From Balanoglossus misakiensis (taxonomy: Eukaryota; Animalia; Hemichordata): a DNA stretch of 64,000 bases. Below, in pieces: positions 1 through 64,000 of the stretch (positions are counted from its first letter, which is position 1; each line of letters opens with the position of its first letter). The translations under genes and the position numbers were made by a program. The stretch spans positions 1,412,281-1,476,280 of the forward strand of contig CM082584.2 of assembly GCA_040954595.2 (NCBI GenBank). Reading direction: 5' to 3'. The notes beneath the pieces are model-generated. The model ran no database searches. It saw only the letters and a program-made list of their open reading frames with translations, and was not told the origin of the DNA.

Positions 1-3000
1 CGACGAAATTTTGAGATTTTGCAAAGTCGAAAATTTGTCATTTTTTGATGATTTTCCCCCATGTTTTTTTTTTAAAATGGACGAAATTTTGAGATTTTGC
101 AAAGTCGAAAATTTGTCATTTTTTGATGATTTTCACCCATGATTTTTTTCAAAAATTGACGAAATTTCGAGATTTTGCAAAGTCGAAAATTTGTCATTTT
201 TTGATGATTTTCACCCATGATTTTTTTTCAAAAATCGACGAAATGTTGAGATTTTGCAAAGTCGAAAATTTGTAATTTTTTGATGATTTTCACCCATGAT
301 TTTTTTCAAAAATCGACGAAATTGTGAGATTTTGCAAAGTCGATAATTTGTCATTTTTTGATGATTTTCCCCCAATGGTTTTTTTCAAAATCGACGAAAT
401 TTTGAGATTTTGCAAAGTCGAAAATTTGTCATTTTTTGATGATTTTCACCCATGATTTTTTTCAAAAATCGACGAAATTGTGAGATTTTGCAAAGTCAAA
501 AATTTGTCATTTTTTGATGATTTTCACCCATGTTTTTTTTAAAAAATCGACGAACCTATGATATTTTTCAAAATCGACGAAATTTTGAGATTTTGCAAAG
601 TCGAAAATTTTGTCATTTTTTGATGATTTTCACCCATGATTTTTTTCAAAAATCGACGAAATGTTGAGATTTTGCAAAGTCGAAAATTTGTTATTTTTTG
701 ATGATTTTCACCCATGATTTTTTTCAAAAATCGACGAAATTGTGAGATTTTGCAAAGTCGATAATTTGTCATTTTTTGATGATTTTACCCCAATGGTTTT
801 TTTCAAAATCGACGAAATTTTGAGATTTTGCAAAGTCGAAAATTTGTCATTTTTTGATGATTTTCCCCCATGTTTTTTTTTTAAAATGGACGAAATTTTG
901 AGATTTTGCAAAGTCGAAAATTTGTCATTTTTTGATGATTTTCACCCATAATTTTTTTCAAAAATCGACGAAATTGTGAGATTTTGCAAAGTCAAAAATT
1001 TGTCATTTTTTGATGATTTTCACCCATGTTTTTTTTCAAAAATCGACGAAATTGTGAGATTTTGCAAAGTCGAAAATTTGTCATTTTTTGATGATTTTCA
1101 CCCATGTTTTTTTTTTAAAAATCGACGAACCTATGATTTTTTTCAAAATCGACGAAATTTTGTGATTTTACAAAGTCGAAAATTTTGTCATTTTTTGATG
1201 ATTTTCAACCATGATTTTTTTTCAAAAATCGACGAAAATTTGAGATTTTGCATAGACGAAAATTTGTCATTTTTTGATGATTTTCACCCATGATTTTGAT
1301 GATTTTCACCCATGATTTTTTCAAAAATTGACGAAATTTTGAGATTTTGCAAAGTCGAAAATTTGTCATTTTTTGATGATTTTCACCCATGATTTTTTTC
1401 AAAAATCGACGAAATGTTGAGATTTTGCAAAGTCGAAAATTTGTCATTTTTTGATGATTTTCACCCATGATTTTTTTCAAAAATCGACGAAATGTTGAGA
1501 TTTTGCAAAGTCGAAAATTTGTCATTTTTTGATGATTTTCTCCCATGATTTTTTTCAAAAATCGACGAAATTGTGAGATTTTGCAAAGTCGAAAATTTGT
1601 CATTTTTTGATGATTTTCCCCCATGTTTTTTTTTTAAAATGGACGAAATTTTGAGATTTTGCAAAGTCGAAAATTTGTCATTTTTTGATGATTTTCACCC
1701 ATGATTTTTTTCAAAAATTGACGAAATTTCGAGATTTTGCAAAGTCGAAAATTTGTCATTTTTTGATGATTTTCACCCATGATTTTTTTTCAAAAATCGA
1801 CGAAATGTTGAGATTTTGCAAAGTCGAAAATTTGTAATTTTTTGATGATTTTCACCCATGATTTTTTTCAAAAATCGACGAAATTGTGAGATTTTGCAAA
1901 GTCGATAATTTGTCATTTTTTGATGATTTTCCCCCAATGGTTTTTTTCAAAATCGACGAAATTTTGAGATTTTGCAAAGTCGAAAATTTGTCATTTTTTG
2001 ATGATTTTCACCCATGATTTTTTTCAAAAATCGACGAAATTGTGAGATTTTGCAAAGTCAAAAATTTGTCATTTTTTGATGATTTTCACCCATGTTTTTT
2101 TTTTAAAAAATCGACGAACCTATGATATTTTTCAAAATCGACGAAATTTTGAGATTTTGCAAAGTCGAAAATTTTGTCATTTTTTGATGATTTTCACCCA
2201 TGATTTTTTCAAAAATTGACGAAATTTTGAGATTTTGCAAAGTCGAAAATTTGTCATTTTTGATGATTTTCACCCATGATTTTTTTCAAAAATCGACGAA
2301 ATGTTGAGATTTTGCAAAGTCGAAAATTTGTCATTTTTTGATGATTTTCACCCATGATTTTTTTCAAAAATCGACGAAATGTTGAGATTTTGCATAGACG
2401 AAAATTTGTCATTTTTTGATGATTTTCTCCCATGATTTTTTTCAAAAATCGACGAAATTGTGAGATTTTGCAAAGTCGATAATTTGTCATTTTTTGATGA
2501 TTTTCCCCCAATGGTTTTTTTCAAAATCGACGAAATTTTGAGATTTTGCATAGACGAAAATTTGTAATTTTTTGATGATTTTCACCCATGATTTTTTTCA
2601 AAAATCGACGAAATTGTGAGATTTTGCAAAGTCAAAAATTTGTCATTTTTTGATGATTTTCACCCTTGTTTTTTTTTTAAAAATCGACGAACCTATGATA
2701 TTTTTCAAAATCGACGAAATTTTGAGATTTTGCAAAGTCGAAAATTTGTAATTTTTTGATGATTTTCACCCATGATTTTTTTCAAAAATTGACGAAATTT
2801 CGAGATTTTGCAAAGTCGAAAATTTGACATTTTTTGATGATTTTCACCCATGATTTTTTTTCAAAAATCGACGAAATGTTGAGATTTTGCAAAGTCGAAA
2901 ATTTGTAATTTTTTGATGATTTTCACCCATGATTTTTTTCAAAAATCGACGAAATTGTGAGATTTTGCAAAGTCGATAATTTGTCATTTTTTGATGATTT

Positions 3001-6000
3001 TCCCCCAATGGTTTTTTTCAAAATCGACGAAATTTTGAGATTTTGCAAAGTCGAAAATTTGTCATTTTTTGATGATTTTCACCCATGATTTTTTTCAAAA
3101 ATCGACGAAATTGTGAGATATTGCAAAGTCAAAAATTTGTCATTTTTTGATGATTTTCACCCTTGTTTTTTTTTTAAAAATCGACGAACCTATGATATTT
3201 TTCAAAATCGACGAAATTTTGAGATTTTGCAAAGTCGAAAATTTGTAATTTTTTGATGATTTTCACCCATGATTTTTTTCAAAAATTGACGAAATTTCGA
3301 GATTTTGCAAAGTCGAAAATTTGTCATTTTTTGGTGATTTTCACCCATGATTTTTTTTCAAAAATCGACGAAATGTTGAGATTTTGCAAAGTCGAAAATT
3401 TGTAATTTTTTGATGATTTTCACCCATGATTTTTTTCAAAAATCGACGAAATGTTGAGATTTTGCAAAGTCGAAAATTTGTCATTTTTTGATGATTTTCA
3501 CCCATGATTTTTTTCAAAAATCGACGAAATTGTGAGATTTTGCAAAGTCGAAAATTTGTAATTTTTTGATGATCTTCCCCCAATGGTTTTTTTCAAAATC
3601 GACGAAATTTTGAGATTTTGCAAAGTCGAAAATTTGTCATTTTTTGATGATTTTTACCCATTATTTTTTTTCAAAAATCGACGAAATTTTTAGATATTGC
3701 AAAGTCGAAAATGTGTCATTTTTTGATGATTTTCACCCATGATTTTTTTTCAAAAATCGACGAAATTTTAAGATTTTGCAAAGTCGAAAATTTGTCATTT
3801 TTTGATGATTTTCACCCGTTTTTTTTCAAAAATTGACGAAATGTTGAGATTTTTCAAAGTCGAAAATTTGTCATTTTTTGATGATTTTCAACCATTATTT
3901 TTTTTCAAAAATCGACGAAATTTTGAGATTTTGCAAAGTCGAAAATTTGTCATTTTTTGATGATTTTCCCCAATGATTTTTTTCAAAAATCGACGAAATG
4001 TTGAGATTTTGCAAAGTCGAAAATTTGTCATTTTTTGATGATTTTCACCCATGTTTTTTTTTAAAAAATCGACGAACCTATGATTTTTTTCAAAATCGAC
4101 GAAATTGTGTGATTTTGCAAACTCGAAAATTTTGTCATTTTTTGATGATTTTCAACCATGATTTTTTTTCAAAAATCGACGAAATTTTGAGATTTTGCAA
4201 AGTCGAAAATTTTGTCATTTTTTGATGATTTTCACCCATGATTTTTTCAAAAATTGATGAAATTTTGAGATTTTGCAAAGTCGAAAATTTGTCATTTTTT
4301 GATGATTTTCATCCATGTTTTTTTTTAAAAAATCGGCGAACCTATGATTTTTTTCAAAATTGACGAAATTTTGTGATTTTACAAAGTCGAAAATTTTGTC
4401 ATTTTTTGATGATTTTCAACCATGATTTTTTTTCAAAAATCGACGAAAATTTGAGATTTTGCAAAGACGAAAATTTGTCATTTTTTGATGATTTTCACCC
4501 ATGATTTTTTTCAAAAATCGACGAAATGTTGAGATTTTGCAAAGTCGAAAATTTGTCATTTTTTGATGATTTTCACCCATGATTTTTTTCAAAAATCGAC
4601 GAAATTGTGAGATTTTGCAAAGTCGATAATTTGTCATTTTTTGATGATTTTCCCCCATGTTTTTTTTTTAAAATGGACGAAATTTTGAGATTTTGCAAAG
4701 TCGATAATTTGTCATTTTTTGATGATCTTCCCCCAATGGTTTTTTTCAAAATCGACGAAATTTTGAGATTTTGCAAAGTCGAAAATTTGTCATTTTTTGA
4801 TGATTTTTACCCATGATTTTTTTTCAAAAATCGACGAAATTTTTAGATATTGCAAAGTCGAAAATGTGTCATTTTTTGATGATTTTCACCCATGATTTTT
4901 TTTCAAAAATCGACGAAATTTTATGATTTTGCAAAGTCGAAAATTTGTCATTTTTTGATGATTTTCACCCATGTTTTTTTTCAAAAATTGACGAAATGTT
5001 GAGATTTTGCAAAGTCGAAAATTTGTAATTTTTTGATGATTTTCAACCATTATTTTTTTTCAAAAATCGACGAAATTTTGAGATTTTGCAAAGTCGAAAA
5101 TTTGTCATTTTTTGATGATTTTCCCCAATGATTTTTTTCAAAAATCGACGAAATGTTGAGATTTTGCAAAGTCGAAAATTTGTCATTTTTTGATGATTTT
5201 CACCCATGTTTTTTTTAAAAAAATCGACGAACCTATGATTTTTTTCAAAATCGACGAAATTGTGTGATTTTGAAAACTCGAAAATTTTGTCATTTTTTGA
5301 TGATTTTCAACCATGATTTTTTTTCAAAAATCGACGAAATTTTGAGATTTTGCAAAGTCGAAAATTTTGTCATTTTTTGATGATTTTCACCCATGATTTT
5401 TTCAAAAATTGATGAAATTTTGAGATTTTGCAAAGTCGAAAATTTGTCATTTTTTGATGATTTTCATCCATGTTTTTTTTTAAAAAATCGGCGAACCTAT
5501 GATTTTTTTCAAAACTGACGAAATTTTGTGATTTTACAAAGTCGAAAATTTTGTCATTTTTTGATGATTTTCAACCATGATTTTTTTTCAAAAATCGACG
5601 AAAATTTGAGATTTTGCAAAGACGAAAATTTGTCATTTTTTGATGATTTTCACCCATGATTTTTTTCAAAAATCGACGAAATGTTGAGATTTTGCAAAGT
5701 CGAAAATTTGTCATTTTTTGATGATTTTCACCCATGATTTTTTTCAAAAATCGACGAAATTGTGAGATTTTGCAAAGTCGATAATTTGTCATTTTTTGAT
5801 GATTTTCCCCCATGTTTTTTTTTTAAAATGGACGAAATTTTGAGATTTTGCAAAGTCGATAATTTGTCATTTTTTGATGATCTTCCCCCAATGGTTTTTT
5901 TCAAAATCGACGAAATTTTGAGATTTTGCAAAGTCGAAAATTTGTCATTTTTTGATGATTTTTACCCATGATTTTTTTTCAAAAATCGACGAAATTTTTA

Positions 6001-9000
6001 GATATTGCAAAGTCGAAAATGTGTCATTTTTTGATGATTTTCACCCATGATTTTTTTTCAAAAATCGACGAAATTTTAAGATTTTGCAAAGTCGAAAATT
6101 TGTCATTTTTTGATGATTTTCACCCATGTTTTTTTTCAAAAATTGACGAAATGTTGAGATTTTGCAAAGTCGAAAATTTGTCATTTTTTGATGATTTTCA
6201 ACCATGTTTTTTTTTAAAAAATCGACGAACCTATGATTTTTTTCAAAATCGACGAAATTGTGTGATTTTGCAAACTCGAAAATTTTGTCATTTTTTGATG
6301 ATTTTCAACCATGATTTTTTTTCAAAAATCGACGAAATTTTGAGATTTTGCAAAGTCGAAAATTTTGTCATTTTTTGATGATTTTCACCCATGATTTTTT
6401 CAAAAATTGATGAAATTTTGAGATTTTGCAAAGTCGAAAATTTGTCATTTTTTGATGATTTTCATCCATGTTTTTTTTTAAAAAATCGGCGAACCTATGA
6501 TTTTTTTCAAAATTGACGAAATTTTGTGATTTTACAAAGTCGAAAATTTTGTCATTTTTTGATGATTTTCAACCATGATTTTTTTTTCAAAAATCGACGA
6601 AAATTTGAGATTTTGCAAAGACGAAAATTTGTCATTTTTTGATGATTTTCACCCATGATTTTTTTCAAAAATCGACGAAATGTTGAGATTTTGCAAGGTC
6701 GAAAATTTGTCATTTTTTGATGATTTTCACCCATGATTTTTTTCAAAAATCGACGAAATTGTGAGATTTTGCAAAGTCGATAATTTGTCATTTTTTGATG
6801 ATTTTCCCCCATGTTTTTTTTTTAAAATGGACGAAATTTTGAGATTTTGCAAAGTCGATAATTTGTCATTTTTTGATGATCTTCCCCCAATGGTTTTTTT
6901 CAAAATCGACGAAATTTTGAGATTTTGCAAAGTCGAAAATTTGTCATTTTTTGATGATTTTTACCCATGATTTTTTTTCAAAAATCGACGAAATTTTTAG
7001 ATATTGCAAAGTCGAAAATGTGTCATTTTTTGATGATTTTCACCCATGATTTTTTTTCAAAAATCGACGAAATTTTAAGATTTTGCAAAGTCGAAAATTT
7101 GTCATTTTTTGATGATTTTCACCCATGTTTTTTTTCAAAAATTGACGAAATGTTGAGATTTTGCAAAGTCGAAAATTTGTCATTTTTTGATGATTTTCAA
7201 CCATGTTTTTTTTTAAAAAATCGACGAACCTATGATTTTTTTCAAAATCGACGAAATTGTGTGATTTTGCAAACTCGAAAATTTTGTCATTTTTTGATGA
7301 TTTTCAACCATGATTTTTTTTCAAAAATCGACGAAATTTTGAGATTTTGCAAAGTCGAAAATTTTGTCATTTTTTGATGATTTTCACCCATGATTTTTTC
7401 AAAAATTGATGAAATTTTGAGATTTTGCAAAGTCGAAAATTTGTCATTTTTTGATGATTTTCATCCATGTTTTTTTTTAAAAAATCGGCGAACCTATGAT
7501 TTTTTTCAAAATTGACGAAATTTTGTGATTTTACAAAGTCGAAAATTTTGTCATTTTTTGATGATTTTCAACCATGATTTTTTTTCAAAAATCGACGAAA
7601 ATTTGAGATTTTGCAAAGACGAAAATTTGTCATTTTTTGATGATTTTCACCCATGATTTTTTTCAAAAATCGACGAAATGTTGAGATTTTGCAAGGTCGA
7701 AAATTTGTCATTTTTTGATGATTTTCACCCATGATTTTTTTCAAAAATCTACGAAATTGTGAGATTTTGCAAAGTCGATAATTTGTCATTTTTTGATGAT
7801 TTTCCCCCATGTTTTTTTTTTAAAATGGACGAAATTTTGAGATTTTGCAAAGTCGATAATTTGTCATTTTTTGATGATCTTCCCCCAATGGTTTTTTTCA
7901 AAATCGACGAAATTTTGAGATTTTGCAAAGTCGAAAATTTGTCATTTTTTGATGATTTTTACCCATGATTTTTTTTCAAAAATCGACGAAATTTTTAGAT
8001 ATTGCAAAGTCGAAAATGTGTCATTTTTTGATGATTTTCACCCATGATTTTTTTTCAAAAATCGACGAAATTTTAAGATTTTGCAAAGTCGAAAATTTGT
8101 CATTTTTTGATGATTTTCACCCATGTTTTTTTTCAAAAATTGACGAAATGTTGAGATTTTGCAAAGTCGAAAATTTGTCATTTTTTGATGATTTTCACCC
8201 ATGTTTTTTTTTAAAAAATCGACGAACCTATGATTTTTTTCAAAATCGACGAAATTGTGTGATTTTGCAAACTCGAAAATTTTGTCATTTTTTGATGATT
8301 TTCAACCATGATTTTTTTTCAAAAATCGACGAAATTTTGAGATTTTGCAAAGTCGAAAATTTTGTCATTTTTTGATGATTTTCACCCATGATTTTTTCAA
8401 AAATTGATGAAATTTTGAGATTTTGCAAAGTCGAAAATTTGTCATTTTTTGATGATTTTCATCCATGTTTTTTTTTAAAAAATCGGCGAACCTATGATTT
8501 TTTTCAAAATTGACGAAATTTTGTGATTTTACAAAGTCGAAAATTTTGTCATTTTTTGATGATTTTCAACCATGATTTTTTTCAAAAATCGACGAAATTG
8601 TGAGATTTTGCAAAGTCGATAATTTGTCATTTTTTGATGATTTTCCCCCATGTTTTTTTTTTAAAATGGACGAAATTTTGAGATTTTGCAAAGTCGATAA
8701 TTTGTCATTTTTTGATGATCTTCCCCCAATGGTTTTTTTCAAAATCGACGAAATTTTGAGATTTTGCAAAGTCGAAAATTTGTCATTTTTTGATGATTTT
8801 CCCCCGTTTTTTTTTTAAAATGGACGAAATGTTGAGATTTTGCAAAGACGAAAATTTGTCATTTTTTGATGATTTTCACCCATGATTTTTTCAAAAATTG
8901 ACGAAATTTTGAGATTTTGCAAAGTCGAAAATTTGTCATTTTTTGATGATTTTCACACATGATTTTTTTCAAAAATCGACGAAATTTTGATATTTTGCAA

Positions 9001-12000
9001 AGTCGACGAAAATGTGTCATTTTTTGATGATTTTCACCCGTTTTTTTTTCAAAATTTGTCATTTTTTGATGATTTTCACCCATGTTTTTTTTTAAAAAAT
9101 CGACGAACCTATGATTTTTTTCAAAATCGACGAAATTTTGTGATTTTACAAAGTCGAAAATTTTGTCATTTTTTGATGATTTTCACCCATGATTTTTTCA
9201 AAAATTGACGAAATTTTGAGATTTTGCAAAGTCGAAAATTTGTCATTTTTTGATGATTTTCACACATGATTTTTTTCAAAAATCGACGAAATTGTGAGAT
9301 TTTGCAAAGACGAAAATTTGTCATTTTTTGATGATTTTTACCCATTATTTTTTTTCAAAAATGGACGAAATTTTGAGATTTTGCAAAGTCGAAAATTTGT
9401 TATTTTTTGATGATTTTCCCCCATGATTTTTTTCAAAAATCGACGAAATTTTGAGATTTTGCAAAGTCGACGAAAATGTGTCATTTTTTGATGATTTTCA
9501 CCCGTTTTTTTTTTCAAAATTTGTCATTTTTTGATGATTTTCACCCATGATTTTTTCAAAAATTGACGAAATTTTGAGATTTTGCAAAGTCGAAAATTTG
9601 TCATTTTTTGATGATTTTCACCCATGATTTTTTTCAAAAATCGACGAAATTTTGAGATTTTGCAAAGTCGAAAATTTGTCATTTTTTGATGATTTTCCCC
9701 CGTTTTTTTTTTAAAATGGACGAAATGTTGAGATTTTGCAAAGACGAAAATTTGTCATTTTTTGATGATTTTCACCCATGATTTTTTCAAAAATTGACGA
9801 AATTTTGAGATTTTGCAAAGTCGAAAATTTGTCATTTTTTGATGATTTTCACACATGATTTTTTTCAAAAATCGACGAAATTGTGAGATTTTGCAAAGAC
9901 GAAAATTTGTCATTTTTTGATGATTTTCACCCATGTCTTTTTTTAAAAATCGACGAAATTTTGAGATTTTGCAAAGAGGAAAATTTGTCATTTTTTCATG
10001 ATTTTCTCCCATGATTTTTTTCAAAAATCGACGAAATTTTGAGATTTTGCAAAGTCGACGAAAATGTGTCATTTTTTGATGATTTTCACCCGTTTTTTTT
10101 TCAAAATTTGTCATTTTTTGATGATTTTCACCCATGTTTTTTTTTTAAAAAATCGACGAACCTATGATTTTTTTCAAAATCGACGAAATTTTGTGATTTT
10201 ACAAAGTCGAAAATTTTGTCATTTTTTGATGATTTTTACCCATGATTTTTTTTCAAAAATGGACGAAATTTTGAGATTTTGCAAAGTCGAAAATTTGTTA
10301 TTTTTTGATGATTTTCACCCATGTCTTTTTTTAAAAATCGACGAAATTTTGAGATTTTGCAGAGGAAAATTTGTCATTTTTTCATGATTTTCCCCCATGA
10401 TTTTTTTCAAAAATCGACGAAATTTTGAGATTTTGCAAAGTCGACGAAAATGTGTTATTTTTTGATGATTTTCACCTGTTTTTTTTTCAAAATTTGTCAT
10501 TTTTTGATGATTTTCACCCATGATTTTTTAAAAAATTGACGAAATTTTGAGATTTTGCAAAGTCGAAAATTTGTCATTTTTTGATGATTTTCACACATGA
10601 TTTTTTTCAAAAATCTACGAAATTTTGAGATTTTGCAGTCAAAAATTTGTCATTTTTTGATGATTTTCACCCATGATTTTTTCAAAATTGACGAAATTTT
10701 GAAATTTTGCAGTCGAAAATTTGTCATTTTTTGATGATTTTCACCCATATTATTTTTCAAAAACCGACGAAATTTTGAGATTTTGCAAAGACGAAAATTT
10801 GTCATTTTTTGATGATTTTCACCCACGATTTTTTCAAAAATTGACGAAATTATGAGATTTTGCAAAGTCGAAAATTTGTCATTTTTTGATGATTTTCACC
10901 CATGATTTTCTTCAAAAATGGACGAAATTTTAAGATTTTGCAAAGTCGAAAATTTGTCATTTTTTGATGATTTTCCCCCGTTTTTTTTTTTAAATGGACG
11001 AAATTTTGAGATTTTGCAAAGACGAAAATTTGTCATTTTTTGATGATTTTCACCCATGATTTTTTCAAAAATTGACGAAATTTTGAGATTTTGCAAAGTC
11101 GAAAATTTGTCATTTTTTGATGATTTTCACACATGATTTTTTTCAAAAATCTACGAAATTGTGAGTTTTTGCAAAGACGAAAATTTGTCATTTTTTGATG
11201 ATTTTTACCCATGATTTTTTTTCAAAAATGGACGAAATTTTGAGATTTTGCAAAGTCGAAAATTTGTTATTTTTTGATGATTTTCACCCATGTCTTTTTT
11301 TAAAAATCGACGAAATTTTGAGATTTTGCAGAGGAAAATTTGTCATTTTTTCATGATTTTCCCCCATGATTTTTTTCAAAAATCGACGAAATTTTGAGAT
11401 TTTGCAAAGTCGACGAAAATGTGTCATTTTTTGATGATTTTCACCCGTTTTTTTTTCAAAATTTGTCATTTTTTGATGATTTTCACCCATGTTTTTTTTT
11501 AAAAAATCGACGAACCTATGATTTTTTTCAAAATCGACGAAATTTTGTGATTTTACAAAGTCGAAAATTTTGTCATTTTTTGATGATTTTCAACCATGAT
11601 TTTTTTTCAAAAATCGACGAAAATTTGAGATTTTGCAAAGACGAAAATTTGTCATTTTTGATGATTTTTACCCATGATTTTTTTTCAAAAATGGACGAAA
11701 TTTTGAGATTTTGCAAAGACGAAAATTTGTCATTTTTTGATGATTTTCACCCATGATTTTTTTCAAAAATCGACGAAATTTTGAGATTTTGCAAAGTCGA
11801 AAATTTGTCATTTTTTGATGATTTTCCCCCGTTTTTTTTTTAAAATGGACGAAATTTTGAGATTTTGCAAAGACGAAAATTTGTCATTTTTTGATGATTT
11901 TCACCCATGATTTTTTCAAAAATTGACGAAATTTTGAGATTTTGCAAAGTCGAAAATTTGTCATTTTTTGATGATTTTCACACATGATTTTTTTCAAAAA

Positions 12001-15000
12001 TCGACGAAATTGTGAGATTTTGCAAAGACGAAAATTTGTCATTTTTTGATGATTTTTACCCATTATTTTTTTTCAAAAATGGACGAAATTTTGAGATTTT
12101 GCAAAGTCGAAAATTTGTTATTTTTTGATGATTTTCCCCCATGATTTTTTTCAAAAATCGACGAAATTTTGAGATTTTGCAAAGTCGACGAAAATGTGTC
12201 ATTTTTTGATGATTTTCACCCGTTTTTTTTTTCAAAATTTGTCATTTTTTGATGATTTTCACCCATTATTTTTTCAAAAATTGACGAAATTTTGAGATTT
12301 TGCAAAGTCGAAAATTTGTCATTTTTTGATGATTTTCACCCATGATTTTTTCAAAATTGACGAAATTTTGAGATTTTGCAAAGTCGAAAATTTGTCATTT
12401 TTTGATGATTTTCACCCATATTATTTTTCAAAAACCGACGAAATTTTGAGATTTTGCAAAGACGAAAATTTGTCATTTTTTGATGATTTTCACCCACGAT
12501 TTTTTCAAAAATTGACGAAATTATGAGATTTTGCAAAGTCGAAAATTTGTCATTTTTTGATGATTTTCACCCATGATTTTTTTTCAAAAATGGACGAAAT
12601 TTTGAGATTTTGCAAAGTCGAAAATTTGTTATTTTTTGATGATTTTCACCCATGTCTTTTTTTAAAAATCGACGAAATTTTGAGATTTTGCAGAGGAAAA
12701 TTTGTCATTTTTTCATGATTTTCCCCCATGATTTTTTTCAAAAATCGACGAAATTTTGAGATTTTGCAAAGTCGAAAATTTGTCATTTTTTGATGATTTT
12801 CACACATGATTTTTTTCAAAAATCTACGAAATTGTGAGTTTTTGCAAAGACGAAAATTTGTCATTTTTTGATGATTTTTACCCATGATTTTTTTTCAAAA
12901 ATGGACGAAATTTTGAGATTTTGCAAAGTCGAAAATTTGTTATTTTTTGATGATTTTCACCCATGTCTTTTTTTAAAAATCGACGAAATTTTGAGATTTT
13001 GCAGAGGAAAATTTGTCATTTTTTCATGATTTTCCCCCATGATTTTTTTCAAAAATCGACGAAATTTTGAGATTTTGCAAAGTCGAAAATTTGTCATTTT
13101 TTGATGATTTTCACCCATGATTTTTTCAAAAATTGACGAAATTTTGAGATTTTGCAAAGTCGAAAATTTGTCATTTTTTGATGATTTTCACACATGATTT
13201 TTTTCAAAAATCGACGAAATTGTGAGATTTTGCAAAGACGAAAATTTGTCATTTTTTGATGATTTTCACCCATGTCTTTTTTTAAAAATCGACGAAATTT
13301 TGAGATTTTGCAAAGAGGAAAATTTGTCATTTTTTCATGATTTTCTCCCATGATTTTTTTCAAAAATCGACGAAATTTTGAGATTTTGCAAAGTCGACGA
13401 AAATGTGTCATTTTTTGATGATTTTCACCTGTTTTTTTTCAAAATTTGTCATTTTTTGATGATTTTCACACATGTTTTTTTTTTAAAAAATCGACGAACC
13501 TATGATTTGTTTCAAAATCGACGAAATTTTGTGATTTTGCAAAGTCGTAAATGTGTCATTTTTTGATGATTTTCACCAGTTTTTTTTTTCAAAATTTGTC
13601 ATTTTTTCATGATTTTCCCCCATGATTTTTTTCAAAAATCGACGAAATTTTGAGATTTTGCAAAGTCGAAAATTTGTCATTTTTTGATGATTTTCACCCA
13701 TGATTTTTTTCAAAAATCGACGAAATTTTGAGATTTTGCAAAGTCGAAAATTTGTCATTTTTTGATGATTTTCCCCCGTTTTTTTTTTAAAATGGACGAA
13801 ATTTTGAGATTTTGCAAAGACGAAAATTTGTCATTTTTTGATGATTTTCACCCGTGATTTTTTTCAAAAATCGACGAAATTTTGAGATTTTGCAAAGTCG
13901 ACGAAAATGTGTCATTTTTTGATGATTTTCACCCGTTTTTTTTTCAAAATTTGTCATTTTTTGATGATTTTCACCCATGATTTTTTCAAAAATTGACGAA
14001 ATTTTGAGATTTTGCAAAGTCGAAAATTTGTCATTTTTTGATGATTTTCACCCATGATTTTTTTCAAAAATCGACGAAATTTTGAGATTTTGCAAAGTCG
14101 AAAATTTGTCATTTTTTGATGATTTTCCCCCGTTTTTTTTTTAAAATGGACGAAATGTTGAGATTTTGCAAAGACGAAAATTTGTCATTTTTTGATGATT
14201 TTCACCCATGATTTTTTCAAAAATTGACGAAATTTTGAGATTTTGCAAAGTCGAAAATTTGTCATTTTTTGATGATTTTCACACATGATTTTTTTCAAAA
14301 ATCGACGAAATTGTGAGATTTTGCAAAGACGAAAATTTGTCATTTTTTGATGATTTTCACCCATGTCTTTTTTTAAAAATCGACGAAATTTTGAGATTTT
14401 GCAAAGAGGAAAATTTGTCATTTTTTCATGATTTTCCCCCATGATTTTTTTCAAAAATCGACGAAATTTTGAGATTTTGCAAAGTCGACGAAAATGTGTC
14501 ATTTTTTGATGATTTTCACCCGTTTTTTTTTCAAAATTTGTCATTTTTTGATGATTTTCACCCATGTTTTTTTTTAAAAAATCGACGAACCTATGATTTT
14601 TTTAAAAATCGACGAAATTTTGAGATTTTGCAAAGAGGAAAATTTGTCATTTTTTCATGATTTTCCCCCATGATTTTTTTCAAAAATCGACGAAATTTTG
14701 AGATTTTGCAAAGTCGAAAATTTGTCATTTTTTGATGATTTTCACCCATGATTTTTTCAAAAATTGACGAAATGTTGAGATTTTGCAAAGTCGAAAATTT
14801 GTCATTTTTTGATGATTTTCACCCATGATTTTTTTCAAAAATGGACGAAATTTTGAGATTTTGCAAAGACGAAAATTTGTCATTTTTTGATGATTTTCAC
14901 CCATGATTTTTTTTCAAAAATCGACGAAATTTTGAGATTTTGCAAAGAGGAAAATTTGTCATTTTTTCATGATTTTCCCCCATGATTTTTTTCAAAAATC

Positions 15001-18000
15001 GACGAAATTTTGAGATTTTGCAAAGTCGAAAATTTTGTCATTTTTTGATGATTTTCAACCATGATTTTTTTTCAAAAATCGACGAAAATTTGAGATTTTG
15101 CAAAGTCGAAAATGTGTCATTTTTTGATGATTTTCACCCGTTTTTTTTTCAAAATTTGTCATTTTTTGATGATTTTTACCCATGATTTTTTTTCAAAAAT
15201 GGACGACATTTTGAGATTTTGCAAAGTCGAAAATTTGTTATTTTTTGATGATTTTCACCCATGTCTTTTTTTAAAAATCGACGAAATTTTGAGATTTTGC
15301 AAAGAGGAAAATTTGTCATTTTTTTCATGATTTTCCCCCATGATTTTTTTCAAAAATCGACGAAATTTTGAGATTTTGCAAAGTCGAAAATTTGTCATTT
15401 TTTGATGATTTTCACCCATGATTTTTTTTCAGAAATGGACGAAATTTTGAGATTTTGCAAAGACGAAAATGTGTCATTTTTTGATGATTTTCACCCGTTT
15501 TTTTTTCAAAATTTGTCATTTTTTGATGATTTTTACCCATGATTTTTTTTCAAAAATGGACGAAATTTTGAGATTTTGCAAAGTCGAAAATTTGTTATTT
15601 TTTGATGATTTTCACCCATGTCTTTTTTTAAAAATCGACGAAATTTTGAGATTTTGCAAAGAGGAAAATTTGTCATTTTTTTCATGATTTTCCCCCATGA
15701 TTTTTTTCAAAAATCGACGAAATTTTGAGATTTTGCAAAGTCGAAAATTTGTCATTTTTTGATGATTTTCACCCATGTCTTTTTTCAAAAATCGAAAAAA
15801 TTTTGAGATTTTGCAAAGTCGAAAATTTGTCATTTTTTGATGATTTTCACCCATGATTTTCTTCAAAAATCGACGAAATTTTGAGATTTTGCAAAGTCGA
15901 AAATTTGTCATTTTTTGATGATTTTCACCTATGATTTTTTTCAAAAATCAACAAAATTTTGAGATTTTGCAAAGTCGAAAATTTGTCATTTTTTTGATGA
16001 TTTTCACCCATGATTTTTTTCAAAAATCGACGAAATTTTGAGATTTTGCAAAGTCGAAAATTTGTCATTTTTTGATGATTTTCCCCCGTTTTTTTTTAAA
16101 ATGGACGAAATGTTGAGATTTTGCAAAGACGAAAATTTGTCATTTTTTGATGATTTTCACCCATGATTTTTTCAAAAATTGACGAAATTTTGAGATTTTG
16201 CAAAGTCGAAAATTTGTCATTTTTTGATGATTTTCACACATGATTTTTTTCAAAAATCGACGAAATTGTGAGATTTTGCAAAGACGAAAATTTGTCATTT
16301 TTTGATGATTTTCACCCATGTCTTTTTTTAAAAATCGACGAAATTTTGAGATTTTGCAAAGAGGAAAATTTGTCATTTTTTCATGATTTTCCCCCATGAT
16401 TTTTTTCAAAAATCGACGAAATTTTGAGATTTTGCAAAGTCGACGAAAATGTGTCATTTTTTGATGATTTTCACCCGTTTTTTTTTCAAAATTTGTCATT
16501 TTTTGATGATTTTCACCCATGTTTTTTTTTAAAAAATCGACGAACCTATGATTTTTTTAAAAATCGACGAAATTTTGAGATTTTGCAAAGAGGAAAATTT
16601 GTCATTTTTTCATGATTTTCCCCCATGATTTTTTTCAAAAATCGACGAAATTTTGAGATTTTGCAAAGTCGAAAATTTGTCATTTTTTGATGATTTTCAC
16701 CCATGATTTTTTCAAAAATTGACGAAATGTTGAGATTTTGCAAAGTCGAAAATTTGTCATTTTTTGATGATTTTCCCCCATGATTTTTTTCAAAAATCGA
16801 CGAAATTTTGAGATTTTGCAAAGTCGAAAATTTTGTCATTTTTTGATGATTTTCAACCATGATTTTTTTTCAAAAATCGACGAAAATTTGAGATTTTGCA
16901 AAGTCGAAAATGTGTCATTTTTTGATGATTTTCACCCGTTTTTTTTTCAAAATTTGTCATTTTTTGATGATTTTTACCCATGATTTTTTTTCAAAAATGG
17001 ACGAAATTTTGAGATTTTGCAAAGTCGAAAATTTGTTATTTTTTGATGATTTTCACCCATGTCTTTTTTTAAAAATCGACGAAATTTTGAGATTTTGCAA
17101 AGAGGAAAATTTGTCATTTTTTTCATGATTTTCCCCCATGATTTTTTTCAAAAATCGACGAAATTTTGAGATTTTGCAAAGTCGAAAATTTGTCATTTTT
17201 TGATGATTTTCACCTATGATTTTTTTCAAAAATCGACAAAATTTTGAGATTTTGCAAAGTCGAAAATTTGTCATTTTTTGATGATTTTCACCCATGATTT
17301 TTTTTCAAAAATGGACGAAATTTTGAGATTTTGCAAAGTCGAAAATTTGTCATTTTTTGATGATTTTCACCTATGATTTTTTTCAAAAATCGACGAAATG
17401 TTGAGATTTTGCAAAGTCGAAAATTTGTCATTTTTTGATGATTTTCACCAATGTTGTTTTTAAAAAATCGACGAACCCATGATTTTTTTCAAAATCGACG
17501 AAATTTTGAGATTTTGCAAAGTCGAAAATTTGTAATTTTTTGATAATTTTCACCTATGATTTTTTTCAAAAAAAGACAAAATTTTGAGATTTTGCAAAGT
17601 CGAAAATTTGTCATTTTTTGATGATTTTCACCAATGTTGTTTTTAAAAAATCGACGAACCCATGATTTTTTTCAAAAAAAGACAAAATTTTGAGATTTTG
17701 CAAAGTCGAAAATTTGTCATTTTTTGATGATTTTCACCAATGTTGTTTTTAAAAAATCGACGAACCCATGATTTTTTTCAAAATCGACGAAATTTTGAGA
17801 TTTTGCAAAGTCGAAAATTTTGTCAATTTTGATGATTTTCACCCATGATTTTTTCAAAAATTGACGAAATTTTGAGATTTTGCAAAGTCGAAAATTTGTC
17901 ATTTTTTGATGATTTTCACCCATGATTTTTTTTAAGAAATCGACGAAATTTTGAGATTTTGCAAAGTCGAAAATCTGTCATTTTTTGATGATTTTCACCA

Positions 18001-21000
18001 ATGTTGTTTTTAAAAAAATCGACGAACCCATGATTTTTTTCAAAATCGACGAAATTTTGAGATTTTGCAAAGAGGAAAATTTGTCATTTTTTCATGATTT
18101 TCCCCCATGATTTTTTTCAAAAATCGACGAAATTTTGAGATTTTGCAAAGTCGAAAATTTGTCATTTTTTGATGATTTTCACCCATGATTTTTTCAAAAA
18201 TTGACGAAATGTTGAGATTTTGCAAAGTCGAAAATTTGTCATTTTTTGATGATTTTCACCCATGATTTTTTTCAAAAATGGACGAAATTTTGAGATTTTG
18301 CAAAGACGAAAATTTGTCATTTTTTGATGATTTTCACCCATGATTTTTTTTCAAAAATCGACGAAATTTTGAGATTTTGCAAAGAGGAAAATTTGTCATT
18401 TTTTCATGATTTTCCCCCATGATTTTTTTCAAAAATCGACGAAATTTTGAGATTTTGCAAAGTCGAAAATTTTGTCATTTTTTGATGATTTTCAACCATG
18501 ATTTTTTTTCAAAAATCGACGAAAATTTGAGATTTTGCAAAGTCGAAAATGTGTCATTTTTTGATGATTTTCACCCGTTTTTTTTTCAAAATTTGTCATT
18601 TTTTGATGATTTTTACCCATGATTTTTTTTCAAAAATGGACGACATTTTGAGATTTTGCAAAGTCGAAAATTTGTTATTTTTTGATGATTTTCACCCATG
18701 TCTTTTTTTAAAAATCGACGAAATTTTGAGATTTTGCAAAGAGGAAAATTTGTCATTTTTTTCATGATTTTCCCCCATGATTTTTTTCAAAAATCGACGA
18801 AATTTTGAGATTTTGCAAAGTCGAAAATTTGTCATTTTTTGATGATTTTCACCCATGATTTTTTTTCAGAAATGGACGAAATTTTGAGATTTTGCAAAGA
18901 CGAAAATGTGTCATTTTTTGATGATTTTCACCCGTTTTTTTTTCAAAATTTGTCATTTTTTGATGATTTTTACCCATGATTTTTTTTCAAAAATGGACGA
19001 AATTTTGAGATTTTGCAAAGTCGAAAATTTGTTATTTTTTGATGATTTTCACCCATGTCTTTTTTTAAAAATCGACGAAATTTTGAGATTTTGCAAAGAG
19101 GAAAATTTGTCATTTTTTCATGATTTTCCCCCATGATTTTTTTCAAAAATCGACGAAATTTTGAGATTTTGCAAAGTCGAAAATTTGTCATTTTTTGATG
19201 ATTTTCACCCATGTCTTTTTTCAAAAATCGAAAAAATTTTGAGATTTTGCAAAGTCGAAAATTTGTCATTTTTTGATGATTTTCACCCATGATTTTCTTC
19301 AAAAATCGACGAAATTTTGAGATTTTGCAAAGTCGAAAATTTGTCATTTTTTGATGATTTTCACCTATGATTTTTTTCAAAAATCAACAAAATTTTGAGA
19401 TTTTGCAAAGTCGAAAATTTGTCATTTTTTTGATGATTTTCACCCATGATTTTTTTCAAAAATCGACGAAATTTTGAGATTTTGCAAAGTCGAAAATTTG
19501 TCATTTTTTGATGATTTTCCCCCGTTTTTTTTTTAAAATGGACGAAATGTTGAGATTTTGCAAAGACGAAAATTTGTCATTTTTTGATGATTTTCACCCA
19601 TGATTTTTTCAAAAATTGACGAAATTTTGAGATTTTGCAAAGTCGAAAATTTGTCATTTTTTGATGATTTTCACACATGATTTTTTTCAAAAATCGACGA
19701 AATTGTGAGATTTTGCAAAGACGAAAATTTGTCATTTTTTGATGATTTTCACCCATGTCTTTTTTTAAAAATCGACGAAATTTTGAGATTTTGCAAAGAG
19801 GAAAATTTGTCATTTTTTCATGATTTTCCCCCATGATTTTTTTCAAAAATCGACGAAATTTTGAGATTTTGCAAAGTCGACGAAAATGTGTCATTTTTTG
19901 ATGATTTTCACCCGTTTTTTTTTCAAAATTTGTCATTTTTTGATGATTTTCACCCATGTTTTTTTTTAAAAAATCGACGAACCTATGATTTTTTTAAAAA
20001 TCGACGAAATTTTGAGATTTTGCAAAGAGGAAAATTTGTCATTTTTTCATGATTTTCCCCCATGATTTTTTTCAAAAATCGACGAAATTTTGAGATTTTG
20101 CAAAGTCGAAAATTTGTCATTTTTTGATGATTTTCACCCATGATTTTTTCAAAAATTGACGAAATGTTGAGATTTTGCAAAGTCGAAAATTTGTCATTTT
20201 TTGATGATTTTCCCCCATGATTTTTTTCAAAAATCGACGAAATTTTGAGATTTTGCAAAGTCGAAAATTTTGTCATTTTTTGATGATTTTCAACCATGAT
20301 TTTTTTTCAAAAATCGACGAAAATTTGAGATTTTGCAAAGTCGAAAATGTGTCATTTTTTGATGATTTTCACCCGTTTTTTTTTCAAAATTTGTCATTTT
20401 TTGATGATTTTTACCCATGATTTTTTTTCAAAAATGGACGAAATTTTGAGATTTTGCAAAGTCGAAAATTTGTTATTTTTTGATGATTTTCACCCATGTC
20501 TTTTTTTAAAAATCGACGAAATTTTGAGATTTTGCAAAGAGGAAAATTTGTCATTTTTTTCATGATTTTCCCCCATGATTTTTTTCAAAAATCGACGAAA
20601 TTTTGAGATTTTGCAAAGTCGAAAATTTGTCATTTTTTGATGATTTTCACCCATGATTTTTTTTCAGAAATGGACGAAATTTTGAGATTTTGCAAAGACG
20701 AAAATGTGTCATTTTTTGATGATTTTCACCCGTTTTTTTTTCAAAATTTGTCATTTTTTGATGATTTTTACCCATGATTTTTTTTCAAAAATGGACGAAA
20801 TTTTGAGATTTTGCAAAGTCGAAAATTTGTTATTTTTTGATGATTTTCACCCATGTCTTTTTTTAAAAATCGACGAAATTTTGAGATTTTGCAAAGAGGA
20901 AAATTTGTCATTTTTTTCATGATTTTCCCCCATGATTTTTTTCAAAAATCGACGAAATTTTGAGATTTTGCAAAGTCGAAAATTTGTCATTTTTTGATGA

Positions 21001-21452
21001 TTTTCACCCATGTCTTTTTTCAAAAATCGAAAAAATTTTGAGATTTTGCAAAGTCGAAAATTTGTCATTTTTTGATGATTTTCACCCATGATTTTCTTCA
21101 AAAATCGACGAAATTTTGAGATTTTGCAAAGTCGAAAATTTGTCATTTTTTGATGATTTTCACCTATGATTTTTTTCAAAAATCAACAAAATTTTGAGAT
21201 TTTGCAAAGTCGAAAATTTGTCATTTTTTTGATGATTTTCACCCATGATTTTTTTCAAAAATCGACGAAATTTTGAGATTTTGCAAAGTCGAAAATTTGT
21301 CATTTTTTGATGATTTTCACCCATGATTTTTTTCAAAATTGACGAAATTTTGAGATTTTGCAAAGTCGAACATTTCTCATTTTTTGATGCATTTTCACCC
21401 ATGATTTTTTTTCCAAAATCGACGAAATTTTGAGATTTTGCAAAGTCGAAAA
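1..21452. repeat. Satellite DNA array, ~78-bp monomer (about 275 monomer-lengths), open at the window's left edge
   Basis: Consensus AAAAATCGACGAAATTTTGAGATTTTGCAAAGTCGAAAATTTGTCATTTTTTGATGATTTTCACCCATGATTTTTTTC repeats continuously. The ORF track shows the matching 26-aa period (MGENHQKMTNFRLCKISKFRRFLKKI). The array ends abruptly at ...GCAAAGTCGAAAA|CAAGCATC. Confidence 0.98.
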
Positions 21453-22980
21453 CAAGCATCGTCCGATTCGAATTCGACTCGTCATCGGTAGCTTTGTTTA
21501 TTTCGCCCTTGGAGACCTCCCCTGGCCTCGTTAGGATGACTGTTACCAGGACTACCTTAAACCAATCTTTTCGAACCGGACGGTACACACGTCATGTCTT
21601 TGTTAATTGTCCAGGTACCAGAGTGTACGTGTGGGCTCCCTAAACCACTCATTGGCGGCCGGTCCCTGTCCGAATAAACACGTTTGACAGACAAAAAATG
21701 ATGAACAAGTGGCTTATTTCAATACTTCGTTAACTAGACGGCTGAACTCTGAATGTTGATTCAGCAAAAAAAATGTGTTTACGGCAAGGTTTCGATCAAT
21801 ACGACACATTTACCATTGAAAACGCCCAAAGTAAGTGGGGGCGTTTGACCATCAATCAAAACCAAGCCCAGGTGCATGTGAACGGCCGAAGCAGTGTAAC
21901 GTTTCACATTCCGTGCAACGTCCGACACTGTGTGAAAGCGGTTGCTGTCGGGTGGCTTGACCTAATTTTCGTACATTGATATGCATTTGACACCTCACTA
22001 CCTGTTTTCTCAATATTGCTAAAACTTTGCGTTGAAATATCACTGAAATGTTGATGATCCACGCACAAGTCGTCTACCCCGGCATGAAAAGCGTCTTATA
22101 CAAGAAAACTAATTGCACATGACCACCAAGGTCATACCGCAAGGTGTGTCTAAATGTCAAGGAAGGACACTTGGGTCAAGAACGACCATGACGGAGGAAA
22201 AACCGACAAGTCATTGTGTAACCTGTTTACTTGCCAATAGTCAAACGTCAAAATTTACTCTCAACTTGGTTGCAGATCGAGTCTCCCGAATTTCCTATTT
22301 TTATGATTGGGTAAATACCGATATGCGACTGGTATGCGACGCGTTGACGACGCGAAGATTTTGTTGAAATCAAATGGTTTGTCAAATGTCATCTCACACT
22401 GGAGATACCGTGGTCATCTGACATGAAAGGGTTCGATTGGGTCTGACCGCCGTCGTTCATCCATGCTTAGAAAGCGGCGATCATGGTACAAAGTAAAACC
22501 AAGGTCAAACCTTACTGAACACATGTATTGCATGGAGAAACTTTTCTCCCTGTCTGTGTACTGAACACGTACCGTGATTGCCATAGTTACAAACGTTACC
22601 ACGTGAGAGAGATTGCATTTTACATCTGTCTTTTCAATTTTGTTGCTTTCTTACTATTCGGAATGATGGAGTCGAAACGAAAACTTTTTGCTTCAGGTGG
22701 ACCTAGGGGAAATACCTTATTTGTGACTTTTTTCATGACCCTAAAAAGACGTCGGAATTAATGTGGCTGAGGTCACTCAGGACGACGGAATGGTTGAGCG
22801 ATTTTATTTTATGAGCTCCCACTAGTATTTGTTTTATTGTTTCGGCAGTGTGTCGCGTTATTCGAGCAATCTGCAGTCTGAAAACGAACGGTTTTCAAAG
22901 TTTATAACAGAAGAACAGGGGTTTAAGCATGAAAGGTCCTGTTGTCTCCCTCGCTGTGTTTGTGTCACTGTGTCTTTGAC

Positions 22981-23182
22981 GTCTGACTGACTGATTAACT
23001 GGCTGACTGACTTACTGACTGTCTGTCAACGTCGGTCTGTCTGACTGTCTGCCCCCTCTCTCTGAGAGAGAGAGTGAGCGAGCGAGCGAGCGAGCGACCG
23101 GTGAGTGTCTCTACTGATGAATGTTGCTCTGTCTGTCTGCTTGTGTCTGTCTGCCACTCTGCCTGTTTCACTCTGTCTCTCC
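22981..23182. repeat. Compound microsatellite (GACT)n/(GA)n/(GAGC)n/(GTCT)n
   Basis: Directly visible short tandem runs, e.g. CTGACTGACTGA, GAGAGAGAGAG, GAGCGAGCGAGCGAGCGAGC. Confidence 0.8.
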
Positions 23183-23962
23183 TAATTTCTTTAAAATTAG
23201 GGATATGCTATTAATGCGATATGAAAGTCAGACACGACGGAAACCTTTTATTCTCAAAACTGTCTGTTGTTTGCTGTTAAATATTGCAAAAGGTTAAGGG
23301 CCCTTTTCGCACGAGACACATGGCTTTGCAGCCGTAGCTCCCAATGTCATAACGATTACCCGAACTACCCTAATTTTAGCCCGCCGACCCAAAACAGTTT
23401 AGATCTTCGCAAACCGGAAGTAAAAATAACGATGTCAAATATAAAACAATTCATGAAAATTGCGAGAATCACGCAAGAACTATGATGTCATTCTTCTACA
23501 CTACGACGGCCAAAGATATAAAAAAAATTGAAAAATAAAAAAATGTCCCTTTCTACCTACAATATTTTTGAAAACCATGTAATCGGAATAGCACATATTA
23601 GTTTTTTTGGCCTGAGACATATCCAATTTCCCAACTGAACATGACACGTGATCAAGCATTTTCGACTTATCAGATGCAATCGCTGAACACCTCACACTGA
23701 GCGAGGTTTTGTCTGTCTTTATACGCGCCCTTTGTATTTGTGCGTGACATGTCCAAGCCTTGTTAGGAACTCCCGTAAAATTCTACTCAAATGATGTATA
23801 CTTTCATACTTATGACTGACAGGTATTTTCAGCGTTGCCAGCTGATTGTTTGTCAGGTACCGCTTTATAACAAGACGCCCCTCTGAGTTGATAACCTGCA
23901 ATGTAACATCATTCAATTGGTCTAGTCATGTTAGCATTAGTAAAATGCTTCAAAAGTGTTAA

Positions 23963-24253
23963 AGGGACATGATACAAGACACCGTTTATGTTAGTGAATG
24001 AACGTTCAACCACACACAACTTCCATCCGGCTTGTATGATACGAGAGTAAAAACTCGCCCGAAATGAATAAATGGTAGAGACCGTTTATTCATTTTGGCT
24101 ACTTTTTAAAACTCTCGTGTCTATACAAGCGGGGTGGAAGGTGTGTATGGTTGAACGTTGGTTCACTATATCCATATGTAGAATAATATAAACGCAGTCT
24201 TGTATCAAACATAATTAATGGAAAAAGGGCAGCGAGAGAGAGACTTTGTCCCT
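23963..24253. mobile_element. Palindromic TTAA-targeted MITE (Kolobok-type ends), left arm internally deleted
   Basis: TTAA|AGGGACA ... TGTCCCT|TTAA with TTAA at 23959-62 and 24254-57. The internal sequence matches the copies at 25952 and 50708. Confidence 0.85.
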
Positions 24254-24850
24254 TTAATGAATACAGCCACAATGTTCTGTTTATATCTACTGACGGACCA
24301 GGCATGGATTGTCACGTATAATTCTTTGAAACGTTTGGTCCTCTGAAGAAATCTGAGCACTCATCTACTCAGTTTGCTTATTTTGTCTTCCTCCACCAGT
24401 CAGTGGTATCGTCCGATTTGATACTCCACTCTAAGCCTCTTTCTGAATGGCTCTTTAAGTTGTGATCTGTAAGTCTTAAACCTTTCATCATCCCCCCCCC
24501 CCCCCCCGTTTCCTCTTTAGAGGTCGTCAACTGGTAAACTGTGCGCCTGTGTCTCTTCCCATAGGAGTACATGGAGAATAGTTAGAAAACTCACTTCTAC
24601 TATTGTCATTTTCATGAAATTTTACACATAGCTCCGACAAATCAAAATAAATTCATCACGCTCTATTTTGAGATAAACTTTGTTCAATATTGTATCCATA
24701 GGCAAACCATTGGTAGAAAATGCTGACCGTCAGCAGTTTTCTTCAATTATCGACTAAATTCACGGCCTTGTTTAAAGTCGAAAACAAGTGCAGTGACCCA
24801 AAATGGATTTTCATTATACATACAAATCAGAAACGAAAATCCACGATTAA

Positions 24851-25158
24851 AAGAAATGACAATACAAAACACCGTTTATGTTAATGTAAATGTGGATATA
24901 TAGTGATGCAACGTTCAACCGCACACACCTTCCATCCCGCATGTAGACACGAGAGCGAAAACTCGCAAAACTGAAAAATCGGTCTCTACCATTAATTCAT
25001 TTTGGGCGAGTTTTTACTCTCATATCATACAAGCAGGATGGAAGTTGTGTGTGGTTGAACGTTCATTCACTACATATACACATGCCCATTAATATAAACG
25101 GTGTCTTGTATCAAACATAATTAATAGAAAAGGGCGACGAGAGAGAGAGTTTGTCCCT
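24851..25158. mobile_element. Same TTAA MITE family, degenerate left end
   Basis: The right end GAGAGAGTTTGTCCCT|TTAA is intact and the internal foldback arms (ACACCGTTTATGTTA...TATAAACGGTGT) are shared with the family. The left boundary is approximate. Confidence 0.75.
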
Positions 25159-25951
25159 TTAAGGCGACATGATGCATGAAGTGGCGAGAGATAAACGCGG
25201 CTGACCACCGCATTAAACACTGTCAAGCAAGGCACTTCAAATGCCAATTGTTTAAGTGTGTACTAAGTAATAGGTTCATGTACCATGGGGGGGGGGGGGG
25301 GGGTCAAATCACAACAGTTGCAGTCTGATTTCAGGGTACCTAATTTACATGCATTTGCATAAAATCATTTCAAATGAACAGCGCCCCCGTGCTTAAGTAT
25401 GTGTCCGTTAGGATTTTTTCCCGAGGTACCGATAATCTCACTTTTCCAGCTTAATACTGCGTTAGAAGAATTATTCTCATCCCGAAACTGACGTATACCC
25501 GGTAAGTTGCTGTTTCTATCATATTTCACGCCATTGTTAGTCCAAAGAATTAGGTTATACGCGTTTCGAGTGGTGTGCCCGTACAGACTTTCACGATTTT
25601 TCCGTGATTTTCAACACTGCCCCGCGTCTAAGTGCCGGTTTTTAAAAATCGAAAATTGACATAAATCGTTGAGTTGATTATTGTTTTATCGAAATTTGCG
25701 TATTTTTAGTCTGCTCAAGGTCCGGAAAAATTGCGAACGCCTGTTTACTGAGTGTGTGTATGTACCGTGTTCTAACATGGCGGCGGAAGGAATCCATACC
25801 CGGAAGTAGCGAATGCGCGACTGTGGCAAGCTATTTTAGATCATTATGTCCCGGTCCAATTTCGTAATTTTCTTGCTGAGAGCTCTGATTGGACATGATT
25901 TTTGGCGCAATGATGGGACAGTAGGTGTCCAGACGTCATCGTAGACCTTAA

Positions 25952-26296
25952 AGGGACAAAGTCTCTCTCTAGCTGCCTTTTTTTCCATTAATTATATTTG
26001 ATACAAGACACCGTTTGTTATTCTACATGTGGATATATAGTGAATCAACGTTCAACCACACACAACTTCCATCCCTCTTATAGACAGGAGAGTGAAAAAA
26101 CTCGCCAAAATGAATAATCGTTCTTTACCATTTATTCATTTTGGGCGAGTTTTTACTCTCATATCTTACAAGTGGGATGGAAGTTGTGTGTGGTCGAATG
26201 TAGATTTACTATATATCCACATGTACATTAACATAAACAGTGTCTTGTATCAAACATAATTAGTGGAAAAAGGGCAGTGAGAGAGACTTTGTCCCT
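25952..26296. mobile_element. Full-length 345-bp foldback MITE, TTAA TSD, AGG...CCT termini (Kolobok-type)
   Basis: TTAA(25948-51)|AGGGACAAAGTCTCTCTC ... GAGAGACTTTGTCCCT|TTAA(26297-300). Almost the whole element is an imperfect inverted repeat. Confidence 0.92.
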
Positions 26297-27839
26297 TTAA
26301 GTAAGCGCGCCGGAGGGAAAGTTTCCCGGGCAGCATCATTCCTTGCTTGGCGTGCACTGTTGCAGCAGTGTCGTGTGTGTGTGGAAGCCGGAGCAAGTGT
26401 TTCTCAAATCTCTTGTTGAGAACTTCACCAATAATTATCGTACGGCTTACAGTTTGTTTCTTTGTCTTTCAGGAGACAACGAAGAAAGAAGTGCGTCTGT
26501 GCTGATCGATCGGTGTTTTACTTTTAGTGAGTCTGCCTGTAGTGTGGTTGGTGGCCAGTTCCCACACTTTTTTGCATTCAGGAGTTTCCTGTATTAATCT
26601 TGCTTTCCTCAGTTGTTACCTTTTATATATTATATTGTATTTATTTGACAATAAAAATTAAAAAGGTAAATTTCATTAACTGTTATTGTTTGAGTATTAC
26701 TGAACAGGCATTTTCCAGTCTGTGTAGGAGTAGTCTGTGTGGTTTTAGTTTGACTGACAATTGTCTAGTCTGCACTGTGCAGAGTTTTTGAGAACTGATA
26801 TTTAGTCTAGTCTTTGCAGGGTGTGTGTGTGTGTGTGTGAACTGGCATTTGTCTGGGCTGTCTGTGCAGAGTGACAGTGAAAGGCTTTTGTCCAGTCTGG
26901 GCATAGTAACTGATTGGGCATTTATCAGTCTGTCTATGCAAGTCATATTTTTCTATAGTCATTTTCAGTCTTTTAACTGCAACATACTTTGTCTTTGTGA
27001 AGCTTTTCATAATGGTGAGAAAGGGGTCGTTTGTGTTTTCCTCCAAGAGTAGAGATAGTTTGCTGGTTTTAAATAGACTGCTGAGGTCTATGGCAAATGC
27101 CACGGATGGAAGGAATAACATTCTAAACTCCATAAAGACCACTATACATAACAAACTGTGATAACACTAGAAGTGGTAAAAACACCAGTAGAAGTTATAT
27201 TGACAGAGTAAGTGAAGATGATTCAATTCTAGAAATGATTATGAATGAAGAAATGGTGGATACTTTTGAAACGTTTGACATACTAGAGATAGAAGAGGTA
27301 GAACAGGAATACCAATTACCTGAGGAAGATTTACAAGAGAGTACAACAAATGCATATGAAAATGATACAAATAATTACAGTGATTATTCAGATATGGAGT
27401 TAGAAAACTAAATGTAGAATTATAAGGCTGGCAATAATTTTATTGATTGAAAAAATATACATAAAATTCTTAAATTAGAAATAATCAAAAAGAAAAAAAA
27501 TGTTTTTAAAAATTGCCAAATTACCAATCAATGTCAGAAAAAGGAGAGTTGGACCAGTGTAGTCTGTTGTAGTACACCATGATTTCATTGTCAGATTAAC
27601 CTCACAGTCACCACTATGCATACTAAGCTACTATGTACATGTACATACTGTCTATGCAGACCGCCACTTATCCGGGTTAATCTCTAAAACACATGAATAT
27701 CCATTGTCAAAACCTAGGCTGTTATCGAGCATTGATTGTCTCATAACTCATCTGCAATGTTATGTTTAGTGTAAAGTCCCGGCAGACTGCCGGGGACTGT
27801 GATTTGATCTGCCGAGTTTCCGTGTTACGCAATCGAAAC

Positions 27840-28667
27840 GCTTTCGAGTCGTTTCGGCACCGCGGAGTTTCGGCCCCAGTCACTTCGGCACCCAATTTTC
27901 ACGACCCCGGTCTGTACGGCCCCGACACCCCAGTCGTTTCGGTACTTATCGCCAATCGGTACCCTTAAGTAAAATTGAATAAAACGTATGTATTTTTCCT
28001 GAGACTGTTATAAAAGTAATAGTGGTAACCCTAGCAAAAGTAAAATTCAAGCAGACGGGACTAGGAAAATGCAAATTCATAGCAGCGATTAACACAATCT
28101 ATGGCATGTTTTATCGGTCATTATGCAAATACATATTTATCGGTCATTATGCAAATACATCTGTATAGCTCCACAAAGCAGGTCGCGCCGACAAAGCACT
28201 GAGTCGCGCCAAACTATATGCCATTCTACCCGGTTGCAATGCTGTTTAGTTTTCTCACTTTAAGTTAAACTTGTATTCGTATGGAAGAAATAAAAATGTC
28301 GTATAACATATTGCTTTAAATGTACGTGCTGTAACTTAGGCCACAAACTTGGCACGCGTCGGGACTATAATTTATGCACGCAGAACCATTAGATGATGTT
28401 TACCTATTTCATTAGCTACATTAAAATGATACTGTACAGGAAGCGAGAACTAATTCAACTTGTTACTTATCTGAAAGACTGTGGCGCCTTATGATACCCT
28501 TTTAATACGGGTATATACCCGGGGGACCTAGAGCCAAGTTTAGTTGGGCCATTACAGATAAGTACCGAAACGACTGGGGTGTCGGGGCCGAACAGACCGG
28601 GGTCGTCAAAATTGGGTGCCGAAGTGACTGGGGCCGAAACTCCGCAGTGCCGAAACGACCTGTTACC
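27840..28667. mobile_element. Non-autonomous TIR DNA transposon, ~110-bp TIRs, 8-bp TSD
   Basis: GTCGTTTCGGCACC...GGTACTTATC (~27848-27950) is the inverse of GATAAGTACC...GCCGAAACGAC (28557-28659). ATCGAAAC is duplicated at 27832-39 and 28668-75. The superfamily (MULE or hAT) is not determined. Confidence 0.85.
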
Positions 28668-30399
28668 ATCGAAACACCCTTACGGAGGTCCTATACATAT
28701 AGTATGTTGCTTGAGAGGTCACATTCAACACTGCCCCGCGTCAAAGTGCTTCACCGTAGGCAAACCAAACTTGGCACAGTTATAGCTAATACATAGACCA
28801 TGTGAAAAACCGTATTTACGCTTCTGCTCAAGACCCTCTAATTTTTGTATCGCTTCTCAAAAATTAGCATTCACATTCATAACATCGCACGATCGAGTCA
28901 CTGCCACATCGCCAGTATGCAGGGTTTCAAAATAATTTATTACAGCTAAAACGAGCGTCATAAAGCGTAAGACAACATCCTTTTAGACAATAATTGATGG
29001 AAAACGAACCTTGTCATCCAAAATTAAAGCGTGTACACCTCTTTTCATGCCAGCATGCAGGTTTCAAGTTTTCGGTAGGCCGCCATATTGGATAGAAGTG
29101 AAAACGAGGCTCTCTGTTGTAAGATTTTGGCGAATTTCAATAGGCTGAGATCAGACTGGTTGGACATGTACGAATATGAAGAGACGATATCAGTTTGTTC
29201 ATGTCTTCCTTTAGTAAAAAATCTTTTTTGAACTTTGTATAGAATTCATTGAACTTTACTTTAGCTTATGAACTCTCATTTGCACATCGTCATCTTGAAA
29301 TTGTGTCGACTTTATCATAAGGTTTTTATAACTCAACTAGGTCGCAAAACCTATTTAAGTTAGTGAGAATAGGACGTTCACCTTTTGGGTTGATGGCTAC
29401 AGCCGTTAATCCTGACTCATACACATGTTGCAGCCAGTATACTCTGCAGACATTGGACACAATAGTTTTACGAACCATTAAATTTTATTGGACCATCAAG
29501 TTTATTGACCCATGACGTTCATATAGATTTTATGACACGACTGACGCTATAATCGGTCCTTACCTTTGGCGAGCCAAGTGTTTTATAACATCATAAGATA
29601 TTAATACCTATCACCCAGTCAAACGATTTCAAGTTATAAAATTTCCACGCCAATAGGACGCCTTTAGGTGGAAATGCAACCAGGTATCCTAAATAGGAAA
29701 ATATTCCGGGTATCTGTCAAGTTTAGTCCCATATTTAGGGGACCAAGAGCCCTCAGGCGCTTGGTCCCCTTCTCTTATTGCTGGAGTTTGTCTTCTTTCT
29801 TCTTGAGTCGTTTTTTTGCGCCCGTTTTTCTCTGAAATTCCGGCAGGTGCGCCTCCAAATTTGGCACGGTGGTTGGGGCCCATGAGTACTGGTGCACCTG
29901 CCCTTTGAATTTGTAATTAGTCACGTGACTTTGTGGCTATAATCGAGCGAAATTTTCAAATTGACCTAATTTGCACGTTAATGGGGGCATGTACATTCTT
30001 TTCGCGATTTTTGTAGACCATGTGGCCAAAATCCCCTGTGCCAAATTTCAAGGTCCTAGGCCACGTCGATTTTGAGAAGAAGATTTTTGTAATATTTTTT
30101 CGCATTTTTTGGTGGGCTGAGGACGGACACTGGGGCATCGGACTTTGACCGTCATTACGTAATGTTGTGGAGATCTCATTAGCAGGCTACTCACTTCTGG
30201 CGGGTTGCAGTAGTCCTTGGAAAATCGGCTGAAATACGTAAACAGACCAGTGATTATTTTCCACGGAATGAATTTTGGGACAACACATTATCGGAGTTCA
30301 GGCTGTGTTAGGGCGTTTTATTGAATTACGCTGAGTTTGGATTGACCACTGTGTTACCACTAAAATTTTTTATAGCAATGTTCTTTCAATTTCGAGTCT

Positions 30400-32860
30400 T
30401 TGCAATGTTGTTGACTCCGACCATATTCCTGTTTCAATAGAGGTTCATTTCAACACTTCTGCTGATGAATGCTTCAGCAGTAGTTCCTTCAAGCAATGTA
30501 ATTTTCGAGTTGATTGGAAAAAATTGTCACAGCAGAATATATCCGCCTACACCCGTTGTACCAAAGCCAAGGTTGATAAGATTAATATATCCGAAGAGTT
30601 ATTCTGCACTAATGTGAACTGTACATACCCTTCGCATTTACAGGCAATTGATACTTGTTATAGTAGTGTTGTGGACGCATTGAATTGTGCTGCAAAAGAT
30701 ACCATTAGGCGTAAGTTTCACCAGAAAGTTCATGTTGTGCCTGGCTGGAACGATTTTGTAAAAGAAAGTCACGACTATGCCCGTTCCATGTTTTTATTAT
30801 GGGTTAATGGGGGTAAACCTTAACAAGGCCCGCTTTTTGAAACCATGAAATCTTCCAGAGCTCGTTTTAAGTATGCTTTACGTGCTTGTAAAAAGATTGA
30901 GAATCAAAATAGGGCTGACAAGATGGCTGACAATTTACGCTGCCACAAACAGAACGACTTCTGGAAGGAAGTCAGAAAGCAAACTAGCAGAAAAATGCCG
31001 CTTTCTGACACTGTAGGTGGAGCGACTGGTGAGAGTGAAATTGCAATTATGTGGCACAAGCATTTCAGTGATATTTTGAATTCTGTCCAGGCTCAGACTG
31101 GTAAAAATGACATCGAGGAGAAAATGAAGTATGTTAAATTTTCTTCTGATATGTATGTTTCTGAAGAAGAAGTAATTTCTGCTATACATAAGTTACCTGA
31201 CGATAAGACAGCTGGCATTGACAATATTTCAGCTGAGCACCTCAAATTCTCAGACTCCTCTATTTTACCCATTTTGACTTGATTGTTCATGGTTACCTGC
31301 AAACTGAGGCTATCAAAGTTATTTTAGTTCCAATTAAGGATAAAACTAAGCTTTGTAGTGATGCCAGTAACTACCGGCCGATAGCACTAGCAACTGTTTT
31401 CTCTAAAGTTTTTGAGCCTATTTTACTTTCTCGTTGTGAGGAGTTTCTTACCTCTCATTATTTACAATTTGGTTTCAAGCGAGAACATTCAACTGACCTG
31501 TGTTTATTTGCATTTAAAGAAATCATTAGCTACTACACCAGCAATGGAAGACCAGTGTTTACTTGTTTTCTGGATGCTTCAAAAGCTTTTGACAGAGTTA
31601 ATCACTTTAAACTGGTTAACAAGCTCATCGACAGGAATGTTCCCTTGTATGCTGTACGAATTTTATATTAAAGGTCCCATGCCATGCCCTATACAACCAC
31701 GCGTAAAATCACTATTTGGGTCTTGAAGTTAACGTATGTTACTATCTTGCAATGCGTTTTGCCCCTTGTGCTTAGATAACAAGCAAGTAAAAGTGGCGGG
31801 TGGGCGTGTACCCCTAACCCAACTCAGTCGATTTTTTTGGCTTTTCGAAGTTAAGCCGAAGACTTATCTTGATGTGGACAAATAGTCTTTCACACCTTTG
31901 TAAATCCTCTGCCTGCAATGTGAGGCAAGGGCTTCCTTTGCTTTGAACACTGTTTATATAGCTTATCTTTGTCTGTGGACTTAATTACTCATGGACCGAT
32001 AATTACACTTTACTGTAAACAGAATGGTACACTACGACATAGTGTACTTGTTTGTCCATATGCAAATACCTTCGCCTGGCTCGAGTGCGAAGTGGCTCCC
32101 CGATCACAGGCATGAAAAAAGGTGGCAAATTCCGGCATTCGTGCACATTTTTCGGAACCGACACAATAGGCAATGCATAGACAGGTACCCTAGGTGAGCT
32201 TTTGACGTGGAAAAATGAAAACTTTCCAAAGCATGACATGTGACCTTTAATGGTACAGAAATCAATTGTTTACTGTGTTGTGGGGTAATGAAACCTCAGA
32301 GTTGTTTTCTGTTTCTAACGGTGTAAGACAAGGGGGAGTACTCTCTCCCTATCTTTTTAATGTCTACATTGATGATCTTATCAATGCACTCTGTAAAGCC
32401 AAAGTTGGCTGTACCATGTGTGGTGTCAGCGCTAACACTTTAGGTTACGCTGACGACATGACTCTACTCAGTCCAAGTATTAAGGGTCTACACCGTCTTC
32501 TTAGAATTTGTGAAATTTATGGCAAGGATTATGATATAATTTATAATTCTAGTAAAACTGTGTGCATGCTTTTTAATGGGAAGAATATGAGCGTTCAAAG
32601 AATTCCTTCGGTTAAACTTAATGACATCACTTTAAAGTTTGTACCTGTACACACCTATCTGGGCCATGTTATATCTTGTGAGGGTTGTGATAATGAAGAT
32701 ATTGAACGACAGAGAAGAGCATTTTGTGTTAGAGCAAACATGCTATTGAGACATTTTCAACATTTTAGTCAAGATGTGAAGAAAGTTTTATTTTTGGCAT
32801 ATTGTAGTAATATTTACTGTTGCAGTTTGTGGGCATCCTTTAAAGTAAAACCGGTGAAAA
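30400..32860 (+). pseudogene. Non-LTR retrotransposon ORF2 remnant (APE C-terminus + reverse transcriptase), RTE-X-like; stops, frameshift and MITE insertion
   Basis: DSDHIP endonuclease end (~30413), then NYRPIAL, QFGFK, FLDASKAFDRVNH, GVRQGGVLSP and YADD across ORFs 30524, 30845, 31279 and 32266. No 3' tail is seen. Confidence 0.9.
31672..32246. mobile_element. 575-bp TTAA-targeted non-autonomous element (Kolobok-type ends) inserted in the LINE RT
   Basis: TTAA|AGGTCCCATGCCATGC ... GCATGACATGTGACCT|TTAA (14/16 TIR match). Removing it rejoins RT sequence RILY*WYRNQLFTVLWG. Confidence 0.9.
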
Positions 32861-33564
32861 AATTTAAAACAGTGGACTTTGACCCTAAGTCGCTAATGTT
32901 GTGGGAGGTTTCATTAGCATTGTAGTCACATGTAGTGGATAGTAGTTTGGGAAATTGGCTGAAATACGTCAGCAGACCAGTGATTTTCTTGCACGACAGG
33001 AGTATGGTACCAGCAATAATCAGAGATCAGGCTTCGTTGCCGTTCAAAAGTTCCTACTTCAGTCGTGATGTTGCAACTGGACGTTCAGTATGGGGGTCGG
33101 CCCGCAGGTGGCCGTGTGGGTTATCAGGTCGCCCGTAACGGCACGCAGCTACATGCAGCTGTATGGGACTAAAATAATACACCCGATTCGGGTGTCACCT
33201 GTGACACCTGCATAACTCAATAATTATGTGCATGCGTAATTGTGGGGTCAATGAAAGGGGTGGTAGCGTGCTATTTGTTGCACATGGATCAATATGAAGT
33301 CCGATTTTCCCGTCAAGTTGTGGGCGACCTTATGTGACCTTTCACCTACTTTTGCTTAGTGAGCATCCACAGCAGATGCATGCAGCTTTGGCTTGGGAGG
33401 GGGGGGGGCATATACGGATGGGACCATAATGATATACCAAAGGCGGGGTCGTCTGTTGCACCTGCCTAAGTCATTGATTTTGTACATTTAATTGGACACT
33501 AACCAACAGGGCGATAGGTGTGGTTTTTGTTCCACAGGGACGAATGTAAGTGTCAGTTGGTTTT

Positions 33565-34744
33565 TGCCCAAATGTCCATTGAGGCCTGTATCCGTGATCT
33601 TAAGGACTGGATGACCCAAAACAAGCTTCAACTCAACGACTCCAAAAACTGAGATTCTACTTATTCGTTCACAATTTCATCACTCTGCTGATGCTATTGA
33701 CAAGATTACCATTGGTTCAAGCTCTGTTCCCGTCGTTAAATCAGCTCGCAATATTGGTGTAATATTTAAGCAATAAAACACCCCCAGCCATGGTATATCA
33801 CGAGATTTTGACCAGTTCACGACATATACGCACGAGCGATAGCGAGTGCGTATATGGAGTTGAACTGGTCAAAATCGAGTGGTATACCATGGCTGGGGGT
33901 GTTTTATTGCTATTATATTATGCCAGTATATTGAAACTTTGCATAAAACATTTTAAAAAGGCATTTTCTTTAACTATGATATATGACTGTGGTATATGGC
34001 TAATATATCACGGTCACGTGTCGTGTCTCGACCAATCAAATAGCGTGATTTACACCATCAATATACTGGTATAATATAATTGACAATACGCACATGTATA
34101 AAGATCACATCAAGAAAACTTGTCAATCAATATATTACCACTTTCGCCGTGTCGGACAAATCAGGAAATTTCTTAACAAAGCAACATGTCAAACAGTGAT
34201 TCATGCTATTTTGGCAGCGAAACTCGACTATGGTAATGCATTACTGTATGGTATACCAGAACGCAGTCTGAACCTTCTACAACGCACACAAAATACAGCT
34301 GCAAGAATCATAACTCGGTCCAGGAAGTCTGCCCATATAACGCCAGTTCTTCAACTTCTTCATTGGTTACCAGTTTGCCACAGGATAGAGTATAAAATAA
34401 ATCTGCTCACATACAAAGCCTTAAATAATCTCGCTCCGAACTATATCCGCGATCTCATTCGGACATATTCTCCTGGTCGCAGGCTTCGTTCAGCTAATAA
34501 GAGCCTTTTATGCACTACAATGTACAAACGTTCTTCATACGGTGGCCGAGCATTCTCTCATGCTGCAACGAAACTGTGGAACATTCGTCAAGCTCCAAGT
34601 TTGAGTATCTTTAAGAAAAGACTGAAGACGCATTATTTCGCAAGAGCATATGGTGTGGGCCAATGAGCACAAGCGCCTTTGAGTATGACACTTGTTATAG
34701 ATACTGGCGCTATACAAATTTCTCTGATTGATTGATTGATTGAT
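33565..34744 (+). pseudogene. 5'-truncated L2/CR1-group LINE (end of RT, C-terminal domain, microsatellite tail)
   Basis: IRDLKDWMTQNKLQLNDSK, RNIGVIFD, KLDYGNALLYG, LQRTQNTAARII, HITPVLQLLHWLPV and FKKRLKTHYF are present, ending in an (ATTG)n tail at ~34725-34744. Confidence 0.9.
33767..34080. mobile_element. 314-bp TSD-less insertion carrying a long hairpin
   Basis: Inverted arms AGCAATAAAACACCCCCAGCCATGGTATA ... TATACCATGGCTGGGGGTGTTTTATTGCT (33769-33911). Excision restores the LINE frame GTA ATA TTT GAC (VIFD) with no duplication. Confidence 0.8.
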
Positions 34745-35524
34745 GTATAAGGTGATTTGGATGACCTCTGTCATAGAGTGCCATATCTCATCCCGTTGTA
34801 CAGGTGCAGCTTTGGTATTTGGAGGGATGAAACTATCATGAAATGCCAAATACAGGGGGATACCTTTGACACCTGCTTGATTCATGTATTACGTGCATAC
34901 CTAATGTTAGGCAAAGTGAAAGGGCTGCAAATGTAGGATTTGTTGCACAAGACATAAACAGGAATGAAATTTTTCTGTCAAATTTTTGAATGACCTCAGG
35001 TGTCCATTGACCTGCTTTCCATATGTTAGCATGCACATCATATATAGCCACGTGTTTGGAGGGGTAGGGTAGGACCGTCATGAAATGCTAAATTCCTAGG
35101 GCCACCTGTAACTTACTTGCGTAACTCATTATTATGGCCATACCTAATTTTAAAAACCCAAAGGGCGAGAATTTTCCGTTGTCTTGAATATGAACCAAAT
35201 AGGAATCCAAATTTTTGGCCCAATTTTTGGGTACCCTCAGCTGACCTTTGAAGTACTTAACTGAAGTCCTTACATAACGTAGAAGTTCACTTGTGGTTGT
35301 TGTGTTTGTACTTGTAGGACATCCATTTCGGGTGGTTGCCTACTTCCCCATATCTCCACATCCAGAGCAAATACAGCCTACGCAATTGAATGGTACAACC
35401 CTGAATGGAGTCTAATGGTTATTATCTCTATGCTTGGGCCCCTTCAATGCTGCTTGGAGCTTTAATTATTACTATTATTATTGTCACGATATAAAGACAC
35501 CAACTAAAAACTTACAAAATCACA

Positions 35525-36645
35525 ATGTCTTCACAACTCAAAATTTCACTCACTTCTTTTAGTTTGGTAGCCACCCCTCCTTTCTGTCCTAGCATAACAG
35601 GAGCACCATCACTGCCCAAAGCAGACAGACGATCTCTTAAGACAATACCATTCTCTGAAGAAAACTCTTTCACTGACTGTGCAATGGTGTCTGCTCTGCC
35701 ATCACCAACCTAAAACAGTGAAAATAAAACCTTGATGTTAACACATGCAATGTACAACTCAATGTTTGTCTCACCTGAAATAACTAGTCAGCAAAATCAA
35801 TTAAATGAGGTCACTCAAAAACATGTTTAATCGTATGTTTTTAATTCAGTGTAGACTTAAAAATTGAAAAACTTTCCACTTACTTCTTTAACTCCAAGGA
35901 AAGACACAACTGACTTCCCAGACTTCAAGGTGTACTTGGAATAGATGATTAATTGCTTCAATACAGCCACATCAGTTGTTTTCATCTATTAACAGTGAAT
36001 AGAAGTTACTTCCTTTCATCTTCTCTAAAATCTCATCACGGATGACTTTGCCTGAAAAATGAAATAAATGAAAATTACTCTTCAGATTAAACTTATCAAA
36101 ATTCACAGTAATTTGTACAGTAATTATTCTTTATTGAGTGTAACACTATTGCTTAAACAGTGATCCTTTCTTGAAAACAACCAGGTTTAAATAAATGTTA
36201 CTACATTGCCTACAATTTAGATCTGCACAAAAATCAGTAGACCTACTTACCAATGCAATAAACCATTATAGTTGTGGTCATCACTGCTGAGAGTACCAAG
36301 GAATGAACACCCGAGGGACTTTGCCAATTCCAAAACATGGATGAAGTTGGTGGTGTGCGGCAATTCTCTGTGCATGAGAAAATACATGCATCGTAGGACG
36401 CCGATGCATGAAGGCTTGCGTCTCAAAGGTGATGACCTTGTCAAATGCAGCCACAAGACCGCTGCTGTTCTCCATAACTGCTGCCTCGGCGTCAAGCTGC
36501 ATTGCCGCCCGGTCGATAATCGTCTCTTCATGCTGCTTGAGTTTGTCTTCGCGAAGGGTGGTACATGTACATGGAGATGTTGTAACCCAAGTCCCTCCGC
36601 ACTTGGCCTTCTGCTTGTGTTTTGTACAAAGGCGACAAAACATCC
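35525..36645 (-). pseudogene. Intron-containing hAT-family (ZNF862/Tip100-like) transposase remnant
   Basis: Minus-strand segments read MFCRLCTKH (TTF/BED-like zinc finger), LRCMYFLMHRELPHTTNF, FYSLLIDE/TTDVAVLKQLII and ALGSDGAPVMLGQKGGVATKLK. GT-AG boundaries lie at about 36646, 36250/36052 and 35883/35710. Frameshifts are present. Confidence 0.8.
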
Positions 36646-38979
36646 CTAAACTGAATAAATATCATTCTCTCAAATGCCAGCCGCATGCGGGAGCGTGCAC
36701 CAGAAACAATAAATATTTACCAAGGCGGGAATGAAAAGAAAGCAGGGCGGCGCGTAAGATAGCAGGGTGGCAAAAAATAAAGGAGGGCGGGCCTGCCCAG
36801 CTAACCCCCCCCCCCCAAAGTATTAACGCTCTGTGTTTACCATAGACTAATAGTGTCTCAAATTTTACCCTGTGTGAACCTGGTAAGAGACGTGTCTCAA
36901 ATCTGAGAAGATTCAGGACCACTTAAACCATTCACCAATAATAATTTATGCCAGTATTTGATCTGAGACGTTTTAGCAATTTCTTGTGTGACCCCAATAT
37001 CAGTTGAAGCTGACAAATCCAGTATTTTGAATTTTTACATGGATTTTGTATACAGTGTGAATTGTAATTAAAGCTCCATTACCTTTACCTTTTTCCTATG
37101 TTTTCAGTATCTTTGTTTAGCAGTTTCTTGTGCAAATTCCCGAAACATGATGAAACATATATGTGTATGGTCAGCATTGTTATTGTGCCAAATTGGAATT
37201 TAAGTCCAGACTAGAATCCATGAATTATTGTCAACAATGACAATGGCCATTATACACATACATTCTGTGCTGACAAGTAACAATCTGTGTGGAGTAGAAC
37301 ATGAAATCGCATTTGCTACATAGAACAAAAATACTGGAAATAAAGCCAAAAGATACAACGAATGTATATTTAACTTTAACTGCATTCTCATTCTCATCTG
37401 TATATATTTTACTGAGATTGTTTCATCAGGGTTTATCAGTATTCTAAACCAGCTTATGTGTGCATACAATCTGATTAAAATCAGATGTAGGGTACGGCGA
37501 CGTCTTTTACTTCGCAGTACGGTATTCTTATACTGTCGCCTCACACTACATCTGACCAACTCCCATAGAAGCTCCCGTTGAAAACTCTAGTAAACCAATC
37601 AGACGGTGCCTTATAGAGAACTTTAGGTATCCTTCAGTTTTGATTGACATAACGTGCAATCTGATTGGCTTGGCCGCAACGGGACGTTGAACAAGCTTCT
37701 ATATCTGATTCATATAATACTGAAAGGGTTAAGAATGGCACACACTACATGTATGAGCTCATGGAATGTGTTTCTTCCCATAGGATAACATTGAGAATTG
37801 ATAGAAAACCCTTTTCTACTATTGTAATTTTAAGAAGTTTCACTCATAACTCATCCAAATGAAATTAAATTGAGTGATTCATATAAGTTGTAGGCTCACC
37901 ACTGTGCTCAGTTTTGAGATAAACTTAAATGTGTCCATGCCTATAGAAAAATAACATAGAAAGACCTATGGTGAAAAATGTTGACTTTAATTCAGGCTGC
38001 ATTAGTGGAAAAATAATCATACTTTGTCTGGCATAGAAACTCAGAATCTACAAAAAAGGCCTTTAAAACATGAATGGAAATGAAAATACTGCTACAATAA
38101 GAAATTCTTACCTTGAATAAAGTATTTATTGGTACCACCACTTCCATAAAGAAACCACTTTGCTGGTGTAATGAGTTGTCAATCTGGGTTTGCTCATTGG
38201 CCTTGCTTTGAGTTCCAATTCATGATGATGGTGTATTAGGACACTGGACTTGAAACAGGTGTATGCTGGTATTATACACGTTGAAAGTATTGTCATTCTT
38301 TTAATTGTGGATTTTTGGATTATGCTGTGTATGTATAATGAGAATCCGTTAAAAATTGTAGGGGTCATTGCCCTTTTTAAAAAAAATACAGAGCCATGAA
38401 TTTAGTTGATAATAGAAGAAATTTGCTGTCTCAGCATTTTTCACCAATGCTTTGTCTATGGGCGAAGATTTTAACGCAATTTATCTCATAATAGAGCTTG
38501 GTGACCACATAATTTTTTTTGACCAATGAATTTACGTTTACTTGACTGAGGTATGTGTAAAATTTCGTGAAAAAGACAATAGTAGAAGTTTGTTTTCTGG
38601 CAATTATCGATGTAATCCTTTCAGGAACAGACACACATGCACTGTTTATCAGTTTATGTTGTGCGTGTACATCCTTAAATGGTAGTTGCCTCTCATGCCT
38701 TCCAAATTGTGATTCTGTTCTAGTGTTTTTGTTAAGGGCGGTACCTAGATAAAATCTACCGGAGTACCCCAGTCACTCCGAATTAAAACAACAGAACAAG
38801 GCCAATGTCACAGTGGTCAGGCAGTCTACCAGAGTTCCCCAGTCATTTTACCGGGGTTCCCCTGGGTGTATCAATGTGGTTATATTAGGAGGTTATAGGA
38901 ATATTAACGGGGTTCCCAAATCCATTACCAGTGTTCCCCGACCTTTGCAAAAACACTGTGTTCTTTTTATCCTCCACAG

Positions 38980-39200
38980 GAAGAGACAAAGAAAAGCATA
39001 GCAACCTCTGCTGATACTGCCACAACAAGCACAAGCACAAACACACCCCAGCCTGTAGCTTCTGCGAACCAACAACCCCCACCCTATCCAGCCGCAGCAT
39101 ACCAGCAACACTTCCAGCAGATGTCATACCCGAACCCATTCGTGTCTCAGTACGCTGCGTTTGCAGGAGCCGGACAGCCGCCACGATATAACATCAATTA
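38980..39200 (+). other. Possible orphan exon encoding a T/S/P/Q/Y-rich low-complexity peptide
   Basis: Acceptor TTCTTTTTATCCTCCACAG|G followed by an open frame, EETKKSIATSADTATTSTSTNTPQPVASANQQPPPYPAAAYQQHFQQMSYPNPF. No partner exons were identified. Confidence 0.35.
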
Positions 39201-40660
39201 TATTTGTTTTCTGAAAATGCCTATTGTTGACCAAAAGATGGCTAAATGGCAATTTTGTACTGAGCGGGGTGTCTCAATAAGACCGTTGTGCTGGTATCAG
39301 CATATTTTTTGCACACACACACACAAAAAAAACGAATTTACATACATCACAAGGGCTCTGAATATAAAGGAATAAGTTTGTATTTATTTTTTCTAACAGT
39401 TACCTTTTTGAGCAAAGAGGCCAAAATGATATTTTTTTCCCTCAGTGGGGTCAGTAAGAGTGGGTTTTTTAGTACTTTTATTTATCATTTGATCACCAAT
39501 GGGAAGAAAATGGCATAATTTTCGTATTTTCTAGAAATGACACTTTTTGGGCAAAAACTTGCCAAAAAGGCACTTTTATCTTGAGTGGCATCAATAAAAC
39601 TGCTTTTTTGGAAACTTTTCACATACAGTGGGCATATAATTCATTATCAGATCTCCGAAAGTGAAGAAAATATATAAATTTTGAGTGTTTTCTGAAAATG
39701 ACGTTTTGGGGGCAAAAAGTGGCAAAATGGCATTTTTTCTTGAGTAGGATCAATAAGACTGCTATTTCTGGAATCAGCACCATTTTTTACATAGGATGAA
39801 CATTTCATATATAACATGATCTCTGAGCTTTATGAAGAAAAGTTTGTTTTTAATTTTTTTTCTAAAAATGGCCTTTTTGGGCAAAAACTTTCCAAAAGGG
39901 CATTTTTGCATTAGGTTGGGTCAATAAATCTGCTTTTTTCGAATAATCACCAGATTTTACATAGGGTGGGCATATAATACATTATCAGATCTCCGAAAGT
40001 GAAGAAAATATATAAATTTTGTGTGTTTTCTGAAAATGACGTTTTGGGGCAAAAAGTGGCAAAAATGGCATTTTTTTCTTGAGTAGGGTCAATAAGACTG
40101 CTATTTCTGGAATCAGCACCATTTTTTACATAGAATGGACATTTCATATATCCAATGATCTCTGAATATGATAAACACAATTTATTTTTAGTTTTTTTGT
40201 AAAAATGACCTTTTTTGACCACAAAAAGTGGCCAAAAATGGCATTTTTGTATTGATTGAGGTCAAAAAGACTGCTTTATTTTTTAAAGTCACCACTTTTA
40301 ACATAGAATTGACTTTCCATATATCACCAGATCAATCATTATGAAGAAAACCGTGTGTTTTATTTTTTTTCTAAAAATGACGTTTTTGGGGCAAAAATTG
40401 GTCAAAAAGGCAATTTTCTGTTGTTTTGGGTCAATCGAACTACTTTTTTCGTAATATTCACCAAATTTTACATAGAATAAGCATATCATATGTTATCAGA
40501 TCTCAGAATGTGACGAAAACAATGTGTTTTTAGTGTTTTCTAAAAAAGACCATTTTGGGGTTAAAAAAGGCCAAAATGGCAATTTTGTCTTGAGTGGGGT
40601 TAATAAGACTGACTTTTTTGGAATGAGCACCATTTTTTACATAGAATGGACTTCTCAAAC
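39200..40660. repeat. Diverged ~170-bp tandem repeat (~8-9 units, ~340-bp dimer)
   Basis: A TCAATAAGACTGC-like anchor recurs at ~39273, 39451, 39591, 39750, 39921, 40089, 40262, 40431 and 40601. Alternate units are more similar to each other (39640-39800 vs 39978-40140). Confidence 0.8.
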
Positions 40661-40777
40661 CTTCCTTACCAAAAATTCTGATTAACGGCACCTATCTCAT
40701 AGTGTAACCAGACTACAAGTGAAGAACCCCAGTAACAGACGTAACGAACAAACAAACTACATGTACTAACAACAAAG

Positions 40778-40890
40778 TATTCAAAGCCTTATCACATAGC
40801 GAGATTATTACGCCATGAATATTCATAAGACCAGTGTATATAAGTAAGAAGAGAATGCTACTTGTGGCCAATCCCTTGCTTCCAGACTTA
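40778..40890 (+). repeat. Split direct repeat A1 (113 bp)
   Basis: TATTCAAAGCCTTATCAC...TTCCAGACTTA, identical by eye to 46948-47060. Confidence 0.95.
40837..40844 (+). promoter_or_regulatory. Candidate TATA box in repeat A
   Basis: TATATAAG lies ~60 bp upstream of the leader-exon ATG at 40897. Position is the only evidence. Confidence 0.4.
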
Positions 40891-40896
40891 GAAGTG

Positions 40897-41133
40897 ATGA
40901 TGACTGACGGACGCAGTAATACTCCGGCTACCACAAGCTTGCCTTTATCGGCTACCACGGCCACTTTTACACAGGCTCATGTAGCAGGGCCTTCAGCTAG
41001 TCAAGGCAGCTCTACACGTGTTTCGGTGCAAGTCCCGGAAGGCGCAGCTTCTCAGGCTCAGGTGGTGGCAGGCGATACGCCCGCTCAGCATAATAATAGG
41101 GATGGCCAAGATCAGCGTTTATCGCAGCAGCAG
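40897..41133 (+). CDS. Putative leader exon (79 aa, T/S/A/Q-rich) of the YR retrotransposon
   Basis: ATG 7 bp after A1, open frame MMTDGRSNTPATTS...RLSQQQ, ending at a consensus donor CAG|GTAATT in phase 0. Confidence 0.65.
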
Positions 41134-41281
41134 GTAATTATCAGTTTTTGGCTCATTAGCGGAATGTAAATGTCCTTCGGTCTTTGGCTAGGTTTTGTAC
41201 ATACATGTTTCATCGGCCATATTTTGGTCGGTTTAGTTCGATTATGTTGTTATATTTATTGGGTGTACTGTTAACACTATT

Positions 41282-41700
41282 GTGCAATAGTAGGCGCTCT
41301 GGGAGCACCAGGTGGAGTTGCACGAATATGTTATTATGGATGGTGCAATAGTAGGCGCTCTGGGAGCACCAGGTGGAGTTGCACGAATATGTTATTATGG
41401 ATGGTGCAATAGTAGGCGCTCTGGGAGCACCAGGTGGAGTTGCACGAATATGTTATTATGGATGGTGCAATAGTAGGCGCTCTGGGAGCACCAGGTGGAG
41501 TTGCACAAATATGTTATTATGGATGGTGCAATAGTAGGCGCTCTGGGAGCACCAGGTGGAGTTGCACGAATATGTTATTATGGATGGTGCAATAGTAGGC
41601 GCTCTGGGAGCACCAGGTGGAGTTGCACGAATATGTTACTGTGGTGGCACAATAGGTGTCCTGTGAGCACTGGGCGGAGCTGCATGAACATTGTTCATGT
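41282..41700. repeat. 61-bp minisatellite, 6 near-identical copies + 1 degenerate
   Basis: GTGCAATAGTAGGCGCTCTGGGAGCACCAGGTGGAGTTGCACGAATATGTTATTATGGATG starts at 41282, 41343, 41404, 41465, 41526 and 41587. Confidence 0.97.
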
Positions 41701-41743
41701 AGTGGAGAGCAATAAAGGAATATGCGGGGAGCATCGTAGAGTG

Positions 41744-41747
<4 letters not shown>

Positions 41748-41778
<31 letters not shown>
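41748..41778 (+). repeat. A31 homopolymer preceded by AATAAA
   Basis: 31 consecutive A; AATAAA at 41711-41716. Confidence 0.9.
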
Positions 41779-41779
<1 letters not shown>

Positions 41780-42197
41780 CATTCGACTGAAGTTCCATGC
41801 AATGTTTGATATTCTGTACAACGGTTGGAACGACGGAATGTGTGCAAGGAGTGCGTAATTAGGTAGATTTGCATATGAATGGGTAACAGTTATTTTAGAG
41901 CCACGCATACAATGGACATTGTTTAAGGCATGCCAGGTGGGGCGTGCATTCAAAAGATACCATATGGTTGTGGAGTGCTCCTGTGAATTTGCATAAGTTC
42001 TTTCTATTGTTCTGTATGCTCATAGTATCATGCATGTTGTTTTGTGGAATACGGTCATGATATTGGGTGTGACTTCGAATGTAGCCGAAATGGTGTCTGG
42101 TAGTGGAATTGTCTTACGCATGGGATATTGTAAAGTAACACTGTTAGATGATATCAGGATGTGACGTTGACTGATATATTTGCCTGAATTGTTTCAG

Positions 42198-42668
42198 GTT
42201 AATGAGAAGTTGACACTGCTAATGAAGAAAGTTGACAAAATCGAAGAAACAGCGGGTGTAGCATCTGTAGATGAAGCCTTGCATAAAGTGATGGAATTCG
42301 CGCATACCCCAGCCTTCTCATCAAGACCACAGGTGTTGAGTGCTCTACGTACGTTGGTGGATAGAGCTACTTTGGTGTCGCATCCTAAGCTGCAGAGATT
42401 TCGAGCTGTATTGTCGCAGTTTGAAGCGAATGATTTTGGAGAGGACGCTGGACGCTTGATCATTCTGTTACTGGGTAACAAAGAGGAAGAAGAGATTGCG
42501 TCGAAAGTTTCAAAATTCTTAAAACACAGGCCTTCCAACGATCGTTTTCGTCCGTATGGCCGAGGAAGGAGAAGGCAATCGTATGGGAAAGATTTCCGAT
42601 GTTTTAGATGTGGCCAGCCTGGTCATTTTGCCCGCAATTGTCGAATGAAGCCAGATCAGGAAACGTGA
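42198..42668 (+). CDS. gag: Gag-like protein with CCHC zinc knuckle (probable 3' exon)
   Basis: CFRCGQPGHFARNC knuckle preceded by the basic RFRPYGRGRRR stretch. It follows the acceptor TTGTTTCAG| in phase 0. Confidence 0.85.
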   Translation, partial: VNEKLTLLMKKVDKIEETAGVASVDEALHKVMEFAHTPAFSSRPQVLSALRTLVDRATLVSHPKLQRFRAVLSQFEANDFGEDAGRLIILLLGNKEEEEIASKVSKFLKHRPSNDRFRPYGRGRRRQSYGKDFRCFRCGQPGHFARNCRMKPDQET

Positions 42669-42933
42669 ATTTGTCTTGTAATTCAGTGACTGTAATGACG
42701 GTATTTTGGGATACATAATGAAATAAATACACCCGTCTTTATTGTATGCTGCATATTTGTTTATTTGTGTTGACGAATGATAAGTACATGTCCCATGTTT
42801 GAAGATTTGCATGTACGTATGCATATATATAATGTGGTTTAGGTTACCTCTCGATGGGAGGGGCCTTAACTAGGCTCTTTGCTTTTGCAACCTGCCATTT
42901 GTAGGATCCTGTCGAGGGGCGCCCCCACATTTC

Positions 42934-45156
42934 ATGACGGTTGATATCACCGTTTTGTTGATGGAATCCTCTTTTGTTTGCTGTTGGTTTCAGCCACCAG
43001 TATGGGAAAATGACTTTATGGTGGATATGCATGCTGTCCCGAGAACCCAATATTCGTGGAGAACGCTTGGGGGCGCCCCTCGTCAGGGTCCTCACCATAC
43101 CTCGCCTTCGATAGCTATGATAGCACGCGGAGTAGAGTTTGCAACTCCTGATGACTTGGTATTTCGGAATACGGAAGATTTCATGGCCGGGCAGATACAT
43201 GAACATGGTGATTATTGGGACATGATTACAGACCATATACATAACAAGAATGACATTATGGACTGGATAAGGAATCGTGTTAGTATTTCACAATATTTTA
43301 CCCATTTCAAGGGGGAGTTTAAAGGGCAACAGTATGATCATGATATTCCACCCCCTAGGGTGTTTCAGAATCATCCGAATTGTCATCAGCATGGTCGGTT
43401 TATCGCTCAGACTATCGCTGAACGTGTTAAAGCTGGAGCAGTGTCAGTTTGGGGGTTGGTTGGTCGCCACCAACCTCCTTATTTGGTTATGCCGATTTCG
43501 GTTGAACCGTCTAAACCGCGTATGTGTATTGACATGCGCTTTCTTAATCTATGGACGGAACCTCGTCCGTTCCACTTAGATAAGCTTTTTGAAGTCACTA
43601 GATACTTGGCTGAAGGCGATTTTCAGTTTAAGTGTGATGATAAGAGTGGGTACGACCACGTTTTAATACGACATACTGATAGAATGTATGTAGGATTTCA
43701 ATGGGCGGGGGTGTGGTATGTGAATAATTCATTACCTTTTGGTTGGAAGTTATCGGCATATGTATATCACACTTTGGGATATTGCGTTACTAGTTATGCT
43801 AGATTATTGGGAGTACCTTGCATTCAATATATCGATGATAGGCATGGGGGTGGATTAAAGTTGCCAGCTGATGCAAGTTCTTCTTGGGATAGTTTGCAAT
43901 GTGCACAGGCTGCAGCTTATATATTGTGTAAAATCGCTATTGATGCAGGATATTTTCTCTCTTTGGAGAAAAGTGTGTTATATCCTGTGACATCTTTGAT
44001 AATGTTAGGTTTTTCAGTCGATTCGGTGAATAGATCCTTTTCTATCCCGGATGATAAAAAAACGAAGTTTTTAAATTTGCTGGAGGATGTTCTGTCACAG
44101 AGGGCAGTTCCACTTTTGACAATGCAGAAATTAATGGGGAAATGCATTTCATTTACGTTAGCATTACCATGCGCTCGGTTATATGTTCGACAAATGGCCA
44201 ATGCTTGTGGGAAAGCTCAGATATCGAGTAGAGCTTTGATACCTATAAGGGGACGCTTGAAATCTGAGATTGTACAGTGGAAATCCATCTTAGATTCGGC
44301 GGGTAAATTTATTTGGCCAACCGAAAGTCATGTAGGGGTAAGGGTATTTTCTGACGCAAGTCAGTACAAATGGGGTGCGGTTATGTACGTAGCTAATAAC
44401 AAGGTGGTTATAGGAGATATGTGGGATAGTAAGTGGAAAGATTTTCCCATTATAAAGAAGGAAGCAGAAGCTTTGTGTAGAGCATTGGTTGGTTTTCAAG
44501 AGCAAACTCGTAATACTCGAGTTGATGCATATATCGATGCACTTCCTATAGTACAGGCATGGAATGGGGGAATTCCGGGAGCAAAAGATGTTGATTTGAA
44601 TGAAATTTTGAAGCGTATCTTTGACTTCTGCTTTCAGCATAATGTTCGACTTACCCTTACATATATACCTTCTAAGGCTAATGATGCCGATCTACCTTCT
44701 CGATCTACATCATTGTCAAATGCTACTTTGACCGCTGTGGTATGGCAATTCCTGGAGGAAAATTTTGGTCCTCATCATATAGATGGCATGGCTGATGTTT
44801 CTAATAAGAAGTTATCTCGATATGTGTCACAGTTTCCTCAGATAGGATGTGAGGGTGTTAATTTTTTCCAGCATGTTTTCTCAGACAAGGATACCATTTA
44901 TGTGTATCCACCATTTTTCTTAGTGGCTGCGACACTTAAACATGTCATTAGTCAGAGATTACATGCCACAGTGATTGTACCGAGAGGTCGTTTTCTGGCT
45001 TCGTATTGGCCCGTTATTAATCAATTAGCAGCTGCGGTTATAAAGTTGGGTAGTCGAGGGGAAATAGGTATTATTCAAGCCCCCTCTACTCAGGGTTATA
45101 TAGATTATGAGTTGCGGTGTGACCTCTTGGCAGTCAAATTCGATTGGGATGTATAA
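42934..45156 (+). CDS. pol: Reverse transcriptase / RNase H / C-terminal adenine methyltransferase-like (MT) protein
   Basis: RT motifs KPRMCIDMR, DDKSGYDH, LPFGW and YIDD; RNase H motifs FSDAS, KKEAEAL, YIDA and ANDADLPSR; MT-like GPHHIDGMADVSN and YVYPPF. The frame is 740 aa and uninterrupted. Confidence 0.95.
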   Translation: MTVDITVLLMESSFVCCWFQPPVWENDFMVDMHAVPRTQYSWRTLGGAPRQGPHHTSPSIAMIARGVEFATPDDLVFRNTEDFMAGQIHEHGDYWDMITDHIHNKNDIMDWIRNRVSISQYFTHFKGEFKGQQYDHDIPPPRVFQNHPNCHQHGRFIAQTIAERVKAGAVSVWGLVGRHQPPYLVMPISVEPSKPRMCIDMRFLNLWTEPRPFHLDKLFEVTRYLAEGDFQFKCDDKSGYDHVLIRHTDRMYVGFQWAGVWYVNNSLPFGWKLSAYVYHTLGYCVTSYARLLGVPCIQYIDDRHGGGLKLPADASSSWDSLQCAQAAAYILCKIAIDAGYFLSLEKSVLYPVTSLIMLGFSVDSVNRSFSIPDDKKTKFLNLLEDVLSQRAVPLLTMQKLMGKCISFTLALPCARLYVRQMANACGKAQISSRALIPIRGRLKSEIVQWKSILDSAGKFIWPTESHVGVRVFSDASQYKWGAVMYVANNKVVIGDMWDSKWKDFPIIKKEAEALCRALVGFQEQTRNTRVDAYIDALPIVQAWNGGIPGAKDVDLNEILKRIFDFCFQHNVRLTLTYIPSKANDADLPSRSTSLSNATLTAVVWQFLEENFGPHHIDGMADVSNKKLSRYVSQFPQIGCEGVNFFQHVFSDKDTIYVYPPFFLVAATLKHVISQRLHATVIVPRGRFLASYWPVINQLAAAVIKLGSRGEIGIIQAPSTQGYIDYELRCDLLAVKFDWDV

Positions 45157-45375
45157 ATCATGTAGTTGTTACTATTTATGGGATATATGATGGGTATACA
45201 GTAAATGGTTTTTCTTCTTTGGTGAATTTGTAGTATTGCAAAAGATCGTTAGGATTTTGATAGAGATATTATAAGTGTATCTTCTATTAATGTCAATATT
45301 ATCTGGTATGAAATAAATAAAATATTTTATGTCTTAGTAGACTGATGAATGGGTGTCTCTTATGATTTCTTCTAG

Positions 45376-46644
45376 ACATGTTGGATTTGTGGTGCTTTGA
45401 ATGATACAACATCTCAGTCATGTGGTGTCTGTTCATCAAAAGTGATCCAAGGAACCGGTTTAAATGACTTCAACGGTGTTGACCTTCATCATATCGACCA
45501 ACGTATCTCGGATTTATTAGGGGATCGATCTCCGTATGAGAAACAGAAAGACCGCTTAATACAAGAACTTGAGTTATTCCTTGCAAGACTCCCTGTGCCC
45601 AAGCCTGTAAGCCGAGCTAGCCCGCACGATATTGTTAGGTTTTTAGTCTTTAAGGATAAAGATGCGAAAACGCAAGTCCATCGTTACACATGTGCATACT
45701 TAGGTCAGCCTGGTCGTGCGCCATGCGGTTGTCCTAAACGTCTGAGGATAGGTTCAGCCAAAAACATGATATCTAAGATCTCTTCATATTTTCAAGCACG
45801 ACAAAAAGAAAATCCGAATCAGCGTTTTTGTAACCCCACTGATAGTATAATGGTGCAAAGGTATTTAAAGAAAATCTCTGAGGAGCAGGCACAAGCGAAT
45901 GTGACAGTCAGACAGGCTAAGCCGTTATTTTTGCCGAAGGTCATTTGCGTCTTTGAGCATTTGTTAAAGTTACTCTCTTCATGTTCGTCACCACTCTTAG
46001 CATATATATATGCTAGAGACATGGCCGTGTTTAAGCTTTTATTTTTCTCAGGTGATAGAGCAGGGGATCTGGGTCACATTAAGACACAGGAGGTTCTTCG
46101 TTTCCCCGATAATTCAGGTTTGCTTTTCAATCATACATTTGGGAAGACTCTTCGTGGATGTAATTCAAATATGTTTGTACTTAAGAGATGTGCGGATACC
46201 CGTTTGTGTCCTGTAAATACTTTAGAGCGATATATTGATTTGTCTTTAAATCTAGGTGTAGATATCATGACTGGGTATTTGTTTAGACCCACTAAACCTA
46301 ATGGTGATATAGAGAACAAACCTTTGTCATCGCAGGTTATATATCATCGGCTTAAACTTTATTTACAATCACTTAATATGGATGAAGGTGAGACACCACA
46401 CAGTCTGAGAAGTGCGTGTGCTATCACTATGTCGTTAGCGGGTGCTCACGTAGATGAAGTCATGAGTCATGTGGGTTGGAAAACTGAGAAGATGGCTGAT
46501 TATTATACTAAGCTGTCAGTTGTTGCCAATATTGGCCGCCAAGGCAATAGAACGGAGGATTTGCTTGCTTCCATGCGACATATTGAAAGGTATAATGCAA
46601 CTGAGAAACTTGTTGGATTCACAAGGGCTTTTCAGGCCAAGTAA
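45376..46644 (+). CDS. Tyrosine recombinase with N-terminal CxxC-CxxC ribbon and ALOG-like domain
   Basis: Catalytic R (DRAGDL), HSLR, HVGW and YY are present, with ALOG-like KTQVHRYTCAYLGQPGRAPCGCP. The frame opens at 45376 (TCWICG...CGVC) directly after TTTCTTCTAG; the first in-frame ATG is ~130 codons downstream. Confidence 0.93.
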   Translation, partial: TCWICGALNDTTSQSCGVCSSKVIQGTGLNDFNGVDLHHIDQRISDLLGDRSPYEKQKDRLIQELELFLARLPVPKPVSRASPHDIVRFLVFKDKDAKTQVHRYTCAYLGQPGRAPCGCPKRLRIGSAKNMISKISSYFQARQKENPNQRFCNPTDSIMVQRYLKKISEEQAQANVTVRQAKPLFLPKVICVFEHLLKLLSSCSSPLLAYIYARDMAVFKLLFFSGDRAGDLGHIKTQEVLRFPDNSGLLFNHTFGKTLRGCNSNMFVLKRCADTRLCPVNTLERYIDLSLNLGVDIMTGYLFRPTKPNGDIENKPLSSQVIYHRLKLYLQSLNMDEGETPHSLRSACAITMSLAGAHVDEVMSHVGWKTEKMADYYTKLSVVANIGRQGNRTEDLLASMRHIERYNATEKLVGFTRAFQAK

Positions 46645-46868
46645 AATGTGGGCGACTTTTCTGTGATCTGTTATATTATACGCAGCTACATGGTAGTTTC
46701 AATATAATAAATAGTATATACTTGTGGCTTGGACACTCCTCTTTCGTCCGTTTCCTTATTGACGCAAACCAGTGGGGGGAGTGGGGATTGAGGTTTGAGG
46801 ATTGGGGATTTAGGTGGGGGAATCTTTGAGGAGAGTTTTATAAATAATGAATATCGCGGGCAAATGGA

Positions 46869-47060
46869 CAACATCAGGCTCTTTAACCCATTCCTTATAA
46901 TAATAGGTATATCATTGAGCGGAGTGATTAGGCTTTAAATATTATATTATTCAAAGCCTTATCACATAGCGAGATTATTACGCCATGAATATTCATAAGA
47001 CCAGTGTATATAAGTAAGAAGAGAATGCTACTTGTGGCCAATCCCTTGCTTCCAGACTTA
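46869..47060 (+). repeat. Abutting repeats B1 (79 bp) and A2 (113 bp)
   Basis: CAACATCAGG...AATATTATAT|TATTCAAAGCC...CAGACTTA. Confidence 0.95.
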
Positions 47061-47190
47061 TAGAAGTTAAGATGTAATTAGGATCGAGTACCCAGGAGGG
47101 GGATAAGGTGACTATGTAGGAGGAAGTGGGGATCGGGTAAGGTGTTCGCCCACCCGCCCACCCCCTTTTTATCATTTCGCTCATGATTAC

Positions 47191-47269
47191 CAACATCAGG
47201 CTCTTTAACCCATTCCTTATAATAATAGGTATATCATTGAGCGGAGTGATTAGGCTTTAAATATTATAT
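47191..47269 (+). repeat. Split direct repeat B2 (79 bp), right end of the element
   Basis: Identical by eye to 46869-46947. Confidence 0.95.
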
Positions 47270-49773
47270 CAAGAAAAGTGTCAAGCGTCGTCAAAGAAAA
47301 CGAAATAGTTCTAGCATGGTTGGTAAAAGTTATTGGTAGAAAACGAATAGGGCCTTCTACAAATGACGTCTCAGACCCGCAAACGCCACCAGAACACAAA
47401 ACACATGCACAGAACAGTTTAAGCCGGTTGTTGTATGGAGCAGCAATAATCTGCGGTTGGGCCGTCGTAGATTTTCGCTGGTGGTGAAAATAAATAAAAC
47501 ACGATCGATGTTCGATTTATTCCAGATCACATGCGTTTACGGCCAGAAGGAACATAAAAGTCTTCAAATGACCATGTGGTGGCGCACTTTTTCCGATTGG
47601 CTGTATTTCAATTTGTTCGTGGTAAATTAATTTTGTGGAGGTGACCGGCACTGAAGCTCTTAGCTAGGATGAGGTGGGATGGAAAAATGCCCCATTTGAC
47701 TCATTTTAGCTGTTTTAAAATATACGACTATTTATAGACAAAAGGAAAATAAAACAAGCGCAAAAACATACCAAACCTAGTTTTATTAATTACAAAAAAA
47801 ATTGCTGAGTAAAGGTTTTCATGTGGGCATTCACTTTGAACTTGCTAAATTAATTTAAAGAGACAAAGTCGCTCTCTCTTTGTCCTTTTGCGATGATGGA
47901 ATGCTTGCTTGAAGTCTCTCGTGCAATAAATGATGTCGATTCATACATGTATGGATGGTGTATAGGTGGTCGGAATTTACATGTCTTTGCCACGTCCAAA
48001 CCAAAAACACATAAAATCAAACTTTGGGTCATGAAATCGAGTTTTGTTACAGTCTAGAATTTCATGCCACCCCTTTTGGTCATATTATTCTTGGTAGGCA
48101 AAAGTGACAAGTAGTCAAGTTTCAACACAGGCAACATTTTTACAAACAAACCACAAAGAAGACATCAAAAGGGAGAGAATTATAGAATGGTCAATGTGTG
48201 AATAGTTAAGATACGTAAAGTGGCCGGGTTCAACATAACATTAACTCATCGACTTCATATCGTCTTCATGCCATGGTTTTGCCTGCCCTGAAAGTTCTTG
48301 TCGTTGCAGAAGTGGTTTTGACAGAAAGAATTTAGTCTTCCGGGATGTTTGTGATTATTTGAACACCAGACAATACAATGCAACCTTGACTTCCAAAATA
48401 CTTACCGGCATTGCATTATCTTACCATGGTTAGGCCTACAGAGAACAAATTTTCAACAATATTTTCTGAGTTACCGCTGATATTTGTTTTGTAGTATGGA
48501 TATTAAATTATACATCCCGATACAAAACAGAATGTTATAGAATCCTTCCTGAGTGATATTGAAAAAAATACCGGAATGCTATAGCCTAATCTATGGTTAG
48601 GGTTATTGCTATTATTTTATATCAGTAATCGACTTTGTGTATATCAATGTCATTTTCATAACGAAAATGAACTCGAGTCTAATGTAAACGTTACGAATTG
48701 ATCGAAAGGCGCTCTGATGAATGTTAACACGAGTGCGCAATGACAAGACATGCATCGTGCATGACAGTGACAACAGTTCCAATAGAGCAGTTAAAAAATA
48801 AACCGGCCGTCCGTAAATTTATCAGCTATATTTTTTTTTATTTAGTCACGTTTTCCCTGTTGCATGCTATTAGTTCAGGGGCCAGTTTTAGCAGTGCTCT
48901 ATTGAGTACTTTCGTATCGATGGATTGATCTCTCGTCCAATCAGAATGGCGGATGGTAGCATGATCCGACATATTGCGTATTACAATAGGGCTTCCTCAT
49001 ACAGGTCAGAACAGAGAGGTCATTCCTTTTATTTTAGGACGTCTCAGCTCCTTTGTCTTTTCTGTTATTTTTTGACAAATGCGGATTGACGTTCCATTTC
49101 CAATTGGCGATAATTATATTTATTTGTATTTTATTGCATAAGCGCTTGCTAGTCGTTTTTTAGCAATTTTTTTTGTAGTACAAAAACACTGAAGAAAACG
49201 AAATATTTTATTCATTCGCACTTCCAAAGAACACCGTGACATAATTCCTCAATTTGCATTTCAGTGTGTGTGTCTGGTGTGTCTGCATTGACGTGAGGCG
49301 CATTCTCCACCCGCACACATACGTTGCATTGCATTCTTTGACTAATTAGTGTTACGTCATGTTGAAGCAGGATTCTGATTGAGTAGTAAGTAAGTTGCAT
49401 AATTGACGCACAGCTGGTGCCTCGTTCTCGTACCGCTGACCATTGCATTTGAAAAATCATTGCAGCTTTGACGTTCATCAAGCATGGAGGTCCCGGTCGC
49501 CTCCATGCTTGATGATGTCGTTTCTCTGGTAAGCATGGCATTTAATGTTATTTTACAAGTACATGTACACTCCTTCTAGCAAAAACTGGTCGTGGTAGGG
49601 CGAGAGGGTCCTCCCAACATCGAAATTCTGACTTTGGGAAGCGTTACAGCACCAAACAGTAAACTCACAGTCGCATGGAATTTGTGCGTTATATTACACC
49701 GTGCGAGTAAATTGTACGTCGTTCGTTGGCTCGAGTCAGCTTTGTTATTGTGGAGCAGGTGGTACCGTAACAC

Positions 49774-50187
49774 CACAGGGGGCTCTCCCTAGGCGATTTT
49801 ATTGTTTGTTTGTTGTTGTTGATTGGCATAATAAACAAATACATATTTCTTTATTAATAAATATGGTTTGTTGACATGTAAGGGTTAGGTTATTAGGGTA
49901 TATTTGACAGGTTATGGTATATTCAACGGTTAGAATTAGTGTTGGCATTTTTTCGATCCATGGCCGGCATCACCCCCCCAAACCCCCCCCCCCCACCCCC
50001 TGTGGCTTAGTGATGCCCGGGGCCGTGGATCGAAAAAAATGCCAACAGTAACCCTAACTGTTGAATATACCCTAACACTTACATGTCAACAAACCATATT
50101 TATTAATAAAGAAATATGTATTTGTTTATTATGCCAATCAACAACAACAAACAAACAATAAAATCGCGGAGGGAGGAGCCCCCTGTG
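49774..50187. mobile_element. 414-bp foldback MITE with 7-bp TSD, P-superfamily-like ends
   Basis: GTAACAC|CACAGGGGGCTC ... GAGCCCCCTGTG|GTAACAC, with ~180-200-bp inverted arms around a poly-C spacer. Confidence 0.88.
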
Positions 50188-50342
50188 GTAACACACTACA
50201 GTATAACTTTTAAGGCAAAGCGATAGCGAATAAACTGACCAGGGTTGGTTTTGTTGTTGGGGAGATTTTTGGCACCATTGAGACTGTTAAAAGCTACCAG
50301 TGGGAGCTATGGTATAGCCGTTAACACGCAGCCCTGCCACGC

Positions 50343-53300
50343 AGAGCTTCTATGACTGGTTACTAACTTCTATGTCTATTTGATTCACAGATGCTGCCTG
50401 AAACTGTCTGCGTTTCAACTCGGGATTCTCTTCCTTGTCCGGGGCGAGTTTAAGACCGCTCAATGGTAAGCATGACTTGCTTTATATTTGCTTTTATCGG
50501 GTGTTGCAACCGAAACAATAGGAAGAAATGTATGTCTACGAACTAATTTACATATTCCAGCTTTCAATACAATGTACCTGTTTTTTCCCCTTCGAATTCT
50601 GGCCTCGATTGCTTGTGATATGATCGTGATGTCATGAATTAGATGGACAACTCACAAGTTCAAATCTTCACGCGGAGCATAAAATAAATGTGGATGCATT
50701 TCCTTAAAGGGACAAAGTCTCTCTCTCGCTGCCCTTTTTTCCATTAATTATATTTGATACAAGACACCGTTTGTTATTCTACATGTAGATATATAGTGAA
50801 TGAACGTTCAGCCACACACAACTTCCGTCCCACTTGTAGACACGAGAGTAAAAATACTCGCCAAAATGAATAATCGTTCTTTACCATTTATTCATTTTGG
50901 GCGAGTTTTTACTCTCATATCATACAAGCGGGATGGAAGTTTTGTGTGGTTGATCATTTATTCACTATATATCCAAATATACATTGACATAAACAGTGTC
51001 TTGTATCAAACATAATTAATGGAAAAAGGACAGCGACAGAGAGACTTTGTCCCTTTAACCATATAGCTAAAATTACTCCCATATCAATACACAGGGAGAT
51101 ACTTTAACTTTGGCTGAACGTGTGCTAGTCCAACACTATGCTTAATCAAACTGGCTAAGAGATCTGTTATTATATTAGACGCATGAAGGAAAGTAATGTT
51201 GTTTAGAGTGAAATAAAACAATACTTTAGGCCAGAAAGAAAAATGTAAATCATGACACAAATAGGCTGGAAATTTTTTCTGACCCTATATTATACCATGT
51301 TTTGCATATTTTCACTAATTTGTATGGCCCACATAATTCTAAAGCAAGGTTGATTGGTTACTAATTAATATTTGCATATATTTGATTCACAGTCTTAAAC
51401 ACAGCATTTCAACGTATGCCGGAGGAGGAAGAGAATACCTAGGCCTGATCCAAGACCGCTTTCCGGTAAGCACACCTTGCTGTATACATGCTCCATAGCT
51501 TGTTTGTAAATGCTACCTTTTCCCATCAAATAGTGAAGTCACCCTTTTAAAATTATGGTGGTGGCAAGCCACAACTGGTTATCATGAAGAGTTGGACACC
51601 ACTAATAATCATTTTAATATTTTCCAATTGGTAACCTTTATGTACCACTATCCTCAACAATTTCAGTCAACAAGATTCATATTGCGCTGTATAGCAAGGC
51701 CAAACAAATATGACTGATTGATAGGGATTTTTCTGAAAATGTGACAAAATCAACAAATAAACAATAATCAGTCACCAATCATGCATTATGTGTTATTCGA
51801 GGGAACCTGAGCGGGTCCCATAAACCTGCCAACCCATGCTAGCCATGACTTTACAAATGTTTCCGTCATACTATGCAGAAAATTCTGGCTGCTTTAAATA
51901 GGTTTTTCACTTTGCGCTAGGTGTCAAATCTCATTGCATTCTGGGCGGAAAGTCCATAACCAACTGTAGTAAGAGATAGAAGAAATGATATGTTTACTGT
52001 ATTTCATGACTTCCTTCGGTCAAACATTTCTGTCTCGGTAGTTAGCATATTAAACTTTTTTTCACTTTTGCTATTTTTTCTGTTAAAAAGTTCAAGAATG
52101 ACCCATCATCATTTTAGCTTATGAACTCCCATTTCTTTAACATGGCAAAAATCGGCCATCTTGAAATTATCGACCGTATGAGATTTTCATCACTCATTTA
52201 GGGTAGCTTAAAACGTGTTTAAAGTAGGGAGAATTGTATAGGCAAGACTTGGGCTGTAAATTTGATGAAATAGCTACATGACTATTGTTCACAAGCAGCT
52301 GACTGTACTGTAAGACTGGAAGTGTTGTGTACATATTTTACATATTCAATATTTGTAATTAGACCATGTCATGTATATCTTGGGGATTGCTCGATCACAA
52401 TGTCTCTGCTGGTACAATGTCCTTTTAACATGTTCAGTAATATGGTAGTAATTGTAAGTTTGTGTGCGGCATTTGTAAATTATTTACAATTTATAAATTA
52501 TTTTGTAAGTTTCTTCATTCTCAAATTGCTTGCCTAACGTACTGCATTAACATTTAAATTTTGGTATGATTTTGAGTAGACTTTTTGTTTCAAAATTATT
52601 TTTGACACTTTTGGGTGATATGATTTTACATGGAAAATCTGATTTCCCTGTAATTCGGTTGACAGGATTTTCATCATATCTCTAAATCATGAAGTACATG
52701 TATCAGACTTGCATCAGGCCCCCAAAATTCTAGTCGCCTTTGGCAAGTAATATTAGCCATTGATCTGGGAAAGTTACAAAAATGTGTTGTCCAAGGACGT
52801 TGAAGGTACATGTGGTTTTTACACTTGCTGCATGTTTATAATTTGCAATAGAAATAGACACTCAGTGCCAGCCCACTATCCCGTCTCTTTATTGCTGACT
52901 TGTATGTATGTACGTATGTACGCATTTTATCAGAATTATTAGGTCCCATTTGGTATATGTATTTATACCATGGTACCTTACGGGATCAGTTGCACCTGTA
53001 TGTATGGATGTTTGTATGTCCATCAACATCAAACATTTGGAAACTACTGGCATTTCACCTTGATATTTAATGTGCAGACAGGGCAGTAGATGGGAGTTTG
53101 TCTAAGTGAAGTTGTCATTGCCAAAATATGCAAATTAGCTGGGAAAGTGTCAAATTCGTCAAAACTTGGGAACTCAACAACTACTGGGCAAATTGCTTTC
53201 AAAATTGATAATTGGTATGCATGTACCTTATGGTATCCTCTCACAATTCTACATGTTGTGAGCTAATAATGTGAATTTTCTATTTTTAAGCATTTTTTTT

Positions 53301-54210
53301 GTCTCTTTCCACATTGTCGGTAAAAACCTACTTTTCTGGAATTGATCAGCTGACTTGTTTGAAATTTATTATGAAGCTTCATAGGTGATCTGAGTTACCA
53401 ACCATAGTTTTGTTTAAATTGTTGCCAAAAATTGCGTATTTATAATTTTGGAGCAATTTTTAGGTCCCATTTGGTTTATGTACATATATACGATTGGGAC
53501 CTTATGGAATCAGTTGCATTTGTATGTATGAGTGAATGGATGAAAACCGCTGGGCATATCACTTCCATATTTAGTGTGTAGATGCAGGCGGGGCTGTAGA
53601 TGGGATTTTGTTCAAATGAAATTGTCATTGCCAAAATATTACCTGTGTAAATGTGAAATTGGTCAAAAGTCAGAAACTTGACAACCACTGGTCAGATTGG
53701 TATGTCAATGAACCCCATACAGTCCTGTATGTTGTGAGCTAATATTATGAATTTTCTAATGTTTATTAATTTTTTTTGTCTTTTTCCACATTATTGGTAA
53801 AAAAAAATCTTCACTTCTGAAAGCGATAGTCCGACTCCTTCGAAATTTAGTATGAAGCTTCCTATGGGTGGTCCGAGTTACCATATTTTTTGTTCAGATT
53901 GTTGTAAAATAGGCATATTTATAATTTTGAGCAATTTTGCCAATTAAGGTCAGAATGCTTTGCAATTTGGTAGGCAGATTCCCAGGGGTAACCCAAGGAA
54001 GATGTCATAAAAATGGTTAAAACTGCGTGCTTGTGTTATTGGGGATATTTTTGCAATCTTTGTCAAAAACTGTTTTCTGTTAAACCGTTCAAACCCTTGT
54101 CAGATTGCTTTGAATTTTGGCAGGAATGTTCCTTGTAGTGATTGAAGTAAGATGGTGTACAATTATAGAGATGTTTGCATATTTGTGTTTTTGCCACTTT
54201 TGAACAAATG
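50343..54210 (+). repeat. Local segmental duplication, copy 1
   Basis: AGAGCTTCTATGACTGGTTACTAAC (50343) matches 56828. Collinear blocks include 51281/58018 and 52263/59192, and the spurious ORFs at 52322 and 59246 are paralogous. The right edge is approximate. Confidence 0.85.
50708..51054. mobile_element. Foldback TTAA MITE (same family as 25952) with an empty paralogous site
   Basis: CATTTCC-TTAA[AGGGACAAAG...CTTTGTCCCT]TTAA-CCATATAGCT here, versus CATTTCC-TTAA-CCATATAGCT at 57165-57185. Confidence 0.95.
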
Positions 54211-56400
54211 TGTTTTTCTTTGAAACTGCTTTTTTGATGGCTTTGAAATATGGTAGGAATATTCCTATGGGTAACCCAATTTTTAGCTCACCTGAAAATC
54301 ACGTGAGCTTATAGTTTAGCGATGTCTGTGTATGTGTGTGTCTGTCTGTATACCCGATATCTCAAGAACCGCTGAACCGATTTCAACCAAATTTAGTACA
54401 CAGGTTCAGATATCATATGGCAAGAACTGAAAAGGTTTTGGTGGGTGTGGCTTTGATATTAATGAAGTTATTAAAGTTTTAATTTTTCTATTACATGGTT
54501 GTCTATGAGAGCTTTCGTTAATGCTGCATATATGACCAGTGGAAACGATAGTTTGAGGAGATCGACTGTTTGAGGGCGCTGTGAAATGAGACATTCCTGG
54601 CGATATTGCCGTGGTTCTGTCCATGCTCAGACGCTGTACCCGTCGTTACGAATAATTTCCCTACGTGAATCCACAAGGAAGCTAACGTTGTTTAGTTGCT
54701 TCATAGAGCGTAAATTGTTAATCTACAGGACCGTCAGACGAATACTCTTTTCAAATGAAGTTTGAAACTACTTACGAGTAAGTTAGTGGAGACAATATGG
54801 CGGATAGTTGGCGTGCAGCCGAATCCGCGTTATGACTATGACGTGACCCATTCATCAAGACAAACCGTAAATGATTCACGCATATTGTGGTCCTCACGCA
54901 GTCAATCTCAAAATGTCACCAGGCTTTCTATTTGTCTATTGTTCAGAGAAAAATAACATGGCGGTTGATCACACTCAACAGTAAAATCCGTTTTGTGTGT
55001 TTATAGACAGTCTGTTATCGCCAATACTATATAGCGATTGCTAGATGGCCTACCCAATATGTGATCGAGCGAGAATGATAACATTGAATGTCTGTTCAGA
55101 TCTCATTCCGTACGTCATACGTCAACATTTCGATTTCGATTTAATCCATTCATAAAGAATTTAGAGAAAGTCGTCTTGAATTGTGACCCTGACTATCAAT
55201 TAGTTTACGATGATTTTTTGGCGACGGAATACACGAGACGCCATTGCATAACTACGTCAGCTGGACTTCCAAGGTTACCATTTTGTGTGTATGGAATCTT
55301 ATCACAGAGCCTACGTACTTTGACAATATGCCATGCTATATCAATGACGCCCCAGAAAATTTGTCAAAAAATGAATTTGTCTTCTCATGGTGGTGCAATA
55401 TATTTTAATGTCTATTTTGAGGTTGATTTTGGTTTTTGGCTAACATGTATATAAATGTCAGCTTATAGCATAAGTTGGTGTCCGTCGGCTATGTATGTCT
55501 GTATGTGTGCCTCATACAGAATTATGTATTTTGTGAATGGATCAGTTTCGTCTTAATGTATTGATGTATGTATGTGTATGTCCATCAACATCAAAAACTT
55601 GAAACTACTGATATTTAGTGTGTACATAGAAATTGTTATTGCGAAAAAATGCATACTGGTATTAACTGGAAAAATGTTCAAATAGTCAAAATTGAAAAAC
55701 TTAATAACAGCGGATCAGATTAAGTTAAAAATTGGCGTGCATTGGTGTGCAAGTACTTTGGGAAGACCTCGTATGATTTTGTTCAGGTGGAGTCAGTATC
55801 TGGCGTTTCCTATTTTTTATGAATTTTTTGGGGAATTTTCTGCAGTTTTGTTAAAAAAAATTTTTCTCTGAAATTACATGTCCAATTGATTGGAAACTTG
55901 GTATGGAGGTTCATAGGGCTTACCTGAATCACATTTGTGCAAACGGTGGTGAAATTTGCAAAAATGCATTTTTGGGCAATATTTCCTGTTTTTGCCAAAA
56001 AATCCAATCCTGTGAAATGTAGGTGCAATTGTTTTGATACTTTGTATTTGGGTTTCTAGGGGTGATCTCAGTCAGATATGATCAAATTGTAATGACATTT
56101 GCATAATTGTATTTTTTGGGAATTTCTGCAGGGTTTGGCCAAATAGTCTTCGGTAATACCACAAGTCCAATTGGTTGGAAACTTTGAATGGGAATTCATA
56201 TATGTGATATCAGTCAGATTTGTCTGAATTTCCTGTTGTTTGCCAAAATGTCTTCCTTATTGAAACTTGTTAAAGAGGTTCTTAGGCATGAACAGAAATC
56301 AGATTTGTTGAAATCTGGTGAAATATTCATACTTTTTGGTATATTTCTTGCCATTTTTGATCAAAGAGTTTTAGAATTCCATAGACTTATTATTTTTATG
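52939..56400 (+). mobile_element. Cluster of Helentron-associated (HINE/DINE-1-like) repeats
   Basis: Heads TTAGGTCCCAT...ATGG(G/T)ACCTTA plus a (TGTA)n/(TGTC)n microsatellite at 52939 and 53459, and TTTTAGCTCACCTG...GTGAGCT at 54281, each followed by diverged AT-rich core repeats. Confidence 0.6.
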
Positions 56401-56827
56401 CAGTTCAGGATGGGGTACATGACTCATAACCCCTTACAAAAATTGACAAGGCAACAATTCCACAAACATGTTTACATTTCACAATGGTGCAACACACAAC
56501 CCTTACACCATATACACTATAAACCAAAATGGTTTAAAACTGGTTTTTCTAATCTTGTTATTCTGTCAACCAATCACAGTACTGCACGTGAGCATATTCA
56601 GTTAATATCTGGTTCCTGATTGCTTTGGAAGTTAGTTAACAATTTCATAACACATGTACATGTATGTGCAACTTTGATTAAATTCTGGTTGTCAATATTT
56701 AGGTAGTTTGTTGTAAATTTCTTTGTTTTTGGATAGCAAATCTTTTTAACCAATTGCTCAGTTTCTTTGAAAGTTACTGTTAACAAGGAGAGTTAGTACA
56801 CCCAACTTAGACTTTTACACCCAACTT

Positions 56828-59800
56828 AGAGCTACTATGACTGGTTACTAACTTCTATATCTATTTGATTCACAGATGCTGCCTGAAATTGTCTGCATTT
56901 CAACTCGGGATTCTCTTCCTCGTCTGGGGCGAGTTTAAGACCGCTCAATGGTAAGCATGACTTGCTGTATATTTGCTTTTATCGGGCGTGGCACAACCGA
57001 AACAATAGGAAACAATGTATGTCTACGAACTAATTTACACCTTCCAGTTATCAATACTTTTTTCCTTCGAATTCTAGCCTCGATTGCCTGTGATATGATC
57101 GTGATGACATGAATTAAATGGTCAAGTTCAAATCTTCATGTGAAGCATAAATTAAATTTGGATGCATTTCCTTAACCATATAGCTAGAAATTACTCCCAT
57201 ACCAATACACGGGGAGATACCGTAATTTTGGCTGAAAGTGTGCTAGTCCAACACTATGCTTCATCAAACTGGCTAAGAGATCTATTATTATATATAGACA
57301 CATGAAGGAAAGTAATGTTGTTTATAGTGAAATAAAACAATACCTTAGGCCACAAAGAAAAATATAGATCACGACACAAACAGGCTGGAGTTTTTTTCAA
57401 AAATGTGTGCATAAGATCATATTGGCCCATGGTAATCAAAGCCAAAGCAGCCCAGTTCCAAATTCGAAACTCAGCTCAGTACCAGAAACTTGCTCAAAGC
57501 TACCAAATGCACAGAAAGTTTTGAGAATCTAGATGAAAAATCACCAAGCGACTAGTGCGCTTGTCTATGTTCAATGTGTCTTCCCTGGTAACAACATGTA
57601 CTTCTGCCACCATGCCATGAGATATACTGACAGCCACGTTTGAAACATTTTAGTATACTGATATTCAAAGTTTAAATGTAAAGGCTTACTTTTCTATAGT
57701 AAAATAAATGTTTTATAATTGCCAACAATTTACATTCTTGCGCTAATCAGTTGTATGAAAAGTGAGGTGGATCAAATGTAAGTTTCATTTTCACAACAAA
57801 CATTAAGAAATCATTGTACAGTGTTACGTAGATGTCAAAGTGTGTGTACACCTGTCGTTTACAGATATGATGTCAGTTTCACTTGTCACCTAACTGCCAT
57901 GTTTGTGGTATACCCATGTGGACCACTTTACTGCAGTACTGATGTAAATGGAGTTTCAAGATCGCTGTTACAGATTTCTCTGATTCGTATTCCACGTACA
58001 TTATCGCAGCACAGTCTGACCCTATATTATACCATGTTTTGCATATTTTCACTAATTAGTATGGCCCAAATAATTCTAAAGCAAGGTTGATTGGTTACTA
58101 ATTGATAAGCATATATTTGATTCACAGTCTTAAACACAGCATTTCAACGTATGCCGGAGGAGGAAGAGAATACCTAGGCCTGATCCAAGACCGCTTTCCG
58201 GTAAGCACAACTTGCTGTATACATGCTCCATAGCTTGTTTGTAAAGGCTACCTTTTCCCATCAAATAGTGAAGTCGCCCTTTCAAAATTATGGTGGTGGT
58301 AAGCCACAACTGGTTATCATGGAGAGCCCCATATAAACTTACCAGCCCACGCTAGCCATGACTTTACAAATGTTTCCGTCATACTATGCAGAAAATTCTG
58401 GCTGCCTTAAATAGGTTTTCACTTTGCGCTAGGGGGTCAAATCACATTGCATTCTGGGCGAAAAGTCTACAACCCACTGTAGTAAGAGGTGGAAGAAATG
58501 ATACATTTTGTGTATTTCATGCTTTGGTCAAACATGTCTGTCTCCGTAGTTAGCATATTAAACTCATTAAATGTTTTTCACATTTTGTTATTTTGTCAGT
58601 TATGACCCATTATCACTTTAGCTTTAGCTTAGGCTCCATTCACAAACACCTCTGGATGGGGGGGGGGGGGGAAATTCAATTTTTTTACTGCTAATTTTCA
58701 CATGCCCCCCCCCCCCTGTACACAACCCGAAATATTTTCAAATCCCCCACCCCCTTCTGAACTGCCAAAATTTTAAAATCCCCCCCCCATTTTCTTTCAC
58801 AGAGCAAAACACATCACTTATCTATCTTGTAAAAAAGAAAAACAGCGCTCCCATGAAAAGACTTTGAAACTGATGTTTCCCCTCATCAGTGGGTATTAAA
58901 ACTGAACATGGTTTTTATTTTTTAAGTATTTGTATTCTGTGTTGGGAGACATTGTAAACCGGGAATTGAAGGGGGTGGGTGTGGGAAGGGGTGTCCCCCT
59001 CCCACGTAAGAAAATTTTATAAAATACAGAGCTCAAAGCTGCATTTTTATGAACCCGGCAAAAGCAAATTAACTCAACTACCAGTATGTTGGGGAGGATA
59101 AATTTAACCGTCGCCGCTCAAAGTTATCATGGGGTGGGGGCAAGTCCCCTGACATGGGACACTAGATAAACCAGTTAATGATTGAAAGGTGTTGATGAAA
59201 TAGCTACATGCCTATTGTTAACAAGCAGCTGACTGTACTGAAAGAATGGAAGTGTTGTGTACCTATTTTACATATTCAATATTTGTAATTAGACCATGTC
59301 ATGTATATCTTGGGGATTGCTCGATCGCAATGTCTCTGCTGGTACAATGTCCTTTTAACTTGTACAGTAATATGGTAGTGATTGTAAGTTTGTGTACGGC
59401 ATTTGTAAGTTATTTTCAATTTATAATTTTTTTGTAAGTTTCTTCATTCTCAAATTGCTTGCCTAACGTACTGCTTTAAAATTTAAATTTTGGTATGATT
59501 TTGAGTAGACTTTTTGTTTCAAAATTATTTTCGACACTTGACATTTTTGGGTGATATGATTTTACATGGAAAATCTGATTTCCCTGTAATTCGGTTGACA
59601 GGATTTTCACAATATCTCTAAATCATGAAGTACATGTATCAGAATTGCATCAGGCCCCCAAAATTCTAGTCGCCCTTGGCAAGTAATATTAGCCATTGTT
59701 GTCCAAGGACGTTGAAGGTACAATTGGTTTTTAAACTTACTATGTAGGCATTTTATCAGAATTATTAGGTCCCATTTGGTGCAGGTATATGTATTTATAC

Positions 59801-60900
59801 CATGGGACCTTATGGGATCAGTTGCACCTGTATATATGGATGTCTGTATGGATGTTTGTCTGTATGTCTATCAATATCAAACACTTGGAAACCACTGGCA
59901 TGTGACCTTGATATTTAGTGTGGAGATGCAGGCAGGGCATTAAGTGGGAGTTGTCAAAATGAACTTGTCATTGCCAAAATATGCAAATTAGCTGGGAAAG
60001 TGTCAAATTCGTCCAAACTCGGGAACTCGACAACTACTGAGCAAATTGCTTTCAAAATTGAAAATTGAAATTCCTGTAAGTTATGTTAACCTCACACAGT
60101 TCTATATGTTGTGAGCTAATGTGAATTTTCGATTTTTTATGTATTTTTTGTCTCTTGCCACATTATCGGTAGAAAATCTGCTTTTCTGGAATTGATCAGC
60201 TGACTTATTTGAAATTTAGTATGAAGCTTCATAGGTGATCTGAGTTATCATAGTTTTGTAAGGTCCCATTTGCTTTACCATGGGACCTTATGATATCGGT
60301 GGATGTATGTATGTATGTCTGTATGTCCGTCCACATCACAAACTTGAAAACCGCTGGGCATATGACCTCGATATTTGGTGTGTAGATGCAGGCCAGACTG
60401 AAGATTGGAGTTTGTTCAAATGAAGCTGTCATTGCCAAAAATATGCAAATTAGCTAGGAAAATGTGAAATTGGTCAAAACTCAAACTCAACAACCACTGG
60501 TCACATTCATTTGAAAATCAGTATGCATGTACCTTATGTCTACCTCAAACAGTCCTGTATGTTTTGAGCTAATATTATCGATTTTTAATTTTTTATGCCA
60601 AAAATCTTTTATGCATTTTTTGTATTATTCCACATTATTGGTAAAGAAATCATCATTTCTTAAAGTTATAGGCCTCATTCTTTGAATTTTAGTATGAAGC
60701 TTCTAATGGTTGTCTGAGTAACCAAAGTTTTGTTCAAATTGTTGAAAAATTTGCATATTTTAATTTTGAGCAATTTTTGCCACTTTTGGTCATTTTTTTT
60801 TCTTTAAAACTGCATGCCAGATTGATTTGGTAGGCATATTCCTAAGGGTAAACTGAGTAAGATGTTGTAAAAATGTTTTAGTATATATTGTGTTATTGGG
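56828..60900 (+). repeat. Local segmental duplication, copy 2 (extra segments at ~57399-58015 and ~58625-59190)
   Basis: Collinear with 50343-54040 but lacks the 50708 MITE. A further partial copy lies at ~61640-62050. Confidence 0.85.
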
Positions 60901-63900
60901 GAAGGGGGGGGGGGGGGTTACTCAAACATTTATAACACCCAGCAACTTTTGGTACTGGCAGGGTTTGTCCTCCAATGATTTCAACATCCTGCTAGGAATA
61001 CAACCTCTCCTCAACTTTATAAATATAGGGCATGACATTGCAGGTTTTTTGAGAACACTGTTTAAAATAACCCTCATCAAGCCTGTTAACTTATTTAGAC
61101 AGACTATTATCCAGAATGAAACGAAACATGGATGCAATAAAAAGATCTTGTGCAATAAAAACCAAGTTGATCATAACAATTATTTGCTAAGTACAACATG
61201 TACATCACTAATAGAAGTTATGGCTATAAGCATAAACCTGTTTGTTTTGCTATCTTCACTATTCATATTATCTGACTATATTAATACATTTGCAAGCATA
61301 CTGTTTCAGACATAGCGAATTTGATAAACATCTACAAATATATTTTTACCTGTTGAAGTTATCAAAATCCAGACACTTGACAAAAGGACATTTTTCATCC
61401 CCTCTATAGATTGATAGTCTAACATAGCAGGCAATCTGTTTTTAACAACTGCAGAAGCCTTCATAAATAGTTGTTGGCCAGAATGAAAGCTTAGGGGGAC
61501 GTAGGATTTCCTACTTTTTAGGTTATTTTTTTATGGCCCCAAAAAGCTATGACAAAAAATTGATGACCCCCTTGGAATTTATAATTCCCCCCCCCCCTAT
61601 CATACCCTGTCCATATTCTTATAAATGTCAATAAATGCCATACAGTCCTGTATGTTTTGTTTTGAGCTAATATTATGAATTTTCTATTTTTATTGTTTTG
61701 TCTTTTACTGCATTATTGGTAAAGAAAAATCTTCCTTTCTGAAAGCCATAGTTTTTGTTCAAATTGCAAATTGTTGTGAAATTGGTATATTTATATTTTT
61801 GAGCAATTTTGTAATTTTTGCTCAGAATGCAGATTCCTAGGGGGGTAACCCAAGTAAGGTGTTGTAAAAGAATTGTTTAAAAAATAAAAATATATTTGTA
61901 GATGGTTATCAAATTCGCTGTGTCTGAAAGCGCTTGTCAGATTGCTTTGAACTTTGACAGGAATGTTCCTTGTAGTGATTTAAGTAAGATGGCGTACAAT
62001 TATAGTGATTTTTGCATATTTGTGTTTTTGCCACTTTTGAACAAATGTAGTTTTGTTTAACCCCCATCTTACCCTATCCATATTCAAATAAATATGAAAA
62101 GAAATTTCTCACAGATATTATTTACTTTGATAATACTATCATTTGTGCAACAACTAATCAATCAAACAGTCAATAATCATAAATTGGGAGTTCAAAAATA
62201 TCTATAAGGGAGATTTAAAACCCCGTTAGCAACAACTGTTTGCCATGTTTTCAGTATTAATGTTTTGTGTAGCTTCTGCAGTTTTTAGGTCCCATATGGT
62301 ATGTACCATGGGCCTTATGGAATCAGTTGCGTCTGTATTTATGTATGGATGTACTGTATTTTCGCGAGTTAAATTTTTCGCGATATCGAGAGAGGCCACT
62401 GTTTCGCGAGTATTAATTTTCACGTTCTCTTATTTCATTCACTGCATCGTTATCTTCAAAAACAATTTACGCGACTTTTTATTTTCACGTTATTTTGGCT
62501 CTCGCGTATTTGGCGAAAATTAATTGCTCGCGAAAATAAAGTGTTTTACAGTATGTCTGTCTGTTTGTATGGATGTATGTCTGTATGTCCGTCCACATCT
62601 AAAACTTGAAAACCGTTGTGCATATCACCTCGATATTTGGTGTGCAGATGCAGGCTGGGCTGTAGATTGGAGTTTGTTAACATGAAAATGTCATTACCAA
62701 ATATATGCAAATTAGCTGGAAAATGTGAAATTGGTCAAAACTCGCAAAATTCAACAACTGCTGGTCAGATTGATTTGGAAATTGGTATGCAAGTACCTTA
62801 TGCCTACCTCATACAGTCCTGTATGTTTTGAGCTAATTTTGATTTTCTATTTTTGATGCATTTGTTTGTATTTTTCAACATTATTGGTAAAAAATCTTCA
62901 TATGAATCTAAAATTACCGTCGAATCATCCAGTGTGAGTTAGCACTGTAATTAGCAAAAGTTAAATCCACAGTTACCCAGCAAATTTGATATAATACTTC
63001 ACATAGGTATTGGTTTTGAACATCCTTCAGAAAGGGTATGAATATTTTAAAATTTTTACTGTTGCAACCCAGACTAGTTTATTTCTGAATAAACAGAGAA
63101 ATGACAACCGGATAGATTATTCTTCTGTACTAAAGACATATGCAGACACAAGAAATAGTCTGAACATTTTCAGTACATTACTAAAACAGTGTCGGTACAT
63201 TGTACTATAAACTGAGGAAGATTAGTGACTATTGTTTGCCAAAAATGGTCCCAAGTCATTTCTCAAGCATAGCAGAATAGTAGCTTTGAGTAGCAAAGTG
63301 TGATGATTTAAAATGTAAAAAGACAACACCAATCTCTAGCTCTGCTCTCAGCACTGCAAAAGTTATCTGACAGGTAGATAGATGTTCAGTCATCCTATGT
63401 CTGTCAACATTTTTCTTTTCTGAAATCACTGGCGCAAGTGCTTTTAAAATTGGTGTGCAGGTTTCTTGGGGTGGCGAAGTAATGTGTGTTCAAATTGTGT
63501 TGAATTCTGCATATTTGTAGTTTGGAACAAGTTTTTTGCTGTTTTTGGAAGAAAAAAGCTAAGCTCGTAGATTACTTTGACTATGCAGGTTTCTAGGTAT
63601 GACACAAGTTGTTTCTTCAAAATATGGTGAAATTTGCATATTTGGGGGGAAATTTTCTCTGAAATTTAGTATTGATCTCCCTGAGGTATGTGACATAATC
63701 TGTAATTTTGTATTTTGGAGACAGTTGCCTTTTTGTACAAACAAAAAATCTTGTCAGAATATGCATGTCTGATTGCCATGTCCACAGGGGTGATCTACTT
63801 TTATTTACATTATAACCGAATCAGTAAAGTTTTCATAATGATCTTTAAAATAGGTACGTCTAATTGTTTTGATCTTTGGTATGAATTGTCCCTTGGTGAT

Positions 63901-64000
63901 CTTAGTCAATGCTTTTGAAATTCCGCTGAATATTGCATTATTATTTTGTCTAAGTCTGAAGAGTAGTCATCATCTCTGAAACCCCTTGACCTAAGTCAGG
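59765..64000 (+). mobile_element. Further HINE-like copies and core repeats
   Basis: AGGTCCCAT...ATGGGACCT/ATGGGCCT heads at 59765, 60260 and 62283, followed by TGTA microsatellites and the same ACTTGAAAACC...ATGCAAATTAGCT core. Confidence 0.6.
62354..62551. mobile_element. 198-bp TA-flanked MITE inserted in a (TGTA)n tract
   Basis: TA|CTGTATTTTCGCGAG ... CTCGCGAAAATAAAGTGTTTTACAG|TA, with internal TTTTCGCG repeats. Confidence 0.7.

Follow-up and report, generated by a model that had tools for sequence, protein, structure and literature searches.

Within the 64-kb window (the whole stretch of Balanoglossus misakiensis DNA that was analysed), we identified an intact PAT-like ALOG element, a tyrosine recombinase (YR) retrotransposon that likely makes its Gag, Pol and recombinase by splicing one 79-codon leader exon onto each of three downstream open reading frames (ORFs). 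The observation itself, a coding leader ending at a splice donor and three acceptors in the matching phase, is confirmed as real at the sequence level and is well supported by comparison with related elements. The features of the element are as follows:

40778-47269, + strand, whole YR retrotransposon: A1, three ORFs, B1, A2 and B2; intact
40778..40890, + strand, split direct repeat A1, 113 nt, identical to A2
about 40835-40844, + strand, TATA-like motif within A1, likely promoter
40897..41133, + strand, coding leader exon, 79 codons, low complexity, phase-0 end
41134..41139, + strand, splice donor GTAATT, scoring 5.9 bits, the sole donor of at least 4 bits in 40778-46387
41279..41691, + strand, 61-bp tandem array in the first predicted intron
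42198..42668, + strand, gag exon, 156 aa, CCHC knuckle, phase-0 acceptor, branch-like motif at 42171
42722..42727, + strand, poly(A) signal after gag
42903..43092, + strand, predicted long hairpin, arms 42903-42927 and 43068-43092 (25 nt), enclosing the pol branch point and acceptor
42994..45156, + strand, pol exon, 720 aa: reverse transcriptase (RT), RNase H and methyltransferase-like; phase-0 acceptor
45312..45321, + strand, AATAAA after pol, twice and overlapping; not conserved family-wide
45376..46644, + strand, tyrosine recombinase exon, 422 aa: zinc ribbon, ALOG and catalytic domain; acceptor TAG is an in-frame stop
46706..46711, + strand, AATAAA after the recombinase
46869..46947, + strand, repeat B1, 79 nt, 100% identical to B2
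46931..46958, + strand, 11-6-11 pseudo-palindrome across the B1/A2 junction, 10/11 arm match, likely recombinase site
46948..47060, + strand, repeat A2, 113 nt, identical to A1
47191..47269, + strand, repeat B2, right end of the element

The stretch from 40778 to 47269 is a young, intact ALOG-type YR retrotransposon with PAT-like A1-B1-A2-B2 repeats, because the A and B repeats are exact and the Pfam domains and catalytic motifs are present. It runs in the order A1, leader, gag, pol, recombinase, B1, A2 and B2, no second copy of it was found within the window, and the earlier note's statement that the three ORFs do not overlap is borne out by the ORF map. The PAT-like assignment sets repeats and domains against the published definition of the group. 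By that definition the element has split direct repeats around its ORFs, an RT-RNase H region followed by a methyltransferase-like domain, and a tyrosine recombinase (PF00589, E 4.6e-11) together with a zinc-knuckle gag (PF00098, E 3.8e-07). The Pfam matches on pol are weak (RVT_1 at E 0.01 and Dam at E 0.017, both under the curated cut-off), with motifs present that we take to be those of RT, RNase H and a methylase-like domain. The PAT-like group is reported as non-monophyletic in the available text of the sources describing it (among PMC4157794, PMC3266345 and PMC6681497). The ALOG type is seen in the recombinase, whose N-terminus carries a zinc ribbon with two CxxC pairs and an ALOG domain (PF04852, E 9.5e-19 at residues 51-168); overlapping, fast-diverging 5′ ORFs belong to that type in the Ectocarpus element only, and here there is a single leader frame instead. 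The ends form no inverted repeat, which sets the element apart from strict DIRS1-like elements with their inverted terminal repeats and internal complementary region. Split direct repeats are shared with Ngaro elements, but these are defined by the absence of a methyltransferase domain and pol here has a Dam-like C-terminal domain.

The nearest relatives are elements of the acorn worm Ptychodera flava (recombinase 49% identity, gag up to 68%). In a recombinase tree of 23 rows that omits one short row, the window element groups with Ptychodera and coral elements, separate from a clade with internal donors, with support of 100/99. Elsewhere, 29 pattern matches on viral contigs included no relative, Rfam at the gathering score gave 0 matches in 40500-47600, and a sequencing-run search with 41790-46770 returned no RNA run among those listed.

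The leader, its acceptors and every other feature named in the earlier note are present at the coordinates it gave. The 79-codon frame closes in phase 0 at CAG followed by GTAATT, in-frame phase-0 acceptors lie at 42198 (gag), 42994 (pol) and 45376 (recombinase), branch-like motifs at 42171, 42958 and 45342 precede them with no AG before the acceptor, and the predicted spliced products of 235, 799 and 501 aa, respectively, match the summed lengths. Splice sites were ranked by a crude in-house score, by which the pol acceptor is strong (8.8), the recombinase acceptor moderate (5.9) and the gag acceptor weak (3.4); the gag and recombinase acceptors rank below two sites that are out of frame, 42026 (6.8) and 45234 (7.8). 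When 12058 positions of the window outside its satellite were searched equally widely, an equally good in-frame acceptor turned up by chance at 4.2%, 0.4% and 0.3% of them, and at 0.6%, 0.05% and 0.05% once a branch motif is added, rates that are descriptive only since their thresholds were set from the observed sites. The leader-gag spacer contains a 30-base A run besides the tandem array, and a further AATAAA stands at 41711, inside the first intron.

Among the three junctions, we are highly confident in the predicted splice from leader to gag, which is mirrored in annotated proteins. A gag profile search gave 202 matches, of which 120 were listed and 19 examined, in addition to the first 130 residues of selected cluster members. 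Among the matches listed, five Ptychodera RefSeq gag clusters (15 proteins, 209-252 aa) have a low-complexity N-terminus with an [ST]F..AH motif, and Ptychodera RefSeq proteins of 219-241 aa share 54-68% identity with the window gag. In one of them, P0246 (238 aa, against 235 predicted for the window), the gag body starts VSEKL after a Q, compared with VNEKL at 42198, and the Ptychodera gag leaders end at the same place as the window leader. The leaders themselves are homologous: a profile of seven N-termini from Ptychodera gag models recognises the window leader at 17.7 bits (0/1000 shuffles) and that of the Ptychodera model P0122 weakly (23/1000), with no recognition of coral or lancelet leaders (309-833/1000). 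In Dendronephthya, the RefSeq proteins P0179 and P0199 switch from leader to gag at the residues that a phase-0 donor and acceptor mark in the DNA of loci L022 and L015, and Porites P0282-P0284 have an extra piece between leader and gag. These supporting proteins are gene models, that is, predictions; RefSeq models in the relatives include XP_070565739.1 and XP_070570167.1 (Ptychodera), XP_065927831.1 (Magallana) and XP_028405099.1 (Dendronephthya). Clear chimeras occur among the models of these elements (P0135, P0137, P0138 and P0206).

To compare at the DNA level, we used the recombinase alignment to gather 81 loci, 79 of them from metagenomes and 2 from prokaryote assemblies. A leader rich in Ala, Pro, Val, Gln and Glu with a phase-0 donor was found in only 4 of the 18 loci searched for one (L015, L016, L022 and L067), many of the 18, judged together and not one by one, being cut short or decayed; all four also have a phase-0 gag acceptor. 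The earlier note had proposed that related families be aligned, and in relatives the donor, the acceptor position and the phase are conserved. This bears on whether the copy in the window has been damaged by mutation or insertion and belongs to an element with ordinary starts or overlapping frames, as the tandem array and A run of its spacer could suggest. However, arrays upstream of gag recur in twelve loci (L001, L015, L016, L021, L022, L024, L026, L028, L046, L062, L073 and L081), so the 61-bp array is a family trait and not damage; non-overlapping, acceptor-led ORFs likewise recur across families, and the three ORFs are open with catalytic motifs between exact A and B repeats. A disrupted copy is thus highly improbable, and as far as the 81 related loci go it is refuted.

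The acceptors upstream of pol and recombinase show the same regularity. Nearly all loci have a pyrimidine tract and an in-frame YAG before both genes, and protein similarity extends to the AG and ends there. The best AG near the ORF start is in phase 0 in 31 of 44 recombinase rows and 21 of 28 pol rows (both counts including the window, whose own best recombinase site is the out-of-frame 45234); for control windows placed within coding sequence the figure is 136 of 403. When only relatives with intact ORFs are counted (long matches with at most one stop, window left out), pol has a phase-0 best acceptor at 10/10 loci and in 7/7 families (p 0.0005), and the recombinase at 18/24 loci and in 9/12 families (p 0.004). 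One of these recombinase loci, L080, is a wrong site inside pol, and 8-9 of the 12 families are in phase. The pol junction, which the earlier note thought the weakest, is instead the most consistent in relatives.

We consider the leader-to-pol splice very likely on these patterns, and spliced pol proteins can be found among gene models as well. Among the best 150 of 9972 pol relatives at E 0.001, P0350 joins the leader of the Ptychodera models P0121 and P0122 to 240 pol residues beginning at window residue 3, P0448 and P0354 are further leader-pol proteins, and the other N-terminal extensions are mostly intron-like read-through or chimeric predictions. The hairpin enclosing the pol acceptor is more stable than expected (z -4.9, 0/200 shuffles), and folding at z -1.9 or lower is seen at the pol acceptor of 8 of 14 relatives and at the recombinase acceptor of 1 of 13 (25 shuffles each). 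As a conserved structure it is not supported, given that its geometry is not kept and the pairing across the acceptor varies in relatives.

Shared phase could be incidental if only the leader-gag intron were real, with pol and recombinase translated from internal ATGs through reinitiation, leaky scanning or internal promoters. Such starts exist for pol, where ATGs occur at 42934 and at exon residue 9 (the gag exon also has a Met at residue 9), and an in-frame ATG precedes the match in 9/10 intact pol loci and 10/24 recombinase loci, leaving 1/10 and 14/24 without one. In contrast, the window recombinase has, as the earlier note had pointed out, no ATG before its N-terminal domains: its first Met is residue 131, within the ALOG domain, and a protein started there would lack the zinc ribbon and most of ALOG. 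In addition, the TAG of the acceptor is an in-frame stop at 11/24 recombinase and 6/10 pol loci, so an upstream start cannot serve. Taken with the phase bias, the conservation that stops at the AG, and the existence of leader-pol and leader-recombinase models, these data make internal starts quite improbable. A different use of the same acceptors would be trans-splicing of a spliced leader supplied by the host, which would resolve a polycistronic RNA, since an acceptor before each ORF is, from general knowledge, what operon resolution looks like. We regard this as exceedingly improbable: with a spliced leader that is non-coding the recombinase would lack a start codon, and the element has a coding leader and donor of its own, which annotated relatives also carry.

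The phase-0 acceptors of relatives and their leader-bearing Gag, Pol and recombinase models therefore support the shared leader with three acceptors put forward by the earlier note, and the question becomes how the leader reaches the recombinase. Direct joining of 41133 to 45376 is probable on these comparisons and is the least certain of the three junctions, because families differ in the donor that serves the recombinase. In Ptychodera P0122 and P0127, the recombinase part begins one residue before the first Cys, as at 45376, and the Ptychodera recombinase models reach it through an 84-residue pol piece, not directly from the leader; Saccostrea P0116 also passes through a pol piece, at another position. 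In Magallana, one 161-aa leader precedes Gag on two Logan contigs (P0132 and P0147; 1266 and 1103 nt) and recombinase in the RefSeq isoform models P0080 and P0092, and a search of the oyster leader on 310-987-aa proteins gave 10 matches with no direct leader-pol protein among them. No single family with all three direct junctions was seen among the relatives examined.

Two architectures can be told apart. Type I elements (the window, Ptychodera and coral-like loci) have one short leader exon and three acceptors. In type II elements (oysters, L009, L046, L052 and L063) the leader spans several exons and gag contains a strong phase-0 donor, which is left unspliced for Gag and, in oyster models, serves for recombinase or pol. 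In the recombinase tree, where 4 and 8 rows were assigned to the two types and 11 to neither, a single well-supported branch separates them. The window element could share its leader while building the recombinase, and perhaps pol, through a second donor in pol or gag, giving leader, a short pol or gag piece and then recombinase. Ptychodera P0121-P0123, P0126 and P0127 exit pol after ELTMDL, where P0350 continues with V; the phase-0 gag donors of the sister clade (L046 2619, L052 1622 and L009 165) lie where oyster recombinase models leave Gag, and the window gag has a GT at the homologous position, 42288. That GT, however, scores 0.3 bits versus 5.9 for 41134, and 2/5 Ptychodera gag clusters have Leu there. 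At the Ptychodera pol donor position the window has an Ile codon and no GT, the only donor of at least 0.5 bits in the first 480 bases of its pol is in phase 1, and 17 loci compared over the 5′ part of pol have no internal donor position in common. Since the window also groups apart from the internal-donor clade, a second donor is unlikely here, and direct joining is preferred.

An AATAAA follows each ORF in the window, as the earlier note had said, at 42722, 45312 and 46706; as a family rule this does not extend to pol. Of 20 loci, 15 have an A[AT]TAAA no more than 100 nt from the gag stop, compared with 8% of 1684 background windows (loci not independent), and one between pol and recombinase is seen in 5/15 relatives and absent in 10/15. 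In several relatives just 23-93 nt separate the pol end from the recombinase acceptor. The pol message in such relatives probably runs to the 3′ end, because the signal is mostly absent and the spacing short.

Together, these features suggest a mechanism in which transcription would start in A1, behind the TATA-like motif (such motifs in or near the A repeat are also found in loci L016, L022 and L067), and the primary RNA would have four fates: leader-gag, leader-pol, leader-recombinase and unspliced genome. Joining of donor 41134 to 42198, 42994 or 45376 would give the three proteins one common N-terminal leader. The gag message would end at the 42722 signal, which would favour the nearest acceptor and an excess of Gag; the pol message may end at 45312 or continue to the 3′ end, and its splicing may be damped by the hairpin that encloses the acceptor. 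The unspliced RNA would be the copied genome, and as its frame encodes only a 90-residue leader peptide (the leader plus 11 residues), the proteins must then act in trans. None of the 81 loci is a spliced, intron-less genomic copy, each leader end found adjoining its intron, which fits selective copying of unspliced RNA. The resulting circular DNA may be integrated via the 11-6-11 site at the B/A junction, a geometry found there in 6/6 elements examined, though sites of this type give 22 overlapping matches in 42.5 kb of the window. The B1/A2 site may resemble bacterial dif sites.

By way of a guess, the shared leader could be an assembly tag. Extended to a whole YR clade in corals, acorn worms, lancelets and molluscs, the proposal would be that all three proteins come from spliced, leader-tagged messages, that the leader gathers the enzymes into the particle, and that the copied unspliced RNA encodes none of them; we give this broader version even chances. 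If true, a retroelement must splice to make any protein yet retain every intron in the RNA that is copied, raising questions on the export and selection of unspliced RNA and on trans action. Many 'uncharacterized' RefSeq genes in these animals would then be transposon messages, and copies deemed dead because they lack a start codon could be intact. Public data are plentiful for hosts such as oysters, corals and Ptychodera.

Goodwin and Poulter are said to have reported in 2004 spliceosomal introns in some YR elements, and isolated introns may be in print. How three separate ORFs are expressed from one YR transcript is unaddressed in the literature searched, for which the predicted junctions would offer an exact answer, and a shared coding leader exon in YR retrotransposons has no description in the full-text literature searched. 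ALOG-containing DIRS1-like retroposons are known (Iyer and Aravind 2012, PMC3537659) and, in the available text of that paper, share with the window element a zinc-knuckle Gag, RT-RNase H, a methylase-like domain, a recombinase with zinc ribbon and ALOG, direct repeats and marine animal hosts. That text calls metazoan copies inactive, describes overlapping 5′ ORFs in Ectocarpus and leaves these open for animals, with no mention of introns or splicing; the window copy, in contrast, is intact with a leader exon and acceptor-led genes. PAT-like elements likewise share the A1-B1-A2-B2 repeats, the methyltransferase-like domain and a recombinase in the same orientation, but are described with long, often overlapping ORFs and, in the portions available, without mention of introns (PMC4157794, PMC3266345, PMC6681497). 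Action of a reverse transcriptase in trans is described for DIRS-1 in the available text of PMC7192593.

Splicing strategies in other retroelements offer parallels. One short first exon spliced onto several genes is a strategy known from some retroviruses, and in foamy viruses Gag is read from full-length RNA. Foamy virus Pol is made apart from Gag via a spliced message, as is Env, gag being among the products of unspliced and spliced LTR transcripts and the upstream exons of env non-coding, as far as the available text goes (PMC7828637). In the window element, by comparison, the shared exon would be coding, even Gag would depend on splicing, and not one of the three proteins would be encoded in the genome RNA. 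In the plant Ty1/Copia element EVD, coupled splicing and early polyadenylation yield a gag-only message and an excess of structural protein; there, a single splice lies in one gag-pol ORF and pol comes from unspliced RNA, with no leader common to three proteins in the text available (Oberlin et al. 2017, PMC5580714). Judged against these sources as available, the element type, Copia gag splicing with early termination and foamy virus spliced pol are already known, and the new part is the proposed shared coding leader on three YR genes.

At the junction where repeat B abuts repeat A, an 11-6-11 pseudo-palindrome is present in all six elements examined, that is, in the window's element and in those of five related DNA loci, at the following positions.

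Positions of the B/A-junction pseudo-palindrome
window element, 46931-46958
related locus L046, 7262
related locus L063, 7046
related locus L067, 5692
related locus L016, 7754
related locus L009, 4970

The integrated copy keeps the six-base spacer of this pseudo-palindrome at its right end, and its left flank has no match to the spacer, which together suggest that integration proceeds without homology to the spacer.

The end of repeat A resembles a splice acceptor in both copies, with a pyrimidine tract followed by CAG (40878-40886 and 47048-47056), and the first of these acceptor-like ends lies 11 nt upstream of the leader ATG. Inside the first predicted intron, an AATAAA is followed ∼30 nt downstream by a run of ∼32 A (41711-41779), which may be either a captured polyadenylated end or a trait of the family. 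A strong out-of-frame acceptor at 45234, downstream of the pol stop and ahead of the AATAAA at 45312, could supply the short terminal exon of a non-productive message.

Elsewhere in the window, the first third (1-21452) is taken up by a 78-bp satellite, broken frames at 30335-34666 resemble, as judged by eye, pieces of LINE reverse transcriptase, and a diverged 169-bp array (∼39200-40720) lies directly to the left of the element.

Among the related loci, L015 (1-6908) and L022 (887-6736) either hold adjacent elements of one family arranged head to tail or are circular assemblies that have been collapsed; in connection with the latter reading, the two 55-nt ends of L026 are identical. Two loci and one protein carried under bacterial assembly labels (L080, L081 and P0076) are eukaryotic members of the element's family, and host contamination is the most likely source of the label. 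Finally, the oyster gene model P0133, which bears the name integrin beta-like, terminates in the leader of this family, possibly a transposon exon captured by a host transcript.
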